From assembly GCA_034433695.1 (NCBI GenBank), contig DAOUAK010000038.1, positions 2,758 to 66,757 of the forward strand: 64,000 nucleotides of DNA, given 5' to 3'. The position numbers and the translations under genes were made by a program. Source of the DNA: Chloroflexia bacterium. GTDB taxonomy: Bacteria; Chloroflexota; Chloroflexia; DTKN01. This document shows positions 1 through 64,000 of the stretch, one piece after another. How positions within the stretch are numbered: the first letter of the stretch is position 1; the number at the start of each line of letters is the position of its first letter. The notes beneath the pieces were generated by a model. The model was not told the DNA's origin. It searched no databases and saw only the letters and a list, made by a program, of their open reading frames with translations.

Positions 1-24
1 TTGCAAAGTAACTGGAGGACTCAG

Positions 25-1443
25 ATGAAGACGCTCAAGATGCTTCCCCTGGTCCTGATCGGCGCGATGCTGATCGGTGTCCTGGCCGGGTGCGGCCCAC
101 AACCTACCGCCCCGGCTACGGAAAAACCGGCGGCGACCCCCGTCCCCACGGCGGCCCCTACGGCGGTTCCCACCCCGAAGCCCGTGACGCTCCGCTATGC
201 CAACTGGAACCTGGGCACGGAAGAGGAAAACAACGTCCAGCGCCAGCTGGTCAAGAAGTACATGGAACTCAACCCTCACGTGACCATCGAGTTCGTGGAC
301 ATGTCAGGCGAGGGCACGTGGGACGACAAACTGACCGCCCTAGCGGCCAAAGGCGCACTGCCCGACGTCTTCATGGCCGACAAGACTCCCCTCTACGTCA
401 AGAACGGCTGGTTGGCCGACCTGACCGAACTGGTGAGCGAGGACCCGGATTGGCAGAAGGTGCCGGAGGTACTGCGCAACGCCGTGACCTACAACGGCAA
501 GGTACTGGCTCTGCCGGCGGCGCAGTTTGTCATGGGCTATTTCGTCAATCTGGACCTCTTTGAAGCCAACAACCTGGGAGCGCCCACCTATGGCACCCCC
601 GTGGACGAGTTCTTCGCCGTGGTCACCAAGTTGACCGACGTCCAGAAAGGTCGCCTGGGCATGGACGAGATGGAATTCATCCTGGGCTGGTATCCCAGCA
701 CCCAGGACCCGACCCTGAAGTGGTTCAGTTTCGACGGCCAACACATGCACTATAACTCCGAAGCCTTCAAGGCCGGCGTGGCCAAGGCCGGCGAGATGCG
801 GCCGCATACCTGGCAGGGCCTCACCGACGAGCAGAAAGCCAACTTCAAGTCGCAGGGGCCGTGGGAACTCTTCCTGAATCAGGAATGCGGCGTCCGCTGG
901 GACGGCGGCTGGGCGGTGCCGGCCATCGCCCAGCAGGCCACCTTCAACTGGGACTTCCTGGGCATCCCCGGCGGCAACCAGGCCCTGGTGGGCGACTTTA
1001 TCGTCGTCGCCAAGACGACCGCCAACCTGGAAGAGGCCTTCAAGTTCGCCAAATGGATGACCTTCTCGCGCGAAGGTTACCTGGCCGAGGCCGAGATCGC
1101 CCGCGCGGCCGGCCAGGTGCCCACCCGCATGCCGGTTTTCGTGGACGCCGAAACCATCGACCTGTACCTGTCCTTCGTCGGCGATAAACCCGGCCTGCGC
1201 CAGGCCTTCGAGAACCTGGACAACAGCCTGCTCGAATCGCTGGCCAAGATCGTGCCCGGGTACGTCGCCGCCCGCTGGGAAGGTAAACCCGGCATCGACA
1301 TCGGCGAGGACAAGGATGTGAACATGTGGTACATGTTCAACTTCGCCAACGAGGGCAGGTACAAGTACGAGGATTATGCAGCCCGGTTGGAAGAGTTCGC
1401 CAACCGCCTGCTCGATGAGGCCCGCGCCGAACTCAAGCCTTAA
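25..1443 (+). CDS. ABC transporter substrate-binding lipoprotein (family 1, carbohydrate-type)
   Basis: ATG at 25 preceded by GGAGG. Signal peptide with lipobox LAGCG. Pro/Thr-rich linker, then ~420-aa SBP-like fold. First gene of the sugar ABC operon. Confidence 0.85.
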
Positions 1444-1518
1444 AAGCGACCCGGAGGGGGCTGCACCAGCGCGTGCAGCCCCCTCTTCCCCAAGTGGTCA
1501 GAGACGCGCTCGCATGAG

Positions 1519-4413
1519 ATGAGCGGGAAAATCAGGGCGGTCCGTGTTTTGAGTCTCCTTGGGGCAATCGTCCCGCTCCTGAATCTCCTGGGGGCCGGCC
1601 AGGTGACTTCTGGGGCAGCCCGGCCGCCCGCCACCCTCGCCTTCGCAGCCCAGCCCGGCGGGCAACAGGGCCGGACCATCGAGATCCGTGCCGATACCTT
1701 CGGTCTGCCGCTCGCCAACGACGACCTGGCCCACCAGTATAACAAGCCCAGCGTCCGATTGACCCGAGGGGACAGCGCCCGCTTTTCGGTAACGATCGAG
1801 ACGGCGGGGGAATATACCATCGCCTTCGATGCCGCCGTGCCGGAGGAGGTGCTCGTCACTGCCCCGGAGGGTCAACTCCTTCTGGATGGTGCCCTGCCGG
1901 TCGAAGATGCCCGCCGCATCGTCTTCCCGCTTTTTTACCGCAGCCCGGCGGAAGAGTTTCCGCTCGACCGCTACGGCAACGAGACCCTTATCCCCGCAGT
2001 GCGCCTGGCGCGTTGGACCCAGGTCTATCTACGAGATGTCAACCTGAGCCGCAAGTACCCGCTGACCATCCACCTTTCCCAGGGCGAGCACGACTTTGAG
2101 TTTGTCCTGACCCGCGAGATCCTCCTTCTGGGCAGCATCTACCTCCGACCATTTTCGCCGGACATGCCGTATAGCGACTACCTTGCCCGGAAACCTGCCC
2201 AGGACTCTGTCGGGGTGCTGATCGAAATCGAGGCAGAAAGACCAAGTTACAAGAACGATATCTCCATCCGCCCTCTCTATGACCGCAGCCTGGAAGTCAC
2301 GCCCTACGACACCTATCGCCTGCTCCTGAACACCATCGGCGGGGAAAGCTGGCAACGCAGCGGCAGCGCACTCTACTACGAGGTAAAAGTACCGCAGGAC
2401 GGGATGTATCTTATCACCCTGCGGGTCCTCCAAAATACACGCAGTAACTTTGTCGTTTTCCGCCGCCTCACCATCAACGGAACCGTGCCCTTTGATGAGG
2501 CTAACGAAATACCGTTCGGCTATCACCCGGGATGGGAAAACGTCACCCTGCCCTATCGGGTGTACCTGCAACGGGGGACGAACGTCCTGGGGCTGGAGGT
2601 TACCACTTCCCCCTACGATGCCGCCATCAGGAACATCCGTCGCTCCATTGGGGACATCACGGCCCTCTCGCTGGAGGTCAAGCGCCTGACCGGCAACCAG
2701 GTGGACCGCTATCGGGAATGGGAAATTGCCGAATACATCCCCAACATCGAGGAGCGGCTGGATGACATCGCCGCCAGGCTCGCCGCCGACAAGGCCGCGC
2801 TACAGACCTTGAGCGGCGGGCTGAACTCGCAGGAGATCATGAACTACCAGATGGCCCTCGACAACATTCTCGTACTCCGGAACGACCCCAACAAAATCCC
2901 GGTGCGCATGAACCGCCTCTCCGAGGGGCCACAATCGGCGGCCCAACTGCTGGGCAATGTGCTCAGTGCCCTGCAGAAACAGCCGCTTATGCTGGACAAA
3001 ATCTACCTGCACTCGCCCGATGTCACGCCGCCAGAACCGCAGGTCTCGGCCTGGGAATCGGCGAGCGAGGGCATCAAGCGCTTCTTCCACTCCTTCACAC
3101 GCACCCCCTATCAATCCATCGGCGCGAGCGAGGGCGAAATCGAAGTCTGGGTCAACCGTCCCCGGCAGTATGTGGCCCTGATGCAGCAAATGGCCGATCG
3201 GTCTTTTACTCCACGGACGGGCATCGGCGTTGTATTCTCGCTCATGCCCAACGAATCGAAACTGGCCCTGGCCATCGCCGCCGACATCGAACCGGATGTG
3301 GTCCTGGGCCTCAGCACGAACATCCCCTATGAACTCGCCCTGCGCAACGCCCTGTACGATCTGCGCTCCTTTGAGGATTTCGATTCCTTCATCCGCATCT
3401 ATGCCCCCGGTTCGCTCCTGGGCTACATCATCAACGATTCGGTCTATGCCATCCCGGAGACGCAGGATTTCTGGGTGACGTTTTACCGCAAGGATATCCT
3501 GGATTCCCTTGGGCTGTCGGTCCCGCACACCTGGGATGAAGTCATCGCCATCTTGCCCGAACTGCAGCGTTATGGGATGAACTTTTACACCCCACTTTCA
3601 ACCGGCAGCGGCCTCAAGGGTTATCTCATCACGGCTCCTTATATCTGGAATTTCGGCGGCGCGTTATACAGTCCCGACGGCCTGAAGACCGGACTCGGCA
3701 GCGACGAATCCATCACCGCCATCAAATTCATGGCCGAACAATTCACCGTCTACGGGATGCCGCTCACCGCCGTCAGTTTTTACGACAGTTTCCGCAACGG
3801 CGAACTGCCGGTGGGCATCTCCAACGTGGAGACGTACATCAAACTGCGCACTGCCGCGCCCGAAATCGAAGGGCTGTGGGGAATCGACCTCTACCCGGCC
3901 ACCGTCCTGCCGGACGGGAGACAAAACCGTTACGCCACCGGCTCGGCGCAGACCTGCGTCATCCTCGCCGATACCGAAAGGCCGCAGGAAGCATGGGAAT
4001 TCCTGAAGTGGTGGATGTCCACCGAGACCCAGGTGGAGTACGAACGGCAACTCCTGATGAACTATGGCCCGGAATACCTGTGGTACACGGCCAACCTGGA
4101 AGCCTTCCGTTATCTGCCGATTCCCGAGGAGCACAAAGAGGTCATCCTCAAACAGTGGGAATGGCTTCAGGAGCCGGTCAAACTTCCCGGCACGTACATG
4201 CAGGAGCGCGAGTTAAGCAATGCCTGGAACCGGATCGTCTTCGACGGAGTCAACCCACGCGTAGCGATCGACAACGCCATTCTGACGATCAACCGTGAAA
4301 TGGCGCGCAAGATGGAGGAACTCGGTTACACCCGCAACGGCGTGCCGGTACGCGAGATTCGGGTGCCCACCATCGAGACCGTCCGCCGGTGGATGGAGGC
4401 AGCAGAGAAATGA
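1519..4413 (+). CDS. Large secreted protein: ~530-aa unknown N-terminal region fused to a C-terminal family-1 sugar solute-binding-like domain
   Basis: 964-aa ORF with N-terminal hydrophobic signal. The C-terminal ~430 aa resemble ABC sugar SBPs. Directly followed by an overlapping permease gene. Confidence 0.6.
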
Positions 4414-5327
4414 CTACCCTCAGAACCGCCTTCCGCCGATGGCTGGCCCGGGAAGGAAGCGCTTACGCCTTCATCTTCCCCTACGCCATCCTGTTCATGG
4501 TCTTTATCGTCATTCCGGTGGCGATAGCCGTCGTCCTCTCGTTCACTTATTTCGATACCATCCAATTCCCGACCTTCATCGGCCTGCGCAACTATATCAC
4601 TCTGCTGACCCAGGATGACATTTTCATGAAACATGTCCTGCCCAACACCATCGAGTTTGCGGTCATTGTTGGGCCGGGCGGCTACATACTGGCCTTTTTG
4701 CTGGCCTGGATGCTGGCGCAACTGCCGCGCCTCCCCCGTACCATCCTGGCGTTGATCCTGTATTCGCCCTCGATGACCTCGGCGGTGACGATGGCCGTCG
4801 TCTGGCAAACCCTTTTCAGCGGCGACCAGAACGGCTATCTGAACAGTTTCCTGCTGAACCTGGGCATCATCCAGGAACCGGTGCAGTGGCTGCAATCGCC
4901 TCAGTACCTGATGCCGATTATGATCGTCGTCACGCTGTGGAGCAGCATGGGGGTGGGCTTCCTGGCCATGCTGGCCGGCATTCTGGACATCAACCCCGAA
5001 CTTTATGAGGCCGCCGCCGTCGATGGTCTGAGCAACCGCTGGCAGCAGATCTTTTACATCACCATCCCCTCGATGAAGCCGCAGATGCTCTTTGGGGCGG
5101 TGATGGCCATCGTCGGCACGTTCCAGGCCGGCTCGATCGGCGTGGCTCTTTCGGGGTCCAACCCCACCCCGCAATATGCCGGCCAGCTCATCGTCAACCA
5201 CATCGAGGACTATGGTTTCCTGCGCTACGAGATGGGCTACGCGGCAGCCGTCTCGGTGGTCCTGCTCCTGATGGTGCTGTTCTTCACCCGCCTGGCCAAC
5301 CGGCTGTTCGGCAGCGAGGAACGATAG
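4410..5327 (+). CDS. Carbohydrate ABC transporter permease (MalF/UgpA-like)
   Basis: ATGA overlap with the upstream stop. Six TM segments and an EAA-like loop. Typical binding-protein-dependent permease. Confidence 0.85.
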
Positions 5328-5350
5328 CGTATACGGCGGTAGGGCTACCC

Positions 5351-6259
5351 ATGAGACTCCGTTTCCTTCAGAAATCGTACAGCCTGCGCAACAGCGGCAT
5401 CAATCCATCCGGCTTCCACCCCAGCCAGATTCAGTTCTACATCATCCTGGCTCCGGTGGTGGCCTTTATGCTCCTGCCGATCATCTTTATTATCTCCAAC
5501 GCCTTCAAGCCGCCCGAGGAACTCTTCGCCTACCCGCCGCGCTTCTTCGTCGTCAACCCAACGCTGAAGAACTTTACCGACCTTTTTACCCTGATGACCG
5601 TCTCCGAGGTGCCGGTCAGCCGCTACCTGTTCAACAGCATTGTCCTCACGGCCATCTCCATAGGGGCTTCCATTGCCATCTCCAGCACGGCGGCCTATGC
5701 CCTCTCCAAGAAGCGCTTCAGGCTCAAGCAGACGCTCTTTGCCGTCAACACCGTGGCGCTGATGTTCGTGCCCGTTGCCGTTACCATCCCGCGCTTCCTC
5801 ATCATCGCCCGTCTGGGACTGATCGATACCTTCTGGGTACACATCCTCCCTGCACTGGCCATGCCGGTCGGACTCTTCCTGCTCAAGCAATTTATCGACA
5901 CCATCCCGGACGAGGTCATCGAGGCAGCCCAGATCGACGGTGCCTCCGACCTGCAGATCTACTGGCGCATCGTCCTGCCGCTGGTCAGACCGGCCCTGGC
6001 CACCATCGCCATCCTGACCTTCCAGGCCACCTGGAACAATGCCGATACCTCGGCCATGTATATCAACATCGAAAACCTCAAGACCTTCGCCTACTATCTC
6101 AGCACACTTTCGACGACAACCGCCGGGGCGAACGTGGTGGCCGGCCAGGGTATGGCCGCAGCGGCAGCACTGATCATGTTCGTGCCTAACCTGATCATGT
6201 TCCTCCTCCTGCAAAGTCAGGTCATGAGCACGATGTCGCATTCGGGGCTAAAGGGATGA
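5351..6259 (+). CDS. Carbohydrate ABC transporter permease (MalG/UgpE-like)
   Basis: Multi-TM protein with the conserved loop [16 protein letters not shown], which is EAA-motif-like. Confidence 0.85.
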
Positions 6260-8271
6260 AACGTCTGCCGCTCTTCCTCGTTCTGGTGCTCTTATTGCTC
6301 CTCCTGATTCCGGGCGTGCCCGCGCAGGCCCTGACCCCTTATACGACCTGGGCGCTGGGGCCGGGCGGCCGACTCTACCTGACACAGGACGCCTACGTTC
6401 CCGTTTCGGAGGTGCCCCTGCCCTTGTCCGGTGCGGAGGATATGTTCATCACCGCAGAAGGAGACCTTTACATCGCCGATACGGGCAACGGCCGCATCCT
6501 GCGCCTGGACAGCAACTGGCAGATCGTGGCAACCTACGGCGAAGGGCTGCTCCGAAAGCCGAACGGCCTCTTTGTGGACCCCGAGGGAACGATGTACATC
6601 GCCGACGCCGGAAACAACTCCATCGTCATCCTCGACCATGACGGCACACTGGCCACGAGTTTTGGCCGGCCGAACGAGGCGCTCTTTGGCCGCAGGAACG
6701 AGTTCCTGCCTCGCAAAATCGCCGTAGACACGCGCCAGAACCTCTATATCGTCAGCGAGGGTTCGACCGATGGCCTGGTGATGATGACCCGAGACGGACG
6801 CTTCATCGGCTACTTTGGCGCGAACCCGGCCACGATGTCCTTGAAGATGCTCTTGCAGCGCCTGTTCCTGACGAGGGAGCAACTGGCGCAATTCATCAAG
6901 AACGAGGCGGCCTCGCCCTCCAATGTAGCCATCGACAGCGAAGGGATGATCCTTACCGTAACCTCGGGCACGGCCCGCGAGCGCAGCATCCGCCGTTTCA
7001 CCGTCGCCGGCCACAATATCTTCCCCGAAATCTACGGCTCGACGACCTTTCGCGACCTTCATGCCAGTCCGAACGGCCTGGTCACAGCGGTAGATGCCGA
7101 GGGACGAATCTACGAGTACGATCGGAAAGGAATGCTCCTCTTTGTCTTCGGGGCCCAGGACAAAGGGGAGCAACGCCTGGGACTGCTCCGCAACCCCACC
7201 GCCATCGAACGCTATCAGGACTGCATCTATGTGCTGGACAAGGACAAGAACGCCATCGTCGTCTACCGGGAAACGAGGTTTGCCCGTCTGGTCCATGACG
7301 GTGTGCGGCTGTATGTGGAGGGCTTTTACAGCGAGGCACGACCTTACTTCGAGGAGGTGCTGCGCTATAACGGCTTATTCATCATGGCCTACCAGGCCAT
7401 CGCCGATGCGTACTTCAAGGAGGGCGACTATATCCGCGCCCTGACCTATTATCGCTATGCCGAAGACCGCCGGGGCTATTCCGAAGCCTTCTGGGAACTC
7501 CGCAACGTCGTCCTGCAACAATACCTGGCAACCGGCCTCCTCGGGCTACTCGGCCTCCTCGTTGCCCAGGGGGCCCTCAAACGCCTCGACCGCCGCTACG
7601 CCTGCTTCGCTCCGGTACGGCGTGGACTGGCCTGGCTGTGCCGCCGCAAACTCGTGGACGACTTTCTTTTCCTCTTTCGCTTCATCAAACACCCCGCCGA
7701 TAGTTTCTATTACATCAAGGCCAAACAGCGCGGCAGCCTGGCGTTTGCCCTCCTGATCTATCTGTGGGTGGTCATCGTGCGGGTGCTGACCCCTTACCTG
7801 ACCGGATTTATCTTCAATCCCTACGCCAACCCGGGAGAAATCCGCGCCGAAAACGAGGTCGTCTACACCCTCCTCTTCCTTCTGCTCTGGAATGCGGCGA
7901 ACTACCTGGTCTCGACCATCAGTGAGGGTGAGGGCCGCGTCCGGGACGTCGTCATCGGCAGCGCCTACGCGCTCTCCCCTTACGCCATTTTTGCGCTGCC
8001 AATCGCCCTCCTCTCCAACGTCCTGAGCGCCAACGAGGCCTTTTTTTACACCTTTTCCATGAACCTGGTATGGGCCTGGACCGGGCTGATGCTTTTCCTG
8101 ATGGCCAAGGAAATCCATAACTACTCCTTCGGCGAAACGGTCCGTAACGTCCTGCTGACCCTCTTCACGATGGCTATGGCGCTGCTGGCCGGCTATATCC
8201 TGTATGTGCTGGCCTCCCAGTTCTATGACTTTATCTCGGCCATCTGGCGGGAGGCACAGTTACGTGGTTAA
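6256..8271 (+). CDS. Membrane protein with N-terminal signal, NHL repeats, TPR-like region and C-terminal Yip1-like multi-TM domain
   Basis: NHL-like repeats [14 protein letters not shown] and [17 protein letters not shown]-like segment ([22 protein letters not shown]). C-terminal ~250 aa with 5-6 hydrophobic helices. ATGA overlap with the upstream permease. Confidence 0.6.
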
Positions 8272-8272
8272 G

Positions 8273-10411
8273 ATGAACAGGGCCTTGACCTTTTTCCTGC
8301 TTCTCCTCTTCCTTCTGCCGGCGCCGGCCGTATTCGCCGCGCCTTCTCCAGACGCTATCCCGGGAACCTATACCCTGGTTGCTGAAAACGAGAACTTTCG
8401 CCTATACGTCAATCCGGAAACCCTGGCTTTCAAGGTGCTGGACAAGCGTAGCGGTTACCTCTGGCATTCCAGCCTGGACGAAAAACTCCCCGAGGACCGC
8501 CTGAACAGGTCCTGGCTCGCTTTCGCCCAGAGCGGGTTCAGCGTGGACTGTCTGGACTGGAAAGCCAACACTCGGCGGGTTTCTATCGCCAGCGCCGAGC
8601 ACACGATGGAGGTCCGGCCCATTGAAAACGGCCTCCAGGCCCAGGTCACCTTTAGCGATGTGGCCATTTCGGTGGGGTTGCGCCTGATCCTGGAGGAAAC
8701 CGGCGTGCGGGTCGAGGTGCCATTCGAGACCATCCGTGAGGACGGCGACTTTCGCCTGGGCATGCTCCATCTTTACCCCTGGATGGGCGCGACGCGCGGC
8801 GACGAAACGCCCGGTTATATGTTCATCCCCGACGGCTGTGGGAGCCTCATCCACTTCGCCGCCGAGACAAAAGCCCGGAACATGTACTATGGCCGCTACT
8901 ACGGCATCGACCTGGGCATGGTGTCCCACCTGCCTTTCGATCCGGCCATCCGCCGGCCTTATCCCATCTCCATCCCGGTAATCGGCATGGTGCATGGCGA
9001 GGGGCAGAACGCCTACCTGGCCGTCCTGGAAAAGGGCGCGTCCTATGCCGAAATCCAGGCCCATCCCTCCGGCATCCTCACCAACTTTAACTTTCTCTAC
9101 AACGCCTTCATCTACAACGAGAGTTACTTCCAGCGCACCAGCCGGGCCGGCGATGGCGTGACCGTCGTTCAGCCCCGCACCAACCGCTTCGACATCGTCA
9201 TGCACTACCGCTTCCTCACCGGCCGGGAGGCCGACTATGTCGGCATGGCCCGCAGTTACCGGCAGTACTTGCTCGAAAAAGGGCTACTTCGCCGACAGCC
9301 GCTGCCCTCCGACGGCATCGGTATCCGTCTGGAGTTCCTGGCCGCCGAGCAGGAGAAAATCCTGTTCTGGAACCGCACCATTCCGATGACGACCCTGCCG
9401 CAGATGGAGCAAATCCTGGCCGAACTGGACGTTACGAACCCTCAGGTCATCTACTATGGCTGGCAGCCCGGCGGCGCTTCGGCCATGCCGCCTGCCTACC
9501 TGGCCCTGGATGGCAGCCTGGGCACCCTGGCCGACCTGGGCAGGGTGGCCGAACAGGTCGCTCGCCGTGGCGGGGCCTTCGCCTTGTACCTCGATCCCCT
9601 GGCGGCGATCCGGGATCAGGGGGGGTACTCGCGCTACGACCTGGCGGTAGCCATCACCGGCGATTACCCGCAAGGCTACCGGCGGGGAAAGCCCAATTTT
9701 TTCCTCAACCTTCCGGCCCTGGAAGCGCGTCTCGGTTCTCTCGGCCGGGAGATACAGAGCAAGGTCCCGGCCGGCCTGGCCCTGGATAACATCGGCACTA
9801 CCCTGTACTCCGACTTTCGCCAGGACAACCTGCTCAACCGGGAGGAGGCGATCGACGCCTACCGTTCCCTCCTGGCCGCCATACCCGTCCCGCTGGCCCT
9901 GTACATGCCGAACGACTACCTCTTCGCCTATGCCCGGGCCTATTACGATATCCCCATCGCCGACAGCGGCTACATCTATACCACGGCGACGGTGCCTTTC
10001 CTGCAAATCGTCCTTTCCGGCTATATGCCCTACTACGGCGAGGCCCTCAACTTTTCTCCTGACGTGCGCCAGGACCTGCTCCGACACGCCGAGTACGGTG
10101 TCTATCCCTCCTTCTTCCTTACCTACGAGGAAACCGCCCGCATCCTGAAGACCCGGTCGAACTGGATTTACGTCTCCGCCTACCGCCAACTGGAAGCGGG
10201 GATCGAAGATAGTTATGCCTGGCTGAATGCCCTGCTGTCCCCGGTACAGGGGGCCAGCATTGTCGGACATGCACAGGTCGCCCCCCAGGTGTTTGCCACC
10301 ACCTACAGCAACGGCAAGCAGATTCTGGTCAACTATAGCGAGCACCCCGTCTCACTCTACGGCCTCACCGTTCCGGCCCGGGATGCCATCTTGAGGGAGG
10401 TAATGCCATGA
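8273..10411 (+). CDS. Hypothetical secreted protein (712 aa), possible glycan-active enzyme
   Basis: Start at MNRALTFFLLLLFLLPAPAVFAAPSP (signal peptide), 1 nt after the upstream stop. No confidently recognised catalytic motif. Embedded between two ABC permease pairs. Confidence 0.5.
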   Translation: MNRALTFFLLLLFLLPAPAVFAAPSPDAIPGTYTLVAENENFRLYVNPETLAFKVLDKRSGYLWHSSLDEKLPEDRLNRSWLAFAQSGFSVDCLDWKANTRRVSIASAEHTMEVRPIENGLQAQVTFSDVAISVGLRLILEETGVRVEVPFETIREDGDFRLGMLHLYPWMGATRGDETPGYMFIPDGCGSLIHFAAETKARNMYYGRYYGIDLGMVSHLPFDPAIRRPYPISIPVIGMVHGEGQNAYLAVLEKGASYAEIQAHPSGILTNFNFLYNAFIYNESYFQRTSRAGDGVTVVQPRTNRFDIVMHYRFLTGREADYVGMARSYRQYLLEKGLLRRQPLPSDGIGIRLEFLAAEQEKILFWNRTIPMTTLPQMEQILAELDVTNPQVIYYGWQPGGASAMPPAYLALDGSLGTLADLGRVAEQVARRGGAFALYLDPLAAIRDQGGYSRYDLAVAITGDYPQGYRRGKPNFFLNLPALEARLGSLGREIQSKVPAGLALDNIGTTLYSDFRQDNLLNREEAIDAYRSLLAAIPVPLALYMPNDYLFAYARAYYDIPIADSGYIYTTATVPFLQIVLSGYMPYYGEALNFSPDVRQDLLRHAEYGVYPSFFLTYEETARILKTRSNWIYVSAYRQLEAGIEDSYAWLNALLSPVQGASIVGHAQVAPQVFATTYSNGKQILVNYSEHPVSLYGLTVPARDAILREVMP

Positions 10412-11286
10412 CATCATCCGGCCGGCCCCGCTTCACCCTTCGCCTGCGCCAGGCCCTGCAAGGCTATCTTTTCGTGGCCATCTGGATCATCGGCTTTGCC
10501 CTCTTCGCTCTGGCTCCGCTCGTTCAAACCTTCCTCTACAGCCTGAACCGGGTCATCGTCTCGGCCACCGGCGTGGAGCAGACCTTCGTTGCCTGGCAGA
10601 ACTATACCAAAGCCCTGTTCACCGACCCCACCTTCATCGAATTGCTGATCGGATACATCCTGGAGACGCTTATCTCTGTGCCGATCATCATGATCTTTTC
10701 CCTGATCATCGCTCTGCTCCTCAACCTGAAACTGCCGCTCAGGGGCATCTTTCGCACGATCTTCTTCCTGCCGGTCGTCATCACCAGCGGGCCGGTGATT
10801 CGTGAACTCGTCTCGCAGGGGGCGACCGCCGCACCGCAGATCGCACAGTCGCCGGTGGTGCTGGATTTCCTGGCCCAGTTGCCGGAGGTGCTTCGCGGGC
10901 CGGCCGAGTACCTGCTGACTTCGTTCATCCTGATTCTCTGGTTCTCGGGCGTCCAGATTCTGATCTACCTGGCCAGCCTGCAGCGAATCGACCGCAGCCT
11001 CTATGAAGCAGCCGCCATCGACGGCGCTTCGGCCTGGGAAATGTTTTGGAAGATCACCTTGCCGTCGCTTTCTTCGACCAACGTGGTGGTAGCCATCTAT
11101 ACCATCGTTATCCTTTCGCACTTTCCCGAGAACAAGGTGGTGCGCTACATTTATACCCAGACCTATGACATCAAGGGTGGCATCGGCTACGCCAGCGCGA
11201 TGTCGTTCCTGTACCTGGCCGCCCTGGTGCTCGTCCTGCTCATCGCCTACATTGTCCTGTCTCTGCGCGCCAGGAAAGTACGATAG
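10408..11286 (+). CDS. Carbohydrate ABC transporter permease (UgpA-like)
   Basis: ATGA overlap with the upstream gene. Multi-TM permease with an AAAIDGASAWEMFWKITLP loop. Confidence 0.85.
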   Translation: MTSSGRPRFTLRLRQALQGYLFVAIWIIGFALFALAPLVQTFLYSLNRVIVSATGVEQTFVAWQNYTKALFTDPTFIELLIGYILETLISVPIIMIFSLIIALLLNLKLPLRGIFRTIFFLPVVITSGPVIRELVSQGATAAPQIAQSPVVLDFLAQLPEVLRGPAEYLLTSFILILWFSGVQILIYLASLQRIDRSLYEAAAIDGASAWEMFWKITLPSLSSTNVVVAIYTIVILSHFPENKVVRYIYTQTYDIKGGIGYASAMSFLYLAALVLVLLIAYIVLSLRARKVR

Positions 11287-11312
11287 TCGGAATCGGCCTG
11301 CAAGGTGTACCG

Positions 11313-12314
11313 ATGGACCTGCATCCCATAAGGAAAACGAAATTTGGGGATCGGAGGGGGCCTCGCCTCGAGGAACTCCTCTCTCGCCTCGCCCCCCTTG
11401 GGGACAGGATTCGCGGCTTGCTATTCGGCACGCGCTCCGGTTACGGCCTGATTTTCACCGTCCTCGCCTACGCCTTGCTCATCATTATCGGCTTTGTGTA
11501 CCTCTACCCGCTCCTCTTTATGCTGGTTACCAGCCTGAAAAGTCCCACCGACCTGCTCAACCCAATGGCGCAATGGATACCCAACGAGTTGTACCTGGGC
11601 AACTATGCCAAAGCCTACCGCGTCCTGAATTACCCTTCCACCTTGCTCTCCTCCATTCTGGTCAGCGTTGTACCTTCGGTGATTCAGACCATCGTTTGCT
11701 CGGTCGTGGGCTACGGCCTGGCCCGCTACCGGTTCCCCGGCAAGCACCTGCTTTTCCTGTTGATCCTGGCCACCTTTCTCATCCCGCCCCAGAACACCGT
11801 CATCCCGCAGATGCTCACTTACCGGCAGTTCGGTCTGCTGGGGAGCATCTGGGCGATGATCCTGCCGGCCCTGTGCGGACAGGGCTTTCGTAGCGCTATC
11901 TTCATCCTCATCTTTTACCTGTCTTTCCTTACTCTGCCCAAAGCGCTCGAAGAGGCGGCCCGTCTGGACGGAGCATCCGAGGCCCGAATTTTCCTCCAGA
12001 TCGCCGTTCCGAACGTCATTCCGGCTTATATCGTCTCCCTGATCTTTTCCATCGTCTGGTACTGGAACGAGACCTACCTGACCGTCATCTTCCTGGAGGG
12101 CGGCATCCAAACCCTGCCGATGCAACTTTCCAAGTTCGCCCAGGCCTATGAGAACCTCTATCCGGCCGGCATGGTCAACATCTTCGACCGTCTGAACGAG
12201 GCGGTCAAACTCAGCGGCACCTTCCTCAACATCTTGCCCCTTCTGCTGATGTATTTTGTCCTGCAAAGGTGGTTCGTCGAATCGATCGAAAGGACGGGTA
12301 TCACCGGTGAATAG
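11313..12314 (+). CDS. Carbohydrate ABC transporter permease (UgpE-like)
   Basis: Multi-TM permease with an AARLDGASEARIFLQIAVP loop. Confidence 0.85.
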   Translation: MDLHPIRKTKFGDRRGPRLEELLSRLAPLGDRIRGLLFGTRSGYGLIFTVLAYALLIIIGFVYLYPLLFMLVTSLKSPTDLLNPMAQWIPNELYLGNYAKAYRVLNYPSTLLSSILVSVVPSVIQTIVCSVVGYGLARYRFPGKHLLFLLILATFLIPPQNTVIPQMLTYRQFGLLGSIWAMILPALCGQGFRSAIFILIFYLSFLTLPKALEEAARLDGASEARIFLQIAVPNVIPAYIVSLIFSIVWYWNETYLTVIFLEGGIQTLPMQLSKFAQAYENLYPAGMVNIFDRLNEAVKLSGTFLNILPLLLMYFVLQRWFVESIERTGITGE

Positions 12315-13668
12315 ACGGCTTGCTCTCCTCCTGGCGCTCTTTCTCATGTCTTCCTGTGGCCCGCTGGCTCCGTCTCCGCAGGCGGGAGGTGTCAGGCCGG
12401 CTGGCGTGCCCTCTCAGACGCTTGTTCCCGCACCTACCCCAACGTGGACGCCTGCTCCTACGCAAACCCCCGTCCTCGTTGCCATCGAAGAGGTGATCGA
12501 GGGGGAAATGTGCGGAGCCTTTGACTTCTTCTGGGAACAGGCCAACACCGACCCTGAAAGCCCCGGCTACGGCCTTATCCGAGACCGTTATCCCGGTTCG
12601 GAGGGCATCGCCAGCATCGCCTCGGTCGGTTTCGGCCTCACTGCCTATGTGATTGGGGCGGAAAAGGGCTATGTCACGCGCGAACAGGCCTGCGAACGCG
12701 TGGCCGGCACGCTGGACACCCTCCTGGCCCTCGAGCGCGAACACGGCTTCTACTTCCACTTCCTCGATATGCGAACCGGCAGGCGTGCCTGGCAAAGTGA
12801 GGTCTCCAGCATCGACACCGCCATCCTGTTGATGGGTGTCTTGAGCGCCGGGGAGTACTGCCGCGAGAGCCAGGCCAAGGCCGAAGAAATATACACCGGC
12901 GTGGACTGGCCCTGGTTCGTGGACCCCGATCGGAACATGTTCTACATGGCTTACCGTCCGGAAAAGGGCTTTGAGGGTTATTGGGACTTTTACGCCGAGC
13001 AACTGATGCTCTACGTCCTGGCTGCCGGCTCGCCTACCCATCCGGTTGACCCGGTGGTGTACTATACCTTTACCCGCCACTCGGCCAAATACGGGGAGGG
13101 GCAGCCCTTTATTCACTCCTGGTTCGGCTCGATCTTTACCTACCAGTACAGCCATGCCTGGATCGACTTCCGTGGTCTCACCGACCGTCGGGGCGTGAAC
13201 TGGTTCGACAACTCGGTCGAGGCCTCCCTGGCGCATTACCGCTTCGCCGTGGCGATGGACGAAAAGTACCTGACGCTGGGTCCGCAGGCCTGGGGGTTGA
13301 CCGCCTGCGACAGCCCCCACGGGTACGAGGGACGTTACGGTGCACCCCCCTCCGGCTACGACTACAGACAGCACCTGGTGGATGATACGATTGCCCCCGC
13401 CGGAGCCATCGGCTCCATCCTCTTCCTGCCGGAAGAGGCCAAACAGGCCATGGCCTACTATTACTCCTTGGAAAAACTCCGGGGGCCGTACGGCTTTCAG
13501 GATGCCTTTAACCTGACCGAGAACTGGTTCTCCAGCGATGTCATCGGCATCGACAAGGGCATCTCCCTCTTGATGCTGGCGAATTATCAAAACGACCTGG
13601 TCTACGCCGTTACGATGAAGAATGTGCACATCCAGAATGGACTGGAAAGGCTGGGAATCACGAGATGA
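12307..13668 (+). CDS. Glucoamylase-like (alpha/alpha)6 glycoside hydrolase lipoprotein, GH144/DUF3131-like (putative endo-beta-1,2-glucanase-type)
   Basis: GTG start overlapping the permease stop. Lipoprotein signal LLLALFLMSSCG. Motif FFWEQANTDPESPGYGLIRDRYPG...SVGFGLTAY is shared with the paralog at 14654. Confidence 0.5.
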   Translation: MNRRLALLLALFLMSSCGPLAPSPQAGGVRPAGVPSQTLVPAPTPTWTPAPTQTPVLVAIEEVIEGEMCGAFDFFWEQANTDPESPGYGLIRDRYPGSEGIASIASVGFGLTAYVIGAEKGYVTREQACERVAGTLDTLLALEREHGFYFHFLDMRTGRRAWQSEVSSIDTAILLMGVLSAGEYCRESQAKAEEIYTGVDWPWFVDPDRNMFYMAYRPEKGFEGYWDFYAEQLMLYVLAAGSPTHPVDPVVYYTFTRHSAKYGEGQPFIHSWFGSIFTYQYSHAWIDFRGLTDRRGVNWFDNSVEASLAHYRFAVAMDEKYLTLGPQAWGLTACDSPHGYEGRYGAPPSGYDYRQHLVDDTIAPAGAIGSILFLPEEAKQAMAYYYSLEKLRGPYGFQDAFNLTENWFSSDVIGIDKGISLLMLANYQNDLVYAVTMKNVHIQNGLERLGITR

Positions 13669-14657
13669 TCACCATCAAAGACGTTGCCCAACGTGCCGGG
13701 GTCAGCATCACCACCGTTTCTTATGTGCTTAACGGCAAGGGGAACATCAGCGAAGCCACACGCCGGGCGGTTCTGGCTGCGGCGGAGGAACTCAACTACC
13801 ATCCTAACGCCCATGCCCGCCACCTGAAGAAGCGGAGAACGCGCACCATCGGTGCCTTTGTCGGCTCTCTGGGTGGCCTGTTCTACGAGGAGATTCTGGA
13901 AGGCGTCCACGCCGCAATCTTGCAAACGGACTATGAACTCATCGTCGTCCCGGAGACACATGCTCCCAGCCGTATTCTCTGCAACCGCCAGGTGGATGCC
14001 GCCATTGTCTTCGACGTCAAGATTCCGGACGATCTGCTGGTCAGCCTGGCCTGGAAACGCTTCCCCATCGTTACCTTCGACCGCTACCTGGAAGCCGAAT
14101 ACGTCTTTCCTCTCCTCGTCGATAACCCTAGCGGTACACGCGAGGTGTTCTACCACCTCTACAACCAGGGAGTCCGGCACTTGGCCTTTGTGGCCGGCGC
14201 TCCCGATTCGTTCGACAATGCCGAGCGCAAGGAAACCTTTCTCGGCGAAGCCGAAAAGCGTGGCCTCAGCGTCCGTTGCTATCAAGGGAACTTTACCGAG
14301 ACCTCCGGCTACCAGATTGCCCGGGAAATTATCGCTTCCCGAGACCTTCCCGAAGCAGTTTTCTGCGCCAACGATCAGATGGCAATCGGCTTCCTGAAGG
14401 CCATGCACGAACACGGCCTGCGCGCCCCCCAGGATATCGCTCTGGTCGGCTTCGACGACATCCCGGTCGCCTGCTACCTGCAACCGCCGCTTTCCACCGT
14501 CCACGTCTCGCGCACGGAATGGGGCCGACAGGCGGTGGTTCGGCTGATCGACTTTCTGGAGCACGATATCTCCTTTCCCCGAGAGCGAATTCCGGTTCGC
14601 TTCGTTGCCCGCGAATCTTCGCTGATCTCACCGCAGTTCCCACGGCCATTGCCATGA
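13665..14657 (+). CDS. LacI-family transcriptional regulator
   Basis: N-terminal HTH MITIKDVAQRAGVSITTVSYVLNG plus a periplasmic-binding-protein-like sugar-binding domain. ATGA overlaps on both sides. Confidence 0.9.
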   Translation: MITIKDVAQRAGVSITTVSYVLNGKGNISEATRRAVLAAAEELNYHPNAHARHLKKRRTRTIGAFVGSLGGLFYEEILEGVHAAILQTDYELIVVPETHAPSRILCNRQVDAAIVFDVKIPDDLLVSLAWKRFPIVTFDRYLEAEYVFPLLVDNPSGTREVFYHLYNQGVRHLAFVAGAPDSFDNAERKETFLGEAEKRGLSVRCYQGNFTETSGYQIAREIIASRDLPEAVFCANDQMAIGFLKAMHEHGLRAPQDIALVGFDDIPVACYLQPPLSTVHVSRTEWGRQAVVRLIDFLEHDISFPRERIPVRFVARESSLISPQFPRPLP

Positions 14658-15946
14658 AAGCAGATACCCTCCTGGCCGAAGAAATTCGGGGGGCGGTCCG
14701 GTTCTTCCTGGAGCATACCAATCTTCACCCGGAAAGCCCCGGCTTTGGCCTGACCGTGGATTCGACCAAGCGGCCGGCCAGGGCTTCCATCGCTTCGACC
14801 GGCTTTGCCCTGACCGCCTGGGTGATCGCGGCCGAACGGGGCCTTATCCCGCAACAAGAGGCCCGCCGAATCGTCCACGGCACGCTCCACACCCTGTTCC
14901 ACCATGCCGACCAGCACCGCGGCTTCTTTGCCCACTTTTTGCACATCGACAGCGCCGGCCGCTTCGGCAAAAGCGAGTACAGCACCATCGACACCGCCCT
15001 CTGCCTGAACGGCGTCATCACCGCAGCCGCATACTTTCACCACGATGCGACCATCGCCGAACTGGCCGCAGGCATCCTCGATCGCGTGGACTGGGATTTC
15101 ATCGTCTTTGAGCGAGATCGAGAGGCCCTCTTCCGTATGGCCTACAACCCTGACCCGGACGGCGATTACGTCAGCGGGCAACCGGGCTTCATCGGCCAGT
15201 GGGATATGGCCGCCGAGCAGAAGATGATGTACCTCCAGGCCTCCCTGCACCTCGAGGCCGGCCTCGCCCGCCGGCTCTACCGGGGCTTTCGCCGCGACAT
15301 CGGCTACCACGAAGGCCGGCCGATCATCATCAACCCCGGCGGCAGCCTCTTTGCCTACCTGTTCAGCGAGGCCTGGCTGGATACCGCCCGCTACCTCGAT
15401 CCCGACGGCGTGGACTGGTTCGAGAACACCCGCCGCGCGGCCCTGGCCAACCGGGCTTTCTGCATCGAGAACTCGACGTGCTTCCGGACTTATCACGCCC
15501 GCAGTTGGGGATTGAGCGCCGGGGATAGCCCGCACGGCTACGACGTCTTTGGCGCCCCTCCCTGCCTGGGCGAACCCTATCACGATGGAACGGTCTCCAT
15601 CTATGCGGCCGTCGCTTGCCTGCCCTTCCTGCCCGAGGAGATCCTGGAAATGATGACCTACCTCCACCGCCATCAGCCGCGCACCTGGGGCCGGTACGGC
15701 TTCTTCGACGCCTACAACCTGGATGTCTCGCCTCCCTGGTACAGCCGGGCCGTTTATGCCATCGACAAGGGCTGCTCGATGATCATGACCGAAAACTATC
15801 TCAGCGGCCTGGTGTGGAGTGTTTACACAAGCAGTCCTTATATCCGCCAGGCTCTCCATACCCTGGGCTTCACCGAACGGGCCGGCCGGCTCCTATCAGG
15901 GCAAAACTCTGGAACAGCATCTCCCGCAGACGGATCGATTCCCTAG
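14654..15946 (+). CDS. Glucoamylase-like (alpha/alpha)6 glycoside hydrolase, GH144/DUF3131-like paralog (no signal peptide)
   Basis: Motif FFLEHTNLHPESPGFGLTVD...STGFALTAWVIAAERG is paralogous to 12307..13668. ATGA overlap with the lacI stop. The 14276 ORF extension is a frame artefact. Confidence 0.5.
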   Translation: MKADTLLAEEIRGAVRFFLEHTNLHPESPGFGLTVDSTKRPARASIASTGFALTAWVIAAERGLIPQQEARRIVHGTLHTLFHHADQHRGFFAHFLHIDSAGRFGKSEYSTIDTALCLNGVITAAAYFHHDATIAELAAGILDRVDWDFIVFERDREALFRMAYNPDPDGDYVSGQPGFIGQWDMAAEQKMMYLQASLHLEAGLARRLYRGFRRDIGYHEGRPIIINPGGSLFAYLFSEAWLDTARYLDPDGVDWFENTRRAALANRAFCIENSTCFRTYHARSWGLSAGDSPHGYDVFGAPPCLGEPYHDGTVSIYAAVACLPFLPEEILEMMTYLHRHQPRTWGRYGFFDAYNLDVSPPWYSRAVYAIDKGCSMIMTENYLSGLVWSVYTSSPYIRQALHTLGFTERAGRLLSGQNSGTASPADGSIP

Positions 15947-15958
15947 AAGGAGGATGCC

Positions 15959-18265
15959 GTGAACCTGACCTTCCGTAAGGGCCTCTTCTGGCTGGATGAC
16001 CGCCCGCTCATACTCCAGGCCGGCGAATTCCATTACTTCCGCACTCCCCCCGACCGGTGGGAGCATCGCCTCGGCCTGCTCAAAGCGGCCGGCTTCAACG
16101 CCGTTGCCTCCTATATCCCCTGGCGCTGGCACGAGCCTGAGGAGGGGCATTTCGACCTGGACGGCCACAGCCACCCGATGCGCAACCTGGCCGGCTTTCT
16201 CGACCTGGCTGCCGAGATGGGCCTTTTCATCATTGCCCGCCCCGGCCCCTACATCATGGCCGAGACGATCAACGAGGGCATCCCCGATTGGGTCTTTTCC
16301 CACTATCCACAGGTCGCTTTCATCGACCAGCACGGCCGGCCGCAGAACATCGTCAGTTACCTGCACCCCGATTTCCCGACCTGCGCCGCCCGCTGGTTGC
16401 GCGCCGTCTTCGGCGTGCTCGCGCCGCGCCAGGTCACACGCGGTGGGCGTATCGTGCTCGTGCAATTGGATAACGAGATGGGCATGATGCACTGGGTACG
16501 TAACATCCTGGACATCCACCCCGATACCCTGGAGCGTTTCGCGACCTGGCTCCGGCAGACCTACGGCGAACAGTTGGCGGAGCGTTACCCGACGACGAAT
16601 CTGGTTTCCTTCCTGCGCCAGGGCATCACCCAGGCGCGGAGTCCCCATGCCGCCCGCACGGTGGAGGATTACCGCCGCTTCTTCCGTGGCTACCTGCGTG
16701 AGTATGCCGCCTTTCTGCTGAACGAAGCGCAGAAAAACGGCCTGGAAGTGCCGCCGGTGATCAACGTCCACGGCTTTGCGAACGGCGGCAAGACCTTTCC
16801 CATCGGGCTTTCCCAACTGGTCGAGGTGATGGAACTGCCCGGCGTGCTCACCGCCACCGATGTCTATCCCGGCTTCATCGGCGAGGGCAACTATCATGAA
16901 CTGCTGCTGGTCAACGAGATGACGCGCGCCCTCCAGAACCCACAGCAACCGCTCTTTTCCATCGAGTTCCAGGCCGGCGGCAACCAGGACTTTGGCGGGG
17001 CGCAGACTTCCTTCTTCGATCTGCATACCCGTCTGAGCCTCTCCGTGGGGATGCGCGCCATCAACCACTACCTCTTCTTCGATGGGGAGAACGACCCCCT
17101 GCTCAGCCCGGTGCGGCGCCACGATTGGGGACACCCCGTGCGCAAAGACGGCAGCCTGCGCCGCCACTACCACCGCTACCCCCAACTTTCCCAGACTCTG
17201 GCGGCCTATGGGGAGGCCCTTGCCCTCGCCCGCCCGCAGACCGTCACCGCCGTCGGCTTCCGGCTGGACGACTTTTCGACCGAGGTCAACACGCCCGCCA
17301 CCGAAGAGGCCACCCGAATTATCACCCACCAGCGCGAGGTGATCCTCTTCGACTTTATCGCCCGTGGTCTGGCGCTGACCCACCGGCCGTTCCGCGCCCT
17401 GGAACTGGGCCGCGCCGCGCTCGATGTACGGGAAACTCCCACCCTCTGGGTGATGAGCGAGCGGCGCTGTGAGGCCGCGATCCAGCGGAAGTTGGTCGAT
17501 TACGTCCGCTCCGGTGGCCGCCTGGCCCTCATCGGCCGGCTGTGTCTGGAGGATGGAGACGGCCGGCCCTGTACATTGTTGCGCGACGCCCTCGGCCTGA
17601 CGGCCGTCCAGAGCGACCCGCCCTTTACCCCCAGCCACATCGACGCCTTTGGCTACACCGACATACCCGTCTCGTTTGTGGAAACCTACCGCGGCGTGTT
17701 CGACCGGGTCATCGCCACCCGGCATGGCGAGACGGTGGGCTTTGTCAGGGCGCTGGGCAAGGGGCAAGTCCTTGTCCTTGGGGCAGCGCTCGAGGCCAAT
17801 ACCCTGGAAGACCTCGACCTCCTGCACCGGATGGCGCTGGAAATAGGCTGCCCCCCCGCCTTCACCCTGAGCGAGTGGGCCGACGTGCGCCTGAGCCGGG
17901 GCGAAAAGGGCGGTTTTCTTTTCATCAACAACTACCAGGATGACCCGATCGAGACCTGCATCGCCTGGCAGGGACAACCCCTCTTTGGCGGGAACGCCAT
18001 CTATCTCCCGGCCCGCCAGGGCGCCATCCTGCCGCTGGACTGGCAGGTAGCCGAAGGGGTTACCCTGCACTATGTCACAGCGGAGGTACGCCGTGTGGAA
18101 CGCCGGCCGGAGTCGCTCATTCTGGGACTGGCCCAGGACGCTTTCGCGGCCGAGTTGAGCCTGAGTGGCTGGGAATGTCCAGAGGCGCAACGCGTATCGG
18201 AGTCTGTCCCTCCCCGTCTGTTCCTGCGGGGGAGGGATGGGCAAATCGTTCTGTACAGACAATGA
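15959..18265 (+). CDS. Glycoside hydrolase family 35 beta-galactosidase-like enzyme
   Basis: GH35 motifs YIPWRWHEPEEGHFDL, RPGPYIMAE, GIPDW and VLVQLDNEMG (compare human GLB1). GTG start with GAAGGAGG RBS. Confidence 0.8.
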   Translation: MNLTFRKGLFWLDDRPLILQAGEFHYFRTPPDRWEHRLGLLKAAGFNAVASYIPWRWHEPEEGHFDLDGHSHPMRNLAGFLDLAAEMGLFIIARPGPYIMAETINEGIPDWVFSHYPQVAFIDQHGRPQNIVSYLHPDFPTCAARWLRAVFGVLAPRQVTRGGRIVLVQLDNEMGMMHWVRNILDIHPDTLERFATWLRQTYGEQLAERYPTTNLVSFLRQGITQARSPHAARTVEDYRRFFRGYLREYAAFLLNEAQKNGLEVPPVINVHGFANGGKTFPIGLSQLVEVMELPGVLTATDVYPGFIGEGNYHELLLVNEMTRALQNPQQPLFSIEFQAGGNQDFGGAQTSFFDLHTRLSLSVGMRAINHYLFFDGENDPLLSPVRRHDWGHPVRKDGSLRRHYHRYPQLSQTLAAYGEALALARPQTVTAVGFRLDDFSTEVNTPATEEATRIITHQREVILFDFIARGLALTHRPFRALELGRAALDVRETPTLWVMSERRCEAAIQRKLVDYVRSGGRLALIGRLCLEDGDGRPCTLLRDALGLTAVQSDPPFTPSHIDAFGYTDIPVSFVETYRGVFDRVIATRHGETVGFVRALGKGQVLVLGAALEANTLEDLDLLHRMALEIGCPPAFTLSEWADVRLSRGEKGGFLFINNYQDDPIETCIAWQGQPLFGGNAIYLPARQGAILPLDWQVAEGVTLHYVTAEVRRVERRPESLILGLAQDAFAAELSLSGWECPEAQRVSESVPPRLFLRGRDGQIVLYRQ

Positions 18266-18311
18266 AACGGTGACTCTCTAGCAATGGCATAGGCCCATCA
18301 AGGAGCACACA

Positions 18312-20420
18312 ATGGACGACACCGCGTCTTTCGTCGAGAACCTTCTGGCCCAAATGACCCTCGAAGAAAAGATCGGGCAACTCCACCAGATCCACCTTGA
18401 CGACGATTTCGACCCGGACATGCTACGCCAGGGGCACGTCAGTTCGGTCCTCAACTTGCCTGACACGCTGGCCGGCTACGACCGGAGCGATTCCGGCAGA
18501 GCGGAAGCCGTCAACTACCTGCAGCGGCTGGCGCTGGAAGCCCCCCTCAAGATCCCGCTGCTCGTTGGACGGGATGTGATCCACGGTTTTCGCACCGTCT
18601 TTCCCATCCCGCTGGCCCAGGCCGCCGCGTTCGACCCCGAACTGGCCCGACAGGCCGCCGAGGTCGCCGCCCGCGAGGCCACCGCTTGCGGCATCAAGTG
18701 GACCTTTGCCCCCATGCTCGATATCGCCCGCGACCCGCGCTGGGGACGCATCGCCGAGGGTAACGGTGAAGACCCGGTGCTGGGGGCACGCATGGCCGAG
18801 GCCGTCGTCCGCGGCCTGCAGGGCGAGGATATGTCCCGTCCCGAGAAAATGGTCGCCTGCGCCAAGCACTTTGCCGGGTACGGGGCTGCCGAGGGTGGGC
18901 GGGACTATGAAAACGGCGAAATCTCCGACCCTACCTTGCGGGATATCTACTTGCCTCCCTTTGAGAGCGCCGTGCGCGCCGGGGTCGGGACGGTGATGTC
19001 CGCTTTTATTGACCTGAATGGGATGCCCGCCACCGCGAGTCGCTACCTTCTGACCGACATCCTGCGCGGCGAGTGGGGCTTCGACGGCTTTGTCGTCTCC
19101 GACTGGGAAGCGATCCGCGAACTCGTTGAGCATGGGGTGGCGGAGGACCGGGCCCATGCCGGCCGCCTGGCCCTCCATGCCGGCGTGGATATGGACATGG
19201 TCAGCGGCATCTACCTGGAAACGCTGGCCGAGGGCGTCCGTAACGGGACTGTTCCGATCGAAGAAGTGGACGAAGCCCTGCGCCGCATCCTGCGCATCAA
19301 AAAGCGCGCCGGCCTGTTTGAAAGCCCCTTCACCGATCCCGCCCGAGCCGCCCGGGATTTGCTCACTCCAGATGCGCGCCTGCTTGCCCGGAGGTTCGCC
19401 CGCCAGAGCATGGTACTGCTCAAGAACGAAGGGGGACTGCTCCCGCTGCAGGGCTTTCGCCGCATCCTGGCGGCCGGCCCCTTTGTGCACGCCCAAAGCG
19501 AGTTGTTCGGCACCTGGACGTTCGACGGGCGTGCCGAGGATGTCACCCCGGTCGATCAGGCCCTGCGCCAGACTGCCCCGAAAGATGTGGAACTGTGGTT
19601 CGCCGACTCGGCGGACCTGGCGCTGCGTATGGCATCAGCAGTGGACGCCGTGATCCTGCTGATGGGCGAGCACCCGGTGCGCTCCGGCGAGAACTCCAGC
19701 GTCAGCGATCTGGGTTTGCCACCCGGTCAGGCCGAGTTCATCGCCGCCATCGCCGCCTTGGGCAAGCCGGTGGTGCTGGTCGTCTTTGCCGGGCGCCCAC
19801 TGGCCATGACCCGGCAGGTGGAGCAGGTGCAGGCCGTGCTCTATGCCTGGCATCCGGGGATAGAAGGGGGCATGGCCCTGGGAGAAATCCTCTTCGGCCT
19901 GGAGGCCCCCGGCGGGCGGCTACCGGTGACTTTTCCCCGGGCTACGGGTCAGGTTCCCATCTATTACAATCACAAGAACTCCGGCCGGCCGATCGGTTCA
20001 AACGGGTACTTTACCCGCTACAGCGACCTGCCGTCCTCGCCGCTCTTTCCCTTCGGTTACGGCCTGACCTACACCACCTTTGCGTATGCCAACCTGCGCC
20101 TGAGCAGCGATGTGCTGCGCGGCCATGTGGAGATCAGCGTCGAGGTCACCAACACGGGCCCGCGCCCCGGCCGTGAGGTGGTCCAGTTGTACGTGCGCGA
20201 TCTGGTCGGTTCGCTTACCCGCCCGGTGCGCGAACTCAAGGATTTCCAGAGCGTCGAACTGGACCCCGGCAAAACCACCCGCGTCACCTTTTCCCTGAGC
20301 GAAGACCAACTGGCTTTCACCGGCGCCAGCGGCCGGCGGGGCGTCGAACCCGGAACCTTCCACATCTGGGTCGCTCCTCACAGCCAGGGTGGGTTGCAGG
20401 GAACGATAACGATACCTTAA
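18312..20420 (+). CDS. Glycoside hydrolase family 3 beta-glucosidase (BglX-like) with C-terminal FnIII-like domain
   Basis: GH3 N-terminal signature GRDVIHGFRTVFPIPLAQAAAFD and catalytic region FVVSDWEAI. AAGGAG RBS. Confidence 0.85.
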   Translation: MDDTASFVENLLAQMTLEEKIGQLHQIHLDDDFDPDMLRQGHVSSVLNLPDTLAGYDRSDSGRAEAVNYLQRLALEAPLKIPLLVGRDVIHGFRTVFPIPLAQAAAFDPELARQAAEVAAREATACGIKWTFAPMLDIARDPRWGRIAEGNGEDPVLGARMAEAVVRGLQGEDMSRPEKMVACAKHFAGYGAAEGGRDYENGEISDPTLRDIYLPPFESAVRAGVGTVMSAFIDLNGMPATASRYLLTDILRGEWGFDGFVVSDWEAIRELVEHGVAEDRAHAGRLALHAGVDMDMVSGIYLETLAEGVRNGTVPIEEVDEALRRILRIKKRAGLFESPFTDPARAARDLLTPDARLLARRFARQSMVLLKNEGGLLPLQGFRRILAAGPFVHAQSELFGTWTFDGRAEDVTPVDQALRQTAPKDVELWFADSADLALRMASAVDAVILLMGEHPVRSGENSSVSDLGLPPGQAEFIAAIAALGKPVVLVVFAGRPLAMTRQVEQVQAVLYAWHPGIEGGMALGEILFGLEAPGGRLPVTFPRATGQVPIYYNHKNSGRPIGSNGYFTRYSDLPSSPLFPFGYGLTYTTFAYANLRLSSDVLRGHVEISVEVTNTGPRPGREVVQLYVRDLVGSLTRPVRELKDFQSVELDPGKTTRVTFSLSEDQLAFTGASGRRGVEPGTFHIWVAPHSQGGLQGTITIP

Positions 20421-20621
20421 GAATCGGGCGGCGACCCAGGGGACACCTCTCGCTCCACCGCCAATAAGTCGGTGTGGAGACGGAGCGGCGCACACGGCGA
20501 CCCACCCCTGACGGTTTCGTTGGTGCCAACGACGCGCACTCCTCCCTCACCTTCCTTTGGGACGGGCTGGCAGACACCGGCTGCTGTACAAAGGGTCTCC
20601 TCCGGAGCCGGGGGAAAATGG

Positions 20622-20657
20622 GGGGGGCGGATGTCGGCCGGCCGACACCCGCCCCCC
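20622..20657. terminator. Near-perfect GC-rich palindromic hairpin between convergent genes (bidirectional terminator candidate)
   Basis: GGGGGGCGGATGTCGGCC|GGCCGACACCCGCCCCCC is a ~18-bp stem with one mismatch. Flanked by GTTTCG on the + side and TTTT on the - side. Confidence 0.5.
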
Positions 20658-20682
20658 GTTTCGCTGGGGCGGCAGCGCATCC

Positions 20683-22083
20683 CTACAGCTTCACCACCAC
20701 CATACCCCCTGCCGAACGACCCCAGAGTTCGGGCCGGTACATCGGATAGGCCTCGGCCGGCAGGGCGTGGAAGGTGCCGGCCGTCGTCGCCCGCGCCAGG
20801 TAGGTGAAAGTGTGCGGACCGGGGTCGAGTTCGTTGAAGAAGAGCGCCACGGCGTCATCGTACACATCCTTGCGGCTATAGAGGTAGTGGCCGGCCCCCT
20901 CATAAGCCCGGGCGGCGTAACTCGTGGTCGCCAAGCGCTCGTTCAGCCCTTCCAGCCCGGCCGGGAGGGGGTCGTAGAGGATGACGTAGTAGGCCATCTC
21001 CGGGAAGTTCACCGTCAGATGCACCTCCACCAGGTCGCCCACCCGGAGCGGCCCCTCGATCGGCTTCCCGCCGGGCCGGGTGTACGTCCGCTCCACCCGA
21101 ACCCGGCCGGCCGGCCGGATCTCTTCCTCCACGCTATAGAGGCGCAGGACCACGGTGTAGTATAGCCGGCCGTTCCCGCCGTGGAGCAACCGTACCTCGT
21201 TTTCCCCGATCCGGAGGGCCGTGGCGGGCAATACCACCCTCGCCCCCTGTTCTACCTGGGTAAAGGCTCCCTCGGCCACCGTCTGCCCGTTCACATCCAC
21301 CCGGTAGTTCTGCTGGTCCATCTGCATCTGCACGCTCAGCACATAGTCCGATAGCGCCAGCAGGGCATAGGAGGTTTCCTGGGTGGTGTTCCAGGCGTGG
21401 CCCCGACGCTGCCCCATCAGCCAGCGCACGACCTTGGGAATCAGAGGATGGTCCGGGCGGATGTGCACCAGTGCATCCAGGGCCAGTGCCGTCGAGCGTA
21501 CCGAAGAGGACATGGTCTTCTCCCTGTAGTGGCCGTCCTCGATTCCGGTATCCCAGTAGGCCAGGTCGTCCTTCACCACGGCCTTTTCCGCCAACCTGTC
21601 CACCAGCAGGCCGGCCGTGGCATCGTCTCCGGCGGTGTAGAGGGTCAGGGCCAGCGCGGCCTGGCTAAAGGGGTCAAAGTCCTTCACCTCGCCGTTCAGC
21701 ACCCGGGAAGCCAGTACCTGGGCCCGGCCCGGCTCCACGTGGCCGGCCGTAGCCAGAGCAAAGAGGGCATAGGCCTGGGTGCGGACATCCATCGTGTCCA
21801 GATGTTGGCGCAGGTATTCGGCCCCACGGGCGATCACGCCGTCGTCAATCTCAAAGCCGGCCTGTTCGGTCATCGCCAGACCGAAGAGGATGTAGGCCGT
21901 CTGGTAATCGTGGGAAGGATCGTCGAACCACCAGCCCCAGCCGCCGTCCTCGTGCTGGAAGCCGTAGAGTTTCTGCCGGCCGACGTCCACCATCTTGGGC
22001 AGGTCCGCCTCCAGGCGCTCGTTGCGTACCCCCAGGATCCGGAAAGCCCGACCGATGATCGCATTGGGGAGCACACGGCTCAT
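20683..22083 (-). CDS. Alpha-2-macroglobulin family protein, C-terminal part (thioester-domain alpha/alpha toroid plus receptor-binding-like domain)
   Basis: Terpenoid-cyclase-like repeats (GWGWWFDDPSHDYQTAYILFGLA). Begins TEQTMSRV 4 codons after an in-frame TGA that ends the upstream A2M ORF. Confidence 0.7.
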   Translation of the reverse strand: MSRVLPNAIIGRAFRILGVRNERLEADLPKMVDVGRQKLYGFQHEDGGWGWWFDDPSHDYQTAYILFGLAMTEQAGFEIDDGVIARGAEYLRQHLDTMDVRTQAYALFALATAGHVEPGRAQVLASRVLNGEVKDFDPFSQAALALTLYTAGDDATAGLLVDRLAEKAVVKDDLAYWDTGIEDGHYREKTMSSSVRSTALALDALVHIRPDHPLIPKVVRWLMGQRRGHAWNTTQETSYALLALSDYVLSVQMQMDQQNYRVDVNGQTVAEGAFTQVEQGARVVLPATALRIGENEVRLLHGGNGRLYYTVVLRLYSVEEEIRPAGRVRVERTYTRPGGKPIEGPLRVGDLVEVHLTVNFPEMAYYVILYDPLPAGLEGLNERLATTSYAARAYEGAGHYLYSRKDVYDDAVALFFNELDPGPHTFTYLARATTAGTFHALPAEAYPMYRPELWGRSAGGMVVVKL

Positions 22084-22095
22084 CGTCTGTTCCGT

Positions 22096-22098
22096 TCA
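22096..22098 (-). other. In-frame TGA at the predicted thioester-cysteine codon of the A2M gene (candidate Sec recoding site, inactivating mutation or sequencing error)
   Basis: Minus-strand reading is ...GAT TAC CCC TTT GGC TGA ACG GAA CAG ACG ATG..., i.e. DYPFG-stop-TEQTM. Canonical A2M thioester motif is YP(Y/F)G-C-x-E-Q. Confidence 0.7.
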
Positions 22099-25000
22099 GC
22101 CAAAGGGGTAATCGATGAGGTACTCCAGGCCGTCCAGAAGGGCGTTCACCACCGAGGGCGAAAGGCGGATCTCCAGCGTGGTCACCTCGGGAATCGCCTT
22201 CTCCGGCAAGACGATGCGCTCGATGTGTTCGCCCTGGAATTCCCCGGCCCACGTTTCCACCCGGGGCACGGCAAAGGGGCGCACCGGAATCGCGTACTGG
22301 ACGGCATCGCTCAGGCCCCCGCCCCGGGCGTAGGCGGTGACGGTGACGGCGCCCAGGGTGCCGGCTTCCAGGGCCCAATGGAGTGGGGCCGTTTCCCCGG
22401 CGGCCAGGCTTAGCGTCTGGGTAAGCGGGCTATGGAGGGCCAGACCCTGGGGAAGCAGGCCGGCCTGGAGGGATAGAGGACCTTCGCTGTAGTTATGCAA
22501 CGTGGCGGTCAGGGTGAAGGTATCGCCCTGGATGAGGAAGCGGGGGACGGCCGGCCGGATGACCAGCGGCTGGGTGACGGTGAGCGCCACCGTCCCCTCG
22601 CCCAGGCGCGTATCCACGGTGACGGCGCGGGCCAGCAGCCGCCAGCGGGTGAGCGAATCGGGCAGGCGCAACGTCACGACGGCCCGACCTTCGGCATCGG
22701 TCAGGATGCGGGGGTTCCAGTAGGCCGTATCGGGAAAATGGCGGCGCGGGTTGCCCACGTCAATGCCGTCGCCTCCACCGCCCCTCTCCGCCCCACCGAG
22801 TTCCCGCACCGGCTTGAGGGAGTGATAGGTGCGCACCAGGTTCGTCCGGCGGCTGTAGAAAGCCTCGAAGGGGTCCTGTGCCAGGTCCTGGGAAAGGGCG
22901 TAAATGGCCTCATCCACCACGGCCAGGGAAAGTTCGGCCTGCACCGGCCGGCCGGCTACATCGGTTACCTGAATGACGATTTCGGCCTCCTCCCGAGGCG
23001 CGTAGGTCGGGCGCTGCGGGGTAAGGGTCACCCGCAGGCGGCGCTCCTCCGGCGGAACGGCAAGTTCGGTACTGGCGATCAGGAGTTCGGCATCGGGGAT
23101 ACTGGTGTAACTCCAGTGGTCGAGCGGCTGGTTCGTCGGCCGGTAAATCTGCACCGTGACGAAAATGTTGGGGACAAAGTCGGCCTCCACGGGCAGGGTG
23201 ATGGCGGTGACGGTTCCGCTCAACTCCACCGGCTGCATCCGCCGCACCCGACCGCGCTCCAGGGTCAGGAGGGCCGTGCCGGTCACCGGCGAATGCACCA
23301 GAAGCCGGGCCGTCTCGCCCACAGTATAAGAGGATTTGTCGGCGCTGATGCTCAGGCCTCCGCCCTGCCCCCAGTCGACCCAGGGCGTAGCACCGGTGGG
23401 GTCATAGACCCAGATCCAATCCTCCAGTTCCTTTTCCCCCTGCACCAACACCCGGAACCACCCCTGCCGATCCACACGCAGGGGGAGGCGAGCCTGGCCG
23501 GAAGCACCGGTGACGAGTTCTCCCTGGGCCACGGGGACGTATTTCTCTCCATCCCAGTGGTAGATGCCGCCTTGGAGCCGGGCGCCGGCCACTGGCCTTC
23601 CCAGGTAATCGTGCACTACCACCTCCAGAGGAATCTCCTCCCCAGGCGAGTAAATATGGCGTCCCAAGAGCAAGGCGGCACCCTGCGGGTTTCGGTATAC
23701 CTCCACCAGGGCATGGCCGCTGACCGACTGACCGCTTCCGTCCTCCACCGTGGCCTCCAGGTCGAGGCGGGAAAGGTCGGGCGACCACCAGGAGTATTCG
23801 GCTATCCGGGCCGGGATACGCACCACCCAGCGCCCCTGGGCATCGGTAGTGCCGCCATAGTCCCCCTCCCGGTACAATTGGGCCCAGCAGTCGGAGGCAT
23901 CCATCCCGCATTCCCATTCACCGTAGGCCTGCTTGTAGACGGTCAGTTTGACCGGGGCTCCGGTCACAGGCCGGCCGAAATAGTACTGGGCCTCCACGGT
24001 CACCGTGATCGTCTCGCTCAGGAGGTAGCGCCCGCGGTCGGTCGTCACGGTGACCTGATAATCGGGCTTGCGGTACTCTTCCACCTTGAGCGCCTGGCGG
24101 GTAACCTCTTCGCCCACGACCACCTCGACGTTATAGGTGCCCAGCGTTCCACCTTCGGCCAGGGCAAAAGAGGTGTAGGCGGTGCCGAATTCGTTCAAAG
24201 GAAGCACCTGGGTGGCCAGAACGTTATCGCGGGCATCGCGCAGGCGCACGGTGATCGGGGTGCCGGCCGGGGGCAGGGAGTAGAGGGCATCGTCATCGTT
24301 GCGGACGACAGCGCGGACGTGGACCGTCTGGCCGGGCCGGTAGATAGGGCGGTCGGTATAGACATAGACGCGGAAAAGCCGGCCGGTAGGCGGGTTGGTG
24401 AGCCAGCCGCGCCAGGACCACCAGCCGCCCTGGGCATCCCACTCCGGCCCAAAGCCGCAGAGCGTCGTTTCGCCCTCCACCTCTCCCAGGGCGAGGAGCG
24501 GGTCGGTATCCCCCCCTACCGTTATCTCGAAGCGGCCCTGCTCCTCGGTCATACCCTGGCCGTAGAGCCGGCCGGAGCGGTCGTAGAGACGCACCACCAT
24601 GCCAGGGCGGGGCTGACCGGTGGAGATGCGCGTGGCGTACCCGGCCACCTGATGCTGGGCGGTGGTGCCGAGGCCGGTGGAGGCTTCCTTGAGGAGGAGG
24701 GTATAATGGGTCAGCACGACGATCAGGCGGTCGCCGTGGCCGGTGGAGGCTTGGGGGGCCAGGACATAGAGGCCGGGAGGAAGGTCGGCCGGGAGGGTCA
24801 CCTCCCTGTCCGTCTCCTCGGCTCTCCACTGGCGCACGATGGGCAATCCTTCGATGGAGATGACCACCGGGCTCTTGAGGGAGGAGGTATAGTCGGCCAG
24901 GAGGCGTTCCATCGGGAGTTGATAGAGGACAAAGATGGGAGGACAGGAGGCCGAATCCCAGCGCTCGTACTGGATACGGCGGGGGCCGGCGGCATCCATA

Positions 25001-26145
25001 ATCTGAATGTTGGGTCCGTAGCCAAAGTTCACCGCGGTCTGCCGGTAGTCGACCCGAAAGTTCCAGCGGAGCGGCTTCCGCAGGAGCGGGCTACCGTCGG
25101 CAGCACGGGCAGAAGGTTCCAGAAGCACCTGGTAGGTCTCCGAAGAAAGCTCCCCCGAAGGAACAAAGCGCAGGGCGGTTTTCTCCCATTCGAAGGTGCC
25201 GGCGAGGGTAGGGGTGATATGGAAGGCGGCCTCGACGCTGGCGTGGTCGGGTTCCCGGTCGAAGGTGATGCCGATGGTGCTGCAGGGCGAGGCCTTTCCT
25301 TTGGGGAAAACATCCACCACCCGCGAACGAGTGGTAAAGGTCCAGTGCAGCGGTTTCGCCAGGGTCATTATTCCGGCTTCATCCCGTGCCCCGGCATCCA
25401 GGGTGAGGGTATAGGTCGTCTCCACCTCCCAGCCATCTTCCGGCTCCAGAAGCAAGGTTCCTTTCGACCAGGAGAGGCGGTAGGGCGTCGCCGGCTCCAG
25501 GTGCAGGGCCTGTTCGATGGAGCGTGCGTCGACCGGATAGGGGAAGGAGAGAGATAGAGGGGCATCGGGATCGCGCCCCTGGGAGGCCCCGAGAAAGGTG
25601 GCAAAGGGCTGGGTGGTGAAGATGAGGCGAGGCGAGTTCCGGGCGCTGCGCACCTCGAGGATGTAGCGGGTTGCCGGTAGCCAGGCGGGGATGGGGGTCA
25701 GGGCCAGGGAACGTTCGTCCACGATCGTCCGGCGCAGGGGCACGCTCGGCGAGATCACGATCCGCACCGTCCTCGGGTCGATGGGGCGGTCGAAGGTGAG
25801 GACGAGAGAAGCCTGCAAGTGGGATGGGATCGGCCCGGTGCTTGTCAGGGGCGGAGATTTGCCCGGGGCGAAATCCTCCTGGAGGCGTTCCTCCACGAAC
25901 GCCCACCAGCTGATGGCCGGTGGGACGGGGGTAGGGGTAGGGGCCGGCGTGGATGTGGGGGACGGGGTAGACGTCGGGGAGGCGGTTGGGAGTGGAGGAG
26001 GCGGAGCGGCCGTCTCCCAGACGGCCGGCAGGAGCACCAGAAACAGAAGGAGCAGGAAGCCGAGAAACGGAACGGGCGCGATCAGACGGATGGACCCTTT
26101 CATCGTGCACCTCCTGGACAACTCCGGTGAGACCTTTGCCCTCAT
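22096..26145 (-). CDS. Alpha-2-macroglobulin family protein, N-terminal part (signal peptide, Ig-like and MG domains, bait region, A2M domain)
   Basis: Signal peptide and Pro/Thr linker. MG2-like motifs (YVYTDRPIYRPGQTVHVRAVV, KPDYQVTVTTDRGRY). Ends ...LEYLIDYPFG immediately before the TGA. CAGGAGGTG RBS before ATG at 26145. Confidence 0.8.
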   Translation of the reverse strand: MRAKVSPELSRRCTMKGSIRLIAPVPFLGFLLLLFLVLLPAVWETAAPPPPLPTASPTSTPSPTSTPAPTPTPVPPAISWWAFVEERLQEDFAPGKSPPLTSTGPIPSHLQASLVLTFDRPIDPRTVRIVISPSVPLRRTIVDERSLALTPIPAWLPATRYILEVRSARNSPRLIFTTQPFATFLGASQGRDPDAPLSLSFPYPVDARSIEQALHLEPATPYRLSWSKGTLLLEPEDGWEVETTYTLTLDAGARDEAGIMTLAKPLHWTFTTRSRVVDVFPKGKASPCSTIGITFDREPDHASVEAAFHITPTLAGTFEWEKTALRFVPSGELSSETYQVLLEPSARAADGSPLLRKPLRWNFRVDYRQTAVNFGYGPNIQIMDAAGPRRIQYERWDSASCPPIFVLYQLPMERLLADYTSSLKSPVVISIEGLPIVRQWRAEETDREVTLPADLPPGLYVLAPQASTGHGDRLIVVLTHYTLLLKEASTGLGTTAQHQVAGYATRISTGQPRPGMVVRLYDRSGRLYGQGMTEEQGRFEITVGGDTDPLLALGEVEGETTLCGFGPEWDAQGGWWSWRGWLTNPPTGRLFRVYVYTDRPIYRPGQTVHVRAVVRNDDDALYSLPPAGTPITVRLRDARDNVLATQVLPLNEFGTAYTSFALAEGGTLGTYNVEVVVGEEVTRQALKVEEYRKPDYQVTVTTDRGRYLLSETITVTVEAQYYFGRPVTGAPVKLTVYKQAYGEWECGMDASDCWAQLYREGDYGGTTDAQGRWVVRIPARIAEYSWWSPDLSRLDLEATVEDGSGQSVSGHALVEVYRNPQGAALLLGRHIYSPGEEIPLEVVVHDYLGRPVAGARLQGGIYHWDGEKYVPVAQGELVTGASGQARLPLRVDRQGWFRVLVQGEKELEDWIWVYDPTGATPWVDWGQGGGLSISADKSSYTVGETARLLVHSPVTGTALLTLERGRVRRMQPVELSGTVTAITLPVEADFVPNIFVTVQIYRPTNQPLDHWSYTSIPDAELLIASTELAVPPEERRLRVTLTPQRPTYAPREEAEIVIQVTDVAGRPVQAELSLAVVDEAIYALSQDLAQDPFEAFYSRRTNLVRTYHSLKPVRELGGAERGGGGDGIDVGNPRRHFPDTAYWNPRILTDAEGRAVVTLRLPDSLTRWRLLARAVTVDTRLGEGTVALTVTQPLVIRPAVPRFLIQGDTFTLTATLHNYSEGPLSLQAGLLPQGLALHSPLTQTLSLAAGETAPLHWALEAGTLGAVTVTAYARGGGLSDAVQYAIPVRPFAVPRVETWAGEFQGEHIERIVLPEKAIPEVTTLEIRLSPSVVNALLDGLEYLIDYPFG

Positions 26146-26240
26146 GTTACATCCGAAGTCATCCCGAGGGCCGACGTCAGGGGATTTGTTGGCCTACGTT
26201 TGTTCGACGCCAGGTAGACGGGGGCGTAAGGGAACGGCTT

Positions 26241-27182
26241 TCAAGAGGATGGCCAGCGCCAGGGTTCGTCCAGCAGGTGCACCTCCACCGTCTCGATGCC
26301 GTCCAGGCCTCGCAGGGCCCGGCGCACCTGCTCGGTGAGGTAGCCGGCCAGGGGGCAGGTAGGGCTGGTGAGCACCATATCTACCTCGGCCCGTCTTCCC
26401 TCCACCCGCACGTCGCGGATCAGTCCCATCTCCACCAAATTGCCTCCGACCTCGGGGTCGGGGATGCCGCGCAGGGCCTCCCAGGCCCGGGCCCGGACCT
26501 CGTCGGGCGGGGCAGGAGGAGAGAGGGGCGAGACACCGACCAGGGCCTCTTCCAGGGCACGTACCCGCTCTTCCAGCCGGCTGTAACGCTCCAGCACCTG
26601 GCTGAGGGCCTGCATCACCGGGTCGGGCAGGCGGCCGTGCTCCAGGTAGCCGGTGAGGTCGGCCGGTTCCCGGGGACCGGCCAGCCGGGCCGGCACCCCC
26701 ACCACCGTGGCCCCGGCCGGCACCGACCGCACCACCACCGAACCGGCCCCGATGCGGGCATCGTCCCCCACGGTGATCGGCCCCAGGAGGATGGCCCCGG
26801 CCCCGATGACCACCCGGTTGCCCACCGTCGGATGACGCTTGGTCTTCTGCAGGCTGGTCCCGCCCAGGACGACCCCCTGGTAGAGGAGCACATCGTCGCC
26901 CACCTCGGCCGTCTCTCCGATCACCACCCCCATGCCGTGGTCAATGAAGCAGCGCCGGCCAATCTTGGCTCCGGGGTGGATCTCCACGCCGGTCAGGAAG
27001 CGGTTGAAATGGGAAAGCAGTCGCCCCAGGAATTTGAAGCCGTGCCGCCAGAGGAAATGGGCCAGACGGTGCAACCAGATGGCATGGAGGCCCGGGTAGG
27101 TAAAGAGGACCTCCCAGACCGTGCGGGCGGCGGGGTCTTTGGCAAAGGCGGTGGCGATGTCCTCGCGCAGCATACGGAACAT
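26241..27182 (-). CDS. cysE: Serine O-acetyltransferase fused to a C-terminal DUF59/MIP18 (SufT-like Fe-S assembly) domain
   Basis: N-terminal SAT helical region and hexapeptide repeats ([44 protein letters not shown]). C-terminal ~90 aa carry [17 protein letters not shown]...[13 protein letters not shown], the DUF59 hallmark. Confidence 0.75.
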
Positions 27183-27198
27183 TTCGCGCTCCTGGGGA

Positions 27199-28158
27199 CT
27201 AATCCCCGAAGAGGTCGGTGCTCAGGTAGCGCTCCCCGGTATCGGGGAGGACGACGACGATGAGGGCCCCCGCGTTTTCCGGCCGGCCGGCCACCTGAAG
27301 GGCGGCATGTGCCGCCGCTCCGGAGGAGATGCCGCAGAGGATGCCCTCCTCGCGGGCCAGGCGGCGGGCCATGGCGATGGCTTCCTCGTCCTGGACCCGG
27401 ATAATCTCATCCACCAGGTCCAGGCGCAACACCTCGGGGATGAAGCCGGCCCCGATGCCCTGAATTCGGTGGGAACCCCGTTGGCCGCCCGAAAGGACCG
27501 GAGAGCGGGCCGGCTCGACGGCGATGGCCCGGAAGGAGGGTTTGCGGGCCTTGATGACCTCGGCCACGCCGGTGATCGTCCCTCCCGTGCCCACGCCGGC
27601 CACCAGGATGTCCACCTGGCCGTCGGTATCGCGCCAGATCTCCTCGGCGGTGGTGCGGCGGTGGACGGCGGGATTGGCCGGGTTGCGGAACTGCTGGGGG
27701 ATAAAGTAACGCGGGTCCTGGGCGGCCAGTTCCTCGGCCCGGCGCACGGCCCCGGGCATCCCTTCATCCCCCGGCGTCAGGATGAGTTCGGCCCCTAGGG
27801 CCCGAAGCAGCCGGCGGCGCTCCAGGCTCATCGTCTCCGGCATCGTCAGCACCAGGCGGTAGCCGCGGGCGGCGCAGACCATGGCCAGGGCGATGCCGGT
27901 GTTGCCGCTGGTCGGCTCCAGGATGATCGTGTCGGGTCCGATGAGGCCGGCCTGCTCGGCAGCCTCGATCATGCTCAACCCGATGCGATCCTTCACACTG
28001 GAACAGGGGTTGAACGACTCCAACTTGGCCAGAACGGTGGCCCCAAGCCCCCGGGCGACACGGTTCAGGCGCACCAAGGGGGTGTTGCCGATCGTCTCGG
28101 TGATATCCCTGTAGATCCGACCCATCGCTTTCCTCCGGAAGGTCCTCCAATCTGCCAA
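27199..28158 (-). CDS. cysK: Cysteine synthase A (O-acetylserine sulfhydrylase)
   Basis: PLP-enzyme motifs [20 protein letters not shown] and [10 protein letters not shown]. Confidence 0.9.
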
Positions 28159-28180
28159 TCCACTCCTCGAGGAAGGAGTA

Positions 28181-29968
28181 CTAATCCACCGTCAGCGTCT
28201 TGCTCAGATTGCGGGGAAAATCCGGGTCATAGCCCCGGGCCACGCTCAGGCGGTAGGCCAGGAGTTGCAGCGGAAGTACGGCCAGGAGGGGATTGAAGAG
28301 CGGGCCGGCCGAAGGCAGCACGATCAGGTCGTGGGCATTGGAGCGCAAGCGGGGGTCCTCTTCCCCGATGGCGATGGCCCGTCCGCCCCGACAGACCATC
28401 TCGTTGATGCCGCTGACCAGGAGGGGCACGTCTTCCGGGCCGGCCACAAAGAGCACGGCATAATCGTCCTGCACTGCCGAGAGGGGACCGTGCTTGAACT
28501 CGGTGGAAAGCATCCCCTCGCAGTGGGCGTAGGTAATCTCTTTCATCTTCAAGGCCCCCTCCAGGGCGATGGGATAGGTCAGGCCGTAGCCCAGACAATA
28601 GAGGTCATCCCGTTTCTCCAGGATCGGTTCCAGGGGGGCGATCTGCGGTTCCACCCGGGCAATCGTCTCTTCGAGCAGGTCGGGGAGGGCGTCCAGTTCC
28701 CCGGTGGAATGGCCGCCCAGACGCAGGGCGAGGAAAAGGAAGGCCACCGCCTGGTTCATAAAGGTCTTGGTGGCCGGCACGCTGATCTCATAGCCGCAGG
28801 CCAGGGGAAGGTAGCATTCGCTTTCGTGGCGCAGGGTGGAGCCGAGCACGTTGACCAGGGCCAGCCGGCCCATCCCCCGCTTCCGAGCCGCCTCCAGGGC
28901 GTTCAGCACGTCCTTGGTCTCCCCACTCTGGCTGACAAAGACCCCCACATCCTCCGGCCCTATGGCGTTGCCATACTGGGCGATGAATTGGGGGGCCAGG
29001 ATGGGGACGGCCGGCCGTCTGGCCAGCCGACCCAGATAGATGGCCCCCAGGAGACAGGCATGGTAACTGCTGCCGCAGCCGATCAGGTAGAGGTGATCGG
29101 CCCGGGCAATCCGCTCCACCATCGGTGCTACAAAGGGCGAGGCCTGGAGGAGGTGGAGGAGTTCCCGTACCCGCACCGGCTGCTCGTGAATTTCCTTCAG
29201 CATAAAGTGGGGATACCCCTCCTTCGTAGCCGCCTCGATGCTCTCGGTCACCCATTCCGGCTCCCGTTCCACCCGGCTGCCGTCCTCCACCTGGCGCAGT
29301 TCCACCCGATCGGGCCACAGGATAACGATCTCGCCGTCCTGCACCCGCAAGATGCGGCGGGTCAACGGCAGGATGGAGGGAAGGTCGGAGGAAACGCAGG
29401 TGGCCCAATCGGCCAGGCCGACCGCCAGGCTGGAGCCTTTCTTCAGAGCGTAGAGGCAGTCCTCGCCCATCCGGCCGATGACAAAGGCATAATCCCCGGC
29501 CAGGTCGTTATAGGCGCGGCGGATGGCCTCCACCATGTCATAGCCCCGATTCACATAGCGCTCCACGGCGTGGACGCACGACTCGCCGTCGTTGGTGGAG
29601 CGGACGATCATCCCCTCGGCCATGAATTCCAGGCGCAGTTCGACGTTGTTGACCACGTTGCCGTTGTGGGCACCGACCATATCGCCATCCGAGTCCAGGT
29701 GAGGCTGGGCGTTGGCCTGGGAGGGAGCGCCGAAGGTGGCCCAGCGGAGTTGCAGGATGCCCCGCCGACCGGCCATCTCGGCAAAGTTCAGCCGTTCGGC
29801 CACCTCGTCCACCCGCCCCACGTCCTTGCGGAGGTCAATGCCCTCGTCATCCAGGGTGGCACAGCCGACCGAATCATAGCCCCGGTAGGAGAGGCGCCGG
29901 CCGGCCTCGATGAGGATCGGCCCTAACGTCCGCCGATGATCGGTGACAATGCCAAAGATGCCGCACAT
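28181..29968 (-). CDS. glmS: Glutamine--fructose-6-phosphate aminotransferase (isomerising)
   Basis: N-terminal MCGIFGIV (Ntn glutaminase Cys2). Two SIS domains and C-terminal ...KTLTVD. AAGGAGGG RBS. Confidence 0.95.
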
Positions 29969-30039
29969 ACCGCCCTCCTTTTTGGCCTAGTGTACCACCC
30001 CGGCCCGATTCCGTCAAACCCAACTCCCTCCAGCACGGT

Positions 30040-30068
30040 TTGTATATCCGGGAGAGGCATAGTATAAT
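30040..30068 (+). promoter_or_regulatory. Sigma70-like promoter TTGTAT-N17-TATAAT directed toward the GT-C membrane protein gene
   Basis: ttgtat atccgggagaggcatag tataat, ~100 nt upstream of ATG 30167, in the glmS-divergent intergenic region. Confidence 0.4.
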
Positions 30069-30166
30069 GGAAACGATAACGTCCAGGGTCAGGTCCAGAG
30101 AGGAGCGCGGTTGGAACATCGAGACCCTCTCGAAGAGGGCCGGCCCCATCGGAGCCATTTCCGGCC

Positions 30167-32227
30167 ATGCAGAAGCAACCTTCACCCATTTTCCGCCCGA
30201 TCGCTACCCTGGGGAACGTCCTCCGCCGGGAGGTCCACCTCCTGGGACAGACCCTGGGCGATCCTTTCCTGGGCCTTTTGCTTCTGGGAACGGTTCTCCT
30301 GACCTTTCTGGCCGGCCAGGCCTTTCCCCCTTTCCGATTGGACGTCGGCGAGCAGCCGGATGAGGTCTACCTGAGCGGTTTTTACGAGCCGGAGAAGGCG
30401 GCCGGGGAGTCTTTCCGCTGGAGCACGGGAGAGGGTCGGCTGGACATTCCGGCCTCGGGCATGGTCCCCCTTCGCCTCGACCTGCGCCTCTCTGCCCCCA
30501 GGCCGGCCGAAGTTCCCCCACCACGCCTGAGCCTGGCCGGGAACGGCCACCTCCTCCTGGAGACAACCGTTGCCCCCGCTCCCCGGATTTACTCCCTTCT
30601 TCTTCCGGCGGAGGCCTCTTCCTTGGGAAATCTGGAGTTACGGTGGCGCAGCGAAACGTTCTCCCCGGGTGAAAGCGATCCTCGGGTATTGGGATTTGCG
30701 CTAGATCACCTGGAGATATGGCGGGTGGGCCGGCCGCTCGTCCTCCTCCCTCCCGAAGTCTACCTCTGTTCCCTTGCCACGGTCTTCTTGGCCGTGCTTC
30801 TGGCGCGGCGGCTGGGCTGGCCACGCCCGGGTGCCCTGGGCGTGGGGTTCGTCTGCGCCCTGGCGCTGGCCGCGGCCCTGGCCTGGGCCCGCCCGCTCCT
30901 GGCACCGGGCCTGCCTTTCCTCCCCCTGGCCCTGGCCTGCTCCTGGCTCTTCCACGCCCTCCTCCGGCGGCCGTTCGAGCGTTGCTTCGTCCGCCTGGGG
31001 GGCGGACTGCCCCTTTTCGCTGAGCGCGCCCTCTGGAGCACGGCGCTTTTCTTTCTGGCCGTGCGTCTGGCCGGCTGCCTTCACCCGGCGATGGAAACAT
31101 GGGACCTCTGCTTCCACTTCCACCGCCTTCAGGATGTGGCCCGGGGCGAACCTTTCTTCACCATCACCTCCGGGGAATGGCGGGGCTTGCAGACTCTCTA
31201 CCTGCCCTCGTTCTACGTCGTCCTGGCCCCCCTCTGGGCCGTCTTCGGCGGCCGGCTGGTGCCGCTCCAGGTCGCCGCCGTCCTTCTGGATACCTCGTCT
31301 GCCCTTCTGGTAGCCTACCTGTCCTGCCGGTTGCTGGGGAGGAAGGCGACCTGGCCGGCCGCCTTCCTTTACCTGACCATGCCGCAGTCCTCCATCATCT
31401 TCTCCTGGGGCATCGTAGCCAACATCTTCGGTCAGTGGCTTTTCTTGCTCCTGCTGGCCTTTTTCTTTTCCCCGGCCGGGAGGCTATCCCGCCGGCCGGC
31501 CTGGCTTTTGGCCGCGGGACTCCTGACGCTGGTGTGGCTTTCCCACCCCGGCACGGTCCTTCTGACGGCCGTCCTGCTGGGCGGCCTGCTTTTCCTGGCC
31601 CGGTTTTTCCCCGAGGGCCAAGGCCTTCCCCGGCCGGCCGTGGGGCGCTGGGTTGGGGTGGCGTTGGGGGCGCTGGCGCTTGTTACGGCGCTCTACTACA
31701 GCCACTTTGCCCCGACGATGTGGGCGGCGCTCCAGGAGATGGGGCAGGGAAGCAATCTGGAGCAGCCCCGCCATGGGGGAATCCTCATCCGTGGGCCGGT
31801 TACAGACCCCGACCTGGGCCTGCGGGCGGTCGAGGTCCAGGGTTGGGGACAGGCCATCCTGGCCGGAGCGGAAGAAGTGGCCGCCGAGGCCCGGGCTTAC
31901 TACGATGTCTGGCCACTTCTCCTGGCTCTGGCCGCGTTGCCCGGCCTGGCCTGGCAGCGGCGAGTTCCTGCCGTCCGGCTGCTGGGGCTGGCCTTTACAA
32001 CGGCCCTGTTTTTTGCTATGATTGGGTTGGTCTGGAATCTGTATGTGCGGTACATGTACTTTCTGCTGCCCTTTGTGGCGCTGGGAGGGGCCTGGTGGCC
32101 GGCCCACTGGAGCCGGCGTGGCCTGGCCGGCCGGTTGACGGCGCTCCTTACGGGGCTTTATTTGCTCTTCTTGGGGCTATCTTTCTGGGCCGGCCATGTG
32201 CTCTATTACTCGGCCGGTTGCCGTTGA
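30167..32227 (+). CDS. Polytopic membrane protein, putative GT-C-fold glycosyltransferase (PMT/ArnT-like) with an extracytoplasmic beta-rich insert
   Basis: 686 aa. One TM, then a ~130-aa soluble segment, then >10 hydrophobic helices. Sits directly upstream of two Dpm1-like GT2 genes. Confidence 0.45.
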
Positions 32228-32237
32228 GGAGTTCCCG

Positions 32238-32942
32238 GTGGAAACGTTCCGCCGCCTGAGCATCGTCATCCCGGTCTATAACGAGCGCGATCGGGTCGGT
32301 CGGGTCATCGAAAAGGTCCTCCAGGCCGATACTTTGGGGCTGGAAAAAGAACTCATCATCGTAGACGACGGCTCCACCGACGGCACGCGCCAGGCGCTTG
32401 CGGCCTATGAGGGGCTGGAGAACGTGCGCATCTTCTACCAGGAACGCAACCAGGGCAAAGCGGCGGCCCTGCGCCGGGGCTTTGCCGAGGTCAGCGGAGA
32501 AATCGTCCTCGTCCAGGACGCCGACCTGGAATACGACCCGGAGAACTACCCGGCCCTGCTCCGCCCGATTCTGGAGGACAAGGCCGATGTCGTCTACGGC
32601 TCGCGCTTCCTGGGCGGTCCCCATCGGGTGCTCTTTTTCTGGCATTCTGTGGCGAATAAGATTCTCACCACCCTATCCAACATGTTCACCAATCTGAACC
32701 TGACCGACATGGAGACCGGTTACAAGGTCTTTCGCACGGAGGTCCTGCGTCGCCTCCGGTTACGCTCCAGCCGCTTCGGCTTCGAGCCGGAAGTCACGGC
32801 CAAGGTCGCCCGGCTGGGCTGCCGCATCTATGAAACGCCTATCTCCTACTACGGCCGCACCTATGCCGAAGGAAAAAAGATCGGCTGGAAGGATGCGTTC
32901 CAGGCCGTCTACTGCATTATCCGCTACGCCTTCTGGGATTAG
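32238..32942 (+). CDS. Family 2 glycosyltransferase, dolichyl/polyprenyl-phosphate sugar synthase-like (Dpm1/GtrB type)
   Basis: [10 protein letters not shown]...[11 protein letters not shown]...DADL and YGSRF motifs. GTG start with GAGGAG RBS. Confidence 0.75.
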
Positions 32943-32997
32943 CGTTGCGGCCCTGTTCGCACCGGGTATTCTGCAACACGAAACACGGATCACGAAC

Positions 32998-33726
32998 ATG
33001 GAACGAAAACTGAGCATCTCCGCCTTCTTCCCCTGTTACAACGATGGGGGCACGATTGCCAGTATGGTGCTGAGCGCCCTGGTGACGCTCCGCCAGATCA
33101 CCGATGATTACGAGGTCATCGTCGTGGACGATGCCGGAAAGGACTATGCCCTGCTCATCCTGGAGGAATTGGAGCGCATCTATCCGGGGGAGGTGCGCGT
33201 CATCCGCCACGAGAAAAATCGGGGCTATGGTGGGGCGCTACGCAGCGGCTTTGCCGCCGCCACCAAGGAGTGGGTCTTTTACACCGACGGGGACGCCCAG
33301 TACGACCCCCGTGAACTGAAGAATCTCGTGGCGGCCCTGGAGGAGGGGGTGGATGTGGTCAACGGCTACAAGATCGACCGCTCCGACCCCTTACTTCGCA
33401 AGATCATCGGACGCATCTACCACTACACGGCCAAGTTCCTCTTCGGCTTCCGGCTGCGCGATGTGGATTGCGATTTTCGCCTGATCCGCCGGAGCATCTT
33501 CGACCGCATCTCCCTGGAATCGAACCACGGGACGATCTGCCTGGAAATGGTCAAGAAGATGCAGGATGCCGGCTTTCGCTTTGTCGAGGTGCCGGTCCAC
33601 CACTACCACCGCGCCTACGGCCGCTCCCAATTCTTCAATTTTCCGAGGCTCTGGCGAACGGCCAAAGACCTGGCCCGGCTATGGTGGAAACTGGTGGTTC
33701 GCAAGGAACATCTGAGGCAGCGGTGA
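32998..33726 (+). CDS. Family 2 glycosyltransferase (second Dpm1-like paralog)
   Basis: SISAFFPCYNDGG...VIVVDDAGKD...TDGDAQYDP. The 32830 ORF extension overlaps the upstream gene and is rejected. Confidence 0.75.
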   Translation: MERKLSISAFFPCYNDGGTIASMVLSALVTLRQITDDYEVIVVDDAGKDYALLILEELERIYPGEVRVIRHEKNRGYGGALRSGFAAATKEWVFYTDGDAQYDPRELKNLVAALEEGVDVVNGYKIDRSDPLLRKIIGRIYHYTAKFLFGFRLRDVDCDFRLIRRSIFDRISLESNHGTICLEMVKKMQDAGFRFVEVPVHHYHRAYGRSQFFNFPRLWRTAKDLARLWWKLVVRKEHLRQR

Positions 33727-34937
33727 TGCGTGTTTTTATGTTATCCTGGGAATATCCCCCCTATGTGGTCGGAGGCCTGGGCAAGCATGTGATGGAACTG
33801 GCCCCGGCCCTGGCCGAGCAGGGGGTCGAGGTGCATCTCATCGTTCCCTGTCTGGCCGGTGGGCCTCTGGAGGAAGGCTGGCGAAACCTCCTTATCCATC
33901 GTGTGGGGATACCCTGGGGGTACGGCCAGGACTTCCCCGGCCTGGTCTCCGAAAACAATGGGCTTTTGCGCGAGCGGGCCGAGCGGCTGATGGAGGAGGT
34001 CGGCCGGCCCGACCTCCTGCACGCCCATGACTGGCTCGTGGCCCGGGCTTCCATCGAGTGCAAACATCGCCATCGCCTGCCCCTCATCGCCACCATCCAC
34101 GCCACCGAACGGGGACGAGGCCAGGGTACCCTCTCCGGAGAGACCTCGCAGACTATCCACAGCATCGAGTGGTGGCTCACCTACGAAGCCTGGCGGATCA
34201 TCTGCACCAGCCGCTATATGGCCCACCAGGGGCAGGAATACTTTGCCGTGCCGGCCGACAAACTCGATGTCATCCCCAACGGCGTGGACCCCAGCCGCTT
34301 CCAGGCCCTCGAGGGGGAAGACCTCCGTGCCTTTCGCCAGAACTATGCGGCCCCCGACGAAAAGATGGTCCTCTATGTCGGCCGAATCGTGGCCGAAAAG
34401 GGGGTGCCAGTGCTTATCGAGGCCGTTCCCCGGATCCTGGCGCGCTACGACAGGGCAAAATTCGTCATCGTCGGGACCGGACCGCTCCTGGAGCCCCTGC
34501 GCCGGCGGGCCGAGGAACTGGGCGTGGGCCGGCGCATCTATTTTGTCGGCTACGTCCCGGACTATACCCGCGACCGCCTCTTCAAGGTGGCCGACGTGGC
34601 CGTCTTCCCCAGCCTTTACGAGCCGTTCGGCATCGTTGCCCTGGAGGCGATGGCGGCCCGCACACCGGTGGTGGTAACCGAGACCGGAGGGCTGGCCGAG
34701 GTAGTGCGCCACGCCGAGACTGGCATCACCGTCTATCCGGGCGATCCCGATTCCCTGGCCTGGGGCATCCTGCATACCCTGGAGCACCCGGAGTGGGCCC
34801 GCCTGCGGGTGGAAAACGCCTACCGCGAGGTCCTGGAGCGCTACAACTGGACGACCCTCGCCCGGCAGACCATCGCGGTGTACGAGCGGGTCCGGGAGGA
34901 GTATGAGCGAAGTGGATGGGGGAAAGCCGAGCGATGA
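33726..34937 (+). CDS. Family 4 (GT-B, group 1) glycosyltransferase
   Basis: MRVFMLSWEYPPYVVGGLGKHV N-terminus and C-terminal EPFGIVALEAMAARTPVV motif. TGATG overlap with the upstream stop. Confidence 0.8.
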   Translation: MRVFMLSWEYPPYVVGGLGKHVMELAPALAEQGVEVHLIVPCLAGGPLEEGWRNLLIHRVGIPWGYGQDFPGLVSENNGLLRERAERLMEEVGRPDLLHAHDWLVARASIECKHRHRLPLIATIHATERGRGQGTLSGETSQTIHSIEWWLTYEAWRIICTSRYMAHQGQEYFAVPADKLDVIPNGVDPSRFQALEGEDLRAFRQNYAAPDEKMVLYVGRIVAEKGVPVLIEAVPRILARYDRAKFVIVGTGPLLEPLRRRAEELGVGRRIYFVGYVPDYTRDRLFKVADVAVFPSLYEPFGIVALEAMAARTPVVVTETGGLAEVVRHAETGITVYPGDPDSLAWGILHTLEHPEWARLRVENAYREVLERYNWTTLARQTIAVYERVREEYERSGWGKAER

Positions 34938-34947
34938 GAGGTGAAGG

Positions 34948-35661
34948 ATGATGCTAGCCGAGATGACCTGGAAAGAGGTAGCCGTCTATCTGGAAAACGA
35001 TGACCGCATCATCGTGCCGGTAGGAAGCACGGAACAGCACGGCCCACGGGCGGTCATCGGAACCGACTATCTGGTGCCGGCCGGAATCGCCCGCGAGGTC
35101 GGCCGGCGCAGCGGGGTGCTGGTGGCTCCGCCCCTCTGCTACGGCATGTCCCTTCACCACATGGCCTTCCCGGGGACGATTTCCCTGCGTCCCAGCACCC
35201 TCCTCCAGGTGACCTGTGACATCCTGGCTTCGCTGGCCCGCCACGGCTTTCGACGCATTCTCCTCCTGAACGGCCACGGCGGCAACACGCCGGCCCTGCT
35301 CGCCGGCATCGCCGAAGCTAACGACCTTCACCCCGAACTGGGGATCAAACTCCTCTCCTGGTGGGAACTTGCTGCCGTCAAGGCCGTCCTGGATGAGGCC
35401 TTTGGGGAAAAGGAGGACGGTCACGGCACGCCCGGGGAGACCTCGCTGGTGATGGCCCTTTGCCCGGGAATCGTCTCCGACCGGCCGGTTGAGGTCCGGC
35501 CGGTGGTGCGGCCGGCGGTTTGGCCCAACGCCCGGGTCTGGGCCGAGCACTACCCGGACGGCTCGGGCGGCGCGGACGTCAATCTGGCCTCAGAGGAGTG
35601 GGGGCGACGCCTCCTGGAGGCTGCCGTGGCCGCAGTGCTGGACGAACTGGAACGCTGGTAA
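34948..35661 (+). CDS. Creatininase-family amidohydrolase
   Basis: VPVGSTEQHGPRAVIGTDYLV and LNGHGGN motifs, typical of the creatinine amidohydrolase/ArfB/MftE family. Confidence 0.75.
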   Translation: MMLAEMTWKEVAVYLENDDRIIVPVGSTEQHGPRAVIGTDYLVPAGIAREVGRRSGVLVAPPLCYGMSLHHMAFPGTISLRPSTLLQVTCDILASLARHGFRRILLLNGHGGNTPALLAGIAEANDLHPELGIKLLSWWELAAVKAVLDEAFGEKEDGHGTPGETSLVMALCPGIVSDRPVEVRPVVRPAVWPNARVWAEHYPDGSGGADVNLASEEWGRRLLEAAVAAVLDELERW

Positions 35662-35671
35662 GGGGTGCCCG

Positions 35672-36946
35672 ATGGATGTACATGCCGTTCGCGCCGATTT
35701 TCCCATCCTCCAACGCACCGTCCACGGCAAGCCGCTCATCTACCTGGATAACGCGGCCACCACCCAGCGGCCGCGCCAGGTCCTGGAGACGCTGGTAACC
35801 TTCTACAGCCACTACAACGCCAACATCCACCGCTCTCCCCACCTTTTGGGCCAGGAAGCCACCCTGCTTTATGCGCAGGCCCACGAAAACGTGGCCCGCT
35901 TCATCGGGGCGGAGGACGAGGGGGAGGTGATCTTTGTCCGCAACACCACCGAAGCCGTCAACCTGGTGGCAAACTCGCTCCTGCGCCGCGAAAGCGGGCC
36001 GCTGCGGTTGCTGCCGGGCGATGAGGTGCTCATCACCGTCATGGAGCACCATTCCAACCTGGTGCCCTGGCAGGCCCTTTCCCAGGAGGCCGGCCTGACC
36101 TTGCGCGTGGTAGACATCCGGGAAGACGGCACCCTAGACCTGGCCGACCTGGAGGCCCAATTGGGGCCGCGCACCCGGCTGGTCTGCTGTGCCCACGTCT
36201 CCAACGTCCTGGGGACGATCAACCCGGTAGCGGAGATTGCCCGTCGGGTCCACGCATCCGGTGCCCTCCTTCTGGTGGATGGGGCGCAGTCGGTGCCCCA
36301 CATGCCGGTGAACGTGCGGGAACTGGAGTGCGACTTCCTGACCTTTTCCGGGCACAAGATGCTGGCCCCCTTCGGCATCGGCGTCCTCTACGGCCGGCGG
36401 GCCCTCCTAGAACGGATGGCTCCCTTCCTCTACGGCGGGGATATGATCGCCGATGTCACGCTGGAGCATTCCACCTGGAACGAGTTGCCCTGGAAGTTCG
36501 AGGCCGGAACGGCCAATGTGGCCGGCGGCATCGCCCTGGGCGGAGCCGTGGACCTCTGGAGCGGCCGGAAACTGGTGGGGGCCGTGGATTACCTCCAGGA
36601 GATCGGCATGGAGCAGGTCCAGGCTCACGAGCGGGAGTTGCTGGCCCAACTCCTGCAGGGACTCCAGGCTATCCCCCGCGTCCGCGTCTACGGCCCCCTG
36701 GAGCCGGAACGGCGGGGGGCAGCCGTCTCCTTCACGGTGGAGGGCAGCAACCCTCACCTGATCGCCCAGTTTCTGGACGACGAGGGCATCGCCGTGCGGG
36801 CCGGCGGCCATTGCGCCCACCCGTTGGCCCGGCGGTTGGGCGTGGCGGGAACGGTGCGCGTCAGCCCTTATATCTACAACACTTCCGAGGAAATCGAGCG
36901 CTTCCTGGATGTTCTGGAGGGAATTGTGAGGAGGCAGGCGCTGTGA
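35672..36946 (+). CDS. sufS: Cysteine desulfurase, SufS-like (class V aminotransferase)
   Basis: FPILQRTVHGKPLIYLDNAATTQ, PLP-Lys region FSGHKMLAPFGIGVLYGR and active-site RAGGHCA. Confidence 0.85.
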   Translation: MDVHAVRADFPILQRTVHGKPLIYLDNAATTQRPRQVLETLVTFYSHYNANIHRSPHLLGQEATLLYAQAHENVARFIGAEDEGEVIFVRNTTEAVNLVANSLLRRESGPLRLLPGDEVLITVMEHHSNLVPWQALSQEAGLTLRVVDIREDGTLDLADLEAQLGPRTRLVCCAHVSNVLGTINPVAEIARRVHASGALLLVDGAQSVPHMPVNVRELECDFLTFSGHKMLAPFGIGVLYGRRALLERMAPFLYGGDMIADVTLEHSTWNELPWKFEAGTANVAGGIALGGAVDLWSGRKLVGAVDYLQEIGMEQVQAHERELLAQLLQGLQAIPRVRVYGPLEPERRGAAVSFTVEGSNPHLIAQFLDDEGIAVRAGGHCAHPLARRLGVAGTVRVSPYIYNTSEEIERFLDVLEGIVRRQAL

Positions 36947-37332
36947 GTACCCGATATACCCCGACGCTGCTGGAGCACTTTACCCACCCCCGCCACGTAG
37001 GGATGCTGGAGGATGCCGACGCTTCCGGCCAGGGAGGGGGAGGACCGCTCTGTCCGGAGGATATGGCCTACGTCTGGATCAAGGTCCGCGAGGGCCGCAT
37101 CGTCGAAATCGGCCACAAGACGATGGGCTGCCCGGTCGCCATTGCCTCCAGCAGTCTGACCTGCTCCCTGGCCGAGGGCAAAACCCTGGAGGAGGCGCTC
37201 CAGATCACCCCGGAGGTGGTCATCGAGGCCCTGGGAGGCGTCCCGGAGCGCAAAGCCGATTCGGTGGTGGCTCCGGAAGCCCTGCGCCGGGCCATCGAAT
37301 CGTACCTGGCCTCCCATGTCTCGGGTGAATGA
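36943..37332 (+). CDS. sufU: SufU/NifU-like Fe-S cluster scaffold
   Basis: GTG start overlapping the sufS stop. LEHFTHPRHVG...CPEDMAYVWIKV...GCPVAIASSS matches the IscU/SufU three-Cys pattern. Confidence 0.75.
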   Translation: MSTRYTPTLLEHFTHPRHVGMLEDADASGQGGGGPLCPEDMAYVWIKVREGRIVEIGHKTMGCPVAIASSSLTCSLAEGKTLEEALQITPEVVIEALGGVPERKADSVVAPEALRRAIESYLASHVSGE

Positions 37333-37344
37333 ACCTCAAATCCT

Positions 37345-37367
37345 ATCGAGGGCCCAGGGCCCTCGAT
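37345..37367 (+). terminator. Perfect 10-bp GC-rich hairpin just after sufU (terminator candidate without a strong U-tract)
   Basis: ATCGAGGGCC-cag-GGCCCTCGAT, 13 nt downstream of the sufU stop. Confidence 0.35.
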
Positions 37368-37405
37368 CTTCGGGTGCCGCCCTCCAACTGTGTAACCTAT
37401 CACAT

Positions 37406-37434
37406 TTGACAAAGGGAAGACTTCGTGGTATAGT
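37406..37434 (+). promoter_or_regulatory. Near-consensus sigma70 promoter TTGACA-N17-TATAGT
   Basis: ttgaca aagggaagacttcgtgg tatagt. Lies ~285 nt upstream of the PRC-MgtE_N-CBS gene start, which leaves a long leader. Confidence 0.45.
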
Positions 37435-37441
37435 TTATTTA

Positions 37442-37719
37442 TCCCCGTTCGGCCTGGCCGGCGGGGTTGGAGGTTGCGTTTCGATGGACGAGGATTATCA
37501 ACGTAGTCGGGGACTGTGCGAGTCCGGGTGCGGGGCATCCGACCCGGGGGAGGTGGCTATGCCGATAGCCACCTGATCTTTTCCCCCGGTTCCCCCGCCT
37601 GAGGTCCCCCAGTCCCCTCCGAGATCGAAAGTACGCAAAACTTCAAAGCCATCTCATAGGATGTACAGGTGGAGTACCGGGTCCAGCCGTATGGGCCTGG
37701 GAACCACGGGAGGTGGACC
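37442..37719 (+). promoter_or_regulatory. Structured 5' leader with internal intrinsic-terminator-like hairpin (candidate riboswitch/attenuator)
   Basis: ~110 nt of GC-rich nested hairpins. Then GGTGGCTAT-gccg-ATAGCCACC followed by TGATCTTTT (37552..37582). The enclosing CCGGGGGA/TCCCCCGG arms can alternatively pair across the U-tract. Confidence 0.35.
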
Positions 37720-38976
37720 GTGCCGTATGTCAGCACGCTCCTGGGGAAGCCTGTTACCGACGTGGAAGGCAACCGCGTCGGCCGGCTGCAGGACCTCGTT
37801 GCCTCGCTCCGGGGTGCCATGCCCCATCCCATGATTGTGGCCCTGGCCGTCCGGAATCCCGAGGGCCTTCGCCTGGTCCCCATTTCTTCCGTGGCCGTCC
37901 TGATCGCTCCGGCCATTCCCCTCCGCCATCGCCTGCGGGATATTCCCTCTTACACCCCGGGCGAGCAGGAACTGTACCTGGCCCGCGATGTGCTCGATAA
38001 GCAGATCATTGATACCCGTGGAGCGCGCGTGGTGCGGGTCAACGACCTGGAACTGGCCCGGATCAACAACCACTTTTATGTGGCCAATGTAGACGTCGGT
38101 GGGCTGGGACTTTTGCGACGCCTGGGACTTGCAGGCCCGGTCGAGAAGATCGCCCGCTGCCTGAAGCGCCCGCTCCGATCCGTCAGCATCTCCTGGGACG
38201 CGGTCGAACTCCTCCCTGGCCAGAACTCGATGCGCCTGAAGGTGCCGGGGGAGAAACTGGCCGAACTGCACCCGGCCGACCTGGCCGAAATCATCAGCGA
38301 CCTCAGCCGCGTTGAGGGAAGCCGGTTGATCGAGACACTCGATGTCAAGACCCTGGCCGATACCCTGGAGGAGATCGAGCCGGACTTCCAGGCCAGCCTG
38401 ATCGAAGCCATGCCCGACGAGAAGGTGGCCGATGTGCTGGAGGAAATGGCCCCCGACGAGGCGGCGGACCTTCTGGCCGAACTGCCCCAGGAACGCAGCC
38501 GGGAACTCCTGGAACTGATGGAGGATGAGGAGGCCGAGGACGTTCGGAAACTGCTGGCCTATCCGGAGGACACGGCCGGCGGCATTATGAACACCGAGTT
38601 CGTCGCCATCCGCCCCAACCTGACGGCGGAGGAGGCCATCGCCGTCCTGCGGGAGACGGCCCACGAGGCCGAGACCATCTATTACGTGTACGTTACGGAT
38701 GAGGAGGGCCATCTCCTGGGGGTGTTCTCCCTGCAGGACCTGGTGCTGGCCCAGCCCAAGACGCCGGTAACCGACTTTATGCACCACCGCGTGGTCAACG
38801 TCCATCTGCGCGACAGCCAGGACAAGGTGGCCCAGATCGTGGCCAAGTACAATTTGCTGGCCGTACCGGTGGTGGACGATGAGGGTCGGATGCACGGCAT
38901 CGTCACCGCCGATGACGCCCTGGATAAGATCATTCCCACCGCCTGGAAGAAACGCCTGCCGAAGATGTGGGGGTAA
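37720..38976 (+). CDS. Soluble PRC-barrel (x2) + MgtE_N + tandem-CBS protein, with no MgtE membrane domain
   Basis: GTG start with GGGAGGTGG RBS. PRC-like LLGKPVTDVEGNRVGRLQDL. MgtE N-domain acidic helices (PDEKVADVLEEMAPDEAADLLAELP). Two CBS motifs. Ends before any TM region. Confidence 0.7.
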   Translation: MPYVSTLLGKPVTDVEGNRVGRLQDLVASLRGAMPHPMIVALAVRNPEGLRLVPISSVAVLIAPAIPLRHRLRDIPSYTPGEQELYLARDVLDKQIIDTRGARVVRVNDLELARINNHFYVANVDVGGLGLLRRLGLAGPVEKIARCLKRPLRSVSISWDAVELLPGQNSMRLKVPGEKLAELHPADLAEIISDLSRVEGSRLIETLDVKTLADTLEEIEPDFQASLIEAMPDEKVADVLEEMAPDEAADLLAELPQERSRELLELMEDEEAEDVRKLLAYPEDTAGGIMNTEFVAIRPNLTAEEAIAVLRETAHEAETIYYVYVTDEEGHLLGVFSLQDLVLAQPKTPVTDFMHHRVVNVHLRDSQDKVAQIVAKYNLLAVPVVDDEGRMHGIVTADDALDKIIPTAWKKRLPKMWG

Positions 38977-38978
38977 AG

Positions 38979-40235
38979 ATGACGTTCGGGCAACGTTTCA
39001 GGCCGTTCTGGGTACGCCTCCTGGCCTTCCTGTCGGTCATTGGGCCGGGCATCATCACCGCGAATGTGGATAACGATGCCGGCGGCATCACGACCTATTC
39101 CGTCGCCGGTGCCCACTATGGCTACGATCTGCTGTGGATGATGCCGCTGGTCGCGCTGGCCCTGATCGTGGTGCAGGAGATGAGTGCCCGGCTGGGAGTG
39201 GTCACCGGACGGGGGCTGGCCGCGCTGATTCGGGAGAACCTGGGGGCGCGCCTGACGGCGGTGGTCATCGGCATCCTGGTGCTGGCCAATCTGGCCAACA
39301 CGGTGAGCGAATTTGCCGGCATCGCCGCCGGCATGGAGATCTTCGGGGTCAGCAAGTACATTTCGGTGCCGCTGGCCGGCCTGGCGGTGTGGCTGCTCGT
39401 CATCCGGGGCAACTACCGTTCGGTGGAAAAGGTCTTCCTGGTGGCCAGCGGACTTTACCTTTGCTATGTGGCCTCGGGCCTCCTGGCCCGGCCCCGGTGG
39501 GAAGAGGTCCTCCACGCCCTTGTCCGGCCCTCCTTCCGCCTGGAGAGCGGCTTTATGACCATGGCCATCACCATCGTGGGAACGACAATCGCCCCCTGGA
39601 TGCAGTTCTACCAGCAGTCGGCCATCGCCGACAAGGGGTTGAAGCCGGCCGATTACCGTTACGAGCGGCTGGATGTGATCGTGGGCTCCCTCTTTGCCGT
39701 CTTTGTGGCGGCCTTTATCACCATTTCCTGCGCTGCCACCATCTACGGCCGCGCTCACATCGAGACGGCCCAGGACGCTGCCCGGGCGCTGGGTCCGCTG
39801 GCCGGCCCCTACGCTTCCACGCTCTTTGCCTTCGGCCTCCTCAATGCCTCGCTTTTTTCGGCAGCCATCTTGCCCCTCTCCACCGCCTATGTGGTCTGCG
39901 AAGCCTTCGGATGGGAATTGGGCCTGGGCCACCGGTGGAAGGAAGCCCCCATCTTCTTCGGGACTTTTACGGCCCTGATCGTCCTGGGAGGCGGGGTGGT
40001 CCTTTTGCCGATCCCTTCGCTGGTCCAGGCGATGATGTTCAGCCAGACCCTCAACGGCATCCTTCTGCCGCTCGTCCTGGTGGTGATGCTCCGCCTGGTC
40101 AACGACCGTCGCCTGATGGGCCATTTCGTCAATGGTCGGGTGCTCAATGCCTTCTCCTGGGCCTCGGCGGGATTGGTCATCCTGCTCACGGCCCTTCTGG
40201 TGCTCAGCCCCTTTCTGCCCGTTCCGGGCACTTGA
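38979..40235 (+). CDS. mntH: NRAMP-family divalent metal (Mn2+/Fe2+) transporter
   Basis: GPGIITANVDNDAGGITTYS and LLWMMPLVALALIVVQEMSARLGVVTG are NRAMP hallmarks. ~11 TM helices. Confidence 0.85.
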   Translation: MTFGQRFRPFWVRLLAFLSVIGPGIITANVDNDAGGITTYSVAGAHYGYDLLWMMPLVALALIVVQEMSARLGVVTGRGLAALIRENLGARLTAVVIGILVLANLANTVSEFAGIAAGMEIFGVSKYISVPLAGLAVWLLVIRGNYRSVEKVFLVASGLYLCYVASGLLARPRWEEVLHALVRPSFRLESGFMTMAITIVGTTIAPWMQFYQQSAIADKGLKPADYRYERLDVIVGSLFAVFVAAFITISCAATIYGRAHIETAQDAARALGPLAGPYASTLFAFGLLNASLFSAAILPLSTAYVVCEAFGWELGLGHRWKEAPIFFGTFTALIVLGGGVVLLPIPSLVQAMMFSQTLNGILLPLVLVVMLRLVNDRRLMGHFVNGRVLNAFSWASAGLVILLTALLVLSPFLPVPGT

Positions 40236-40249
40236 TTCGGAGGAGGAAG

Positions 40250-41968
40250 ATGGCCCGTCCTCGCCGTTTTGCGCCGTTCCTTCCCCCGGGCCCCCTCTTC
40301 GATGTGGGGGACCTGGCGGTGCTCGTCGCCCTGGCCGGCATCCTTTACCTGGGCGTGCGGGTAGCGATGGGCACGCCGGCGATCTTGCCGGGGCCGGAGA
40401 TTCGCCGGGAGGCCTGGGCCTTGCCCGTCTATGCCCTCTTCTCTCTGGGTCGGATGCTGGCGGCCTATATTCTCTCCCTGTCCTTCAGCCTCCTTTACGC
40501 CCGTATCGCCGCCCGGCGGGCGCTGGCCGGCCAGGTCATGCTTCCCCTCCTGGATGTATTGCAATCGGTGCCGATCCTTTCCTTCCTGCCGGTGGTGCTC
40601 CTCGGACTGTCGGCCGTCCTGCCTTCCGGTCTGGCGGCCGAACTGGCTGCCATCGTCCTCATCTTCACCAGCCAGGCCTGGAACCTGACCTTTTCCTTCT
40701 ACCAGGCCCTCCAGACCATCCCCAAGGAACTGGACGAAGCCGCCCGCACCTTTCGCCTGTCCGACTGGCTACGCTTTCGCCGACTGGAACTGCCCTTTGC
40801 CGCACCGGGCCTGATCTGGAACACCATCATGTCCTGGGCCGGCGGCTGGTTCTTCCTGATGGCCGCCGAATCCTACACAGTGGGAGAGCGGGACTTTCGC
40901 CTGCCCGGCCTGGGGGCCTACCTCCAGGAAGCCGCCCAGGCCGGAGACGTGCAGGCCCTTCTCCTGGGGGTAAGCGCCCTGGTCGTCCTGATCGTCCTCC
41001 TGGATCAACTGCTCTGGCGGCCGCTTTTGGCCTGGGGAGAACGCTTCCAACTGGAGATGGTCGAATCGCAAGAGCCGACCTCCTCCTGGCTCTATAGCCT
41101 CCTCCAGCGTTCACGTCTTCTTTCCGGACTCCAGCGCCGGCTGTTCCGGCCGCTCCTGGAATGGCTGGACATGCGTTTTTCCCGGCCGCCCCGGGAGATT
41201 GCGGAGGGGAATACGCCTTTACTGCGCCGGCTGGCCGTGTATACCCTGGGGGGTATCCTGGCCGGCGGCCTCCTCTATGGTGCCTTTTGGGCCGGCGGCT
41301 GGCTCCTTTCGTTGCCGGTAGCCACCTGGGGCGAGATCGCCCTGGGTACACTGGCTACTTTCCTGCGAGTCGCCGTGGCTATCGGCCTTTCCCTGCTCTG
41401 GACGGTGCCATTGGGCATCCTGATCGGCACCCGTCCTCGCCTGGCCGCCCTATTGCAGCCGGTGGTGCAAATTCTGGCTTCCGTCCCGGCCACGGCCCTC
41501 TTCCCCATCTTTCTCCTGCTCCTTTTGCGCCTGCCGGCCGGGTTACAAATTTCCTCCCTTCTCCTTCTGATGACCGGAAGCCAGTGGTACCTCCTCTTCA
41601 ATGTCATCGCCGGCGCCTCGGCCATCCCCCAGGACCTGGAATTCAGCACCAAACTCCTGGGAGTACACGGCTGGGGGCGATGGCGCATCCTCCTTCTGCC
41701 CGGCATCTTTCCCTACTTGGTGACCGGGATGATCACCGCCAGCGGCGGTGCCTGGAACGCCAGCATCGTCGCCGAATATGTGGTCTTTGGCGGGCAGAAG
41801 CAGAGCGTCACCGGCCTGGGGGGGCTGATCTCCCTGGCTACGGAAGAAGGAAACTATCCCCTCCTCCTGGCTGCGACGCTTACGATGATCGTTACCGTCG
41901 TGTTGCTCAACTGGCTCTTCTGGCGCCGGCTTTACCGCCGGGCCGAGGAACAGTATCGGATGGATTAG
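40250..41968 (+). CDS. ABC transporter permease with two tandem permease domains fused (NitT/TauT-like)
   Basis: ATG with GGAGGAGG RBS. 572 aa with two repeats of a ~6-TM binding-protein-dependent permease unit. The 39134 ORF N-terminal extension overlaps NRAMP and is rejected. Confidence 0.8.
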   Translation: MARPRRFAPFLPPGPLFDVGDLAVLVALAGILYLGVRVAMGTPAILPGPEIRREAWALPVYALFSLGRMLAAYILSLSFSLLYARIAARRALAGQVMLPLLDVLQSVPILSFLPVVLLGLSAVLPSGLAAELAAIVLIFTSQAWNLTFSFYQALQTIPKELDEAARTFRLSDWLRFRRLELPFAAPGLIWNTIMSWAGGWFFLMAAESYTVGERDFRLPGLGAYLQEAAQAGDVQALLLGVSALVVLIVLLDQLLWRPLLAWGERFQLEMVESQEPTSSWLYSLLQRSRLLSGLQRRLFRPLLEWLDMRFSRPPREIAEGNTPLLRRLAVYTLGGILAGGLLYGAFWAGGWLLSLPVATWGEIALGTLATFLRVAVAIGLSLLWTVPLGILIGTRPRLAALLQPVVQILASVPATALFPIFLLLLLRLPAGLQISSLLLLMTGSQWYLLFNVIAGASAIPQDLEFSTKLLGVHGWGRWRILLLPGIFPYLVTGMITASGGAWNASIVAEYVVFGGQKQSVTGLGGLISLATEEGNYPLLLAATLTMIVTVVLLNWLFWRRLYRRAEEQYRMD

Positions 41969-41980
41969 GGGAGGAAACCA

Positions 41981-43291
41981 ATGGCCCAGAACGGGGTTCT
42001 TCTGGAATTGCGCAACATCCGCCAGGTCTACGGACGCGGCCCTCGTGCCATCGTCGCCGTGGAGGGGGTTAATCTAACGGTGCGGCGGGGCGAGTTCGTA
42101 GCCCTGCTGGGACCTTCCGGCTGCGGAAAAAGCACCCTCCTGCGCATCATCGCCGGCCTGAACGTGCCTACGGAAGGGGAGGTGCTCTACCACGGCCGGC
42201 CGTTGCGGGGAGTCAACCCTCATGCTACCATCGTCTTCCAGACCTTTGCCCTTTTCCCCTGGCTGACGGTGCTCGAAAACGTCGAGGTGGCCCTCCAGGC
42301 CCGGGGCATCCCCTTGCCCGAGCGCCGGGAGCGGGCCCTGGCCCTCCTGGACAAGGTTGGTCTGGATGGCTTTGAAAACGCCTATCCCCGAGAACTTTCG
42401 GGGGGGATGCGTCAGAAGGTGGGTTTTGCCCGGGCCATGGCCGTCGAGCCGGAACTTTTGTGCCTGGACGAACCGTTTTCTGCCCTGGATGTGCTTAGCG
42501 CCGATGCCCTGCGGGGCGAACTCGTCGAACTGTGGACCGGAGGCCAGATTCCCACCCAGGCCATCATTCTGGTTACCCACAACATCGAGGAGGCCGTCTT
42601 CCTGGCCGACCGCATCGTGGTGATGGAGACGCGACCGGGGCGCATCGCCGCCGAGGTGGTGGTCGGTCTCCCCCATCCCCGCCAGCGCAAGGGAGAGGAT
42701 TTCCTGACCACCGTGGATCGGGTCTATGCGGCGGTGGCCGGCCAGACCCAGCCGCCGGCCGTGGAACTGGGCACGGCCCCCGGCGAGCCAGGCCGGACGC
42801 GGGCCCTGCCCCCGGCCTCCGTCAGTGCCCTCTCCGGGCTGATCGAGCACCTGGACGAAGAGGTGGGCAACCGGGAAGACCTCTACCGCCTGGCCGACGA
42901 CCTGCGCATGGAGATCGATGAACTCTTGCCGGTGGTGGAGGCCGGGGAACTGCTCAATTTCCTCCGGGTGGACCAGGGCGATGTCATCTTGACGCCGCTG
43001 GGAGAGACCTTCGCCGAGGCCAGCATCCTGGCCCGTAAGGAAATCTTTGCCTCCCGTGCCCGCCGCATCCCGCTCATCCGCTGGCTCCTGAAGGGGCTGC
43101 GGGCCGCCCCGGAGGGCCGGGTGCCGCGCCGGGTCTTCCAGGATGTCCTGGAGTGGGAGTTTACCCCGGAGGAGGCGAAGGTACAGATGGATCAGGCCAT
43201 CGCCTGGGGGCGCTACGGCGAACTCTTCGGCTACGACGACGACCGGGACCTGCTCTACCTGGAGACGAACGGCTCGGGATCGGCCGCCTGA
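41981..43291 (+). CDS. ABC transporter ATP-binding protein (NitT/TauT-type) with ~180-aa C-terminal AAA-associated extension
   Basis: Walker [10 protein letters not shown], signature LSGGMRQKV, Walker [13 protein letters not shown]. Extra C-terminal domain follows [12 protein letters not shown]. Confidence 0.85.
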
Positions 43292-43301
43292 TTCCCCGGA
43301 A

Positions 43302-43802
43302 TTATTGCCCACAATAGGGGCAGACCGTCCAGGTCAGGTCCATCAATCGGCCGCAGGACAGACACTTTTTCCGAAGCGGGGTATGGCAATGGGGGCAGAG
43401 GATAAAGTCCGGTTCCACCCCCCGCTGGCAGGTGGGACAGAGGGGACGCTCCTCGATATCCTGCATGATGTATTCTCTCTCCAGGGCACGGGCGTAGCCC
43501 TCGGCCAGCGTCTCCCGGGGGCGGAACAGGAGGTAAAGCCAGTAACCGGGGAGAAAGAGAAGGAGCACCACCAAGGTGGCCAGGAGTTGCGCCGGCAGAC
43601 TCTCGCTGCGGGCACGGACATCCTGATAGGTCCAGACCACCAGGCCCAACCACACAACGGCCAGATAAATGCCCAGGACATAGCCAACGATCTCCAGGAT
43701 GGGCAAAGCCCGGGCCAGGAAAAGTTGGATCTCGGGGGGAAGGAACGACATTGTCGTCGTTTCGGTAACGGTTTGGGCCAGATGCAAACCCCAGGGTTCC
43801 AT
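43302..43802 (-). CDS. Membrane protein with C-terminal double zinc-ribbon
   Basis: Start chosen at MEPWGL with GAAGGAGG RBS, because the longer ORF overlaps darA. Two TM helices. C-terminal CPTCQRG...CPHCHTPL...CLSCGRL...CPYCGQ. Confidence 0.5.
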   Translation of the reverse strand: MEPWGLHLAQTVTETTTMSFLPPEIQLFLARALPILEIVGYVLGIYLAVVWLGLVVWTYQDVRARSESLPAQLLATLVVLLLFLPGYWLYLLFRPRETLAEGYARALEREYIMQDIEERPLCPTCQRGVEPDFILCPHCHTPLRKKCLSCGRLMDLTWTVCPYCGQ

Positions 43803-43881
43803 CAAAGAAAGCCTCCTTCGTCCATCGCAAATTCGCACCGAAATCGGCGGAAAATCATCCCGGCTTGAAACGGACAACGTT

Positions 43882-44232
43882 CTACCGATCGACGGTATCC
43901 AGTTGTCGCCATTCTTCGATCGGCAGGATAAAGACATGGGCGCCGCCGACCTGCACCTCCACCGGAGCGGGAGGGAAGAGCCCGCCGGTTTCCAGAAGCG
44001 GGGAGACCGGGCTCAGGTAACGGGTGCGGGCGTGGCAGTGGGTCCGAATCACCTCCAGGGCCTTTTCCACGGCCCCTTCGTCCCCGGCCAGGAGGAGGGT
44101 ATCGTTGGCTTCCATCAGAAAGCCGCCGATGCTGGCCACGTGGGTGAAGTTGAACCCGGCCTCTCCCAGTGCCCGGCCCAGTTCTTCCAAATCCCGTCGC
44201 TGGATAATGGCGATCAGGAGTTTCAAGGCCAC
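43882..44232 (-). CDS. darA: PII-like c-di-AMP receptor, DarA/PstA (DUF970) family
   Basis: [20 protein letters not shown]...[19 protein letters not shown]...[18 protein letters not shown] closely parallels Bacillus DarA (KLIVAIVQDQD...ATTGGFLRAGNTTFLCG...PVEVEVGGATVFVMPV). GTG start overlapping the upstream stop. Confidence 0.7.
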
Positions 44233-45896
44233 GGTTCCCCCCCTTCTTCCCGGCGAAAGATGCGCACTCGACGTTTGGGTTCCTGCCCCTGGCTGGCCGA
44301 AGCCAGGCGGTAGCGCTCGATCATCTGGTGTTGCAGCCGGCGGATGTAGGCGTTCTGGGGTGCCAGTTCCACCTCTTCCCGTTCGCCGCTGAGCACCTGC
44401 CGGATGGCCTCCTCGGTCTCCTGCAAGGCCCGGAGAACGTCTCCTTCGGTGGGGCTGCGGCGTTCGGAGAGTAGGTGCAGGCAGTTCTCCATCTGCACGG
44501 CGGTGTTGGCCTTGAGGACATAGATGGGGACGCCGGCCTCCTCGGCCTCGCGCAACCGGCGGGGAGACTGGCGATAATATCCCTGGAGGGTGATCACGGC
44601 CTGGGCCTGGGCCAGTTCATCCACTAGGACGACCGGCATCTGGAGCAGGCGGGCAGCCCGGGCCAGGCGCTTCCGGTTGACTCCGAACGGGTAGATGCGC
44701 AGCGGCGTATCGGGGGTAGGCGAGGGGGATTCTTTTTCCTCCTTTACGGCCGGCGGATATCCTTCTTTTCGAGGCAAAACCCGACGGCCGGCCTCGGCGT
44801 GGCGTCTTTCCAGACCGCCGCCGAAGTAATTCCGCTCGATCCAGCGTTCGATCTGGCCGTCCTCGCGGCGGTGGCGAATCTCCGCCGGGGCCGGAAAGCC
44901 GCGCAGGAGCGAATCGACCACCTCGGCCACGTTGCGATGGACGGCCACCGTGTCCCAGTCCTGAATCTCCACCACGATGTCAAAGGTCGGCGGGGCCTTG
45001 CGTTCCAGGATGGTCTTCTGGGTTCCCCGCCGACGGGCCTCCTCATCGCCCAGCGTGACCGGCTGGATGCCCCCCAAAAGGTCGGAAAGGGTTGGGTTGA
45101 GCATCAGGTTCTCCAGGGTATTGCCGTGGGCCGTGGCCACCAGTTGCACGCCCCGCTCGGCGATGGTGCGGGCCGCCGCCGCCTCCAGTTCGGTGCCGAT
45201 CTCGTCAATGATGATGACCTCGGGCATATGGTTTTCCACCGCCTCGATCATCACCGCGTGCTGACGGTCGGGGCTGGGCACCTGCATCCGGCGGGCCCGG
45301 CCGATGGCCGGGTGAGGGATGTCACCGTCGCCGCCGATCTCGTTGGAGGTATCCACAATGATGACCCGCTTGCGAAAGTCGTCGGCCAGCACGCGGGCCA
45401 CCTCGCGGAGCATGGTCGTCTTGCCCACTCCCGGTCGGCCCAGGAGGAGGATGCTCTGTCCCGTCTCGATGAGGTCCTGGATGACGGCGATCGTCCCGTA
45501 GACGGCCCGTCCCACCCGGCAGGTCAGGCCGATAATGCGGCCGTCCCGGCTGCGGATGGCGGAGATGCGGTGCAGGGTCCGGGCGATACCGGCACGGTTG
45601 TCGCCGCTGAAGAGGCTGATGCGGGCCAGGACGTAATCCAGGTCCTCCTGGGTGACCTCCCGTTCGCTCAGGATGACTTCGCGGCCCGGGAAACGGGCCT
45701 CCGGCGGCCGGCCCAGGTCCAGCACGATCTCCAGGAGTTCGCTCAGTTCAGGCTCCCGACGCAGGGGGTCGTGGAGGCGGGGAGGGATGGCCTCTAGAAG
45801 GGCATCCAGGTCATCGGTCACCCGTTTCTGAACCACCGGAAGTTCCGGTGGATCGGAAGGTATCCTTTCTCTTCGAATGGTTACCGGAATCTTCAT
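44223..45896 (-). CDS. R3H-domain AAA ATPase (Ycf45/SpoIIIAA-like)
   Basis: Walker [10 protein letters not shown], Walker B VIIIDEIG and C-terminal R3H-like segment. Real start at MKIPVTI. The 230-codon Pro/Gly-rich upstream extension of the ORF is rejected. Confidence 0.75.
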
Positions 45897-46843
45897 ATTT
45901 TCCCCAAAGACGGCGTGCTCGGCGCCGTTCCAAGAGGCGCTCCGGCCCGACGGCCGGGAAGCGCCTGACGTTGTTCGACCCGCACGGCCAGGTTTTTGGC
46001 CAGGAGGATTTGTTCGGCATAGAGACGAAAGCCCAGACGGCGGGCCACTTCCAGAAGTTCGCCCTGGTAAGAGCGCAGGACCAGGTAGACGGGGGGAGAA
46101 GCCCGTCGCAACCCCCAGACGAGCACATCTGGAGCACCTTGACGAAAGGCCGGCTCCAGAAGCACTTCCAGACGGGTGCCCCCTGTTCCCCGGGCGCAAC
46201 GCAGGTACGCCCGGACGCGGCCCTGTTCCGGCCAGATCCAGGCCTCCTCCCCCGGCCCGGCCCGCCAAAAGGCTGGATCGCGGCCCTCCACCTGTTGAAC
46301 GATGGGGGGAGTCAGGCCGGCATATAGCCCCTGCACCGCTGCCAGCATGTCGGGCTGGAGGGGTTGGGGTCTCGAGCGCGGGTGGACTTCTGGTCGGCTG
46401 CCCTCCTCCCTGAGCAGGATCATCTCCTGGGCAAAGGGGGCAAACCCGGCCCGCTGGAAGAGTTCCAGGTACTCCTCCTCCGGCAGACGGGCCAGCAGGC
46501 GCACTTGTCCCCGCCGGCCGGCCTCCATCCCCAGGCCGTGCAAGAGTTCTTCCCAGGCGTCCTCGACCGCCTCCTCGGCGGTCCACAGCCCCAGGTAGCC
46601 GACCTCCCAGGCCCCTTTTTGCCGGCCTTCCCGGGCCTGGGCGCAGGCCAGAACCTTTCCTCCTTCCCGGCAGAGCAGGGTGTACGACGGCTTCCCCAGG
46701 TGGAGGCAGGAACTGAGCAGGCCGCGCCAGGGATGGTAGGAAAAGACCCGATGCTGCACCAGGTCCAGGGATAAGGATACCTGGGGGGGAATGCCCAGCG
46801 TCACCAGGTCCAGCAAGGTGGCCGGCCGAATCTGCCGTTCCAT
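45893..46843 (-). CDS. Hypothetical protein
   Basis: 316-aa ORF in operon position between pdxT and the R3H ATPase, with start overlapping the pdxT stop. No recognised motif. Could be a GC-driven artefact in part. Confidence 0.4.
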
Positions 46844-46847
46844 CCTC

Positions 46848-47423
46848 CTACCCCGTCATCTCCAGAAAATAGCGGTGAAACCGCTCGTCTTCGGTCAGTT
46901 CGGGGTGAAAGGCCGTCCCCAGAAGTCGGCCTTGTTGCACGGCCACCACCCGTCCGTCCTCCAGGCGGGCCAGGACCTCCACCTCCGCTCCCCACTCCTG
47001 CACATAGGGGGCGCGGATGAAGACTCCCCGGAAGGGTGGCGGACCCAGCCGTTCCACCTCCAGGTCGGTTTCGAAACTATCCAACTGCCGGCCGAACCCG
47101 TTGCGCACCACGACGACATCCAGAAGGCCCAGGAGGGGCTGGTGGGGAACCCCACCCAGGGCCGCGCGGGCCAGGAGGATCAACCCGGCGCAGGTGCCCC
47201 AGATGGGTTTCCCCTCCCGGGCCAGGGAGAGGATGGCTTCGTCCAGGCGGTAGGCCACCGCCAATTTGCCGATGGTCGTGCTCTCCCCGCCCGGAAGGAT
47301 CAGGCCGTCCAGCCCCTCCAGGTGCTCCGGCAAACGGACTTCCCGGGTCTCTACCCCGATGCGGCGGAGCATGGCGATATGCTCCTGAAAATCTCCCTGA
47401 AGGGCCAGGACACCGATTCGCAT
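46848..47423 (-). CDS. pdxT: Pyridoxal 5'-phosphate synthase glutaminase subunit
   Basis: [12 protein letters not shown]...[11 protein letters not shown]...catalytic Cys in GTCAG. Class I glutamine amidotransferase. Confidence 0.9.
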
Positions 47424-47444
47424 ACCTTGCCTCCGTGCCGGCTT

Positions 47445-48332
47445 CTACCATCCCCGGCCGGCCAGCCGCTCCGTGGCCGGAATGGCGGCGATCTCCAGGC
47501 CGGGCATGGCCTCGCCCAAGCCCCGGGAGACCTCGGCGATGATGGCCGGGTCGCGGAAGTGGGTGGTGGCGGCGACTATGGCTTTGGCCCGGCGGAAGGG
47601 GTCGCTGCTCTTGAAGATGCCGGAGCCCACAAAGACGCCGTCCATGCCCAGTTGCATCATCAGGGCCGCGTCGGCCGGCGTGGCGATACCGCCGGCGGCG
47701 AAGTTGACCACGGGCAGCCGGCCGGTGCGGGCCACTTCCACCACGAGTTCGTAAGGCGCGCCCATCTCCTTGGCGGCGTGCATCAGTTCCTCCGGGGCCA
47801 TGCTTTGCAGCCGGCGAATTTCCCCCAGCACGGCCCGGGCATGGCGCACCGCCTCGACGATGTTGCCGGTGCCGGCCTCACCCTTGGTGCGAATCATGGC
47901 TGCCCCCTCGGCAATCCGGCGCAACGCCTCCCCCAGGTTGCGGCAACCGCAGACAAAGGGCACCCGGAAGGCGTGTTTGTCAATGTGATGCTCTTCGTCG
48001 GCGGGGGTGAGGACCTCGCTTTCATCAATGTAATCCACCCCCAGCGCCTCCAGCACCTGGGCCTCGACAAAGTGACCGATGCGGCATTTGGCCATCACCG
48101 GGATGCTGACGGCATCCATGATCTTCAGGATGAGTTCGGGGTCGCTCATCCGGGCCACGCCCCCGTGGGCGCGGATATCGGCCGGCACCCGCTCCAGGGC
48201 CATGACCGCCACCGCACCGGCCTCCTCGGCGATTCGGGCGTGTTCCGGCGTGACCACGTCCATAATCACGCCCCCCTTGAGCATCTGGGCCAGCCCGACC
48301 TTGGTCCTCCAGGTAGATTTTTCCATCATCAT
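47445..48332 (-). CDS. pdxS: Pyridoxal 5'-phosphate synthase lyase subunit
   Basis: Highly conserved PdxS sequence (GGVIMDVV...[17 protein letters not shown]...). Confidence 0.95.
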
Positions 48333-48404
48333 TCACCTCCTCGCGCACCGTTGCGCTTGACCCTGACATCCCTGTCGTGCCGTCCGGCTCTACCGGACAT
48401 TTCT

Positions 48405-48433
48405 ATTGTACTACACTCCCATCCGACCTGCAA
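48405..48433 (-). promoter_or_regulatory. Putative promoter TTGCAG-N17-TACAAT for pdxST
   Basis: Reverse complement of ctgcaa(48428-33)...attgta(48405-10). Divergent from the rpsA promoter. Confidence 0.4.
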
Positions 48434-48438
48434 CTGGC

Positions 48439-48467
48439 TTGCATTCTGGCCGGAAATCCCGTATAAT
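48439..48467 (+). promoter_or_regulatory. Putative promoter TTGCAT-N17-TATAAT for rpsA
   Basis: ttgcat tctggccggaaatcccg tataat. Followed by leader hairpin GGACCTTTCC-accc-GGAAAGGGTCC (48479..48503) and GAGGAG RBS. Confidence 0.45.
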
Positions 48468-48531
48468 AAGAAGTAGCAGGACCTTTCCACCCGGAAAGGG
48501 TCCTGAATCCGATGACCTTGAGGAGCGGGGT

Positions 48532-49776
48532 ATGGTCGAAAGCACCTATACCGAGGGAACTCAACCGACCCAAGAGGGCTGCCGTCCACCGGAAGTTGTT
48601 GCCCGTGGAGAAAGTGTGAGCGCCGGAGCCGTTTCCCCCGGGTCCGGCAGCGAGGAGGCCTGGCTTCGGATGCTGGAAGACCCCAACTATACGTACTCTG
48701 CCATGAACTATGGGGATGTCATCGAAGGCACGGTGATGGAGATCGGCCGGGACGAAATCCTGGTGGACATCGGGACCAAGTCCGAAGGCGTGGTTCCCAG
48801 CCGCGAGTTCCGCAAGGCGGCCCAGGCCGGAGAACTGGAGGGCTTGAAGGTCGGCTCCCCCGTCCTGGTCTTTGTCCTGCGGGCCGAAGATGAGGAAGGC
48901 CGGGCCCTTCTCTCCATCGACCGGGCGCGCCATGAAAAGAGCTGGCGCTGGCTGGAGGAAATTTACCGGAAGGGCGAGTTGATCGAGGCCACCGTAGACG
49001 GCTATAACAAAGGGGGAGTGCTGGTCAACTTGCGCGGCATACGGGGCTTTGTCCCTATTTCCCAGATCGCCGGGATGGGAAACCGGCGGAACCCTTCCCC
49101 GGAGGTGATGGCCCAGATGGTGGGCCAGACCCTCCCGCTGAAGGTGATCGAACTCAACCGCCGACGCAACCGGCTGGTCCTTTCCCAGCGCCAGGCCCTC
49201 CAGGAGCACCGGGAGAGCCGCAAGGAGGAACTGCTGGAAACGCTGGAGGTGGGCAAAATCTACCACGGCGTGGTCAGCAGCATCTGTAACTTTGGCGTCT
49301 TTGTGGACCTGGGTGGCGCCGACGGCCTGGTTCACCTCTCGGAACTCTCCTGGAAACGGGTGGATGACCCCGCCGAGGTCGTCCAGGTCGGCCAGGAAGT
49401 GGATGTCTACGTCCTGGGGGTGGATCGCGAGCGCAAGCGCATTGCCCTGAGTATGCGGCGTGCCCAGCCGGAACCTTGGGAAACGATTGCCGAACGGTAT
49501 CAACTGGGGCAGTTGGTCCAGGGCAAAGTGACTCAACTGGCTTCTTTCGGGGCCTTTGTCCAGATCGAGGAGGGGATCGAGGGGCTGGTGCACCTTTCCG
49601 AACTTTCCGATACCCCGGTGTCCCATCCTCGTGAGGTGGTCCAGGAGGGGGATGTGGTCACGCTGCGGGTGATCCGGATCGATCCGGCCCACCGCCGCAT
49701 CGGCCTGAGCCTGCGCCGGGCCCAGCATGATATGGGAGACCAAGTCGCGGAGACGGGGTCGGAGCAGGCCGGATAG
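48532..49776 (+). CDS. rpsA: 30S ribosomal protein S1 (four S1 domains)
   Basis: Repeated S1 OB-fold motifs (GDVIEGTV..., GELIEATVDG..., KIYHGVVSSICNFGVFVDLGG...GLVHLSELSW, GQLVQGKVTQLASFGAFVQIEEGIEGLVHLSELS). Confidence 0.85.
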   Translation: MVESTYTEGTQPTQEGCRPPEVVARGESVSAGAVSPGSGSEEAWLRMLEDPNYTYSAMNYGDVIEGTVMEIGRDEILVDIGTKSEGVVPSREFRKAAQAGELEGLKVGSPVLVFVLRAEDEEGRALLSIDRARHEKSWRWLEEIYRKGELIEATVDGYNKGGVLVNLRGIRGFVPISQIAGMGNRRNPSPEVMAQMVGQTLPLKVIELNRRRNRLVLSQRQALQEHRESRKEELLETLEVGKIYHGVVSSICNFGVFVDLGGADGLVHLSELSWKRVDDPAEVVQVGQEVDVYVLGVDRERKRIALSMRRAQPEPWETIAERYQLGQLVQGKVTQLASFGAFVQIEEGIEGLVHLSELSDTPVSHPREVVQEGDVVTLRVIRIDPAHRRIGLSLRRAQHDMGDQVAETGSEQAG

Positions 49777-49815
49777 TTGGGATATGGGCCATCCGGGTTG
49801 CCGAGGAGGACGTGA

Positions 49816-52308
49816 ATGGGTAATCCGTTGGACCGATTTACCGAACGCGCCAGACGGGTGTTGAGCCTGGCCCAGGAGGAGGCCAGCGCCCTCAACCATC
49901 GCTATATCGGCACCGAGCACATCCTTTTGGGGCTTATTCGGGAGGGCGAGGGCACGGCGGCCCGTGTCCTGGCCGAGATGGGAGTGAACGCGGAAAAAGT
50001 GCGCGAGGCCATTGAACTCCTGGTAGGCCGGCCGGAACGGACCTCCTCCCACGAGCGAGAGTTGACGGCCCAGGCCAAAAAGGCGCTGGAGTACGCGATG
50101 GAGGAGGCTCGCCGCCTCAGCCACAGTTATATCGGCACGGAGCACCTCCTCCTGGGCATCCTCCGCGGGCAGGACAATGTGGCCACCAGCATTCTGGATA
50201 ACGTCGGAGCCAACCCCAATAAGGTGCGGGAACGCCTCCTCCAGGTCCTGCAGGAAGTTCCGGCGGCCGTATCGGCCCCGCAGACCCGGCAGAGCAAGAC
50301 CCCCTACATCGACGCCCTGGGGCTGGACCTGACCGAGGCCGCCCGGGCCGGCCGGCTGGACCCGGTCATCGGTCGCGAGACCGAGATCGAGCGGGTCATC
50401 CAGATCCTCTCCCGCCGAACCAAAAACAACCCGGCGCTGGTGGGTGACCCCGGCGTGGGCAAGACGGCCATCGTCGAAGGCCTGGCCCAGCGTATTGTGC
50501 GCGGCGAGGTGCCCGAACACCTCCTGAACAAGCGCCTCCTGGCCCTGGACATGGGCGCCGTGGTCGCCGGAACCAAATACCGGGGCCAGTTCGAGGAACG
50601 TCTGAAGCGGGTGGTGGACGAAATTCGGGAAACCGGGAGCATCCTCTTCATCGACGAGTTCCACACCATTATCGGGGCCGGCGGGGCGGAAGGCAGTCTG
50701 GACGCGGCCAACATCCTCAAGCCGGCCCTTTCCCGCGGCCAGATTCAATGCATCGGGGCTACCACCCTGGATGATTACCGCAAATACATCGAGCGCGATG
50801 CCGCCCTGGAACGGCGTTTCCAGCCGGTCTATGTGAACGAACCCTCGGTGGAAGAAACGATCCATATCCTTCGCGGCATCGCTCCCCGCTACGAGGACTT
50901 TCACCAGGTCAAAATCAGCGATGAAGCCTTGATCGCCGCCGCCCGCCTCTCCGCCCGGTATATCAGCGATCGCCACCTGCCGGATAAGGCCATCGACCTG
51001 ATGGACGAGGCGGCCGCCCGCGTGCGTATGTACCGGTTGGGCACCGCCTCTCCGTTACGCCAGGCCCTCCAGGAACTGGAGACGCTACGCCGGCGCAAGG
51101 ACGTCGCGGTGGAACAGCAGAATTTCGAGCAGACCATCGCCCTGCGGGAGGAAGAAAACCGCCTGCTGCCCCGCATCGAGGAACTGCGCCGGGGACAAAC
51201 GATGGAATCGCGCCCGATGGTTTCGGCCGAGGACATCGCCGAGGTGGCCTCGATGTGGACAGGTATCCCGATGACCCGTCTGGCCCAGGAGGAGTCGGCC
51301 CGTCTGGTGCGCATGGAGGAAGAGTTGCACAAACGCATCGTTGGCCAGGACGAGGCCATTCAGATCGTCTCTCGGGCCATCCGACGGGCACGGGCCGGCC
51401 TGAAAGACCCCCGTCGGCCCATCGGCTCCTTCATCTTCCTCGGCCCCACCGGCGTGGGCAAGAGTGAATTGGCCCGCGCCCTGGCCGAATTCCTCTTCGG
51501 CACCGAGGATGCCCTGATCAAACTCGATATGTCCGAATTTATGGAGCGCCACACCGCCGCCCGCCTGGTCGGCGCTCCCCCGGGCTACATCGGCTACGGC
51601 GAAGGGGGGCAACTCACCGATGCCGTGCGCAACCGCCCCTACAGCGTGGTCCTCCTGGACGAGATCGAAAAGGCCCACCCCGACGTCTTCAACCTCCTCC
51701 TGCAACTGATGGAGGACGGCTGCCTGACCGATGCCAAAGGGTGCAAGGTGGACTTTCGCAACGTCGTCCTGGTGATGACCTCCAACGTGGCCGCCGAAAA
51801 GATTATCCGCGGCTCCACCTGGGGCTTTTCTTCGCGCAGCGACCAGAGGGCGACGGAACTGCGCGAGTATGAGGCGATGAAGGAAAAGGTGCTGGCCGAA
51901 CTGAAGGACCTCTTCCGCCCCGAATTCCTCAACCGCGTGGATGCCATCGTCGTCTTCCACGCCCTCAACCCCGATCACATCCGCCAGATCGCCCGGTTAC
52001 AACTGCGTCGGGTGGAGGAACAGTTGCGGGAGGCCGGCTTCACCTTGGAAGTCACCGATGCGGCCGTGAACCTGCTGGCCCAGCGCGGCTTTGACAGTGC
52101 CTTTGGGGCCCGACCGCTCAAGCGGGTCATCACCAACCTTCTGGAGGACCCCCTGGCCGAGGCCATCCTGCATGGCCGCTTCCATGCCGGCGATACCATC
52201 GTCGTGGATGCCCTGGACGAGCAAATCGTCTTCCGGGCCGCCGGGGAGCCGGCCCTGGCCCCACCGGAGGACACAGGGGTGGCGCTTCAGGAGGTGAAGA
52301 CGAATTAG
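49816..52308 (+). CDS. clpC: ATP-dependent Clp protease ATP-binding subunit ClpC
   Basis: Two Clp_N repeats, UVR-like linker, two AAA+ modules ([15 protein letters not shown] and [15 protein letters not shown]) and ClpB_D2-small domain. Confidence 0.95.
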
Positions 52309-52579
52309 CCGGTCGGCTATATCATCTCCATGATCCCGCACGACCTGGACCTCTACTTCACCCTGTAATGTAGATCACTCGCAATTTTTAAAAGTCGGAG
52401 TATAATGATTATACTGAGCTTCTGCCACCTCTCCTACCTACCCTCCCCGGCAGAAGATGGGGCAGTACTCGGGTATCCTTTTAGGCAAGCGGGTTATAAC
52501 ATCCAAGAAAGGAGGGCTATTTGAACCTCTCTTGGACCCAGGACCTGTCTTTTGCGTTTTCCTATCTAGGAGGAATCCC

Positions 52580-54277
52580 ATGCGACGCGCACGTGTTTGG
52601 TTCCCGATTTTGGTATCCGCCCTGATCGTTGCCCTGATTTCGGTCGGTGTGACCCTGGCCGGCGGCCCACCGATCCCTCCTGACGCCACGCCGCCCCCTC
52701 CTCAACAGCCCCGGCTTCCGGAACGCCACCCCGGCAACGCCCCCGCCGGCCAGGAAACGACCGGGGCCGGCCTGACGGTCGTCCCGACCGGCCAGATCAG
52801 TTACCAGGGGAAACTCCTCCAGAACGGCGCTCCTTACAACGGCAACATCAACATCACCTTCCGCCTCTATAGGGAGGCAAGTGGCGGCACCGCCTTCTGG
52901 GAGGAGACCCAGAATGTGGCCGTCTCGAACGGCCTTTTCAACGTGTTGCTGGGCGCGGTCAACCCGATGGCCGACGCCCAGGAGTTCTATGAGCAGGTCT
53001 GGCTGGGCATCCAGCCGGCCGGAGCCTCGGCCGAACTCACCCCCCGCCAGCCGCTGAGCACCGTGGGCTATGCCATGAACCTCCTCCCCGGAGCGACGAT
53101 GGTGGACCCCGGCCTCACGGGCTACTGGACCTCGTTCTACGTAGAAAGCCATAACCACCCCGCTATATACGGTTTCTCCGACACCGACATCGCCATCACC
53201 GGCGAGACCTCCTACACCGATACCAGCGCCATCGCAGGGCTTTCCTACGGTTGGGCCGGCACCGGCCTCTACGGCTATGCCGAACAGAACGGCACCGGCG
53301 TCTACGGCTACGGTGAGGGCACCGGCGGACTCTTCGGCGGCGGTATCGGCGTCTACGGCGAGGGCAGGAACGGCTTCTTCAGCGTCGGCGTCTACGGCGA
53401 GGGCGATACCTGGGGCGTCTTTGGCACCGGATTCTTCGGCGTGGCGGGCAGCAGCATGGTCACGGAAAGTATCGGCGTCTATGGCATAAGCAGCGGGTCC
53501 GATGCCAGCGGCGTCTACGGCGATATGACCGGCGATGTGCCGTCTTGCCCCGGGGGCGACACCCACTGCGGTGCCGGGGTCTACGGCACCGCCTCCGGCG
53601 ATGCCTACGGCTCCTTCTTCTACGGGAAAAACCGTTCCAGCATCATCGCTTTGGTCGCGCCGGACAACTACTACGGCCTGTGGGTGGACACGTTGGCGTC
53701 TCCGGATGGGGTCGGCATCTGGACAGACGGCCAGAGCCAGTTCGACGACTATGTCATCTTCAACGGCGGCAAGAGCGGCTACGTCGTGGACATCGCCCGC
53801 AACGGCGGGACGGAGCCTTTGGAGCGCGGCGACGTCGTGGTCATCAGCGGCTATGACAGCCCCGTCGTCGGCAACATTCCGGTCATCGTGGTGACCAAAG
53901 CCACGGAGGCCAACGCCACCGGCGTCGTCGGGGTGGTGGACGTGCTCTATGTGCCGTGCGACCGACCCCAGGAGGAGTTACAGGCCGGCGAGGCCTGCGG
54001 CGGCTTCGAGGAGAGCGTTACCACCATCCGGCCTGGCCAGTACCTCGCCGTGGTCACGCTGGGAGCCTATGGCTACATCAAGGTGGATGCCTCGGGCGGC
54101 CCGATCCGCCCCGGCGACCTCTTGACCGCCTCCTCCGTAGCCGGATATGCCGCCAAGGCTCCGCTCCTCACCGTGGAGGGCGTCTCCTTCCACGCTCCCG
54201 GGACGATCATCGGCAAGGCCCTGGGCGGTCTGGACAAAGGCACGGGGTTCATTCCGGTCTTTGTCTCGGCCCGCTAG
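52580..54277 (+). CDS. Secreted/anchored hypothetical protein with Pro-rich linker, conserved N-terminal beta-rich domain and Gly/Tyr-rich GVYG repeats
   Basis: Signal/anchor MRRARVWFPILVSALIVALISVGVTLAGG, PPIPPDATPPPPQQP linker, and ISYQGKLLQNGAPYNGNINITFRLY...VSNGLFNVLLGAV. At least 8 degenerate repeats of G(V/L)(Y/F)G (GVYGYGEG, GVYGEGRNG, GVYGEGDTWGVFGTGFFG, GVYGISSG, GVYGDMTG, GVYGTASG). Confidence 0.5.
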   Translation: MRRARVWFPILVSALIVALISVGVTLAGGPPIPPDATPPPPQQPRLPERHPGNAPAGQETTGAGLTVVPTGQISYQGKLLQNGAPYNGNINITFRLYREASGGTAFWEETQNVAVSNGLFNVLLGAVNPMADAQEFYEQVWLGIQPAGASAELTPRQPLSTVGYAMNLLPGATMVDPGLTGYWTSFYVESHNHPAIYGFSDTDIAITGETSYTDTSAIAGLSYGWAGTGLYGYAEQNGTGVYGYGEGTGGLFGGGIGVYGEGRNGFFSVGVYGEGDTWGVFGTGFFGVAGSSMVTESIGVYGISSGSDASGVYGDMTGDVPSCPGGDTHCGAGVYGTASGDAYGSFFYGKNRSSIIALVAPDNYYGLWVDTLASPDGVGIWTDGQSQFDDYVIFNGGKSGYVVDIARNGGTEPLERGDVVVISGYDSPVVGNIPVIVVTKATEANATGVVGVVDVLYVPCDRPQEELQAGEACGGFEESVTTIRPGQYLAVVTLGAYGYIKVDASGGPIRPGDLLTASSVAGYAAKAPLLTVEGVSFHAPGTIIGKALGGLDKGTGFIPVFVSAR

Positions 54278-54287
54278 GAGGGATGCC

Positions 54288-54578
54288 ATGCGCAAGCAAG
54301 TCGGTCGGATCCTCTTCTCCCTCCTGGTGTTGACCCTGTTCGGCGGCACCGTCCTGGCGCAGACCGGCGACGGCTTCGACCTGACCTGGAACGTGATCGG
54401 CGGGGGCGGCGGAGGCGGCCCGATGACCGGGAGCGACTTCTTCGTGGACAGCACCCTCGGTCAGACGGCCATCGGGCCGGCCACCCAGGGAGACTGGTGG
54501 CTCGGCCAGGGCTACTGGTACGGCACCCCGTCCGCCTTTGGGGTCTACCTCCCGGTGGTCCTCAAGGGCTGGGATTGA
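54288..54578 (+). CDS. Small secreted hypothetical protein (97 aa) with poly-Gly tract
   Basis: Signal peptide MRKQVGRILFSLLVLTLFGGTVLAQT, then DLTWNVIGGGGGGGPMTGSDFFVDSTLGQTAIGP...WWLGQGYWYG. Begins 11 nt after the repeat-protein stop. Confidence 0.4.
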   Translation: MRKQVGRILFSLLVLTLFGGTVLAQTGDGFDLTWNVIGGGGGGGPMTGSDFFVDSTLGQTAIGPATQGDWWLGQGYWYGTPSAFGVYLPVVLKGWD

Positions 54579-54672
54579 GCCGGCGGCAGGGGGCGAACCT
54601 TTGCCCTGCTGCTCCGCTGACCCTCCGGGCACGTAAGGAGGGATTGCATCCACCTGGAAAGCCTATCCAACC

Positions 54673-54706
54673 GGCCAAGGCCCAGGTTCCGGCCTGGGCC
54701 TTGGCC
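54673..54706 (+). terminator. 14-bp perfect GC-rich hairpin (terminator candidate) downstream of the small secreted protein gene
   Basis: GGCCAAGGCCCAGG-ttccgg-CCTGGGCCTTGGCC, followed by TTCTCTGG. Confidence 0.5.
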
Positions 54707-54780
54707 TTCTCTGGAAGGCCGGCCCGGCCAGGGCTACCCCATGGCTCCATCGGCGTCCTCCTCCGGGTATTCTCCCGCAT

Positions 54781-54836
54781 TTGACAAAACGGCTTCCCGG
54801 CTATATACTTCGGAATAGAAATATTCGGAAACGAAT
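54781..54836 (+). promoter_or_regulatory. Putative promoter TTGACA-N17-TATACT plus inverted-repeat operator candidate upstream of marR
   Basis: ttgaca aaacggcttcccggcta tatact. Downstream ATTCG-gaaa-CGAAT palindrome (54823..54836) and direct repeats TTCGGAA x2 overlap the -10/+1 region. Confidence 0.4.
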
Positions 54837-54850
54837 TATGGAGGTACGCG

Positions 54851-55297
54851 ATGGACGAGGCCGGCCGGAAACTCTTTACCGAGACCATCCACGCCTTCCT
54901 TTCCGTCTACCGTTACCTGCGGCGCTATTCGCGCCAGGTTCAAGAAAAAGGGCTCAGCGGCCGACAGGTCTCGACCCTGCGTTACCTCCTGGAGGCCGGT
55001 CCCCAGACGATCGGGCAACTGCGGGACTATCTCTATCTGAACGACAGCACCACCTCAGAACTCGTAACCCGCCTGGAGCAGGCCGGCCTGGTCGTCCGTT
55101 CCCGTTCCGGGAGCGATAGCCGCGTCGTCTTTGTCCACCTGACCCCGGCCGGCCGCGAGACCGCACTCCGCATCCCCCTTGGGGGCATCCCGCTCCTGCG
55201 AGAGCGGCTCAAGCGCCTGCCGCCGGACCGGCTGGCACGCATCCGCGACGCGATGCGTGAAGTCGGCGACCTTCTGGAGATCCCCGATGAATGCTGA
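54851..55297 (+). CDS. MarR-family transcriptional regulator
   Basis: Winged-helix region SGRQVSTLRYLLEAGPQTIGQLRDYLYLNDSTTSELVTRLEQAGLVVRSR...RVVFVHLTPAGRE. Confidence 0.85.
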   Translation: MDEAGRKLFTETIHAFLSVYRYLRRYSRQVQEKGLSGRQVSTLRYLLEAGPQTIGQLRDYLYLNDSTTSELVTRLEQAGLVVRSRSGSDSRVVFVHLTPAGRETALRIPLGGIPLLRERLKRLPPDRLARIRDAMREVGDLLEIPDEC

Positions 55298-57182
55298 GCC
55301 CCTCGCTTCCGGGGTGCCGCGCCGTAGTGGTTCGCTTCGCCTCCTGGGGCGTTGCCTGAGTTACCTGCGACCCAGCGGGCCGCTGGTCTTTTTCTCCTAC
55401 CTCTTCGACATGCTCTGCAACGGCATTGCGCTGGTCATCCCCCTGATCATCCGCGCCATCGTGGACCGGGGCATCAGGGGCGGGGATGTTCCCACGATCG
55501 GGCGGGGCGTCGCCGCCTTGATGGGACTGGCCCTCGTCCGGGGCTTGTTCACCTTCCTTTCCGGCCGCTGGACCGAGATCGCTTCGCAGAACGTTGCCTA
55601 CGATCTGCGGAATGCGTTGTACGCCAAATTGCAATCGCTTTCTTTTTCCTACCACGACCGGGCGGAGACAGGGCAACTCCTCACCCGGGCGGTGAGCGAT
55701 GTGGACCGGGTGCGTTTCCTCACCGGCCGGGCCCTCGTGCGACTGGTCGAGGCGTTGACGCTGCTTCTGGGCATCGCCGTAGCCATGATTCTGCTCCACC
55801 CTACTCTGGCGCTGGTGACCCTGGTGGTCGTTCCGTTGCTCGTTCACCGGGCGCTGGTCTTCGGCCGCCGCTACCGGCCGCTGGCGCAGGCGATTCAACA
55901 ACAACTTTCGGCGCTTACGGCCTTCCTAGAGCAGAATCTGCGGGGAGCACGGATTGTCAAAGCCTTCGCCCAGGAGAGGGCCGAGATTCAACGCTTTGAG
56001 AAGGAAAACGCTGCTCTCTTTGGGCTGAACGTGTCGGCCGCGCGTGTACGGGCGCTCAACCTGCCGCTCCTGCGCCTCCTGGTCAACACCGCCACCGTCC
56101 TTATCCTCCTCTACGGCGGGTCGCTGGTCATGGACGGAGGGTTGACGATCGGCGCCCTGGTCGCTTTCACCACCTACGTGGGGCAACTTCTGATTCCCGT
56201 CCGTCGCCTGGGCATGATCATCCCGGCCATCTCCCAGGCGCTGGCCTCGAGCGAGCGCATCTTTGAGATTCTGGATGCCCCTTCCGAAGTCGCCGACCGG
56301 CCGGATGCCGAGCCGCTCGGACCGGTGCAGGGACACATCCGCTTTGAGCATGTCCACTTTGCCTACTTCGGCCGCCACCGCGTCCTGGAGGATGTGGACT
56401 TTGAGGTACAGCCCGGCCAGGTGGTCGCCCTCCTGGGCACGACCGGCTCGGGCAAGAGCACGATTATCAACCTGATTCCCCGCTTCTATGACCCGACCCG
56501 TGGCCGCATCCTCATAGACGGACGCGACATCCGGGGGGTGACGCTGGCCTCACTGCGTAGGCAGATCGGCATCGTCCTCCAGGATACCACGCTCTTTGCA
56601 GCGACCGTCCGGGAGAACATCGCCTTCGGCCGGCCCGACGCCACGGAGGAAGAGATCGTGGCCGCGGCCCGGAGTGCTGCCGCCCACGATTTCATCATGG
56701 AACTGCCGCAACAATATGACACCCGCATCGGGGAACGCGGGGTGACCCTCTCCGGCGGCCAGAAGCAACGCATTGCCATCGCCCGGGCCATCCTCAAGGA
56801 CCCGCGCATCCTGATTCTGGACGACGCCACCTCCAGCGTGGATGCCGAAACCGAGGCGCTCATCCAGGAGGCCCTGGCCCGGCTGATGGAAGGACGGACC
56901 ACCTTCATCATCGCTCAGCGCCTGAGCACGATTCGCCGGGCCGACCTGGTTCTGGTCCTGGAAAACGGCCGCATCGTGGCCCGGGGACGCCGGACGGCGG
57001 AGCACACCGCCCACGAAGAACTCTTACGCACCTGCGGGTTGTACGCCGAGATTTACTACCGCCAACTGCGGCCCCAGGAGGAGTTACTTCAGGCCACCTA
57101 TACGCCGATGGACCTTGCTCGGCCCGAGGTTGTCTCGTCGGCGGGGGGCCACAGCGGCAACTTTGGAGATTCAGAGCGATGA
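55287..57182 (+). CDS. ABC exporter, fused TMD-NBD half-transporter (MsbA/multidrug type), subunit 1
   Basis: Six-TM domain, Walker A GTTGSGKST, signature LSGGQKQRIAIARA, Walker B ILILDDATSSVD. ATGAATGCTGA overlap with the marR stop. Confidence 0.85.
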   Translation: MNAEPLASGVPRRSGSLRLLGRCLSYLRPSGPLVFFSYLFDMLCNGIALVIPLIIRAIVDRGIRGGDVPTIGRGVAALMGLALVRGLFTFLSGRWTEIASQNVAYDLRNALYAKLQSLSFSYHDRAETGQLLTRAVSDVDRVRFLTGRALVRLVEALTLLLGIAVAMILLHPTLALVTLVVVPLLVHRALVFGRRYRPLAQAIQQQLSALTAFLEQNLRGARIVKAFAQERAEIQRFEKENAALFGLNVSAARVRALNLPLLRLLVNTATVLILLYGGSLVMDGGLTIGALVAFTTYVGQLLIPVRRLGMIIPAISQALASSERIFEILDAPSEVADRPDAEPLGPVQGHIRFEHVHFAYFGRHRVLEDVDFEVQPGQVVALLGTTGSGKSTIINLIPRFYDPTRGRILIDGRDIRGVTLASLRRQIGIVLQDTTLFAATVRENIAFGRPDATEEEIVAAARSAAAHDFIMELPQQYDTRIGERGVTLSGGQKQRIAIARAILKDPRILILDDATSSVDAETEALIQEALARLMEGRTTFIIAQRLSTIRRADLVLVLENGRIVARGRRTAEHTAHEELLRTCGLYAEIYYRQLRPQEELLQATYTPMDLARPEVVSSAGGHSGNFGDSER

Positions 57183-58999
57183 CCTTTTCTTTCGGCATAG
57201 CCCAGGGACCGGGCCACGTACTCGAGGGTTTCGGCGCCAAAGAAGCAACGGGCCGCATCAGCGGGCGCGTGCTCCTGCGCCTGCTCCGCTTCGTCCTTCC
57301 CCACTGGCGTCAGATGCTGCTTGCCGTGGCCCTGATGATCCTCTCCTCCCTGCTCAACCTGGCCGTGCCGTATCTCATCAAGGTGGCCATTGACGATCAC
57401 ATCGCCGCCGGCGATTTTCACGGGTTGCTGTCCGTCTGCCTCTATCTGGCCGGCGCCCTGCTGGTCATCTATTTGGCCTCGGCCGGCCAGACCTATATTC
57501 TCTCCTGGATCGGCCAGCGCGTCCTGTACACACTACGCCGTCTGCTTTTTCGCCACCTTCAGGACCTTTCCGTGCCCTATCACGACCGGCACATCGTCGG
57601 CGTGACGATCTCACGGGTGGTCAACGATGTCGAGGTGATCAACGAACTCCTTTCCCAGGGGCTGGTCAGTATGCTGAGCGATGGGATCCTGCTCCTGGGA
57701 ACGATCGGGGTGATGGTAGCGATGGAGGTGCGGCTGGCCCTGCTCACCTTCGGCGTCCTTCCCCTGATGGTAGGGCTTACGGTCTGGTTCGGGCGTCGGG
57801 CGCGTATGGCCTTCCGCCAGACGCGGGAGACGATCGGCGCGGTGGTCGGAGATTTGGCAGAGAACCTGAGCGGTATGCGGGTGATCCAAGCCTTTGCTCA
57901 GGAAAAGACCACCCAGGAGCGTTTCGAGGCACTGAATCGGGAGAACCGCGATGCCTATGTCGGCGCGATGTCGCTTTCGTTCATCTTCCTGCCGGCCGTG
58001 GACATCCTGAGCCTGATGGCGATCGCCATCGTCCTCTCCGCAGGTGGGGTAATGGCGGCGCAGGGGGTGCTGACGATCGGCGTGGTGGTCGCTTTCCTGA
58101 GTTATGTCAGCCGTTTCTTCGAGCCGATCCAGGACCTAAGCCAGCTTTATACCATCCTGCAGGCGGCAACGGCCGGGGGGGAGCGCGTCCTGGAACTCCT
58201 GGACCAGAGGCCGCTGGTTCAGGATCGCCCCGGCGCCATCGAGGCTCCGCCCCTGGCCGGCCGGGTGGAACTGCGCGACGTAAGTTTCGCCTATCCGGGA
58301 GGAGAGGAGGTCCTGCATCATATCCACCTGACCATCGAACCGGGGGAAACCGTCGCCCTGGTTGGCCCCACCGGGGCGGGCAAGACCTCCATCGTCAATC
58401 TGGTGGCCCGTTTCTATGAGGCGAGCGAAGGCGTGGTGCTGGTGGATGGATACGATATACGCGATCTCACGGCGGAGAGCCTGCACCGGCAGATGGGACT
58501 GGTGCCCCAGGACCCCTTCCTCTTCCCCGGCACCCTTGCCGACAACATCCGTTTTGGCCGGCCGGAAGCCGATATGGAAGAGGTTGTTGCCGCCGCCCGA
58601 CTGGCCAACGCCGACGCCTTTATTCGCAACCTGCCCGAGGGATATGACACCCGGGTTCTGGAAGGCGGGGTCAACCTTTCCCACGGGCAGCGCCAGTTGA
58701 TCTGCATTGCCCGGGCCCTTCTGGTGAATCCGCGCATCCTCATCCTGGATGAGGCCACCTCCAGCGTGGATACCCTAACGGAGGCGCTCATCCAGGAGGC
58801 GCTGGCCCGGTTACTGGCCGGCCGCACGGCCATTGTCATCGCCCATCGGCTGAGCACGGTGCGCAATGCCGACCGCATCTTTGTGCTGGACGGTGGCCGC
58901 ATCGTGGAACAGGGCCGGCACGAGGAGTTGCTGGCGGCCGGCGGGCTATATCGGGAATTGTACGAAAAGCAATTCCTTGCGCGCAACGGTTCGGTCTGA
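57179..58999 (+). CDS. ABC exporter, fused TMD-NBD half-transporter, subunit 2 (heterodimer partner)
   Basis: Walker A GPTGAGKTS, signature LSHGQRQLICIARA (degenerate, so an asymmetric heterodimer), Walker B ILILDEATSSVD. ATGA overlap. Confidence 0.85.
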   Translation: MTFSFGIAQGPGHVLEGFGAKEATGRISGRVLLRLLRFVLPHWRQMLLAVALMILSSLLNLAVPYLIKVAIDDHIAAGDFHGLLSVCLYLAGALLVIYLASAGQTYILSWIGQRVLYTLRRLLFRHLQDLSVPYHDRHIVGVTISRVVNDVEVINELLSQGLVSMLSDGILLLGTIGVMVAMEVRLALLTFGVLPLMVGLTVWFGRRARMAFRQTRETIGAVVGDLAENLSGMRVIQAFAQEKTTQERFEALNRENRDAYVGAMSLSFIFLPAVDILSLMAIAIVLSAGGVMAAQGVLTIGVVVAFLSYVSRFFEPIQDLSQLYTILQAATAGGERVLELLDQRPLVQDRPGAIEAPPLAGRVELRDVSFAYPGGEEVLHHIHLTIEPGETVALVGPTGAGKTSIVNLVARFYEASEGVVLVDGYDIRDLTAESLHRQMGLVPQDPFLFPGTLADNIRFGRPEADMEEVVAAARLANADAFIRNLPEGYDTRVLEGGVNLSHGQRQLICIARALLVNPRILILDEATSSVDTLTEALIQEALARLLAGRTAIVIAHRLSTVRNADRIFVLDGGRIVEQGRHEELLAAGGLYRELYEKQFLARNGSV

Positions 59000-59025
59000 G
59001 GGGCTGCCCTTTCCCCGTGGGTCTT

Positions 59026-60012
59026 TCATTTATCTAGCATCCGCGCCATCTCGTAGAGGCGCATATCCAGCACCTTGCGCCGGCCGGTCACCTCTTCCAG
59101 AGGAACGCTCACCGCCTCGCCGTGGGATAGGCCCACCATCACTCCCCGCTCGCCGGCCAGGAGTTTCTCCACCGCCGCCACCCCCAGCCGCGTCGCCAGG
59201 ATGCGGTCAAAGGCGCTGGGGGAACCGCCACGCTGCACGTGCCCCAGAATCGTCACCCGCGTCTCGAAGCCGGTTTCCTCCCGGTGCTGGTCCAGGTAGA
59301 CTTTGATCTCTTCGGCGCGGTGGCTGGCCCCTTCGGCCACCACGATGATGCAGTGGGACTTGCCTTTGATGTAGGCGTTCTGCAATCCGCGCAGCACTTC
59401 CTCCAGCGTAAAGGGCACCTCCGGGATCAGCACCAGTTCCGCCCCGCCGGCGATCCCGCCCATGAGCGCCAGGTAGCCGCAGTCCCGCCCCATCGTCTCG
59501 ATGAGAAAGGCCCGGCGGTGGGAAGAGGCCGTGTCCTTGATCATATCAATGGAGCGCAGGAGCGTGTTCAGCGCCGTATCCACGCCGATGGCCATCTCCG
59601 TCCCGTAGATATCGTTGTCGATCGAGCCGGGGACCCCGATTACGGTAAAGCCCTTCCGGTGCAGTTCCAGCGCCCCCCGCAGGGACCCATCTCCGCCGAT
59701 GACCACCAGGGCATCCAGGGCGTTTTCGTTCAGGTTGCGCAGCGCCTCCATCTGTCCCCGAGGGGTCATGAACTCGGGCGAGCGGGCCGTCCCCAGGATG
59801 GTTCCGCCGCGCTGGATGATGCCCCCAACGGAGCGGGCGGTCATCTCCTCCATATCGTTGTCAATGAGTCCCTGGTAGCCTCGGCGGATGCCCACGGGGG
59901 TCACCTGATGCTCCAGCGCCGTGCGCACCACGGCGCGGATGGCCGGGTTCATGCCGGGGCCATCTCCCCCGCTGGTCAGGACACCGATTCGGCGAATCGC
60001 GCCCATCTTCAA
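59026..60012 (-). CDS. pfkA: ATP-dependent 6-phosphofructokinase
   Basis: RIGVLTSGGDGPGMN, GGDGS and MGR motifs. ORF begins at TTG 60012, and an ATG two codons downstream is an alternative start. Confidence 0.9.
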   Translation of the reverse strand: MKMGAIRRIGVLTSGGDGPGMNPAIRAVVRTALEHQVTPVGIRRGYQGLIDNDMEEMTARSVGGIIQRGGTILGTARSPEFMTPRGQMEALRNLNENALDALVVIGGDGSLRGALELHRKGFTVIGVPGSIDNDIYGTEMAIGVDTALNTLLRSIDMIKDTASSHRRAFLIETMGRDCGYLALMGGIAGGAELVLIPEVPFTLEEVLRGLQNAYIKGKSHCIIVVAEGASHRAEEIKVYLDQHREETGFETRVTILGHVQRGGSPSAFDRILATRLGVAAVEKLLAGERGVMVGLSHGEAVSVPLEEVTGRRKVLDMRLYEMARMLDK

Positions 60013-60061
60013 CCCCAGATACCGGCCCCAGGGCCGTTTTTCCTAAAGATGCCCATTGGGG

Positions 60062-60090
60062 ATTATACTACCCCCTTCGGGTTTGAGCAA
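60062..60090 (-). promoter_or_regulatory. Putative promoter TTGCTC-N17-(TAG)TATAAT for pfkA
   Basis: Minus-strand reading ttgctc aaacccgaagggggtag tataat, ~55 nt upstream of the pfkA start. Confidence 0.4.
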
Positions 60091-60160
60091 AACCTTTTGG
60101 AGTGGGCTGATCCGGTCCCGCCTACGAAGCACCGTGTTCGGCAAGCACTCCACGGGAAGA

Positions 60161-60844
60161 TCAGGACTTGCCCCTCCCACCATGCCCTCCGCCGGCCTCC
60201 CGGGCGATTTCGAGAGCCCAGGGCGTGGCCAGGCGGGCCGGCTCCAGGGCCAGGAGCGCCTGGGCTTCCTCCAGGGAACGGATTTCCCCCATCGCCCCCA
60301 GAAGACAATCCGGCCCGACGAACTCGGCCAGCCGCCGGAACATGGTCGGAGTAATCGGCTGGGGAACAAAGGTGCCGGCCAGCAGAAAATCGGCCCCACA
60401 CTCCCGGACCAGGCGCACCACTTCCCGCTGTTCTGCCAGGCTCAGGAGGTCCACGTAGATGAGCACCTTGACCCGGGCCTCGGGGTTCACCTGCCGGCAT
60501 TGCTTGAGCACATACGCCACGTCCTGCCGGAAGGTCTCCCGGTAGCCGCTTTTGTAGGCGGAAAGGTTGGGCACCAGGGTAACCTCCATAGCCCCTTCTT
60601 CCAGGGCCAGCCGCGCCTCCAGCCCTTTGACCGAGGCGGTGTGCGTCCCCATCGGGTAGCCCACCACGACGCCCATCCGCACCGGCGACTGGGCCAGCGC
60701 CAGGCCGGTAAAGCGGGCCCACACCGGGGGCACCGTCAGAGCAACCAGGTGAAGGTCTTTGGCCGCCATCGCCAGCCGACGCACCTCCTCTTCGATGCTG
60801 TCCGGACGCAGGGCAACGAGTTCCATCCGAGAGGTGATTTCCAT
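60161..60844 (-). CDS. DeoC/LacD-family class I aldolase-fold protein (deoxyribose-phosphate aldolase-like)
   Basis: [28 protein letters not shown] resembles DERA [37 protein letters not shown] resembles KAGADFIKTS, but the Schiff-base Lys positions appear substituted. This alignment is from memory. Confidence 0.55.
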   Translation of the reverse strand: [227 protein letters not shown]

Positions 60845-60878
60845 CGTTTCCTCCTCAAGCCCTCGGACGGCGCAGCGT

Positions 60879-61979
60879 TTAGCCGGAGATAAAGGCTTCC
60901 GTCAGCCGGTAAGCCTCTTCGTCCGGAATCTGCCGTGGGGGCGTCTTCATAAAGTAGGCCGAGGGTGCCTCGATGGCCCCCTTGAGGCCGCGGTCCAGGG
61001 CTAACTTGCAGCAGCGCACCGCATCAATGACCACGCCGGCCGAGTTGGGGCTGTCCCACACCTCCAGTTTGCACTCCAGCGTAATGGGCGAGCCGCCGAA
61101 AGCCGTGCCCTCCATACGGATGTAGCAGAACTTGCGGTCCAGAAGCCACGGTACATAGTCGCTGGGGCCGATGTGGATGTCGCCCTCCGGCAGGCGATAG
61201 TCCAGTTCGGCGGTGACCGCTCCGGTCTTGGAAATCTTTTTCGATTCCAGCCGTTCTCGCTCCAGCATGTTCAGGAAATCGGTGTTCCCGCCGAAATTCA
61301 GTTGATAGGTACGCTCCAGGCGCACGCCCCGCTGGCGGAAGAGATGGGTGAGGGCCCGGTGCAGGATGGTCGCTCCGACCTGCGATTTGATGTCGTCGCC
61401 GATCACCGGCAGCCCCCGCTCCTCGAAGCGGCGTTGCCAGTACGCCTGAGAAGCGATAAAGACCGGGATGCAGTTGACAAAGCCGCAGCCGGCCTCCAGT
61501 ACCTGCTCCACATACCACTTGGTTGCCATCTCCGAGCCGACCGGCAGGAAGTTGACCACGACATGGGTGCCGGTCTCCCGGAGGATGCGGACAATGTCAT
61601 CTGTGGAGCCGGGCGCCTTACGAATCACCTGGGAGAGGTACTTGCCCAGCCCATCGTGGGTCATCCCCCGATGCACAGGCACACCCAGGTGGGGAACATC
61701 GGCGAAGTGACGTGTGTTGTTCGGCGCGGTGAAGATGGCCTCGGATAGATCCTCGCCCACCTTGTTGGCATCAATGTCAAAGGCGGCCGAGAACTCGATG
61801 TCGCCGACGTGGTAGCCCCCCAGGACGACGTGCATCAGCCCGGGGACAAACTCCTCCGGCGGAGCGTTGCGGTAGAAATACACCCCCTGGACGAACGATG
61901 AGGCACAGTTGCCGACGCCGATGATGGCGACACGAACTTTTTCACCCATACGACCCTCCTTTGCTTGGCGAACGTTCAC
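60879..61979 (-). CDS. ino1: myo-Inositol-1-phosphate synthase (bacterial/archaeal short type)
   Basis: [23 protein letters not shown]-terminal Rossmann motif and conserved catalytic-region motifs. 366 aa. Confidence 0.85.
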
Positions 61980-62830
61980 GGCATCCGCCGCCGCCAGTGC
62001 TCGATGTACCGCCTGGCGTAGCGGTCCCGACCCAGCAACAGGTCCACGGCCAGCACCGTGGTCCGAACCTTGGCTACATCCACGATGGGACAGTTGACCC
62101 CGTTCATGATGGCCAGGGCCAGGAAGGCCAGATTGAGCGCTTCCCGATCCGGCAGACCGAAGGAGACGTTGCTCACCCCCAGGGTCTGGTTGACCCCCAG
62201 TTCCTGCGATACCAGCCGGATGGCCTCCAGGGTGACCCGGGCGGCCTGAAAATCGGCCCCTACCGTCAGGGCCAGGCAGTCTATGAGGACGTCCTGGCGA
62301 GGGATACCCCGTTGCTCGGCCCGTTCGACGATGCGCTCGGCGATCTTCAGCCGCTTGAACGGGTCGGAAGGGATGCCCTCGCCGTCCATCGTCAGCCCGA
62401 TCACCGCGGCTCCGTGCTCCCGCACCAGGGGGAGAACCCGCTCCAGCGTGGATTCTTCCCCGTTGACCGAGTTGACCAGGGCCTTGCCCGGATAAAGTTC
62501 CAGGGCGGCCTTCAGGGCGGCCGGATTGGTGGTATCGAGGGAAAGAGGCACATCGGCCGCCTCCAGAGCCGTCCGGACGGCCAGCGGAAGGATGCGCACC
62601 TCGTCCACTCCGGCCGCACCGACGTTGATGTCCACGACATCGGCCCCGGCTTCCACCTGGGCCCGCACCTCTCGGGCCACGGGGGACATATCCCCGACCC
62701 GCAGGGCCTCGGCCAGACGTTTTTTGCCCGTGGGGTTGATCCGTTCGCCGATGAGGACGGTGGGCCGGTCGCGGGCGATCTGCACCGTTTTCCCGGCCGA
62801 AGAAAGGGTGGTAACGAGCACCTGTTCCAC
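61976..62830 (-). CDS. Pterin-binding (DHPS-like TIM-barrel) methyltransferase, methyltetrahydrofolate:corrinoid methyltransferase-like (AcsE/MtrH/MetH-pterin type)
   Basis: GTG start with [25 protein letters not shown]-terminus. Motifs ...DINVGAAG..., [13 protein letters not shown] and [10 protein letters not shown]. The 204-codon upstream ORF extension is rejected. Confidence 0.65.
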
Positions 62831-62841
62831 GGGAACCTCCT

Positions 62842-64000
62842 TTATCTTCTCTCCGGGAACGACATGGCCCGGATGAAGGCTTCCCGAAATCCCGGGTGGG
62901 CAGAAAGTTCGATGTAGCGGATTCGGCGGGCGAGTTCCTGGGCCCGTCGGCGCATCGGAAGCGAAAGGAGGGCCTGCACCGCCCCGGCCCCGGCGGCGTT
63001 GCCCAGCCCGATGACCCGTTCCTGGGGCATCCGGGGAATCAGGCCGATCTCCATAGCCTCCTCCCGGTCCACATCGTTGCCGAAAGAGCCGGCCAGGAGC
63101 ACCTCCTCGAGGTCGCCTTCCCCCAGGCCGGCTTCCTGGAGGAGGAGGCGCAGGCCGGCAGCGACGGCCGCCTTGGCCAGGAGGAGTTCGGCCACATCCT
63201 GTTGCGTGAGGGTGATCCTCCGCCCGGTGCCCGAGGCATCCTCCGGCACAAGCACCAGTTCTGGTCCCCGCCGGCCCTGGACGAAGAGGCCCGGCGGAGC
63301 CCGGTGCAGGAGGAAGCGGCCCCTGGAAGAAAGGAGCCCCGCCCTCCGCAGGGCAGCCGCCGCCGAGACCAGCCCCGAGCCGGCCAGCCCCATCGCCGGC
63401 TGCTCCCCCAGGACGTGCACCTCCACACGCCCGTCGGTCCACCTCACCCGGTCGATGGCCCCCGGTGCGGCGCGCATACCACAGGAGATGCGCGCTCCCT
63501 CAAAGGCCGGGCCGGCCGCCGCAGCGCAGGCAAAGAGTTCCCCCCGACGGCTCAGGATGACCTCGGCGTTCGTGCCCAGGTCCACCAGCACCCGCGTCCG
63601 GCCGTCTTCTCCCAGAGATGCGGCCAGGGCATCGGCCACGGCATCGGCCCCGACATAGCCGGATACGGCCGGGAGGAGGTGCACGTTGCCTCCCGGGGAC
63701 ATCTCCAGCCCGGCCTCCCGCGCCGGCAGGTCCAGGGGATCGGTGAAGGTGGGGACGTAAGGGGATACACCGATGGTATGGGGGTCCAGGCCCAGGAAGA
63801 GGTGCAACATACAGGTGTTGCCCACCAGGGTGGCCTCATAGATGCCCTGCGGGGAAAGACCGGCTTCCCGGCAGACCCGGGCGATCAGGGCGTTGAGCGT
63901 CTCCAGGGCAGCCCGACGAAGCGCCTCTACTTCGCCGGCATGGGCACGGTCGAGGCGGGAAAGGACATCCTCGCCGTAGATGCTCTGGCGGTTGAGGGCG
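62842..64000 (-). CDS. RACo-like ASKHA-fold protein (DUF4445, reductive activator of corrinoid proteins-like); 5' end lies beyond the window
   Basis: Acetate/sugar-kinase-like motifs ([23 protein letters not shown]) downstream of a pterin methyltransferase. Reading frame continues past 63825 to the window edge. Confidence 0.5.

What the first reader, a model, noticed from the sequence alone, without database searches (positions are those of the whole stretch)
37333..37719. Long structured leader with its own promoter and an internal terminator hairpin, a candidate metal-sensing riboswitch/attenuator
After a sufU-proximal hairpin, a TTGACA-N17-TATAGT promoter lies ~285 nt upstream of the next start codon. 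The leader has ~110 nt of nested GC hairpins, then GGTGGCTAT-gccg-ATAGCCACC followed by TGATCTTTT. Flanking CCGGGGGA/TCCCCCGG arms could form a competing structure that sequesters the U-tract. This is a classic riboswitch geometry. The downstream operon encodes Mn/Fe- and Mg-related proteins, so a Mn (yybP-ykoY), Mg (M-box) or NiCo element is plausible, but I could not match a consensus by eye. It could also be a ~140-nt sRNA.
Basis: seen in the sequence. Interest (0 to 1): 0.55.

Follow-up and report, generated by a model that had tools for sequence, protein, structure and literature searches.

The report
Non-M-box leader of a magnesium-transporter operon
The 285-base stretch in front of a probable magnesium-uptake operon of an uncultured Anaerolineae bacterium is a real, selectively conserved, highly structured mRNA leader that matches no known riboswitch, and it sits where some related genomes carry the classic magnesium (M-box) riboswitch.

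Summary
There is a near-consensus promoter (37406-37434), a ~285-nt leader, a 10-bp hairpin (37551-37574) followed by GATCTTTT, and flanking arms.

No Rfam family matches: not M-box, yybP-ykoY, NiCo or the mgtA Mg sensor. The terminator-like site is not conserved in relatives. The arms extend the hairpin rather than compete with it.

The conserved unit has four parts:
- a 26-nt single-stranded core containing an AUG;
- an 8-bp helix P1 that closes a ~110-nt rod, G-rich on the 5' strand and C-rich on the 3' strand;
- an invariant GGAGGUG followed by a 5-codon mini-ORF at the apex;
- a 24-30-codon uORF running from the core AUG.

It occurs in only four distinct sequences, always upstream of the PRC/MgtE_N/CBS gene and an NrmT-type NRAMP, with different upstream neighbours. 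Eight related loci carry an M-box at that position instead.

Best reading: an undescribed, lineage-restricted, probably Mg2+-responsive leader. It most likely works through uORF translation and exposure of the C-rich tract (Rho-type), like the mgtA/corA leaders. The mechanism is inferred, not shown.

The parts
37345..37367 (+). Perfect 11-bp palindromic hairpin just after the sufU stop codon. It is the likely end of the suf transcript and has no real U-tract.
   Evidence: I4; sequence
37406..37434 (+). Sigma-70-type promoter TTGACA-17-TATAGT with a TG extension. The predicted transcription start is near 37441.
   Evidence: Identical hexamers and spacing occur in L081. Conservation with L081 begins at the -35 hexamer.
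37443..37466 (+). 5'-terminal GC hairpin (CCCCG...CGGGG) right after the predicted start.
   Evidence: L081 keeps a hairpin here with a changed sequence.
37469..37473 (+). GGAGG, 10 nt upstream of the uORF1 AUG. It is a possible ribosome-binding site, present only in the window and L081.
   Evidence: the 20 nt upstream of the ATG in the four sequences
37483..37508 (+). Conserved core GAUGGACGAGGAUUAUCAACGUAGUC (consensus RAUGGACRAGGAU..YC.A.GUA), not part of the conserved helices.
   Evidence: Identity is 25/26 to L081 and 19-20/26 to L008/L088. Four-fold-degenerate sites in the adjacent gene are 0.72 and 0.61 identical. Alignments.
37484..37576 (+). uORF1, 30 codons (MDEDYQRSRGLCESGCGASDPGEVAMPIAT). 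It covers the whole G-rich 5' strand of the rod and ends at the apex.
   Evidence: An ORF from the same AUG exists in L081 (30 codons), L008 (24) and L088 (25). Openness alone is not significant (P about 0.4-0.6).
37509..37516 (+). P1 5' strand GGGGACUG.
   Evidence: 96.9% of cells paired; pair 34:142 is A-U, G-U or G-C in different sequences
37531..37546 (+). Alternative local hairpin P2 (CGGG...CCCG) within the G-rich strand.
   Evidence: three of four pairs are changed on both sides between the two clades (one split)
37544..37589 (+). Arms CCGGGGGA / TCCCCCGG that enclose the apical hairpin and pair the internal GGAGG with C-rich sequence.
   Evidence: (I8)
37549..37555 (+). Invariant GGAGGUG (internal Shine-Dalgarno-like sequence, SD2).
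   Evidence: Invariant in all four sequences. It lies 64-67 nt after the core AUG in all four.
37559..37576 (+). Five-codon mini-ORF AUG CCG AUA GCC ACC UGA, 3 nt after SD2 and in frame with uORF1.
   Evidence: the start is AUG, AUG, CUG or GUG and the stop is UGA, UGA, UAA or UGA, at identical positions in the four sequences
37551..37582 (+). Apical 10-bp hairpin plus GATCTTTT. This is the terminator-like site.
   Evidence: Not flagged in the relatives.
37577..37636 (+). C-rich, G-poor 3' strand (45% C, 20% G), a candidate Rho-loading tract.
   Evidence: 45% C and 13-23% G in all four sequences, although this segment could be aligned at only 26-48% identity
37610..37617 (+). P1 3' strand CAGUCCCC.
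37708..37722 (+). Shine-Dalgarno sequence GGGAGGUGG and the GUG start of the first gene.
37720..38976 (+). Soluble PRC-barrel + MgtE_N + CBS-pair protein (MgtE cytoplasmic-domain fragment).
38967..40235 (+). NRAMP-family transporter of NrmT type (DAGG in helix 1, TTIA-PW in helix 6). Its start overlaps the preceding stop by 10 nt.
   Evidence: the DxxG-TxxA/T motif definition is from PMC8806188

Best explanation
The element is the 5' leader of the mgtE-fragment/nrmT operon. It belongs to a small, undescribed family of structured leaders that, in a few Anaerolineae lineages, occupies the place where related operons carry an M-box. It most likely adjusts operon expression to cytoplasmic Mg2+ (or a similar divalent cation).

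Proposed working (inferred):
1. After the promoter and a 5' hairpin comes a conserved single-stranded core holding an AUG.
2. The following ~110 nt form a rod in which a G-rich 5' strand pairs with a C-rich, G-poor 3' strand. The rod also buries an internal GGAGGUG and a 5-codon mini-ORF at its apex.
3. When ribosomes translate the uORF that starts in the core and runs along the whole G-rich strand, the rod cannot form. The C-rich tract is then free for Rho, and in this window the weak intrinsic terminator may add to the effect. Transcription stops before the transporter genes.
4. When uORF translation fails, for instance by ribosome drop-off on the acidic MD(E/K)D N-terminus at low Mg2+, the rod closes. 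The C-rich tract is hidden and the operon is read.

Shown: the promoter, the conservation, the helices, the open reading frames, the strand composition and the M-box at related loci. Inferred: the signal, the role of translation and the role of Rho.

The confidence of 0.4 is for the whole statement. My own breakdown is about 0.7 that it is a cis-regulatory leader, about 0.5 that the signal is Mg2+, and about 0.25 for the specific uORF/Rho mechanism.
For: **Cis-linkage.** The element lies upstream of the same gene in four distinct sequences. The upstream neighbour differs in at least two: sufU in the window and moeA in L081. L088 has an unnamed divergent gene upstream.

**Selection.** Core, P1 and SD2 are far better conserved than four-fold-degenerate sites of the adjacent gene. 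The intervening segments diverge but keep their G-rich and C-rich composition and their pairing.

**Structure.**
- 90.8% of cells are paired, against 41-60% when partners are slid.
- P1 has one A-U / G-U / G-C series, and P2 has three doubly changed pairs.
- The rods fold with z = -4.4, -3.2, -1.0 and -3.0.

**Cargo.** The NRAMP carries the NrmT motif DxxG-TxxA. mgtE-fragment+nrmT operons are known M-box targets (PMC4072509).

**M-box at related loci.** RF00380 scores 130.6 bits in L079. nhmmer finds it in L065, L069, L024, L039, L042, L055 and L100.

**Open reading frames.** A uORF from the core AUG spans the G-rich strand in all four sequences. Its first six residues after Met hold 3 D/E/P in all four. 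The mini-ORF start and stop are kept through AUG->CUG/GUG and UGA->UAA changes.

**Precedent.** The mgtA/mgtL and corA/corL leaders combine a uORF, alternative stems, pyrimidine-rich rut sites and Mg2+-dependent ribosome destabilisation on acidic or proline N-termini (PMC11552253; 10.1101/2021.02.02.429294). An M-box that works through a uORF and Rho is also described (PMC12810186).
Against: - There are only four distinct sequences, effectively two clade pairs, so the covariation rests on one or two evolutionary events.
- An open frame of 24-30 codons is expected by chance in this composition (P = 0.37-0.58).
- L008 and L088 lack a good Shine-Dalgarno sequence before the uORF AUG.
- The variable sites in the first 12 codons fall mostly at codon positions 1 and 2, not 3 (read from the alignment). 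This points to RNA-level rather than peptide-level constraint.
- Three D/E/P residues in the first six is only mildly unusual (P = 0.035-0.06).
- Presence and use of Rho in this organism was not tested.
- The ion could be Mn2+. An NrmT-like protein with an MgtE fragment and no M-box behaved as a Mn2+ transporter in PMC4072509.
- If the window's hairpin acts as an intrinsic terminator, a ribosome reading through it would give the opposite regulatory sign.
Confidence: 0.4

Rival explanations
1. A true riboswitch. The core, P1, P2 and a pseudoknot between core AGGAU(U) and the (G)AUCYU that follows the apical hairpin would form an aptamer for Mg2+ or another ligand. The aptamer would control the apical hairpin/terminator or Rho access without any need for translation.
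For: - RNA-level conservation of the core, with codon third positions conserved (read from the alignment; segment identities).
- The candidate pseudoknot pairs in 85.7% of cells, with G-C/G-U exchanges.
- Geometry is fixed, with 64-67 nt from core to SD2 in all four sequences.
- An M-box sits at the same place in related loci.
- The window has a terminator-like site.
Against: - No Rfam match.
- The conserved core lies outside the closing helix rather than in a junction.
- The pseudoknot has no doubly compensated pair, and L081 breaks one pair.
- The terminator is not conserved.
- No alternative pairing competes with the terminator hairpin.
Confidence: 0.2
2. A protein-controlled leader. The conserved purine-rich core with its tandem GGA motifs (AUGGAC.AGGAU), together with GGAGGUG, would be binding sites for a trans-acting RNA-binding protein. 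Candidates are a CsrA-like factor or the operon's own PRC/MgtE_N/CBS product.
For: - The single-stranded conserved core has two invariant GGA motifs, and further GGA motifs lie at SD2 and the gene's Shine-Dalgarno sequence.
- L008's GGACAAGGAUGC resembles the CsrA SELEX consensus RUACARGGAUGU as I recall it. This is from memory and was not tested.
Against: - No candidate protein was identified or tested.
- The GGA motifs are not presented in hairpin loops in the predicted folds.
- The resemblance is short and purine-rich, and so is expected near Shine-Dalgarno-like sequences.
Confidence: 0.12
3. A non-switching structured 5' UTR. The 5' hairpin and rod would only stabilise the mRNA or set a fixed translation level, and conservation would reflect that plus shared ancestry.
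For: - Narrow distribution: only four of about 100 homologous loci examined.
- Most relatives manage with short leaders.
- No consistent sequestration of the main gene's Shine-Dalgarno sequence.
Against: - A 26-nt unpaired core is conserved above the neutral rate across about 61% four-fold-site identity.
- The invariant internal GGAGGUG plus a mini-ORF with a preserved start and stop are not needed for stability.
- An M-box sits at the equivalent place in related loci.
Confidence: 0.15
4. An independent ~140-nt small RNA, transcribed from the promoter and ended at the 37551-37582 terminator. The operon would be transcribed from elsewhere.
For: A strong promoter and a terminator-like hairpin 140 nt downstream.
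Against: - No second promoter before the gene.
- The terminator is absent in L081, L008 and L088.
- Conservation and P1 extend past the hairpin to 37617.
- The element is always linked to the same downstream gene.
Confidence: 0.05

Closest known systems
M-box (ykoK) Mg2+ riboswitch, Rfam RF00380
   Same: Same genomic role. It is a leader in front of mgtE-fragment + nrmT operons (PMC4072509). It is found at the equivalent position in eight related Chloroflexota loci.
   Different: There is no sequence or structure match. An M-box is a compact three-helix aptamer followed by a terminator. This element is a single-stranded core plus one long G:C-asymmetric rod with embedded ORFs.
Enterobacterial mgtA leader with mgtL, and corA leader with corL (Rfam Mg_sensor, which I recall as RF01056)
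   Same: A long leader of an Mg2+ transporter, a short uORF with an acidic or proline-rich N-terminus, and pyrimidine-rich tracts that are either paired or exposed. In those systems uORF translation is inversely coupled to downstream expression via Rho (PMC11552253; 10.1101/2021.02.02.429294).
   Different: No homology was detected, since no Rfam hit appeared in the E-value scans. The phylum and the transporter are different. One rod replaces stem-loops A/B versus C. There is an extra invariant GGAGGUG + 5-codon mini-ORF. None of the functional steps was tested here.
Mycobacterium tuberculosis pe20 Mbox with uORF and Rho-dependent termination
   Same: An Mg2+-linked leader that combines control of a small uORF with Rho-dependent termination (PMC12810186).
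   Different: That system has a bona fide M-box aptamer. None is present here.
Classical ribosome-mediated attenuators (leader peptide + intrinsic terminator)
   Same: The leader ORF ends inside a hairpin followed by a T-run in the window.
   Different: No 1:2 / 2:3 / 3:4 alternative stems were found. The T-run is not conserved. The peptide has no run of regulatory codons.

Membership tests
M-box riboswitch (RF00380) | Covariance-model match to the three-helix Mg2+ aptamer | tested here: not met
   No hit at the gathering threshold or at E <= 10. The same search scores 130.6 bits on L079.
M-box riboswitch (RF00380) | Located upstream of Mg2+ transporter genes | tested here: met
   The downstream genes are the MgtE_N/CBS fragment and an NrmT-type NRAMP.
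yybP-ykoY Mn2+ riboswitch (RF00080) | Covariance-model match to the four-helix junction aptamer | tested here: not met
NiCo riboswitch (RF02683) | Covariance-model match | tested here: not met
mgtA/corA-type Mg2+ leader (Mg_sensor; mgtL/corL) | Sequence/structure homology to the enterobacterial leader | tested here: not met
   No Rfam family matched on the + strand beyond chance.
mgtA/corA-type Mg2+ leader (Mg_sensor; mgtL/corL) | Short uORF with a D/E/P-rich N-terminus inside the leader structure | tested here: inconclusive
   A uORF with MD(E/K)D..(P), 3 of 6 D/E/P, occurs in all four sequences. The chance probability is 0.035-0.06 and the open frame itself is not significant. L008 and L088 have a poor Shine-Dalgarno sequence.
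mgtA/corA-type Mg2+ leader (Mg_sensor; mgtL/corL) | Pyrimidine-rich rut tract alternately paired or exposed; Rho-dependent termination | not testable with these tools
   A C-rich, G-poor tract (45% C, 13-23% G) paired in the rod is present in all four. Rho action cannot be computed.
Intrinsic-terminator attenuator / transcriptional riboswitch platform | GC hairpin immediately followed by a U-tract, conserved among homologues | tested here: not met
   Flagged in the window only and absent in L081, L008 and L088.
Intrinsic-terminator attenuator / transcriptional riboswitch platform | Mutually exclusive antiterminator structure | tested here: not met
   The hairpin persists in all folds, with pair probability 1.0. 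The 5' arm is unpaired in the nascent-transcript fold.
Repeated palindromic element (REP/MITE) | Multiple copies in the genome | tested here: not met
   No other copy in the 64-kb window. Only the window could be tested.

The most novel reading that the evidence does not exclude
The element is a new class of Mg2+-sensing leader that evolved in Anaerolineae as a replacement for the M-box in front of the mgtE-fragment/nrmT operon. It would be either a pseudoknotted metal-sensing RNA or the first ribosome-destabilisation (mgtL-like) Mg2+ sensor outside the Proteobacteria, coupled to a G-rich/C-rich rod that gates Rho access.
Probability: 0.3. Interest if true: 0.75.

Novelty: new variant of a known kind. 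Interest (0 to 1): 0.5.

Why it matters
Very few kinds of Mg2+-responsive leader are characterised. The literature read here covers the M-box and the enterobacterial mgtA/corA leaders.

A third, unrelated solution in front of the same type of operon that the M-box controls elsewhere would show convergent evolution of cation sensing. It would also give a natural M-box-versus-new-leader comparison within one gene family. It could further help decide which NrmT transporters handle Mg2+ rather than Mn2+.

The design is compact and easy to test with reporters. It combines a uORF along a G-rich strand, a C-rich partner strand, and an invariant internal ribosome-binding site with a 5-codon ORF.

Tried and rejected
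- **Known RNA families.** Rfam was searched at the gathering threshold over the window and over 40 loci, and in E-value mode over three leaders. Nothing relevant appeared. The only sub-threshold hit is Streptomyces Scr5676 on the minus strand (23 bits against a gathering score of 56), which looks like a generic GC hairpin.
- **tRNA/tmRNA.** None.
- **6S-like rod RNA.** Considered because of the 180-nt rod. Rejected because there is no Rfam hit, the element is fixed upstream of one gene, and the basal stem is not conserved in L081 or L008.
- **Repeat or mobile palindrome.** No second copy.
- **Fur/DtxR-type operator in the core.** The TGATAAT half-site seen in the reverse complement of the window's core is not kept in L008 or L088 (my reading).
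- **Conserved leader peptide.** The variable sites are at codon positions 1 and 2, and only MD.D...GL is shared.
- **Conserved sequestration of the main gene's Shine-Dalgarno sequence.** The folds of the four 3' parts disagree.
- **Antiterminator for the apical hairpin.** None found.
- **More homologues.** The following searches added none.
  - blastn and nhmmer over 80 genome loci found only L008.
  - Two protein searches and eight successful contig look-ups added only L088.
  - Model R1 found nothing new.

Full report
**1. What is in the sequence**

The window is a 64% G+C stretch from an uncultured Anaerolineae (Chloroflexota) genome.

Gene order around the finding:
- sufS-like cysteine desulfurase, ending at 36946;
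- NifU_N/SufU-like protein, 36945-37332;
- the 387-nt intergenic region under study;
- a 418-aa soluble protein with PRC-barrel, MgtE_N and two CBS domains, 37720-38976;
- an NRAMP-family transporter, 38967-40235, overlapping the previous stop codon;
- an ABC permease and an ABC ATPase.

- A perfect 11-bp palindrome follows sufU at 37345-37367.
- The promoter TTGACA-17-TATAGT has a TG extension at 37406-37434. It is the only such site in 1.5 kb, against 0.3 expected.
- The hairpin at 37551-37574 is followed by GATCTTTT.
- The arms CCGGGGGA / TCCCCCGG are there.

Extending it to 37650 reveals a 5' hairpin followed by a ~180-nt rod with z = -4.1. The conserved part of that rod, 37509-37617, has z = -4.4.

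**2. It is not a known RNA**

Rfam 15 gives no match at the gathering threshold anywhere in the window. At E <= 10 there is nothing meaningful in the leader. The two most distant homologous leaders also give nothing. M-box, yybP-ykoY, NiCo and the enterobacterial Mg sensor are therefore excluded as family assignments. There are no tRNA or tmRNA genes and no second copy of the element in the window.

**3. Conservation and distribution**

The downstream protein is highly conserved across Anaerolineae, with 70-78% identity for hundreds of clusters.

I fetched 80 genome loci and 18 further loci by look-up of nine related proteins. Two more loci came from the DNA pattern scan. The leader element turns up in only four distinct sequences.

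| Source | Protein identity to window | Upstream gene |
|---|---|---|
| window | - | sufU |
| L081 lineage (also L082-L087) | 89% | moeA |
| L008 | 71% | not determined |
| L088 | 74% | unnamed divergent gene |

In L081 the similarity begins exactly at the -35 hexamer.

A covariance model built from the four sequences (R1) finds nothing else in 640 kb of related loci or in the window. Most relatives have short leaders of about 110-320 nt without the element.

Against a neutral yardstick the element is under selection. Four-fold-degenerate sites of the adjacent gene are 0.72 identical (window vs L081) and 0.61 identical (window vs L008 or L088). The identities of the leader segments are listed below.

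| Segment | vs L081 | vs L008 / L088 |
|---|---|---|
| 26-nt core | 25/26 | 19-20/26 |
| P1 (each strand) | 8/8 | 6-7/8 |
| SD2 GGAGGUG | invariant | invariant |
| Segments between these | 48-70% | 26-43% |

The fast-evolving segments nevertheless stay 44-45% G on the 5' side and 45% C, 13-23% G on the 3' side. Each sequence still folds into one rod.

**4. Anatomy of the conserved unit (window coordinates)**

- Promoter, then a 5' hairpin at 37443-37466.
- GGAGG at 37469-73, present in the window and L081 only.
- Core RAUGGACRAGGAU..YC.A.GUA at 37483-37508.
- P1, GGGGACUG / CAGUCCCC, at 37509-16 and 37610-17.
- A G-rich strand with an optional local hairpin P2 at 37531-46.
- The invariant GGAGGUG at 37549-55.
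- Three nucleotides later, a five-codon ORF at 37559-76 that forms the apical hairpin.
- A bulge carrying the stop codon and the T-run.
- The C-rich strand.

On the four-sequence alignment 90.8% of cells pair, against 41-60% when partners are slid. P1 contains one A-U / G-U / G-C series. P2 has three pairs changed on both sides. These changes correspond to one or two evolutionary splits, so this is supportive evidence rather than proof.

A possible pseudoknot joins core AGGAU(U) to the (G)AUCYU after the mini-ORF stop. It pairs in 85.7% of cells but has no compensated pair.

**5. Open reading frames**

From the core AUG an ORF of 30, 30, 24 and 25 codons runs along the G-rich strand in the four sequences. 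It ends at the apex in every case. In L088 its stop overlaps the mini-ORF start (GUGAUG).

Arguments against a conserved peptide:
- Openness alone is uninformative in this composition (P = 0.37-0.58).
- The variable sites in the shared first 12 codons lie mostly at codon positions 1 and 2.

Two points still favour a translated element. All four peptides start MD(E/K)D and have three D/E/P among the six residues after Met. The mini-ORF keeps a start-type codon (AUG, AUG, CUG, GUG) and a stop (UGA, UGA, UAA, UGA) at identical positions behind an invariant Shine-Dalgarno sequence. The chance of an NUG start plus a stop after four sense codons is roughly 0.065 x 0.02 per independent lineage. The same bases could, however, be constrained by the hairpin and the pseudoknot.

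**6. The terminator**

The hairpin plus T-run is flagged only in the window. L081 has GAGUUUCCCC, L008 has AAUCCUGC, and L088 has a different apical arrangement. None is flagged as a terminator.

Folding nascent transcripts shows no structure that competes for the hairpin's 5' arm. The flanking arms simply extend the hairpin. A structure-only terminator/antiterminator switch is therefore not supported.

**7. Cargo and context**

The NRAMP has DAGG in helix 1 and TTIA-PW in helix 6. This is the DxxG-TxxA/T signature that defines NRAMP-related Mg2+ transporters, including the His-to-Trp change (PMC8806188). Operons of an MgtE cytoplasmic-domain fragment plus nrmT were discovered because many of them sit behind M-box riboswitches (PMC4072509).

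Among the homologous Chloroflexota loci fetched here, the M-box is present upstream of the same gene in eight:
- L079, by Rfam at 130.6 bits;
- L065, L069, L024, L039, L042, L055 and L100, by nhmmer at E from 1e-51 to 3e-8.

L100's protein is 77% identical to that of L088. M-box-bearing and new-element-bearing operons are therefore close relatives. The new leader sits in an M-box-equivalent position. That is the main reason to expect a Mg2+-related signal.

One caveat applies. An M-box-less NrmT-like transporter with an MgtE fragment behaved as a Mn2+ transporter.

**8. Mechanism**

The best-fitting model borrows the logic of the mgtA/mgtL and corA/corL leaders. In those systems efficient uORF translation at high Mg2+ exposes pyrimidine-rich Rho-loading sites. 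Ribosome drop-off on acidic or proline N-termini at low Mg2+ lets an alternative structure hide them.

Here the uORF covers exactly the G-rich strand whose partner is the C-rich, G-poor strand. Translation and rod formation are therefore mutually exclusive by construction. This is an inference. Nothing in the data shows translation, Rho action or a response to Mg2+.

The rivals are set out with their evidence in the rival-explanations section: a translation-independent riboswitch with a pseudoknot, a protein-binding leader, a non-switching stability element, and an sRNA.

**9. Verdict**

The element is a real, selected, lineage-restricted structured leader of a probable Mg2+-uptake operon. It is not a member of any described RNA family. 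It is functionally analogous to the M-box by position and to the mgtA/corA leaders by design.

The very small number of homologues is the main limit on confidence. A database-wide covariance-model search and simple reporter experiments would settle the open points.

Noticed in passing
L079:2570-2746; also L065, L069, L024, L039, L042, L055, L100:819-981: M-box riboswitches sit upstream of the orthologous PRC/MgtE_N/CBS-NrmT operon in eight related Chloroflexota loci. In L079 the M-box is followed by a canonical terminator (CCCCGGTTGAGCATTGGGGATTTTTT).
   Followed up: partly
L087:4455-4610: A strain of the L081 lineage keeps the promoter and leader almost unchanged, but the operon is deleted from about codon 27 of the MgtE_N gene to the last ~19 codons of the NRAMP gene. 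The fusion is out of frame, so the leader now runs into the ABC permease. This could be a real deletion or an assembly artefact.
   Followed up: partly
L002, L091 (-167 from the start codon); L089 (-204): The closest relatives that lack the element (76-78% protein identity) have a TTGACA-17-TACAAT promoter. About 10 nt downstream lies a hairpin GUGGCC..GGCCAC plus UCUUU(U)GA(G)UUU. It resembles the window's apical hairpin and tail, and in L002 and L091 it lies at the same distance (-167) from the start codon. It may be a homologous ancestral hairpin.
   Followed up: no
window 38967-38976: The NRAMP/NrmT start (GTG 38967) overlaps the end of the MgtE_N/CBS gene by 10 nt, which suggests translational coupling. 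In relatives the two genes are separated by 20-220 nt.
   Followed up: no
window ~40300-43291: An ABC permease with two BPD_transp_1 domains directly follows nrmT on the same strand. After it comes a 436-aa ORF that I read as an ABC ATPase with a long C-terminal extension, judged from its sequence only. The same permease follows in the L087 lineage. It may be part of the same transcription unit.
   Followed up: no
window 37480-37591 (minus strand): A weak sub-threshold Rfam hit to Streptomyces sRNA Scr5676 (23 bits against a gathering score of 56, E = 0.029) on the strand opposite the rod. I judged it a generic GC-hairpin match.
   Followed up: partly
L008:2510-2530; L088:2590-2610: L008 and L088 share an extended -10 promoter (GGTGTAGTATAAT) about 95 nt upstream of the core. 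The window and L081 use TTGACA/TATAGT about 48 nt upstream. The promoter and the 5' spacer therefore differ between the two clades, while the core-to-apex geometry is fixed.
   Followed up: no

Follow-up and report, generated by a model that had tools for sequence, protein, structure and literature searches.

Organization of the locus

The window (the whole 64,000-nucleotide stretch of Chloroflexota DNA analysed here) contains four open reading frames, denoted A, B, C and D, all on the forward strand and preceded by a promoter and a structured leader (Table 1). The genes are tightly packed, with intergenic gaps of 2–14 nt. Gene A starts with GTG behind a GGGAGG ribosome-binding site, the ATG of gene B lies 2 nt downstream of the stop codon of A, that of gene C 14 nt past the stop of B, and gene D begins 12 nt beyond the stop of C. 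The four genes are as given in an earlier interpretation made from the letters alone (the sequence-only reading). Annotated upstream neighbours within ∼ 5 kb encode glycosyltransferases, a creatininase, a cysteine desulfurase and NifU; downstream, on the opposite strand, lie genes for a zinc-ribbon protein and an R3H/AAA protein. No synteny above 45% identity was found between the flanks of the window and any of the compared loci.

Table 1. Features of the four-gene locus, in coordinates of the window.
Feature	Position	Strand	Basis
Sigma-70-type promoter: TTGACA, 17-nt spacer, TATAGT, TG extension	37406..37434	+	11/12 matches
Structured leader RNA, ∼ 150 nt	37468..37620	+	Six related loci
Short ORF of the leader, 30 codons, MDEDYQRS...	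37484-37576	+	
Terminator-like hairpin of the leader, followed by a T-run	37551-37574	+	
Gene A: soluble PRC-like + MgtE_N + two CBS protein without pore, 418 aa, ending in basic tail IIPTAWKKRLPK	37720..38976	+	Pfam, length, structure superposition, ligand alignment
Gene B: predicted NRMT-type, NRAMP-related Mg2+ transporter, 418 aa	38979..40235	+	Pfam, 7QIA alignment, signatures
Gene C: NitT/TauT-like fused permease, two BPD_transp_1 domains, 572 aa	40250..41968	+	Pfam, homology
Gene D: ABC ATPase with C-terminal AAA_assoc_C (PF09821), tail modelled as tandem winged-helix-like, 436 aa	41981..43291	+	Pfam, AF2 model

Gene A encodes a pore-less MgtE-like protein

Pfam finds MgtE_N (4.8e-28), two CBS domains (2.3e-20) and PRC (PF05239; 1.3e-06) in gene A, and no match to the five-helix transmembrane pore domain PF01769. 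The protein superposes on 2YVY with a TM-score of 0.84 (normalised to 2YVY), an rmsd of 2.0 Å and 39% identity (Foldseek E = 1.7e-23), residues 22–253 of TtMgtE aligning with residues 177–405 of A. A therefore corresponds to a detached MgtE cytosolic module, as the sequence-only reading had proposed. It shares the fold of the N domain and tandem CBS sensor of Thermus thermophilus MgtE (2YVX/2YVY), from which it differs by lacking the plug helix, the pore and sites Mg1–Mg3, by a Leu in place of the ATP-stacking Phe, and by an additional PRC-like N-terminus and a basic C-terminal tail. Full-length relatives of ∼ 600 aa combine PRC, MgtE_N, CBS and the MgtE pore, and judged by its sequence A is the complete cytosolic Mg2+-sensing module of such a PRC-extended MgtE, without the pore.

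The match to TIGR00400 is partial (207.8 bits against a cut-off of 232.75, covering only profile positions 25–252 of 450), as would be expected if A were only the 5′ part of a full-length mgtE, broken up in a pseudogene or by an assembly artefact. We consider the chance of this negligible. Homologues of A are also 418 aa long and share its stop and its tail, 484 stretches in a scan of species genomes encode a relative, and the pore-less architecture is common to more than 100 clusters at 50% identity; these conservation data refute a split gene. Furthermore, tblastn detected no MgtE pore ORF anywhere in the 64 kb window (best E 0.017), and the gene that follows A is an intact NRMT. The downstream transmembrane ORF that would mark a split mgtE is thus missing, and A is a stable, conserved gene.

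The N-terminal ∼ 175 residues of A are PRC-like and as well conserved as the remainder of the protein. The PRC match stands for the protein as a whole (28.7 bits, cut-off 21.2). The two barrels claimed in the sequence-only reading are confirmed in part: taken singly, the N-terminal halves score 18.9 and 15.2 bits, both below the cut-off, and their comparison by hhalign as an internal duplication is weak (24 columns, 9% probability). Within this part the AF2 model is confident only at residues 10–86, with pLDDT < 50 for residues 89–177.

Mg2+ ligands, ATP site and basic tail of A

Five of the six cytosolic Mg2+ ligands of MgtE (sites Mg4–Mg7, taken from PMC5882242) are kept in A. Those of Mg4 (D91/D247, here D246/D399), Mg6 (D95, here D250) and one half of Mg5 (D250, here D402) are invariant in 79 of 80 homologues. 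The equivalent of E59 in Mg7 (D214 in A) is either Asp or Glu among homologues, and that of D226, the second Mg5 ligand, is Asn in A. Sites Mg1–Mg3 are missing, including the plug-helix ligands of Mg2 and Mg3.

The ATP site of TtMgtE lies in the CBS pair and comprises Y170, R187, D188, N203 and F227; the F227A mutant no longer binds ATP (PMC5529423). In homologues of A, the position of the stacking Phe227 is Leu (77 of 80), N203 is replaced by His or Glu, R187 is variable and the Tyr is retained. Of the proposed 'Mg/ATP-sensing module', the Mg2+ ligands are largely retained; from the substitutions at F227 and N203, ATP sensing by A appears doubtful.

The basic C-terminal tail of A is invariant and occupies the place of the acidic MgtE plug helix. 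At this position, full-length PRC-MgtE relatives read 'EEATEDI', the acidic plug, and the soluble proteins LPTAWKKRLPR.

Gene B is predicted to encode an NRMT-type Mg2+ transporter

Gene B matches Nramp in Pfam (5.5e-103) and aligns end to end (E = 1e-117) with EleNRMT from Eggerthella lenta (PDB 7QIA), an uncoupled Mg2+/Mn2+ transporter that transports alone in liposomes (Ramanadane et al. 2022, PMC8806188). The motifs NDAGG (TM1) and GTTIAPWM (TM6) are identical to those of 7QIA, with the same Asp, Gly, Thr and Ala at the metal site. They fit the NRMT clade of PF01566, in which TM1 carries Asp-x-Gly-Gly and the Ala/Met-Pro-His of TM6 gives way to Thr/Ala-Pro-Trp (PMC4072509). Glu133 and Gln379, whose roles in EleNRMT are described in PMC8806188, are conserved, and 'SEFAGIA' is kept. 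The proton-path histidines of helix 6b are lost in B, which has APW where MPH stands, a Trp replacing the His. NDAGG is found in 74 of the 80 B-type genes of the loci compared, 69 of which also have TTIAPW. This strong similarity argues that B is an NRMT-type Mg2+ transporter rather than a generic NRAMP, and uncoupled transport is predicted. The sequence-only reading had missed this point, and it is what makes the pairing with A meaningful. EleNRMT was studied alone and an MgtE-like partner is not discussed in PMC8806188.

Genes A and B form a conserved pair

In 79 of 80 Chloroflexota species-level loci, a gene with the NRMT signature lies directly downstream of A. This survey of genomic context upholds the proposed tie of A to the NRAMP gene.

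The pair is of an already-described kind, a pore-less MgtE-like sensor with an NRMT. Shin et al. (2014, PLoS Genet, PMC4072509) reported operons in which nrmT, the gene for an NRAMP-related transporter, likewise directly follows one that encodes the cytoplasmic domain of MgtE but no pore, e.g. Ca_c0685 of Clostridium acetobutylicum and ACP2976/ACP2977 of A. capsulatum. They already suggested that the MgtE-like fragment exerts feedback control on the transporter from the cytoplasm, with a metal chaperone role as the alternative. The present locus differs from those operons in three respects. The PRC-like N-terminal extension and the basic tail of A go unmentioned there (the terms 'PRC' and 'CBS' are absent from PMC4072509), the ABC pair C-D is added to the operon, and the M-box (Mg2+) riboswitch that is frequent, though not universal, upstream of mgtE-like and nrmT operons (PMC4072509) is lacking both here and in 15 related loci; another structured leader takes its place here.

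Genes C and D encode an orphan ABC transporter

Gene C contains two BPD_transp_1 stretches, and gene D combines ABC_tran (4.4e-34) with AAA_assoc_C (6.6e-37). Both resemble nitrate/bicarbonate/taurine-type importers, not metal importers, and C sits directly upstream of D in nearly all loci with room for it. The PF09821 tail of D is modelled by AF2 with a pLDDT of 86.6; its Foldseek matches are weak and all to winged-helix domains, and a PDB sequence search with this domain returned only designed-repeat noise.

Within ∼ 5 kb in the window, none of the annotated neighbours encodes a substrate-binding protein (SBP). Nor did a recurrent SBP emerge when 1,893 flanking ORFs from 85 C-D loci were clustered all against all, and SBP families are missing from the top 25 Pfam families of the 136 nearest flanking ORFs. 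No neighbour of any kind within 5 kb recurs in more than 9 of the 85 loci, the top cluster being a generic ABC ATPase; ArsR-type regulators occur near C-D in 6 of the 85. The claim that no SBP is encoded with the pair thus holds at this locus and in the 85 homologous loci. From its sequence and surroundings, we take C-D to be an autonomous NitT/TauT-like ABC transporter without an adjoining SBP gene; an SBP might be encoded elsewhere in the genome.

This architecture, a tandem permease with a PF09821 ATPase and no SBP, was already described in 2012. Li et al. (2012, PMC3688454) presented CLIBASIA_02420/02415 of Ca. Liberibacter asiaticus as a 'Nrt/Ssu/Tau-like' orphan ABC system, in which, as here, a tandem-TMD permease accompanies an NBD with C-terminal PF09821 (predicted winged helix) and no binding protein was detected. 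That system belongs to another phylum, and the pair here is predicted to be co-transcribed with a Mg2+ transporter pair. C-D is of importance only as a further example of a widespread, uncharacterised transporter that lacks an adjoining SBP gene.

Promoter and leader RNA

The promoter hexamers TTGACA and TATAGT are identical in the closely related loci L167 and L168. The leader contains a long-range helix, in which GGGGACUG pairs with CAGUCCCC, and a C-rich, G-poor tract follows its terminator-like hairpin and T-run. It occurs in six related Anaerolineae loci, in front of A-B (the window, L168 and L008) or of C-D (L167, L087 and L081), and its short ORF begins MD(E/K/G). Rfam gave no match at E ≤ 1 for positions 36000–44500 of the window and none at the gathering score in 15 related loci; neither an M-box nor another known riboswitch was thus found upstream.

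Long leaders with a short ORF, alternative RNA structures and a termination signal precede the Mg2+ transporter operons mgtA and mgtCBR of Salmonella (mgtL, mgtP). The present leader is likewise long, with a short ORF and a termination signal ahead of a Mg2+ transporter operon; it differs in showing no sequence or Rfam similarity to them, in a leader peptide that is not proline-rich, and in its occurrence so far in six related Anaerolineae loci. It could be a new cis-regulatory RNA or leader-peptide attenuator that, in related Anaerolineae, drives either A-B or the orphan ABC pair with PF09821, although we judge this unlikely. If true, it would place A-B and C-D in one regulon and point for the first time to a function of the uncharacterised, SBP-less ABC family, in divalent-cation homeostasis.

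A separate conserved motif of the 5′ UTR, with a hairpin ahead of the ribosome-binding site, is seen in L003, L004, L009, L005 and L018; it is not common to the window or to most other loci.

The C-D module is independent of A-B

Only 3 of the 80 A loci (L001, L013 and L030) have C-D behind A-B. C-D is missing from the flank examined in 76, of which 75 are A-B pairs, and A is found in none of 80 metagenomic C-D loci. Of the loci most closely related to the present one, at 85–87% nucleotide identity, L168 has A-B alone and L167 has C-D alone, so each module is viable without the other. These data speak against A as a regulator of the ABC system, one of the two roles suggested by the sequence-only reading.

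Several features count against the independence of C-D. Besides the tight packing, L001, L013 and L030 do not form a clade but are scattered in the A tree. In L167, C is preceded by the ribosome-binding site of A and by ∼ 26 nt from the end of B, deletion scars which imply that the order A-B-C-D was ancestral there. The same leader stands before A-B or C-D, and in L127 an NRMT-like gene lies directly after D. Together with the ArsR-type regulators near C-D, these features would fit a single system of four genes under one metal-responsive leader, in which A senses Mg2+ and governs the NRMT carrier as well as the ABC transporter, or in which C-D uses ATP to import Mg2+ or another metal at high affinity and so complements a low-affinity B. 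We regard such a system as decidedly unlikely given the locus counts and the split relatives. Neither the resemblance of C and D to nitrate/bicarbonate/taurine-type importers nor the occurrence of C-D in Liberibacter, where it is described without an MgtE-like partner (PMC3688454), fits a shared role. The joining of A-B to C-D reflects chance in the local order of genes, and the finding, while real, is mostly ordinary.

A possible brake on Mg2+ import

On balance we favour a model of two independent two-gene modules that came to share one promoter and one leader in this lineage of Anaerolineae, in which A brakes B and C-D stands apart. By analogy with its close homologue EleNRMT, B would be an importer of Mg2+ (and Mn2+) that is driven by the membrane potential and not coupled to protons. 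Such an uncoupled carrier would have no built-in brake, and A may supply one. At high cytosolic Mg2+, ions bound at the interfaces of the N-domain and the CBS domains would lock A as a compact dimer. On the cytoplasmic face of the membrane, A would then act on B, most probably via its invariant basic C-terminal tail, and lower Mg2+ influx. C-D would be co-transcribed at this locus but lie outside the sensor–transporter unit. Several observations count against the model. NrmT is active without its MgtE-like partner, co-expression of ACP2976 with ACP2977 did not improve the rescue of a Mg2+-transport-deficient strain, and ACP2977 resembled a Mn2+ importer more (Shin et al., PMC4072509). EleNRMT, too, transports alone in liposomes, and A has Asn for one Mg5 ligand and lacks the plug-helix ligands of Mg2 and Mg3.

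If correct, this would be the first Mg2+-channel regulatory domain to work in trans on an unrelated transporter fold. The role of the MgtE-like partner of NRMT carriers has been a question since 2014, to which the locus adds nothing categorically new. It does offer handles: a very conserved 418-aa partner with retained Mg2+ ligands, the lost ATP-stacking residue, the invariant basic tail at the place of the plug helix, and full-length PRC-MgtE relatives for comparison.

A could also be linked to B without acting as a Mg2+-dependent gate. It might be a metal chaperone or buffer, or respond to Mn2+ or another ligand, with the PRC-barrel part tethering it to a different partner. The chaperone alternative of Shin et al. 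and their finding that ACP2977, the A. capsulatum homologue of B, resembled a Mn2+ importer more (PMC4072509) both point this way; so do the transport of Mn2+ by EleNRMT, the diverged ATP-site residues of A and its well-conserved PRC-like N-terminus, which has no counterpart in TtMgtE. We nevertheless find a role of this kind rather doubtful. Its N-terminus is shared by full-length PRC-MgtE channels, which makes the PRC part an accessory of the sensor and not a new function, and the acidic residues that A retains are exactly those through which TtMgtE closes in response to Mg2+.

Organization of the operon

Four genes, A to D, are preceded by one strong promoter and a leader of ~285 nt (see table). 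ORF and Pfam searches confirm the four-gene operon that the sequence-only reading had observed, coordinates included. Going by the names of the best hits and loci, its host is a Chloroflexota bacterium of Anaerolineae type. Pfam finds MgtE_N, two CBS domains and a weak PRC match in A, from which the PF01769 pore domain is absent, Nramp (5.5e-103) in B, two BPD_transp_1 stretches in C, and ABC_tran plus AAA_assoc_C (PF09821) in D. The upstream ~5 kb encode glycosyltransferases, a creatininase-family protein, a class-V aminotransferase and a NifU_N protein; a zinc-ribbon protein and an R3H/AAA protein lie on the opposite strand in the downstream ~5 kb. The NifU_N domain covers only residues 210-329 of its long ORF (36328-37332), so that translation probably begins far downstream of the ORF's first codon, at about 36950; as it stands, the ORF overlaps the aminotransferase gene at that gene's end.

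Positions of the promoter, leader elements and genes in the window
Feature	Position	Strand	Remarks
Promoter	37406-37434	+	TTGACA, 17-nt spacer, TATAGT, TG extension
Structured leader	37468-37620	+	Short ORF, long-range helix, terminator-like hairpin
Leader short ORF	37484-37576	+	Own RBS GGAGG; MDEDYQRS... in the window
Leader internal hairpin and T-run	37551-37574	+	From terminator scan; leader ORF stops at 3' end of hairpin
Gene A	37720-38976	+	418 aa; GTG start, RBS GGGAGG
Gene B	38979-40235	+	418 aa; ATG, 2 nt from stop of A
Gene C	40250-41968	+	572 aa; ATG, 14 nt from stop of B
Gene D	41981-43291	+	436 aa; 12 nt from stop of C

A resembles the sensor of a PRC-extended MgtE

Residues 177-405 of A align with residues 22-253 of Thermus MgtE (TtMgtE; E about 1e-45), and the AF2 model of A fits the structure 2YVY closely (TM-score 0.84 on the length of 2YVY; rmsd 2.0 Å). 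We projected the experimentally defined Mg2+ sites of TtMgtE (PMC5882242) onto 80 homologues of A. The ligands of Mg4 (D91 and D247, corresponding to D246 and D399 of A) and Mg6 (D95, D250 in A) are invariant. At Mg5, D250 (D402 in A) is invariant and D226 (N378 in A) is Asn throughout; at Mg7, E59 (D214 in A) is Asp or Glu. This retention of most Mg4-Mg7 ligands supports the proposed role of A as a Mg sensor. ATP sensing, proposed alongside it, finds no such support. The ATP site of TtMgtE was set out by Tomita et al., and the F227A mutant does not bind ATP (PMC5529423). In the residue mapping of the same 80 homologues this site is not retained: the F227 position is Leu in 77, N203 is replaced by His or Glu, and the R187 position is variable.

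Both PRC matches in the N-terminal ~175 residues of A are below threshold (18.9 and 15.2 bits), and AF2 models a confident barrel only for the first. Two PRC barrels are plausible rather than established.

Relatives of A were sought among 1.84 billion cluster representatives. At E<1e-30, 1,695 clusters match, many of them 400-440 aa long and matching end-to-end. Proteins of a second class, about 600 aa long, match over residues 1-404 of A, and Pfam assigns them PRC, MgtE_N, CBS and the MgtE pore. They identify A as a paralogue of such a PRC-extended MgtE channel that lacks the pore and comprises the whole cytosolic sensor. At the place of the acidic plug helix 'EEATEDI' of these full-length channels, A and the other soluble proteins end in a basic tail, (I/L)(I/L)PTAWKKRLPR(L/M)(Y/F), which shows almost no variation in 79/80 Chloroflexota homologues and is still recognisable in representatives only 46-65% identical to A. 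With this near-invariant tail of its own and no MgtE pore ORF in the entire 64-kb window, A as a fragment of a split mgtE is excluded. Representatives P0261, P0263, P0294 and P0341 (about 600 aa) are full-length MgtE channels with an A-type PRC-like N-terminal extension and the 'EEATEDI' plug.

B is an NRMT encoded next to A

B matches EleNRMT of Eggerthella lenta (PDB 7QIA) over its full length at E=1e-117, versus about 1e-22 at best for canonical MntH structures. The metal-site motifs NDAGG (TM1) and GTTIAPWM (TM6) are the same in both proteins, and Glu133 and Gln379 are kept in B. We therefore class B, on sequence, as an NRMT rather than a generic NRAMP. EleNRMT transports Mg2+ (and Mn2+) without proton coupling (PMC8806188), and B very probably imports Mg2+ with the membrane potential as driving force.

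A species-level genome scan gave 80 loci whose A protein is 60-76% identical to that of the window. The gene directly 3' of A carries the NRMT signature in 79 of them, the sole exception being L007 (7806-11735; A homologue 71% identical), where A is followed instead by a large ORF, about 850 aa long. Downstream of A in L002, L005, L010 and L011 is a second subtype of NRMT that shares about 50% identity with B and has the motifs NDA(P/S)G and TT(I/M)TPWG; the A proteins paired with it are still about 75% identical to window A.

This adjacency supports well the suggestion that A acts as a trans regulator of the NRAMP protein, which is reasonable. The hypothesis is already published, hence not new: Shin et al. 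(2014; PMC4072509) noted that NrmT-clade genes are mostly preceded by a gene for an MgtE cytoplasmic domain, and speculated that this MgtE-like partner gives 'cytoplasmic feedback regulation of transport'. In their hands, expressing both genes of the A. capsulatum pair together brought no additional rescue. Their text nowhere mentions PRC or CBS domains, and our literature search found no later paper testing the feedback idea.

C-D is an autonomous ABC module

C-D follows A-B in only three of the 80 A loci (L001, L013 and L030). We gathered a further 80 metagenomic loci via the C-terminal domain of D. C lies directly upstream of D nearly everywhere room allows, A is found in none of the 80, and an NRMT-like gene follows D in one (L127, 889-2067), where it is of the second subtype and the sole NRAMP-like gene adjoining a metagenomic C-D pair. 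Neither clustering of 1,893 flanking ORFs nor a Pfam census of the 136 nearest ORFs yielded a recurrent neighbour or a binding-protein family. No binding protein is encoded within ~5 kb of the operon in the window either, as the sequence-only reading had it. That reading was right to link A to NRAMP (79/80) and wrong to offer the ABC system as an alternative target.

The module has already been described. The Ca. Liberibacter system of Li et al. (2012; PMC3688454) has exactly the architecture of C-D, with tandem TMDs, an NBD with a PF09821 tail and no PBP; these authors predicted a winged helix for the tail and a possible novel Nrt/Ssu/Tau-like system. C is closest to the CmpB (bicarbonate) and NrtB (nitrate) permeases. 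The tail of D has no solved homologue by sequence; its AF2 model (pLDDT 86.6) gave weak Foldseek matches, every one a winged-helix domain.

In L098 (9980-10435) the PF09821 part of D alone is detectable and may be a stand-alone AAA_assoc_C protein. In L137, L147 and L148 (about 9131-10405) no fused permease is recognisable 5' of D at E<1e-8. In L081 (1595-9302; D 85% identical) a sulfur/selenium-type cluster of class-V aminotransferase, YeeE-like Sulf_transp, TusA, SelD-like AIRS and Se_S_carrier genes lies upstream of C-D. The class-V aminotransferase and NifU upstream in the window are not close orthologues of this cluster.

Juxtaposition of A-B and C-D

In the closest relatives the two modules are separate. 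L168 and L169 (A 90% identical in aa, 85% in nt) have leader-A-B, and the next gene is convergent; L167 (D 95% in aa, 87% in nt) has leader-C-D. L167 (2735-3103) keeps, besides the leader, the RBS of A (GGGAGATGG) and the final ~26 nt of B, both between leader and C. In this lineage leader-A-B-C-D is therefore ancestral and A-B was lost by clean deletion. The four A-B-C-D genomes do not form a clade in the A tree. Thus, the arrangement is recurrent yet unstable, and A-B or C-D each persists alone. Its recurrence is what favours a joint function of A-B and C-D, which we consider improbable; we read their proximity as juxtaposition with no obligate functional coupling. Each half was known from earlier papers, as an association yet to be characterised. 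The value of the locus is modest and lies mainly in handles on the MgtE-like partner question dating from 2014 and in an unclassified leader.

The leader RNA

L167, L168 and the window share a leader that is conserved over its whole promoter-to-RBS length. From five sequences we built a covariance model and ran it on 2.1 Mb of fetched loci; every match lies 5' of either A (window, L168/L169, L008) or C (L167, L087, and L081 with 31.6 bits). In the leaders outside the window the short ORF has 24-45 codons; across the leaders its opening codons are conserved, synonymous sites included. In the long-range helix GGGGACUG pairs with CAGUCCCC, and 3' of the hairpin is a tract rich in C and poor in G. 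In an alignment of only six sequences, three of them close relatives, fitted to the model, 87.9% of cells pair (43-54% with partners slid), 18 pairs are changed on both sides (4-8 when slid), and pairing in the long-range helix reaches 93.9%, 6 of its 11 pairs being compensatory. These counts speak for the structure. The MFE z-score is -3.19, and no Rfam family matches. The leader looks like an attenuator or riboswitch-like element.

Absent from the window, a different 5' UTR element lies ~90 nt upstream of A in a few related loci (L003, L004, L009, L005 and L018). It comprises CTGGCAG..., a GC hairpin, TTTG, and TGCCAGGAGG overlapping the RBS.

Follow-up and report, generated by a model that had tools for sequence, protein, structure and literature searches.

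Genes and junctions of the locus

The locus lies in a 64-kb window, by which we mean the whole stretch of DNA that was analysed, and consists of a cluster of co-directional genes running from pdxS to a gene for a double zinc-ribbon (DZR) membrane protein (Table 1). A preceding sequence-only reading had placed three genes here, namely those for an R3H ATPase, a DarA-family protein and a zinc-ribbon membrane protein, and all three were found in place on the minus strand. The observation is thereby confirmed, with two corrections: darA and the DZR gene do not overlap, being separated by a 79-nt spacer, and the cluster reaches further upstream to orf316, pdxT and pdxS.

Table 1. Features of the pdxS-to-DZR cluster and its convergent neighbour
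Feature	Position	Strand	Basis or remark
pdxS (PLP synthase subunit)	47445..48332	-	opens the co-directional cluster; ORF matches the L001 ORF (PF01680 SOR_SNZ), E = 4e-142
pdxT (PLP synthase glutaminase subunit)	46848..47423	-	ORF matches SNO-family (PF01174) neighbours of the ATPase
orf316, 316 aa, partner of the ATPase gene	45893..46843	-	a homologue stands directly 5' of the ATPase gene in the large majority of loci
ATPase gene, 557 aa: SpoIIIAA/Ycf45-type P-loop, PTPase-like and C-terminal R3H	44223..45896	-	Pfam matches
ATPase stop/darA start overlap GTGGCCTTGA	44223..44232	-	read from sequence
DarA/PstA-family PII-like protein, 116 aa, divergent subfamily	43882..44232	-	PF06153
darA-DZR spacer, 79 nt, with GAAGGAGG Shine-Dalgarno sequence	43803..43881	-	read from sequence
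DZR membrane protein with a double zinc ribbon at its C-terminus and two predicted helices; closes the cluster	43302..43802	-	PF12773, hydropathy
ABC ATPase gene, convergent with the DZR gene	41981-43291	+	

The gaps between pdxS and pdxT and between pdxT and orf316 are 21 nt and 4 nt, respectively, and the TGA stop of orf316 and the ATG of the ATPase gene overlap as ATGA. As had been claimed, the GTG start of darA overlaps the TGA stop of the ATPase gene, and the overlap amounts to 10 nt (GTGGCCTTGA, 44232-44223 on the minus strand). A TTG two codons downstream of the GTG is an alternative darA start, which would make a TTGA overlap; the GTG is favoured because the close relative L002 has CTG at the TTG position. 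The ATPase-darA overlap is the same in L002, and in L003-L005 the junction consists of TGA, 5 nt and ATG. Judged from its spacing, the tight stretch from pdxT through darA fits a predicted co-transcription with coupled translation. When positions 43000-48800 were scanned for promoters and terminators, nothing promoter-like was found, terminator-like sites were no more frequent than expected by chance, and the darA-DZR spacer contained neither.

The ORF of the DZR protein spans positions 43302-43937 (minus strand), and its likely start is the ATG at 43802 behind the GAAGGAGG Shine-Dalgarno sequence, giving a protein of 166 aa. This protein matches PF12773 (E of about 6e-12 to 8e-12; 45.9 bits against a cutoff of 27.3) and has two 19-residue windows above 1.6 on the Kyte-Doolittle scale, from which two transmembrane helices are predicted; the match and the predicted helices bear out the earlier domain call. 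The zinc ribbon (CPxC/CPxC/CxxC/CPYC) is kept in 11 homologues, and the alignment contains a conserved WT(Y/F)xDIxxRS loop and an LRPxxTL motif. A PLDc_N-like identity of the membrane domain, suggested by a likeness of the WTxxDxxxR...LRP motif, was not adopted, as no such Pfam match appeared at E values up to 5.

With respect to c-di-AMP signals in the 64-kb window, a regular-expression search of its six frames for the diadenylate cyclase motif GxRHRxA gave no hit, and scanning all 64 kb with Rfam at its gathering thresholds gave no matches, and hence no c-di-AMP (ydaO-type) riboswitch. Neither result lends support to c-di-AMP production or use by this organism.

The DarA-like protein

The 116-aa protein is a full-length match to PF06153 (CdAMP_rec; profile positions 1-108 of 109), with E = 3e-30 and 105 bits where the gathering score is 27. 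Its alignments with PstA of L. monocytogenes, DarA of B. subtilis and PstA of S. aureus contain no gaps (E values of 3e-21 to 1e-19). The strong similarity to DarA noted in the sequence-only reading thus holds for the Pfam family, but not for the NCBIfam DarA equivalog model NF058593, which requires 140 bits and gives the window protein 97.8. The B. subtilis DarA control reached 176 bits, and homologues from Roseiflexus, Anaerolineae, Thermomicrobiales, Dormibacterota and Deinococcota reached 118-137 bits. Since every other non-Firmicute homologue tested also scores below 140, the cutoff appears to be tuned to Firmicutes. The AF2 model of the protein (pLDDT 74, pTM 0.68; loops of low confidence) retrieved 4rww, 3m05, 4d3h and 4rle as its best Foldseek matches, followed within the top ten by GlnK/PII proteins. 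Sequence and predicted fold both place this protein within the PstA/DarA branch of the PII superfamily.

By its score on the equivalog model, the window clade is the most divergent darA group sampled. The DarA-like protein of the window is 69-90% identical to those of L002-L005; identities between the window clade and other Chloroflexota are 44-50%, as against 47-59% among those other classes. Accelerated evolution of DarA after the loss of tmk was considered and rejected, as the effect is modest on these figures and the ATPase is as conserved as elsewhere.

For the ligand pocket, we used the contact residues and the numbering of a published study (PMC4475381), in which F36 and N41 were shown by mutation to matter for c-di-AMP binding. 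T28, the G34-G-F-L37 turn, N41, G94 and F99 are identical in the window protein and across its clade. F36, N41, T28, GGFL and G94 are invariant across all darA groups compared, and F99 is kept in every group, save for an isoleucine in some Dormibacterota. At the other pocket positions (26, 27, 47, 97 and 107/108), the window protein has N, F, A, H and R/Q in place of G/R, A, G, T and H/Q. The changes specific to the clade at or next to contacts are R/G26->S/N, A27->F, G47->A and T97->H, and its T-loop departs from the GGFL(K/R)xGNxT pattern; in window numbering, the clade-invariant substitutions are H31, E41, A42 and D44 together with S/N28, F29, A49 and H99. Within the clade, 17 of the 26 positions of the B-loop region (67-92) are invariant.

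The R3H ATPase and the genes upstream

The ATPase combines PF19568 (Spore_III_AA, residues 127-274; 47.7 bits against a cutoff of 27), a PTPase-like domain (PF25516, residues 399-474) and an R3H domain (PF01424, residues 490-548; 49.7 bits against a cutoff of 26.8). Both families named beforehand for this locus, PF06153 and R3H, were therefore recovered by profile search. The Walker A and B motifs and the R-x3-H motif of the R3H domain are intact, with E232, R519 and H523 invariant in 39 sequences, and the PTPase-like domain lacks a Cys-X5-Arg motif. At 70.8 bits against the TIGR02858 equivalog cutoff of 281, the protein is not SpoIIIAA, the sporulation protein, itself. At the sequence level the ATPase had no matches in the PDB; a fold search matched secretion-type and RecA-type ATPases, and the modelled fold is that of a secretion-superfamily (SpoIIIAA/PilT-like) motor. 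Of the earlier description as an 'R3H AAA ATPase', the R3H part is confirmed by PF01424, but the best fold matches are not classical AAA+ structures, and since they are of the secretion and RecA types, 'AAA' is a loose label. The label 'Ycf45-like' relies on a three-domain layout with a C-terminal R3H domain, which we take to be that of Ycf45. The Ycf45 family is conserved in Chloroflexota, and also in cyanobacteria (Synechocystis slr0692) and plastids. In 2026, Ycf45 still appeared as a hypothetical protein (PMC13139465).

The window protein of orf316 matched no Pfam family. A homologue in L083 matches PF00583 at 21.7 bits (cutoff 20.7) and two other homologues reach about 14.7 bits, weakly suggesting that distant orf316 homologues are GNAT-like. 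In nine contexts anchored on the ATPase gene, pdxT was invariably found upstream of orfX-ATPase (orfX denoting the orf316 position), directly before orfX in eight of them, and pdxS lies upstream of pdxT-orfX-ATPase in many loci. darA follows the ATPase gene in only one of these nine contexts and is absent from the other eight; the ATPase-darA pairing is not obligate. Across lineages, the ATPases are 52-62% identical and the orfX proteins 24-30%.

Gene order around darA in other genomes

We compared 80 darA loci from GTDB species genomes, a non-random sample made up of those most similar to the query. Of the 57 loci from Chloroflexota, Dormibacterota and MAGs labelled Actinomycetes, 54 have an ATPase gene upstream of darA and co-directional with it, and two of the three exceptions end at contig ends; the gene order on which the sequence-only reading depended is thus conserved. 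In 50 of the 54 loci, a thymidylate kinase gene (tmk; PF02223, E values of 1e-41 to 1e-56) stands between the ATPase gene and darA. The tmk-darA pair was found in 72 of the 80 loci, including all 22 from Bacillota, none of which has the ATPase gene. darA of Bacillus had been said to sit with tmk and other genes instead of with the ATPase gene; this contrast fails, because the Chloroflexota arrangement, with tmk between the two genes, contains the Firmicute tmk-darA pair. In six Firmicutes, pstA has been described as 'invariably' in an operon with thymidylate kinase (PMC4475381).

A search with the tmk HMM found no tmk in the whole 64-kb window or in L002-L005, and among the 54 ATPase-darA loci tmk is absent from the intervening position only in the window clade (L002-L005). 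These comparisons indicate that the direct ATPase-darA junction is a derived state, produced by a lineage-specific loss of tmk from the locus.

The DZR gene lies immediately 3' of darA in 19 loci of the 80-locus set; this is the case in the window clade (4/4), in Thermomicrobiales (6/6) and also in Roseiflexus-like lineages. In Anaerolineae, it occurs within ~6 kb of darA in half of the loci, and in Dormibacterota near darA in none of ten. Besides these genes, pyrG was seen next to the ATPase gene in one locus. darA without an ATPase gene nearby was found in Bacillota, in the Deinococcota genome L066 and as a second darA copy in L045. Our literature search on DarA with thymidylate kinase and on c-di-AMP with Chloroflexi brought up no paper on this operon and none on c-di-AMP in Chloroflexota.

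Comparison with known systems

DarA of B. subtilis (YaaQ, 4RLE) and PstA of S. aureus (4D3G/4WK1) and L. monocytogenes (4RWW) share with the window protein the family PF06153, the length (at 37-41% identity), the predicted fold, T28, the GGFL turn, N41, G94 and F99, and a long B-loop. In contrast to them, the window protein falls below the equivalog cutoff, has a different T-loop and carries His for T97, Phe for A27 and Ala for G47; its B-loop sequence is of the Chloroflexota type, and its host belongs to the Chloroflexota. As in the Firmicute tmk-darA (pstA) operon, the small darA gene takes a promoter-distal place among co-directional genes, whereas the window locus has no tmk, and instead pdxST-orfX-ATPase upstream and the DZR membrane protein gene downstream. 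The ATPase shares the PF19568 domain and the Walker A and B motifs with SpoIIIAA/Ycf45, GspE, PilT and VirB11. Unlike SpoIIIAA, it has no SpoIIIA-type membrane-complex partners nearby and adds the PTPase-like and R3H domains.

Canonical PII proteins (GlnB/GlnK, with the targets AmtB and NAGK) share the predicted ferredoxin-like core, and GlnK/GlnB are the next-best fold matches. The window protein is only ~20% identical to them and lacks motifs of the ATP/2-oxoglutarate type (no Walker-A-like B-loop, no C-loop), as described for PstA. By analogy, its action would be expected to be alike, namely a ligand-dependent docking of the trimer on a symmetric partner (PMC12435418).

Interpretation of the locus

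The locus probably represents the distal end of a conserved pdxS-pdxT-orfX-ATPase-tmk-darA-(DZR) operon of housekeeping type in Chloroflexota and Dormibacterota, from which tmk was lost in the window lineage; this loss would have left darA flush against the ATPase gene. We describe a true member of the family within a conserved operon, present here in trimmed form; it makes a useful lead and not a new signalling module. The DarA-like protein would form a trimer with c-di-AMP predicted to bind in the inter-subunit clefts via T28, G34-G-F-L37, N41, G94 and F99, and the signal may then be handed on by protein-protein contact through the long, strongly conserved B-loop. Ranked by linkage evidence, the candidate partners would be Tmk (the ancestral, near-universal neighbour, encoded outside the window), followed by the upstream ATPase and then the DZR protein. 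A functional link between DarA and the ATPase is possible.

We lean slightly against the reading that the synteny carries no direct functional tie, in which darA merely rides at the end of a constitutive housekeeping operon and the targets of its product lie elsewhere (ion/osmolyte homeostasis, central metabolism). Genes of unrelated function do stand together in the operon (PLP synthase, a GNAT-like protein, the ATPase and dTMP kinase), the ATPase-anchored contexts show that it can do without tmk and without darA, and the genetics of darA/pstA in Firmicutes lead to the essentiality of c-di-AMP in rich medium rather than to nucleotide metabolism (PMC10117814). Nevertheless, the adjacency of tmk and darA is kept across phyla (72/80 loci). 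Conservation of gene order at such a depth usually reflects selection for co-expression, to which the tight or overlapping junctions also point.

It is unlikely that the PII-like receptor of the window clade no longer binds c-di-AMP, or not solely, and that such a change accompanied the uncoupling from tmk. The clade-invariant substitutions around the pocket and in the T-loop would agree with a changed ligand, as would the lowest DarA equivalog score among the sampled groups and the identity of 44-50% to other Chloroflexota DarA, compared with 47-59% among the latter across classes. This extra divergence is modest, however, and the side chains with experimental support or a hydrogen-bonding role (F36, N41 and T28) are kept, as is the GGFL backbone turn. 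Of the positions that did change, R26 is dispensable, LmPstA having Gly there, and the contacts of G47 with the ligand are main-chain ones (PMC4475381).

The sequence-only reading had proposed an uncharacterised c-di-AMP output module. In such a module, DarA would be the dedicated c-di-AMP sensor, and its trimer would dock on the ring of the R3H ATPase and/or on the DZR protein and switch their activity, which we regard as improbable. To its credit, (i) both genes, where present, stand in the same operon (54 of 55 informative loci) despite ATPases of 52-62% and orfX proteins of 24-30% identity, (ii) after the departure of tmk, darA was kept with the ATPase and DZR genes and now overlaps the former, (iii) the predicted fold of the ATPase is that of hexameric secretion-type motors, (iv) the B-loop is strongly conserved, and (v) three lineages have the DZR gene next to darA, and half of the Anaerolineae loci have it within ~6 kb. 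For PII-type trimers, binding to C3-symmetric partners has been proposed (PMC12435418), from which we infer that a trimer could be seated on an ATPase ring. On the other hand, the stable core is pdxT-orfX-ATPase, the ATPase gene being without darA in eight of nine contexts, and darA is conversely without the ATPase gene in the 22 Bacillota loci, one Deinococcota genome and the second copy in L045. Moreover, 50 of the 54 loci have tmk in between, the persistence of darA once tmk was gone counts as a single evolutionary event, and Dormibacterota have no DZR gene nearby (0/10). With pdxS, pdxT and a GNAT-like gene in the same cluster, operon membership alone makes no output module.

The cellular function and the partners of DarA/PstA were described as unknown in a 2023 review (PMC10117814), and a 2025 study still names no partner (PMC12435418). 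The tmk-darA linkage is not peculiar to Firmicutes, as it is also found in Chloroflexota and Dormibacterota, where the pair sits inside one conserved operon, behind a motor-type R3H ATPase gene and often before the gene for a DZR membrane protein. Gene context therefore offers, as a lead, a short list of candidate DarA partners (Tmk, the ATPase and the DZR protein), and the window clade is a natural variant in which tmk is gone and the other links persist. It is a long shot that a trimer of the DarA family regulates the Ycf45/SpoIIIAA-type R3H ATPase in a c-di-AMP-dependent manner, possibly with the DZR protein as tether or relay. If DarA did regulate the R3H ATPase, the latter would be the first direct target of a PstA/DarA protein, the Ycf45 family would gain its first functional handle, and c-di-AMP would be tied to a nucleic-acid-handling motor encoded beside pyrimidine nucleotide genes (tmk and, in one locus, pyrG).

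Two darA genes of the sample have neither tmk nor the ATPase gene next to them: the one in the Deinococcota genome L066 adjoins genes for a histidine kinase and a response regulator and for a methyltransferase, and the one in L045 adjoins genes for an LVIVD-repeat protein and a DUF433 protein.

Gene cluster containing darA

Six co-directional genes were identified from the ORFs and the sequence as one run on the minus strand of the window. The run ends convergently with a gene for an ABC-transporter ATPase (41981-43291, plus strand).

Genes of the run in the window, in order of transcription
Gene or product	Position	Strand	Remarks
pdxS	47445-48332	-	first gene of run
pdxT	46848-47423	-	PLP-synthase gene
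orf316 (316 aa)	45893-46843	-	no Pfam family; stop overlaps ATPase start (ATGA)
SpoIIIAA/Ycf45-type ATPase (557 aa)	44223-45896	-	motor-type, R3H
darA, PII-like protein (116 aa)	43882-44232	-	PF06153
DZR, membrane protein with C-terminal double zinc ribbon	43302-43802	-	43802 likely start; last gene of run

The junctions are tight: pdxT follows pdxS after 21 nt, orf316 follows pdxT after 4 nt, and the stop of orf316 overlaps the start of the ATPase gene (ATGA). The overlap between the GTG of darA and the ATPase stop, which had been proposed from the sequence alone, was seen as well (GTGGCCTTGA). A TTG two codons downstream, also overlapping the ATPase stop (TTGA), is an alternative start of darA; the GTG is likelier, because the closest relative has CTG at the position of the TTG. 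Such spacing fits coupled translation of the ATPase and DarA. A 79-nt spacer, which holds a ribosome-binding site (GAAGGAGG), separates darA from the DZR gene.

Domains of the encoded proteins

The small gene is a genuine member of the PstA/DarA family, the c-di-AMP receptors. Its product matches the full length of the PF06153 profile (cyclic-di-AMP receptor; E=3e-30) and aligns without gaps to Listeria monocytogenes PstA (LmPstA), Bacillus subtilis DarA and Staphylococcus aureus PstA; with the AlphaFold model (pLDDT 74), structures of the same PstA/DarA proteins rank first and canonical PII proteins next. These results bear out the DarA identity assigned in the sequence-only reading. In LmPstA, c-di-AMP is contacted by the main chain of G47 and G94, the G26-A27 peptide, T97 and F99, N41 and T28, a C-terminal His, and the 34-GGFL-37 turn, in which F36 stacks on adenine; F36A and N41A weaken the binding (PMC4475381). 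T28, GGFL, N41, G94 and F99 are all identical in the window protein, and R26 is known not to be required. At neighbouring positions the window clade stands apart from all the other groups sampled, with F for A27, H for K/R29, M/L for K/R38, A for G40, D for T/V/A42, A for G47 and H for T97. The NCBIfam DarA equivalog score of the window protein (97.8 bits; cutoff 140) is the lowest of the groups, compared with 118-137 bits for other non-Firmicute homologues and 176 for B. subtilis DarA. The window protein likely binds c-di-AMP. Neither a diadenylate cyclase motif nor a c-di-AMP riboswitch was found within the window. The protein would form a trimer with c-di-AMP bound between subunits, and may pass the signal on via its long B-loop, which is strikingly conserved (17 of the 26 positions in 67-92 are invariant within the clade).

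The DZR product is, as had been suggested, a membrane zinc-ribbon protein, with two predicted transmembrane helices followed by a double zinc ribbon. Its membrane part carries a strongly conserved motif, also present in homologues, comprising a WT(Y/F)xDIxxRS loop between the helices and G..(Y/H)L.LRPxxTL thereafter. The motif resembles the short membrane domain at the N terminus of PLD/cardiolipin-synthase-type proteins; a Pfam search returned no match of this kind.

Residues 399-474 of the ATPase (window 44475-44702, minus strand) correspond to a PF25516 'phosphotyrosine phosphatase' domain. This domain is unlikely to be a cysteine phosphatase, because the Cys-X5-Arg signature is missing; the sole Cys of the region lies in ENCLHLL. 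G405 and R410, in the loop after the first strand of the domain, are invariant.

Gene order around darA and the ATPase gene

With a query alignment of the window sequence and 18 close homologues, we scanned one genome per GTDB species, took the 80 most similar darA loci, and used the window's proteins to search the ORFs in all six frames of these loci. The gene order, on whose conservation the sequence-only reading had staked its proposal, is indeed conserved: of the 57 loci outside Bacillota and Deinococcota, 54 have an ATPase homologue upstream of darA on the same strand. The 54 loci span Chloroflexia, Roseiflexus, Anaerolineae, Thermomicrobiales/Sphaerobacter, ten Dormibacterota and two Actinomycetes-labelled MAGs; the remaining three comprise two loci truncated at contig ends and a second darA copy in one MAG. 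No ATPase homologue was found near darA in the 22 Bacillota loci or the one Deinococcota locus. The DZR gene directly follows darA in the window clade (4/4), nine Roseiflexus-like loci and Thermomicrobiales (6/6), is 5.5-6.6 kb away, upstream and on the same strand, in half of the Anaerolineae loci, and was found near darA in none of the Dormibacterota loci among the 80.

We also compared nine different genomic contexts whose ATPases are 62-66% identical to that of the window. All nine have pdxT and an orf316 homologue (orfX) upstream, the three genes being consecutive in eight; downstream, only two have tmk (thymidylate kinase), only one has darA, and one has a CTP synthase gene instead. The stable core is thus pdxT-orfX-ATPase, to which tmk-darA is added downstream in some genomes. 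The link is demonstrably not obligate, as the ATPase does not need DarA, nor Firmicute DarA the ATPase; where both occur, they nearly always share one operon. In the window, darA holds an end position in this deeply conserved operon, next to the gene for an intact motor-type R3H ATPase. orfX (~283-327 aa) directly precedes the ATPase gene in all nine contexts and most darA loci, and looks like the most constant partner of the ATPase, although it was not part of the observation made from the sequence alone. Its identity between classes is only 24-30%, and distant homologues give weak GNAT matches, of which one barely exceeds the gathering score. All the contexts compared have pdxT, in many cases together with pdxS, upstream of orfX-ATPase (window 46848-48332, minus strand; loci L001 and L082-L090); some Dehalococcoidia-like loci keep pdxT, with pdxS divergent or absent.

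Probable loss of tmk and candidate partners of DarA

Most ATPase-linked loci have a ~600-700 nt gap between the ATPase gene and darA, and the gene inside is tmk (PF02223, E 1e-41 to 1e-56). By the tmk profile, 72 of the 80 loci have tmk directly before darA (22/22 Bacillota and 50/54 ATPase-linked), and the tmk-darA pair is the one reported to be 'invariably' co-operonic in Firmicutes (PMC4475381). Only L002-L005, the four loci closest to the window (DarA 69-90% identical), have no tmk between the two genes; their junction shows the same overlap as in the window, or TGA, 5 nt and ATG. The same profile detected no tmk anywhere in the 64-kb window. Parsimony favours ATPase-tmk-darA as the ancestral order in Chloroflexota and Dormibacterota, with a loss of tmk from this locus in the window's lineage. 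The contrast drawn earlier with Bacillus, in which darA 'sits with tmk instead', thus fails. The operon of the window varies the known tmk-darA arrangement in a way particular to its lineage, and the small gene adds a divergent member to a family already known.

For the Firmicute PstA/DarA proteins, a review and a later study name no partner (PMC10117814; PMC12435418). By linkage, the candidate partners of the window protein are Tmk (near-universal), the ATPase (Chloroflexota and Dormibacterota) and the DZR protein (three lineages). The sole evidence separating them is that darA was kept with the ATPase and DZR genes when tmk left the locus; this is one single event. It seems improbable that DarA regulates the ATPase or the DZR protein, as the output module suggested in the sequence-only reading would imply. 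Our limited literature search found no published description of the wider Chloroflexota operon. From gene context alone, the result is useful in offering partner candidates, open to testing, for two functionally uncharacterised families.

Three further arrangements were observed. An Anaerolineae MAG (R89_281) has two darA genes, one (L015) in the usual ATPase-tmk-darA place and the other (L045:7004-7333, plus strand) without tmk or ATPase, adjoining genes for an LVIVD-repeat protein and a DUF433 protein. The Actinomycetes-labelled, uncultured MAGs (L033 and L053) have the Chloroflexota-type ATPase-tmk-darA order, which could stem from an error in binning or classification, or from a genuine spread of the operon beyond Chloroflexota and Dormibacterota. 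Finally, in a single Chloroflexota contig (L090:5502-7151, plus strand), the CTP synthase gene pyrG follows the ATPase gene in the place of tmk; the products of pyrG and tmk are both pyrimidine-nucleotide enzymes.

Follow-up and report, generated by a model that had tools for sequence, protein, structure and literature searches.

Chimeric fibres of the MAT (mosaic adhesive trimer) type were described only in 2024, in the predatory Bdellovibrio bacteriovorus (Caulton et al. 2024, PMC10769870), and it was proposed there that the N-terminal domain of these proteins sits beside the cell and binds a surface element that the authors did not identify. Two further systems lie close to the locus studied here. 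The YLP-box, a short motif found in small exported proteins, carries the NCBIfam designation of a putative sorting motif. Bacteria of the Candidate Phyla Radiation carry a Pam pilus whose tip pilin is predicted to be PamT (bioRxiv 10.64898/2026.03.03.709456; NCBIfam NF058579). This small exported single-domain protein is predicted to take up a strand donated by the adjacent subunit and offers a precedent for docking by strand complementation.

The window, that is the whole stretch of 64,000 nucleotides of Chloroflexia DNA that was analysed, holds a two-gene unit which we believe, at a probability of roughly 0.6, builds a MAT-like chimeric and probably trimeric cell-surface fibre together with a partner protein dedicated to the base domain, which would anchor the fibre or help to assemble it. 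The unit was resolved into the following features.

52375-52415, plus strand: AT-rich promoter-like region, with a likely -10 element TATAAT at 52401-52406
52416-52579, plus strand: long conserved 5' leader ending in AGGAGG, with more than 90% identity to the related locus L001 and two indels
52568-52573, plus strand: ribosome-binding site AGGAGG of ORF1, 6 nt upstream of the ATG
52580-54277, plus strand: ORF1, coding sequence of the putative fibre protein including the stop codon, 565 aa (ORF translation and homologues)
52580-52660, plus strand: ORF1 aa 1-27, predicted Sec signal peptide or N-terminal membrane anchor (read from the sequence)
52661-52789, plus strand: ORF1 aa 28-70, Pro-rich spacer of variable length (composition, AlphaFold, homologues)
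52790-53074, plus strand: ORF1 aa 71-165, conserved beta-rich base domain, MAT_N-like (SYQGxL ... PRQxL ... YA; AlphaFold, NCBIfam)
53075-53764, plus strand: ORF1 aa 166-395, Gly/Tyr-rich variable stalk (composition, motif count, AlphaFold)
53264-53587, plus strand: GVYG repeat cluster, ORF1 aa 229-336 (motif count)
53765-54274, plus strand: ORF1 aa 396-565, C-terminal domain, conserved, of probably beta-tulip-like fold and with two GD motifs (fold matches)
54276-54281, plus strand: ribosome-binding site AGGAGG of ORF2, overlapping the ORF1 stop codon
54288-54578, plus strand: ORF2, putative secreted partner, 96 aa (ORF translation and homologues)
within 54288-54578, plus strand: ORF2 signal peptide, aa 1-24 (VLA/Q), and small Gly-rich beta module, aa 25-79 (homologue alignment)
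54543-54566, plus strand: YLP-box VYLPVVLK, ORF2 aa 86-93, three residues before the C-terminus (alignment)
54673-54706, plus strand: 15-bp G+C-rich hairpin, possible terminator or RNA-end stabiliser (folding against shuffles)

Organization and expression signals of the unit

Both genes are real and conserved, lie in the same orientation and are each preceded by a strong ribosome-binding site. There are 224 homologue matches for ORF1 and 39 for ORF2. Two figures of an earlier, sequence-only reading of this DNA need amending, as ORF1 translates to 565 residues plus the stop codon and not to 566 residues, and the gap between the ORF1 stop and ORF2 is 10 nt and not 11. A gap of 10-13 nt recurs in related loci (L001, L002, L004, L007, L069, L070, L071, L072), and distant ORF1 homologues (30-36% identical) are likewise followed 10-13 nt downstream by an ORF2-like gene of 88-101 aa with the YLP motif at its end. 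ORF1 and ORF2 most likely form a single operon. A longer in-frame ORF1 start at 52457 was rejected because L001 carries a 5-nt and a 1-nt indel upstream of the ATG; the homologues are 565 aa long. Antisense ORFs (e.g. 52562-53566, minus strand) were taken as by-products of the high G+C content and were discounted since the homologues back the plus-strand genes.

Homology to L001 begins near 52363, though the upstream genes of the two loci differ, and the TATAAT at 52401-52406 is kept in that relative. The unit had been credited with an AT-rich promoter of its own, and the preservation of this AT-rich stretch behind another upstream gene agrees with that view. The promoter scan called a different element, TTTAAA-17-TATACT at 52387-52415, of which the TATACT is not kept in L001. 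No Rfam family was found for the 5' leader, the one sub-threshold match lying on the opposite strand and outside the leader, and Rfam searches of the unit and the whole window as well as a tRNA scan returned nothing. The hairpin lies 95 nt past the ORF2 stop, in a 71-nt stretch with a folding energy of -46.3 kcal/mol (z = -4.46; equally good folds in 0 of 200 shuffles), and its 10-bp core is preserved in L001 with a single G-C to U-G change. A strong terminator had been read here; the hairpin is a possible one, is without a U-run and was not called by the consensus terminator scan.

ORF1, a probable fibre protein

ORF1 begins with MRRAR, followed by 20 hydrophobic residues and TLA/GG, and AlphaFold places a helix at aa 4-21. 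Its homologues have the same N-terminal layout, often with AxA-Q past the hydrophobic stretch, and the anchor or signal that had been proposed for this protein is in keeping with that shared layout; the segment is predicted to be either a signal peptide that is cleaved or an anchor that is retained. The next part had been described as a Pro-rich linker, and it indeed consists of 32% Pro over aa 30-70, has a pLDDT below 50 and varies in length and sequence among the homologues.

The base domain that follows is modelled by AlphaFold with six strands at a pLDDT of 90-96. The NCBIfam model Bdello_MAT_N (NF053851) matches 16 of the 55 members of the family (best E-value 3.9e-9), and it matches the ORF1 of the window over aa 71-127 with E = 0.0064 and 16.3 bits, below the curated cut-off of 60, which sets ORF1 apart from the MATs. 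At the level of the family the base domain is, judging from these profile matches, homologous to the Bdellovibrio MAT N-domain. The conserved-looking, beta-rich N-domain of the earlier reading is in this way both confirmed, by its six confident strands, and given a relative.

The stalk is rich in Gly (22.5%) and Tyr (8%) over aa 165-400. Within aa 229-336 it contains nine G[VL][YF]G motifs at intervals of 7-22 residues, where 0.27 would be expected by chance, and this number was reached in none of 20,000 composition-preserving shuffles. Degenerate repeats of about nine residues had been reported from the sequence; the repeats are far above chance, but across the ORF1 family the motif spacing peaks at 10 and 12 residues and not at 9. 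Among homologues the repeat count ranges from 0 to 10 and the stalk region carries large indels. It had also been suggested that the repeats form a beta-solenoid. The pLDDT of the AlphaFold monomer falls below 50 for aa 163-287, and a monomeric beta-solenoid is consequently not supported. One pair of Cys residues lies in the stalk (aa 324 and 332) and another in the C-terminal domain (aa 460 and 474), and both pairs are conserved in the closer ORF1 homologues, as expected of an extracytoplasmic protein.

In fold, the C-terminal domain comes closest to the base of the phi29 head fibre gp8.5 and to phage capsid decoration or cement proteins of the beta-tulip type. The beta-tulip matches include PDB entries 6qyy, 9kmg, 8qsy and 8hdt, at moderate scores and with no matched query range given, and a comparison with a viral structure library returned a tail protein and collagen-repeat phage fibre proteins, all of them predicted structures. 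The modelled fold of this domain may thus be said to resemble those of phage head-fibre base and decoration proteins. Pfam has no family for ORF1 or ORF2, none of the 224 ORF1 homologues has a Pfam domain, and by Pfam ORF1 itself has no S74 domain. Sequence searches of the PDB, with the single sequence and with a profile of the C-terminal domain, gave no meaningful match.

ORF2 and the YLP-box family

ORF2 ends in VYLPVVLK-GWD, in which the family shows little or no variation at Y87, L88 and P89. The sequence-only reading saw a shared flavour between the two proteins, and this is true of their composition; hhalign profile-profile comparison finds no homology, and the idea that ORF2 is a relative of ORF1 was rejected. 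As its alignments indicate, ORF2 is a member of a separate, very large and unannotated family of secreted proteins of about 95 aa with a YLP-box. In total 12,622 cluster representatives (clusters at 50% identity) were found at E <= 1e-3, mostly 90-110 aa long. The NCBIfam models sort_motif_YLP (NF050076) and ultrashort_CTERM (NF053834) match 16 and 10 of 31 ORF2 homologues, respectively, though weakly (best E-value 0.0059), and the ORF2 of the window has no NCBIfam match even at E <= 10. The AlphaFold monomer of ORF2 has a mean pLDDT of 55.

Modules of the ORF2 type are also found fused to enzymes and to Ig-like or cadherin-like proteins, and in some relatives the YLP motif is internal, with further domains after it. 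Because the family counts more than 12,000 clusters and includes such fusions, ORF2 may serve more generally in sorting or anchoring and not bind the base domain specifically. The idea that further proteins of the window carry a generalised YLP motif was rejected, ORF2 bearing the sole copy in 64 kb. A full-text literature search on the YLP motif found no bacterial paper.

Linkage of ORF2-like genes to the base domain

The linkage of ORF2-like genes with base-domain genes is near-obligate. Counting loci whose upstream flank extends to 2.5 kb or more, all of them found by patterns derived from the ORF2 subfamily of the window, an ORF2-like gene adjoins a base-domain gene in 33 of 34 distinct loci; the base-domain gene lies upstream on the same strand in 31 of them, downstream in 2, and is absent from 1. 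The linkage is independent of the remainder of the fibre protein, as the neighbouring base-domain proteins carry Peptidase_S74 (L015, L021), collagen triple-helix repeats (L014, L022), Kelch repeats (L010), a lactonase-type propeller (L017) or a beta-tulip-like domain. Of these parts, collagen repeats and S74 are established components of trimeric fibres. The base-domain family extends over Chloroflexota and other phyla that do not include Bdellovibrio. Apart from the fibre gene, the only neighbour that recurs among related loci is a gene for a Wzy_C+TPR membrane protein, which in six loci is found directly upstream of the fibre gene and which points to a connection with the envelope. With base-domain genes adjoining in 33 of the 34 loci, a joint function of ORF1 and ORF2 is argued for.

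Proposed assembly of the fibre

It had been suggested that the unit resembles a surface fibre, an adhesin or a phage tail fibre, and the homology to the MAT N-domain, the sister proteins with collagen repeats or S74, the phage-like fold of the C-terminal domain and the export signals all point the same way. We propose that ORF1 would be exported via Sec and that its N-terminus, as an anchor or a cleaved signal, would together with the Pro-rich spacer hold the base domain beside the cell envelope. The Gly/Tyr-rich GVYG region would form a stalk of variable length, probably as an intertwined trimer, and the beta-tulip-like domain would cap the distal end as a trimer-forming domain or a binding tip. 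On this proposal ORF1 would trimerize, be located on the surface and take part in adhesion. The polarity of the fibre could be reversed relative to the proposal because, by analogy, the matching phi29 domain is the base of a fibre and not its tip.

ORF2 would be exported separately and would bind the base domain through its Gly-rich beta module, while the YLP-box would fix it to the envelope or sort it into the envelope. A protein that binds the base domain and is anchored by its YLP-box would help the base of the fibre to dock or assemble, and it is this putative contact between ORF2 and the base domain that would make ORF2 a partner. The near-constant small secreted neighbour is a concrete candidate for such a role, and it ties in an unannotated family with a C-terminal YLP-box, which at 50% identity comprises more than 12,000 clusters. 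A physical link would account for the mounting of these fibres on cell envelopes, in this case in phyla known mainly from metagenomes, and would for the first time place the YLP-box in a functional setting; without such a link, the locus would still be a well-defined, ordinary example of a secreted fibre protein.

A wider proposition, which we put forward tentatively and regard as rather doubtful, is that YLP-box proteins of the ORF2 type are the envelope element onto which MAT-type base domains dock. If this were true, the base domain and its YLP-box partner would be a widespread two-component mount for interchangeable fibres in Chloroflexota, Phycisphaerae, Sumerlaeota and Zixibacteria, and the upstream Wzy_C+TPR protein might then be the enzyme by which YLP-box proteins are sorted, ligated or glycosylated.

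Alternative explanations

ORF1 might instead be a structural tether or strut of the envelope, membrane-anchored at its N-terminus and clamped by its beta-tulip-like domain onto an S-layer or sheath lattice, much as decoration proteins grip the lattice of a capsid, with ORF2 as a co-secreted component of the layer. A hydrophobic segment of 20 residues followed by a Pro-rich spacer would suit a retained anchor and a wall-spanning linker, although the AxA-Q sites of many homologues suggest cleavage of the signal. The proteins closest in fold to the C-terminal domain, among them the base by which the phi29 head fibre attaches to the capsid, occupy three-fold positions on the lattices that they bind, and the Gly/Tyr-rich composition is like that of structural matrix proteins; the sister base-domain proteins, however, terminate in propellers of the Kelch or lactonase type or in fibre ends processed by S74, which look like exposed binding tips rather than lattice clamps. 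The setting of the unit among housekeeping genes (in the window ClpC, MarR and an ABC transporter, with neighbours that vary between loci) and its single occurrence in 64 kb would also fit a structural component, but no S-layer or sheath gene adjoins it in any locus examined. On balance we consider a tether unlikely. ORF2 could also be a secreted Gly-rich peptide with an activity of its own, bacteriocin-like or signalling, with ORF1 unrelated and merely co-transcribed. It is small, Gly-rich and exported, and one multi-copy relative weakly matches Pfam microcin V (E = 0.0018, below the cut-off). Nonetheless, its signal is an ordinary Sec signal with no double-glycine leader, no immunity or export genes adjoin it in the window, the same module also occurs as a part of surface enzymes and of Ig-like or cadherin-like proteins, and the linkage in 33 of 34 loci speaks for a joint function. 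An independently active peptide is very improbable.

It had been proposed to look for homologues of the unit in prophage regions, and a prophage or tailocin remnant, in which ORF1 would be the tail-fibre gene and ORF2 a small assembly chaperone, does have points in its favour. A large fibre gene closely trailed by a small one is the classic layout of such pairs, the fold of the C-terminal domain matches phage proteins, and S74, which occurs in related base-domain proteins, is typical of phage tail spikes. Against this, both proteins bear a Sec signal, which is absent from the tail fibres of phages and from the accompanying chaperones, and the pair is kept across several phyla in housekeeping surroundings that differ from locus to locus. 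No phage genes were found near the unit in the window or in any related locus. PHROGs gave no match for ORF2 and for ORF1 a single one, to a family without an assigned function (E = 0.043). In 50,697 GenBank phage records tblastn found no match to either ORF1 or a distant C-terminal domain, and pattern scans of IMG/VR with the ORF2 and base-domain alignments found no relatives. A phage origin in this sense is largely refuted, and we give it next to no credence. The reading that we prefer is still that of a cellular fibre with a partner for its base.

Comparison with known systems

With the tail fibres of phages and their assembly chaperones the unit shares the arrangement of a large fibre gene and a small gene within about 10 nt, but ORF2 has a signal peptide and no phage family match, and the locus is without phage genes. 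Compared to phage decoration proteins and phi29 gp8.5, the C-terminal domain of ORF1 has no sequence similarity to them and stands at the C-terminus of a cellular protein with a predicted Sec signal, with no capsid or phage context.

The likeness of ORF2 to PamT is limited. Matches to about the first 80 of the 241 positions of the PamT model were obtained for 13 of 31 ORF2 homologues, with a best E-value of 4.5e-6, but they are confined to the N-terminal third of the model (positions ~5-84 of 241), signal peptide included, and score no higher than 34 bits where the cut-off is 240. ORF2 is also much shorter (96 aa, as opposed to about 240 aa for PamT), and there are no annotated pilin or chaperone genes beside the unit like those of the pam operon (PamA/B, PamC/D). 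With the YLP-box family ORF2 shares a predicted export and the YLP motif near its C-terminus.

The MAT fibres are the closest counterpart of ORF1, and several differences separate the two. ORF1 has about 565 aa and MATs about 1,000 aa; in ORF1 a 43-aa Pro-rich spacer splits the signal from the base domain, which in MATs comes directly after the signal; and the ORF1 stalk is Gly/Tyr-rich with GVYG repeats. In the accessible text of the MAT paper (PMC10769870) a beta-tulip-like C-terminal domain is not among the tips described, and no counterpart is mentioned of the conserved small YLP-box gene that adjoins ORF1. The same text reports that the MAT domain is without a strong match among solved structures, and this holds for the base domain of ORF1 as well. 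Both have a signal peptide followed by a conserved beta-rich base domain, detectably homologous between them, and both have the character of phage tail fibres. They also share a mosaic design in which one base is joined to many stalks and tips, with S74 and non-S74 forms in the related loci, and the analysis shows the MAT-type base domain in use in distant and largely uncultured phyla with comparably mosaic stalks and tips.

Organisation of the two-gene unit

The reading best supported by the analysis is that ORF1, the large gene of the unit, encodes a Sec-exported cell-surface fibre of a chimeric kind resembling the mosaic adhesive trimer (MAT) fibres of Bdellovibrio, and that it is encoded with a dedicated partner of its base domain, the small secreted protein of ORF2. 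The unit and its surroundings are:

49816-52308: ClpC-type ATPase gene, upstream of the unit
52580-54277, + strand: ORF1, 565 aa
54288-54578, + strand: ORF2, 96 aa
54673-54706: 15-bp G+C-rich hairpin, 95 nt after the ORF2 stop codon
54781-54809: near-consensus sigma-70-type promoter (TTGACA, 17 nt, TATACT; 11/12 matches), before the MarR and ABC-transporter genes
downstream of the unit: MarR regulator and ABC transporter genes, served by this promoter of their own

Both ORFs have AGGAGG 6 nt before their ATG, and that of ORF2 overlaps the ORF1 stop codon, so that the genes lie 10 nt apart (the sequence-only reading had given 11 nt, and 566 aa for ORF1) and are probably coupled in translation. 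A longer in-frame ORF1 start at 52457 was rejected, since the homologues have 565 aa and the 92%-identical relative L001 differs there by two indels, one of 5 nt and one of 1 nt. The MarR/ABC-transporter promoter was also kept in L001. No tRNA genes or Rfam families were found across the 64-kb window.

The unit had also been credited with its own promoter and a strong terminator. Over the ~215 nt 5' of the ORF1 ATG, a stretch that includes TATAAT (52401-52406) as well as the ribosome-binding site, the window and L001 share more than 90% identity, although the context beyond it differs: in L001 clpC and the fibre cassette are separated by an inserted restriction-modification pair (N6_Mtase/Eco57I and RE_AccI; 6207-9406), and at the window counterpart (52309-52362) clpC lies directly upstream, homology resuming where the conserved stretch begins. 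Thus, the promoter belongs to the cassette, as had been proposed, and so does the long leader. The terminator claim was upheld only in part, because the hairpin folds far more strongly than shuffled sequence (z = -4.46) but has no U-run and lies at a distance from the stop codon; L001 retains its 10-bp core, in which a single G-C pair is changed to U-G.

Anatomy of the probable fibre protein

ORF1 had 224 homologues, with identities falling from 92% to about 29%, and a Pfam search assigned no family to ORF1 or ORF2. The family alignment and an AlphaFold model built on it divide the protein into five parts:

aa 1-27: signal or anchor (MRRAR, 20-residue hydrophobic helix, TLA/GG)
aa 28-70: Pro-rich spacer, length-variable, disordered in the model
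aa 71-165: base domain, six-stranded beta, pLDDT 90-96
aa 166-395: stalk, Gly/Tyr-rich, pLDDT <50 through aa 287
aa 396-565: C-terminal domain, pLDDT 80-96

The N-terminus is a putative Sec signal or retained anchor, and in many homologues AxA-Q follows the hydrophobic stretch. The Pro-rich linker and Gly/Tyr-rich run described from the sequence were borne out by composition (32% Pro at aa 30-70; 22.5% Gly and 8% Tyr at aa 165-400), and the N-domain is conserved and beta-rich as had been thought, its six strands accompanied by motifs kept among homologues (SYQGxL, TFRLY, GLFxVxLG, WLGIQP and PRQxL..YA). In the stalk, nine G[VL][YF]G motifs were found at aa 229-336, where the composition of aa 166-395 would yield 0.27, and none of 20,000 shuffles reached nine; the repeat observation therefore exceeds chance, but the motifs lie 7-22 residues apart, and across the family their spacing peaks at 10 and 12 residues rather than at the ~9 first proposed. 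Among homologues the stalk shows large indels and from 0 to 10 GVYG motifs, and a Cys pair (aa 324 and 332) is conserved in the closer clade.

In the window protein aa 71-127 match the NCBIfam model Bdello_MAT_N weakly (E = 0.0064), below its curated cut-off. Since 16 of 55 aligned family members match the model, the best with an E-value of 3.9e-9, this match becomes solid at the family level, indicating that the base domain is homologous to the MAT N-domain.

Two GD motifs (LERGDVVV, IRPGDLLT) mark the C-terminal domain, which also contains the second Cys pair of the protein (aa 460 and 474) and closes with the conserved sequence GTG.IPVFV. Ranking next after the phi29 head-fibre base, its best fold match, were decoration, cement and capsid-stabilising proteins of phages (FCWL1, HFTV1, Pam3, Sf11, YSD1, BB1, TW1) and a herpesvirus triplex protein, a set that we take to correspond to the beta-tulip fold. 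The alignments span 164-200 columns, a length that points to the 170-aa C-terminal domain rather than the 95-aa base domain. In a viral structure library the matches were a Colwellia phage tail protein, collagen-repeat phage proteins and Mtd-N proteins. Sequence-level searches gave no bridge to this domain among solved structures and no match to it in GenBank phages. With a profile of the domain more than 5,000 proteins were recovered, and Pfam recognised no domain in any of them; some have no signal and contain GxVGIGT, a motif typical of phage-like fibres.

The proposed small partner and its gene linkage to the base domain

ORF2 consists of three elements:

Sec signal: cleavage at VLA/Q, A24 nearly invariant
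module of ~55 aa: F/YxLxWxVIGGGGG ... TLGQxAIG ... GYWYG
VYLPVVLK: three residues from the C-terminus

A word-seeded search found 39 homologues and an exhaustive profile search 12,622 cluster representatives, most relatives being stand-alone proteins of 90-110 aa. AlphaFold did not fold ORF2 alone (mean pLDDT 55). A kinship of ORF2 with ORF1 was rejected, as comparison shows no relationship. Among five module-bearing proteins (P0280, P0282, P0325, P0348, P0416), the module is present three times with dockerin or with Ig/cadherin-like domains, or once and terminally in a C10 peptidase, a polysaccharide lyase-like protein and a NosD-type beta-helix protein, the last of which itself ends in the YLP motif. 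In P0287 and P0296 the motif is internal and another domain follows. The NCBIfam model of this YLP-box, labelled a putative sorting motif, matched 16 of 31 ORF2 homologues weakly, and a second model 10 of 31. Weak matches to the first ~80 positions of the PamT model were seen in 13 of 31 (best E-value 4.5e-6), PamT being the predicted strand-accepting tip pilin of the CPR Pam pilus (bioRxiv 10.64898/2026.03.03.709456). The window ORF2 matched neither the YLP-box models nor PamT in the NCBIfam scan, and a literature search found no paper on a bacterial YLP motif.

Every open frame in 68 loci, retrieved by way of ORF2 or ORF1 relatives, was scanned with one profile each for the base domain, the C-terminal domain and ORF2. 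Upstream flank of 2.5 kb or more was available for 34 distinct ORF2-like loci; of these, a base-domain gene lay upstream on the same strand in 31, just downstream in two and nowhere in one (L023). The count applies to loci retrieved by patterns from the window's ORF2 subfamily, one part of the 12,000-cluster family. The remainder of the base-domain protein varies, being a beta-tulip-like domain in about half of the loci and collagen repeats, Peptidase_S74, Kelch repeats or a lactonase-type propeller in others, so that the wider family is mosaic and what ORF2 accompanies is the base domain rather than the GVYG stalk or the C-terminal domain. This gene linkage is the decisive evidence. Conversely, each of four distant ORF1 homologues (30-36% identical; L069, L070, L071, L072) is followed, 10-13 nt downstream, by an ORF2-like gene of 88-101 aa with the YLP motif at its end.

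The named hosts are Anaerolineae, Thermoflexales, Chloroflexia, Ca. Aquidulcis, two Phycisphaerae, a Zixibacterium and a Sumerlaeota genome. One locus (L015 508-5207) has two cassettes in tandem, a 577-aa base-domain and beta-tulip protein with a 109-aa ORF2-like open frame, then an 811-aa base-domain and Peptidase_S74 protein with another ORF2-like gene. In L020 and L005/L006 (a Phycisphaerae and a Sumerlaeota genome) the order is reversed, the leading ORF2-like gene being called longer (232 aa) in Sumerlaeota and lying within a 264-aa open frame in Phycisphaerae; at the Sumerlaeota locus two fibre paralogues flank glycosyltransferase genes. L023 (Phycisphaerae), the sole ORF2-like locus with ample upstream flank where no base-domain gene was detected (4.9 kb, E <= 1e-3), may be a true exception or have a diverged partner.

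In six independent loci the gene immediately before the fibre gene encodes a Wzy_C+TPR membrane protein of ~650-720 aa:

L005 5865-7829: Wzy_C+TPR gene
L013 80-1411: Wzy_C+TPR gene
L031 437-2458: Wzy_C+TPR gene
L033 4-714: Wzy_C+TPR gene
L070 2657-4813: Wzy_C+TPR gene
L072 2212-4179: Wzy_C+TPR gene

Among the members of the Wzy_C family are O-antigen ligases and protein O-oligosaccharyltransferases. This recurrent neighbour, which tblastn (1e-5) did not find in the 64-kb window, supports an envelope-linked or glycosylated product, and it may act on the fibre or on the YLP-box proteins, by glycosylation or by ligation. L072 also encodes a second YLP-box protein (640-2178), a secreted 512-aa NosD-like parallel beta-helix protein that ends in NYLPTILRN and lies two genes before the fibre gene.

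Interpretation and comparison with known fibres

A surface-fibre, adhesin or phage-tail-fibre-like architecture, as put forward from the sequence, accords with the MAT-N homology and the decoration-protein-like C-terminal fold. The export signals, the genomic context and the negative phage searches largely refute the idea of a prophage tail fibre and its chaperone: a search for homologues in prophage regions had been suggested, and the flanking genes at the related loci examined are housekeeping genes that vary between loci, with no phage genes seen. A bacteriocin-like role of ORF2 does not fit, as it conflicts with the base-domain linkage, and we consider it unlikely that ORF1 is a structural tether from the membrane to an outer layer.

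The fibre would be exposed at the cell surface and act in adhesion. Collagen and S74 domains and decoration-protein-like folds belong to trimers; the ORF1 fibre is probably trimeric too, because its sisters carry collagen or S74 on the same base, it has decoration-like folds and its stalk fails as a monomer model. ORF2 would bind the base domain and itself be held to the envelope through its YLP-box. The weak PamT similarity and the failure of ORF2 to fold alone suggest that this contact might be made by strand complementation.

The 21 MAT fibres described from Bdellovibrio have in common a beta-rich domain of ~130 aa that directly follows the signal peptide and, according to that report, has no structural homologue; they form trimers, and 13 of them carry an S74 chaperone-protease at their end (PMC10769870). 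The fibre described here is MAT-like, yet it occurs in other phyla and has a different stalk, and its proposed C-terminal tip domain is not known from MATs. What is new is a small YLP-box partner, conserved beside a MAT-like fibre gene; it is a testable candidate for the element on which MAT-like fibres dock.
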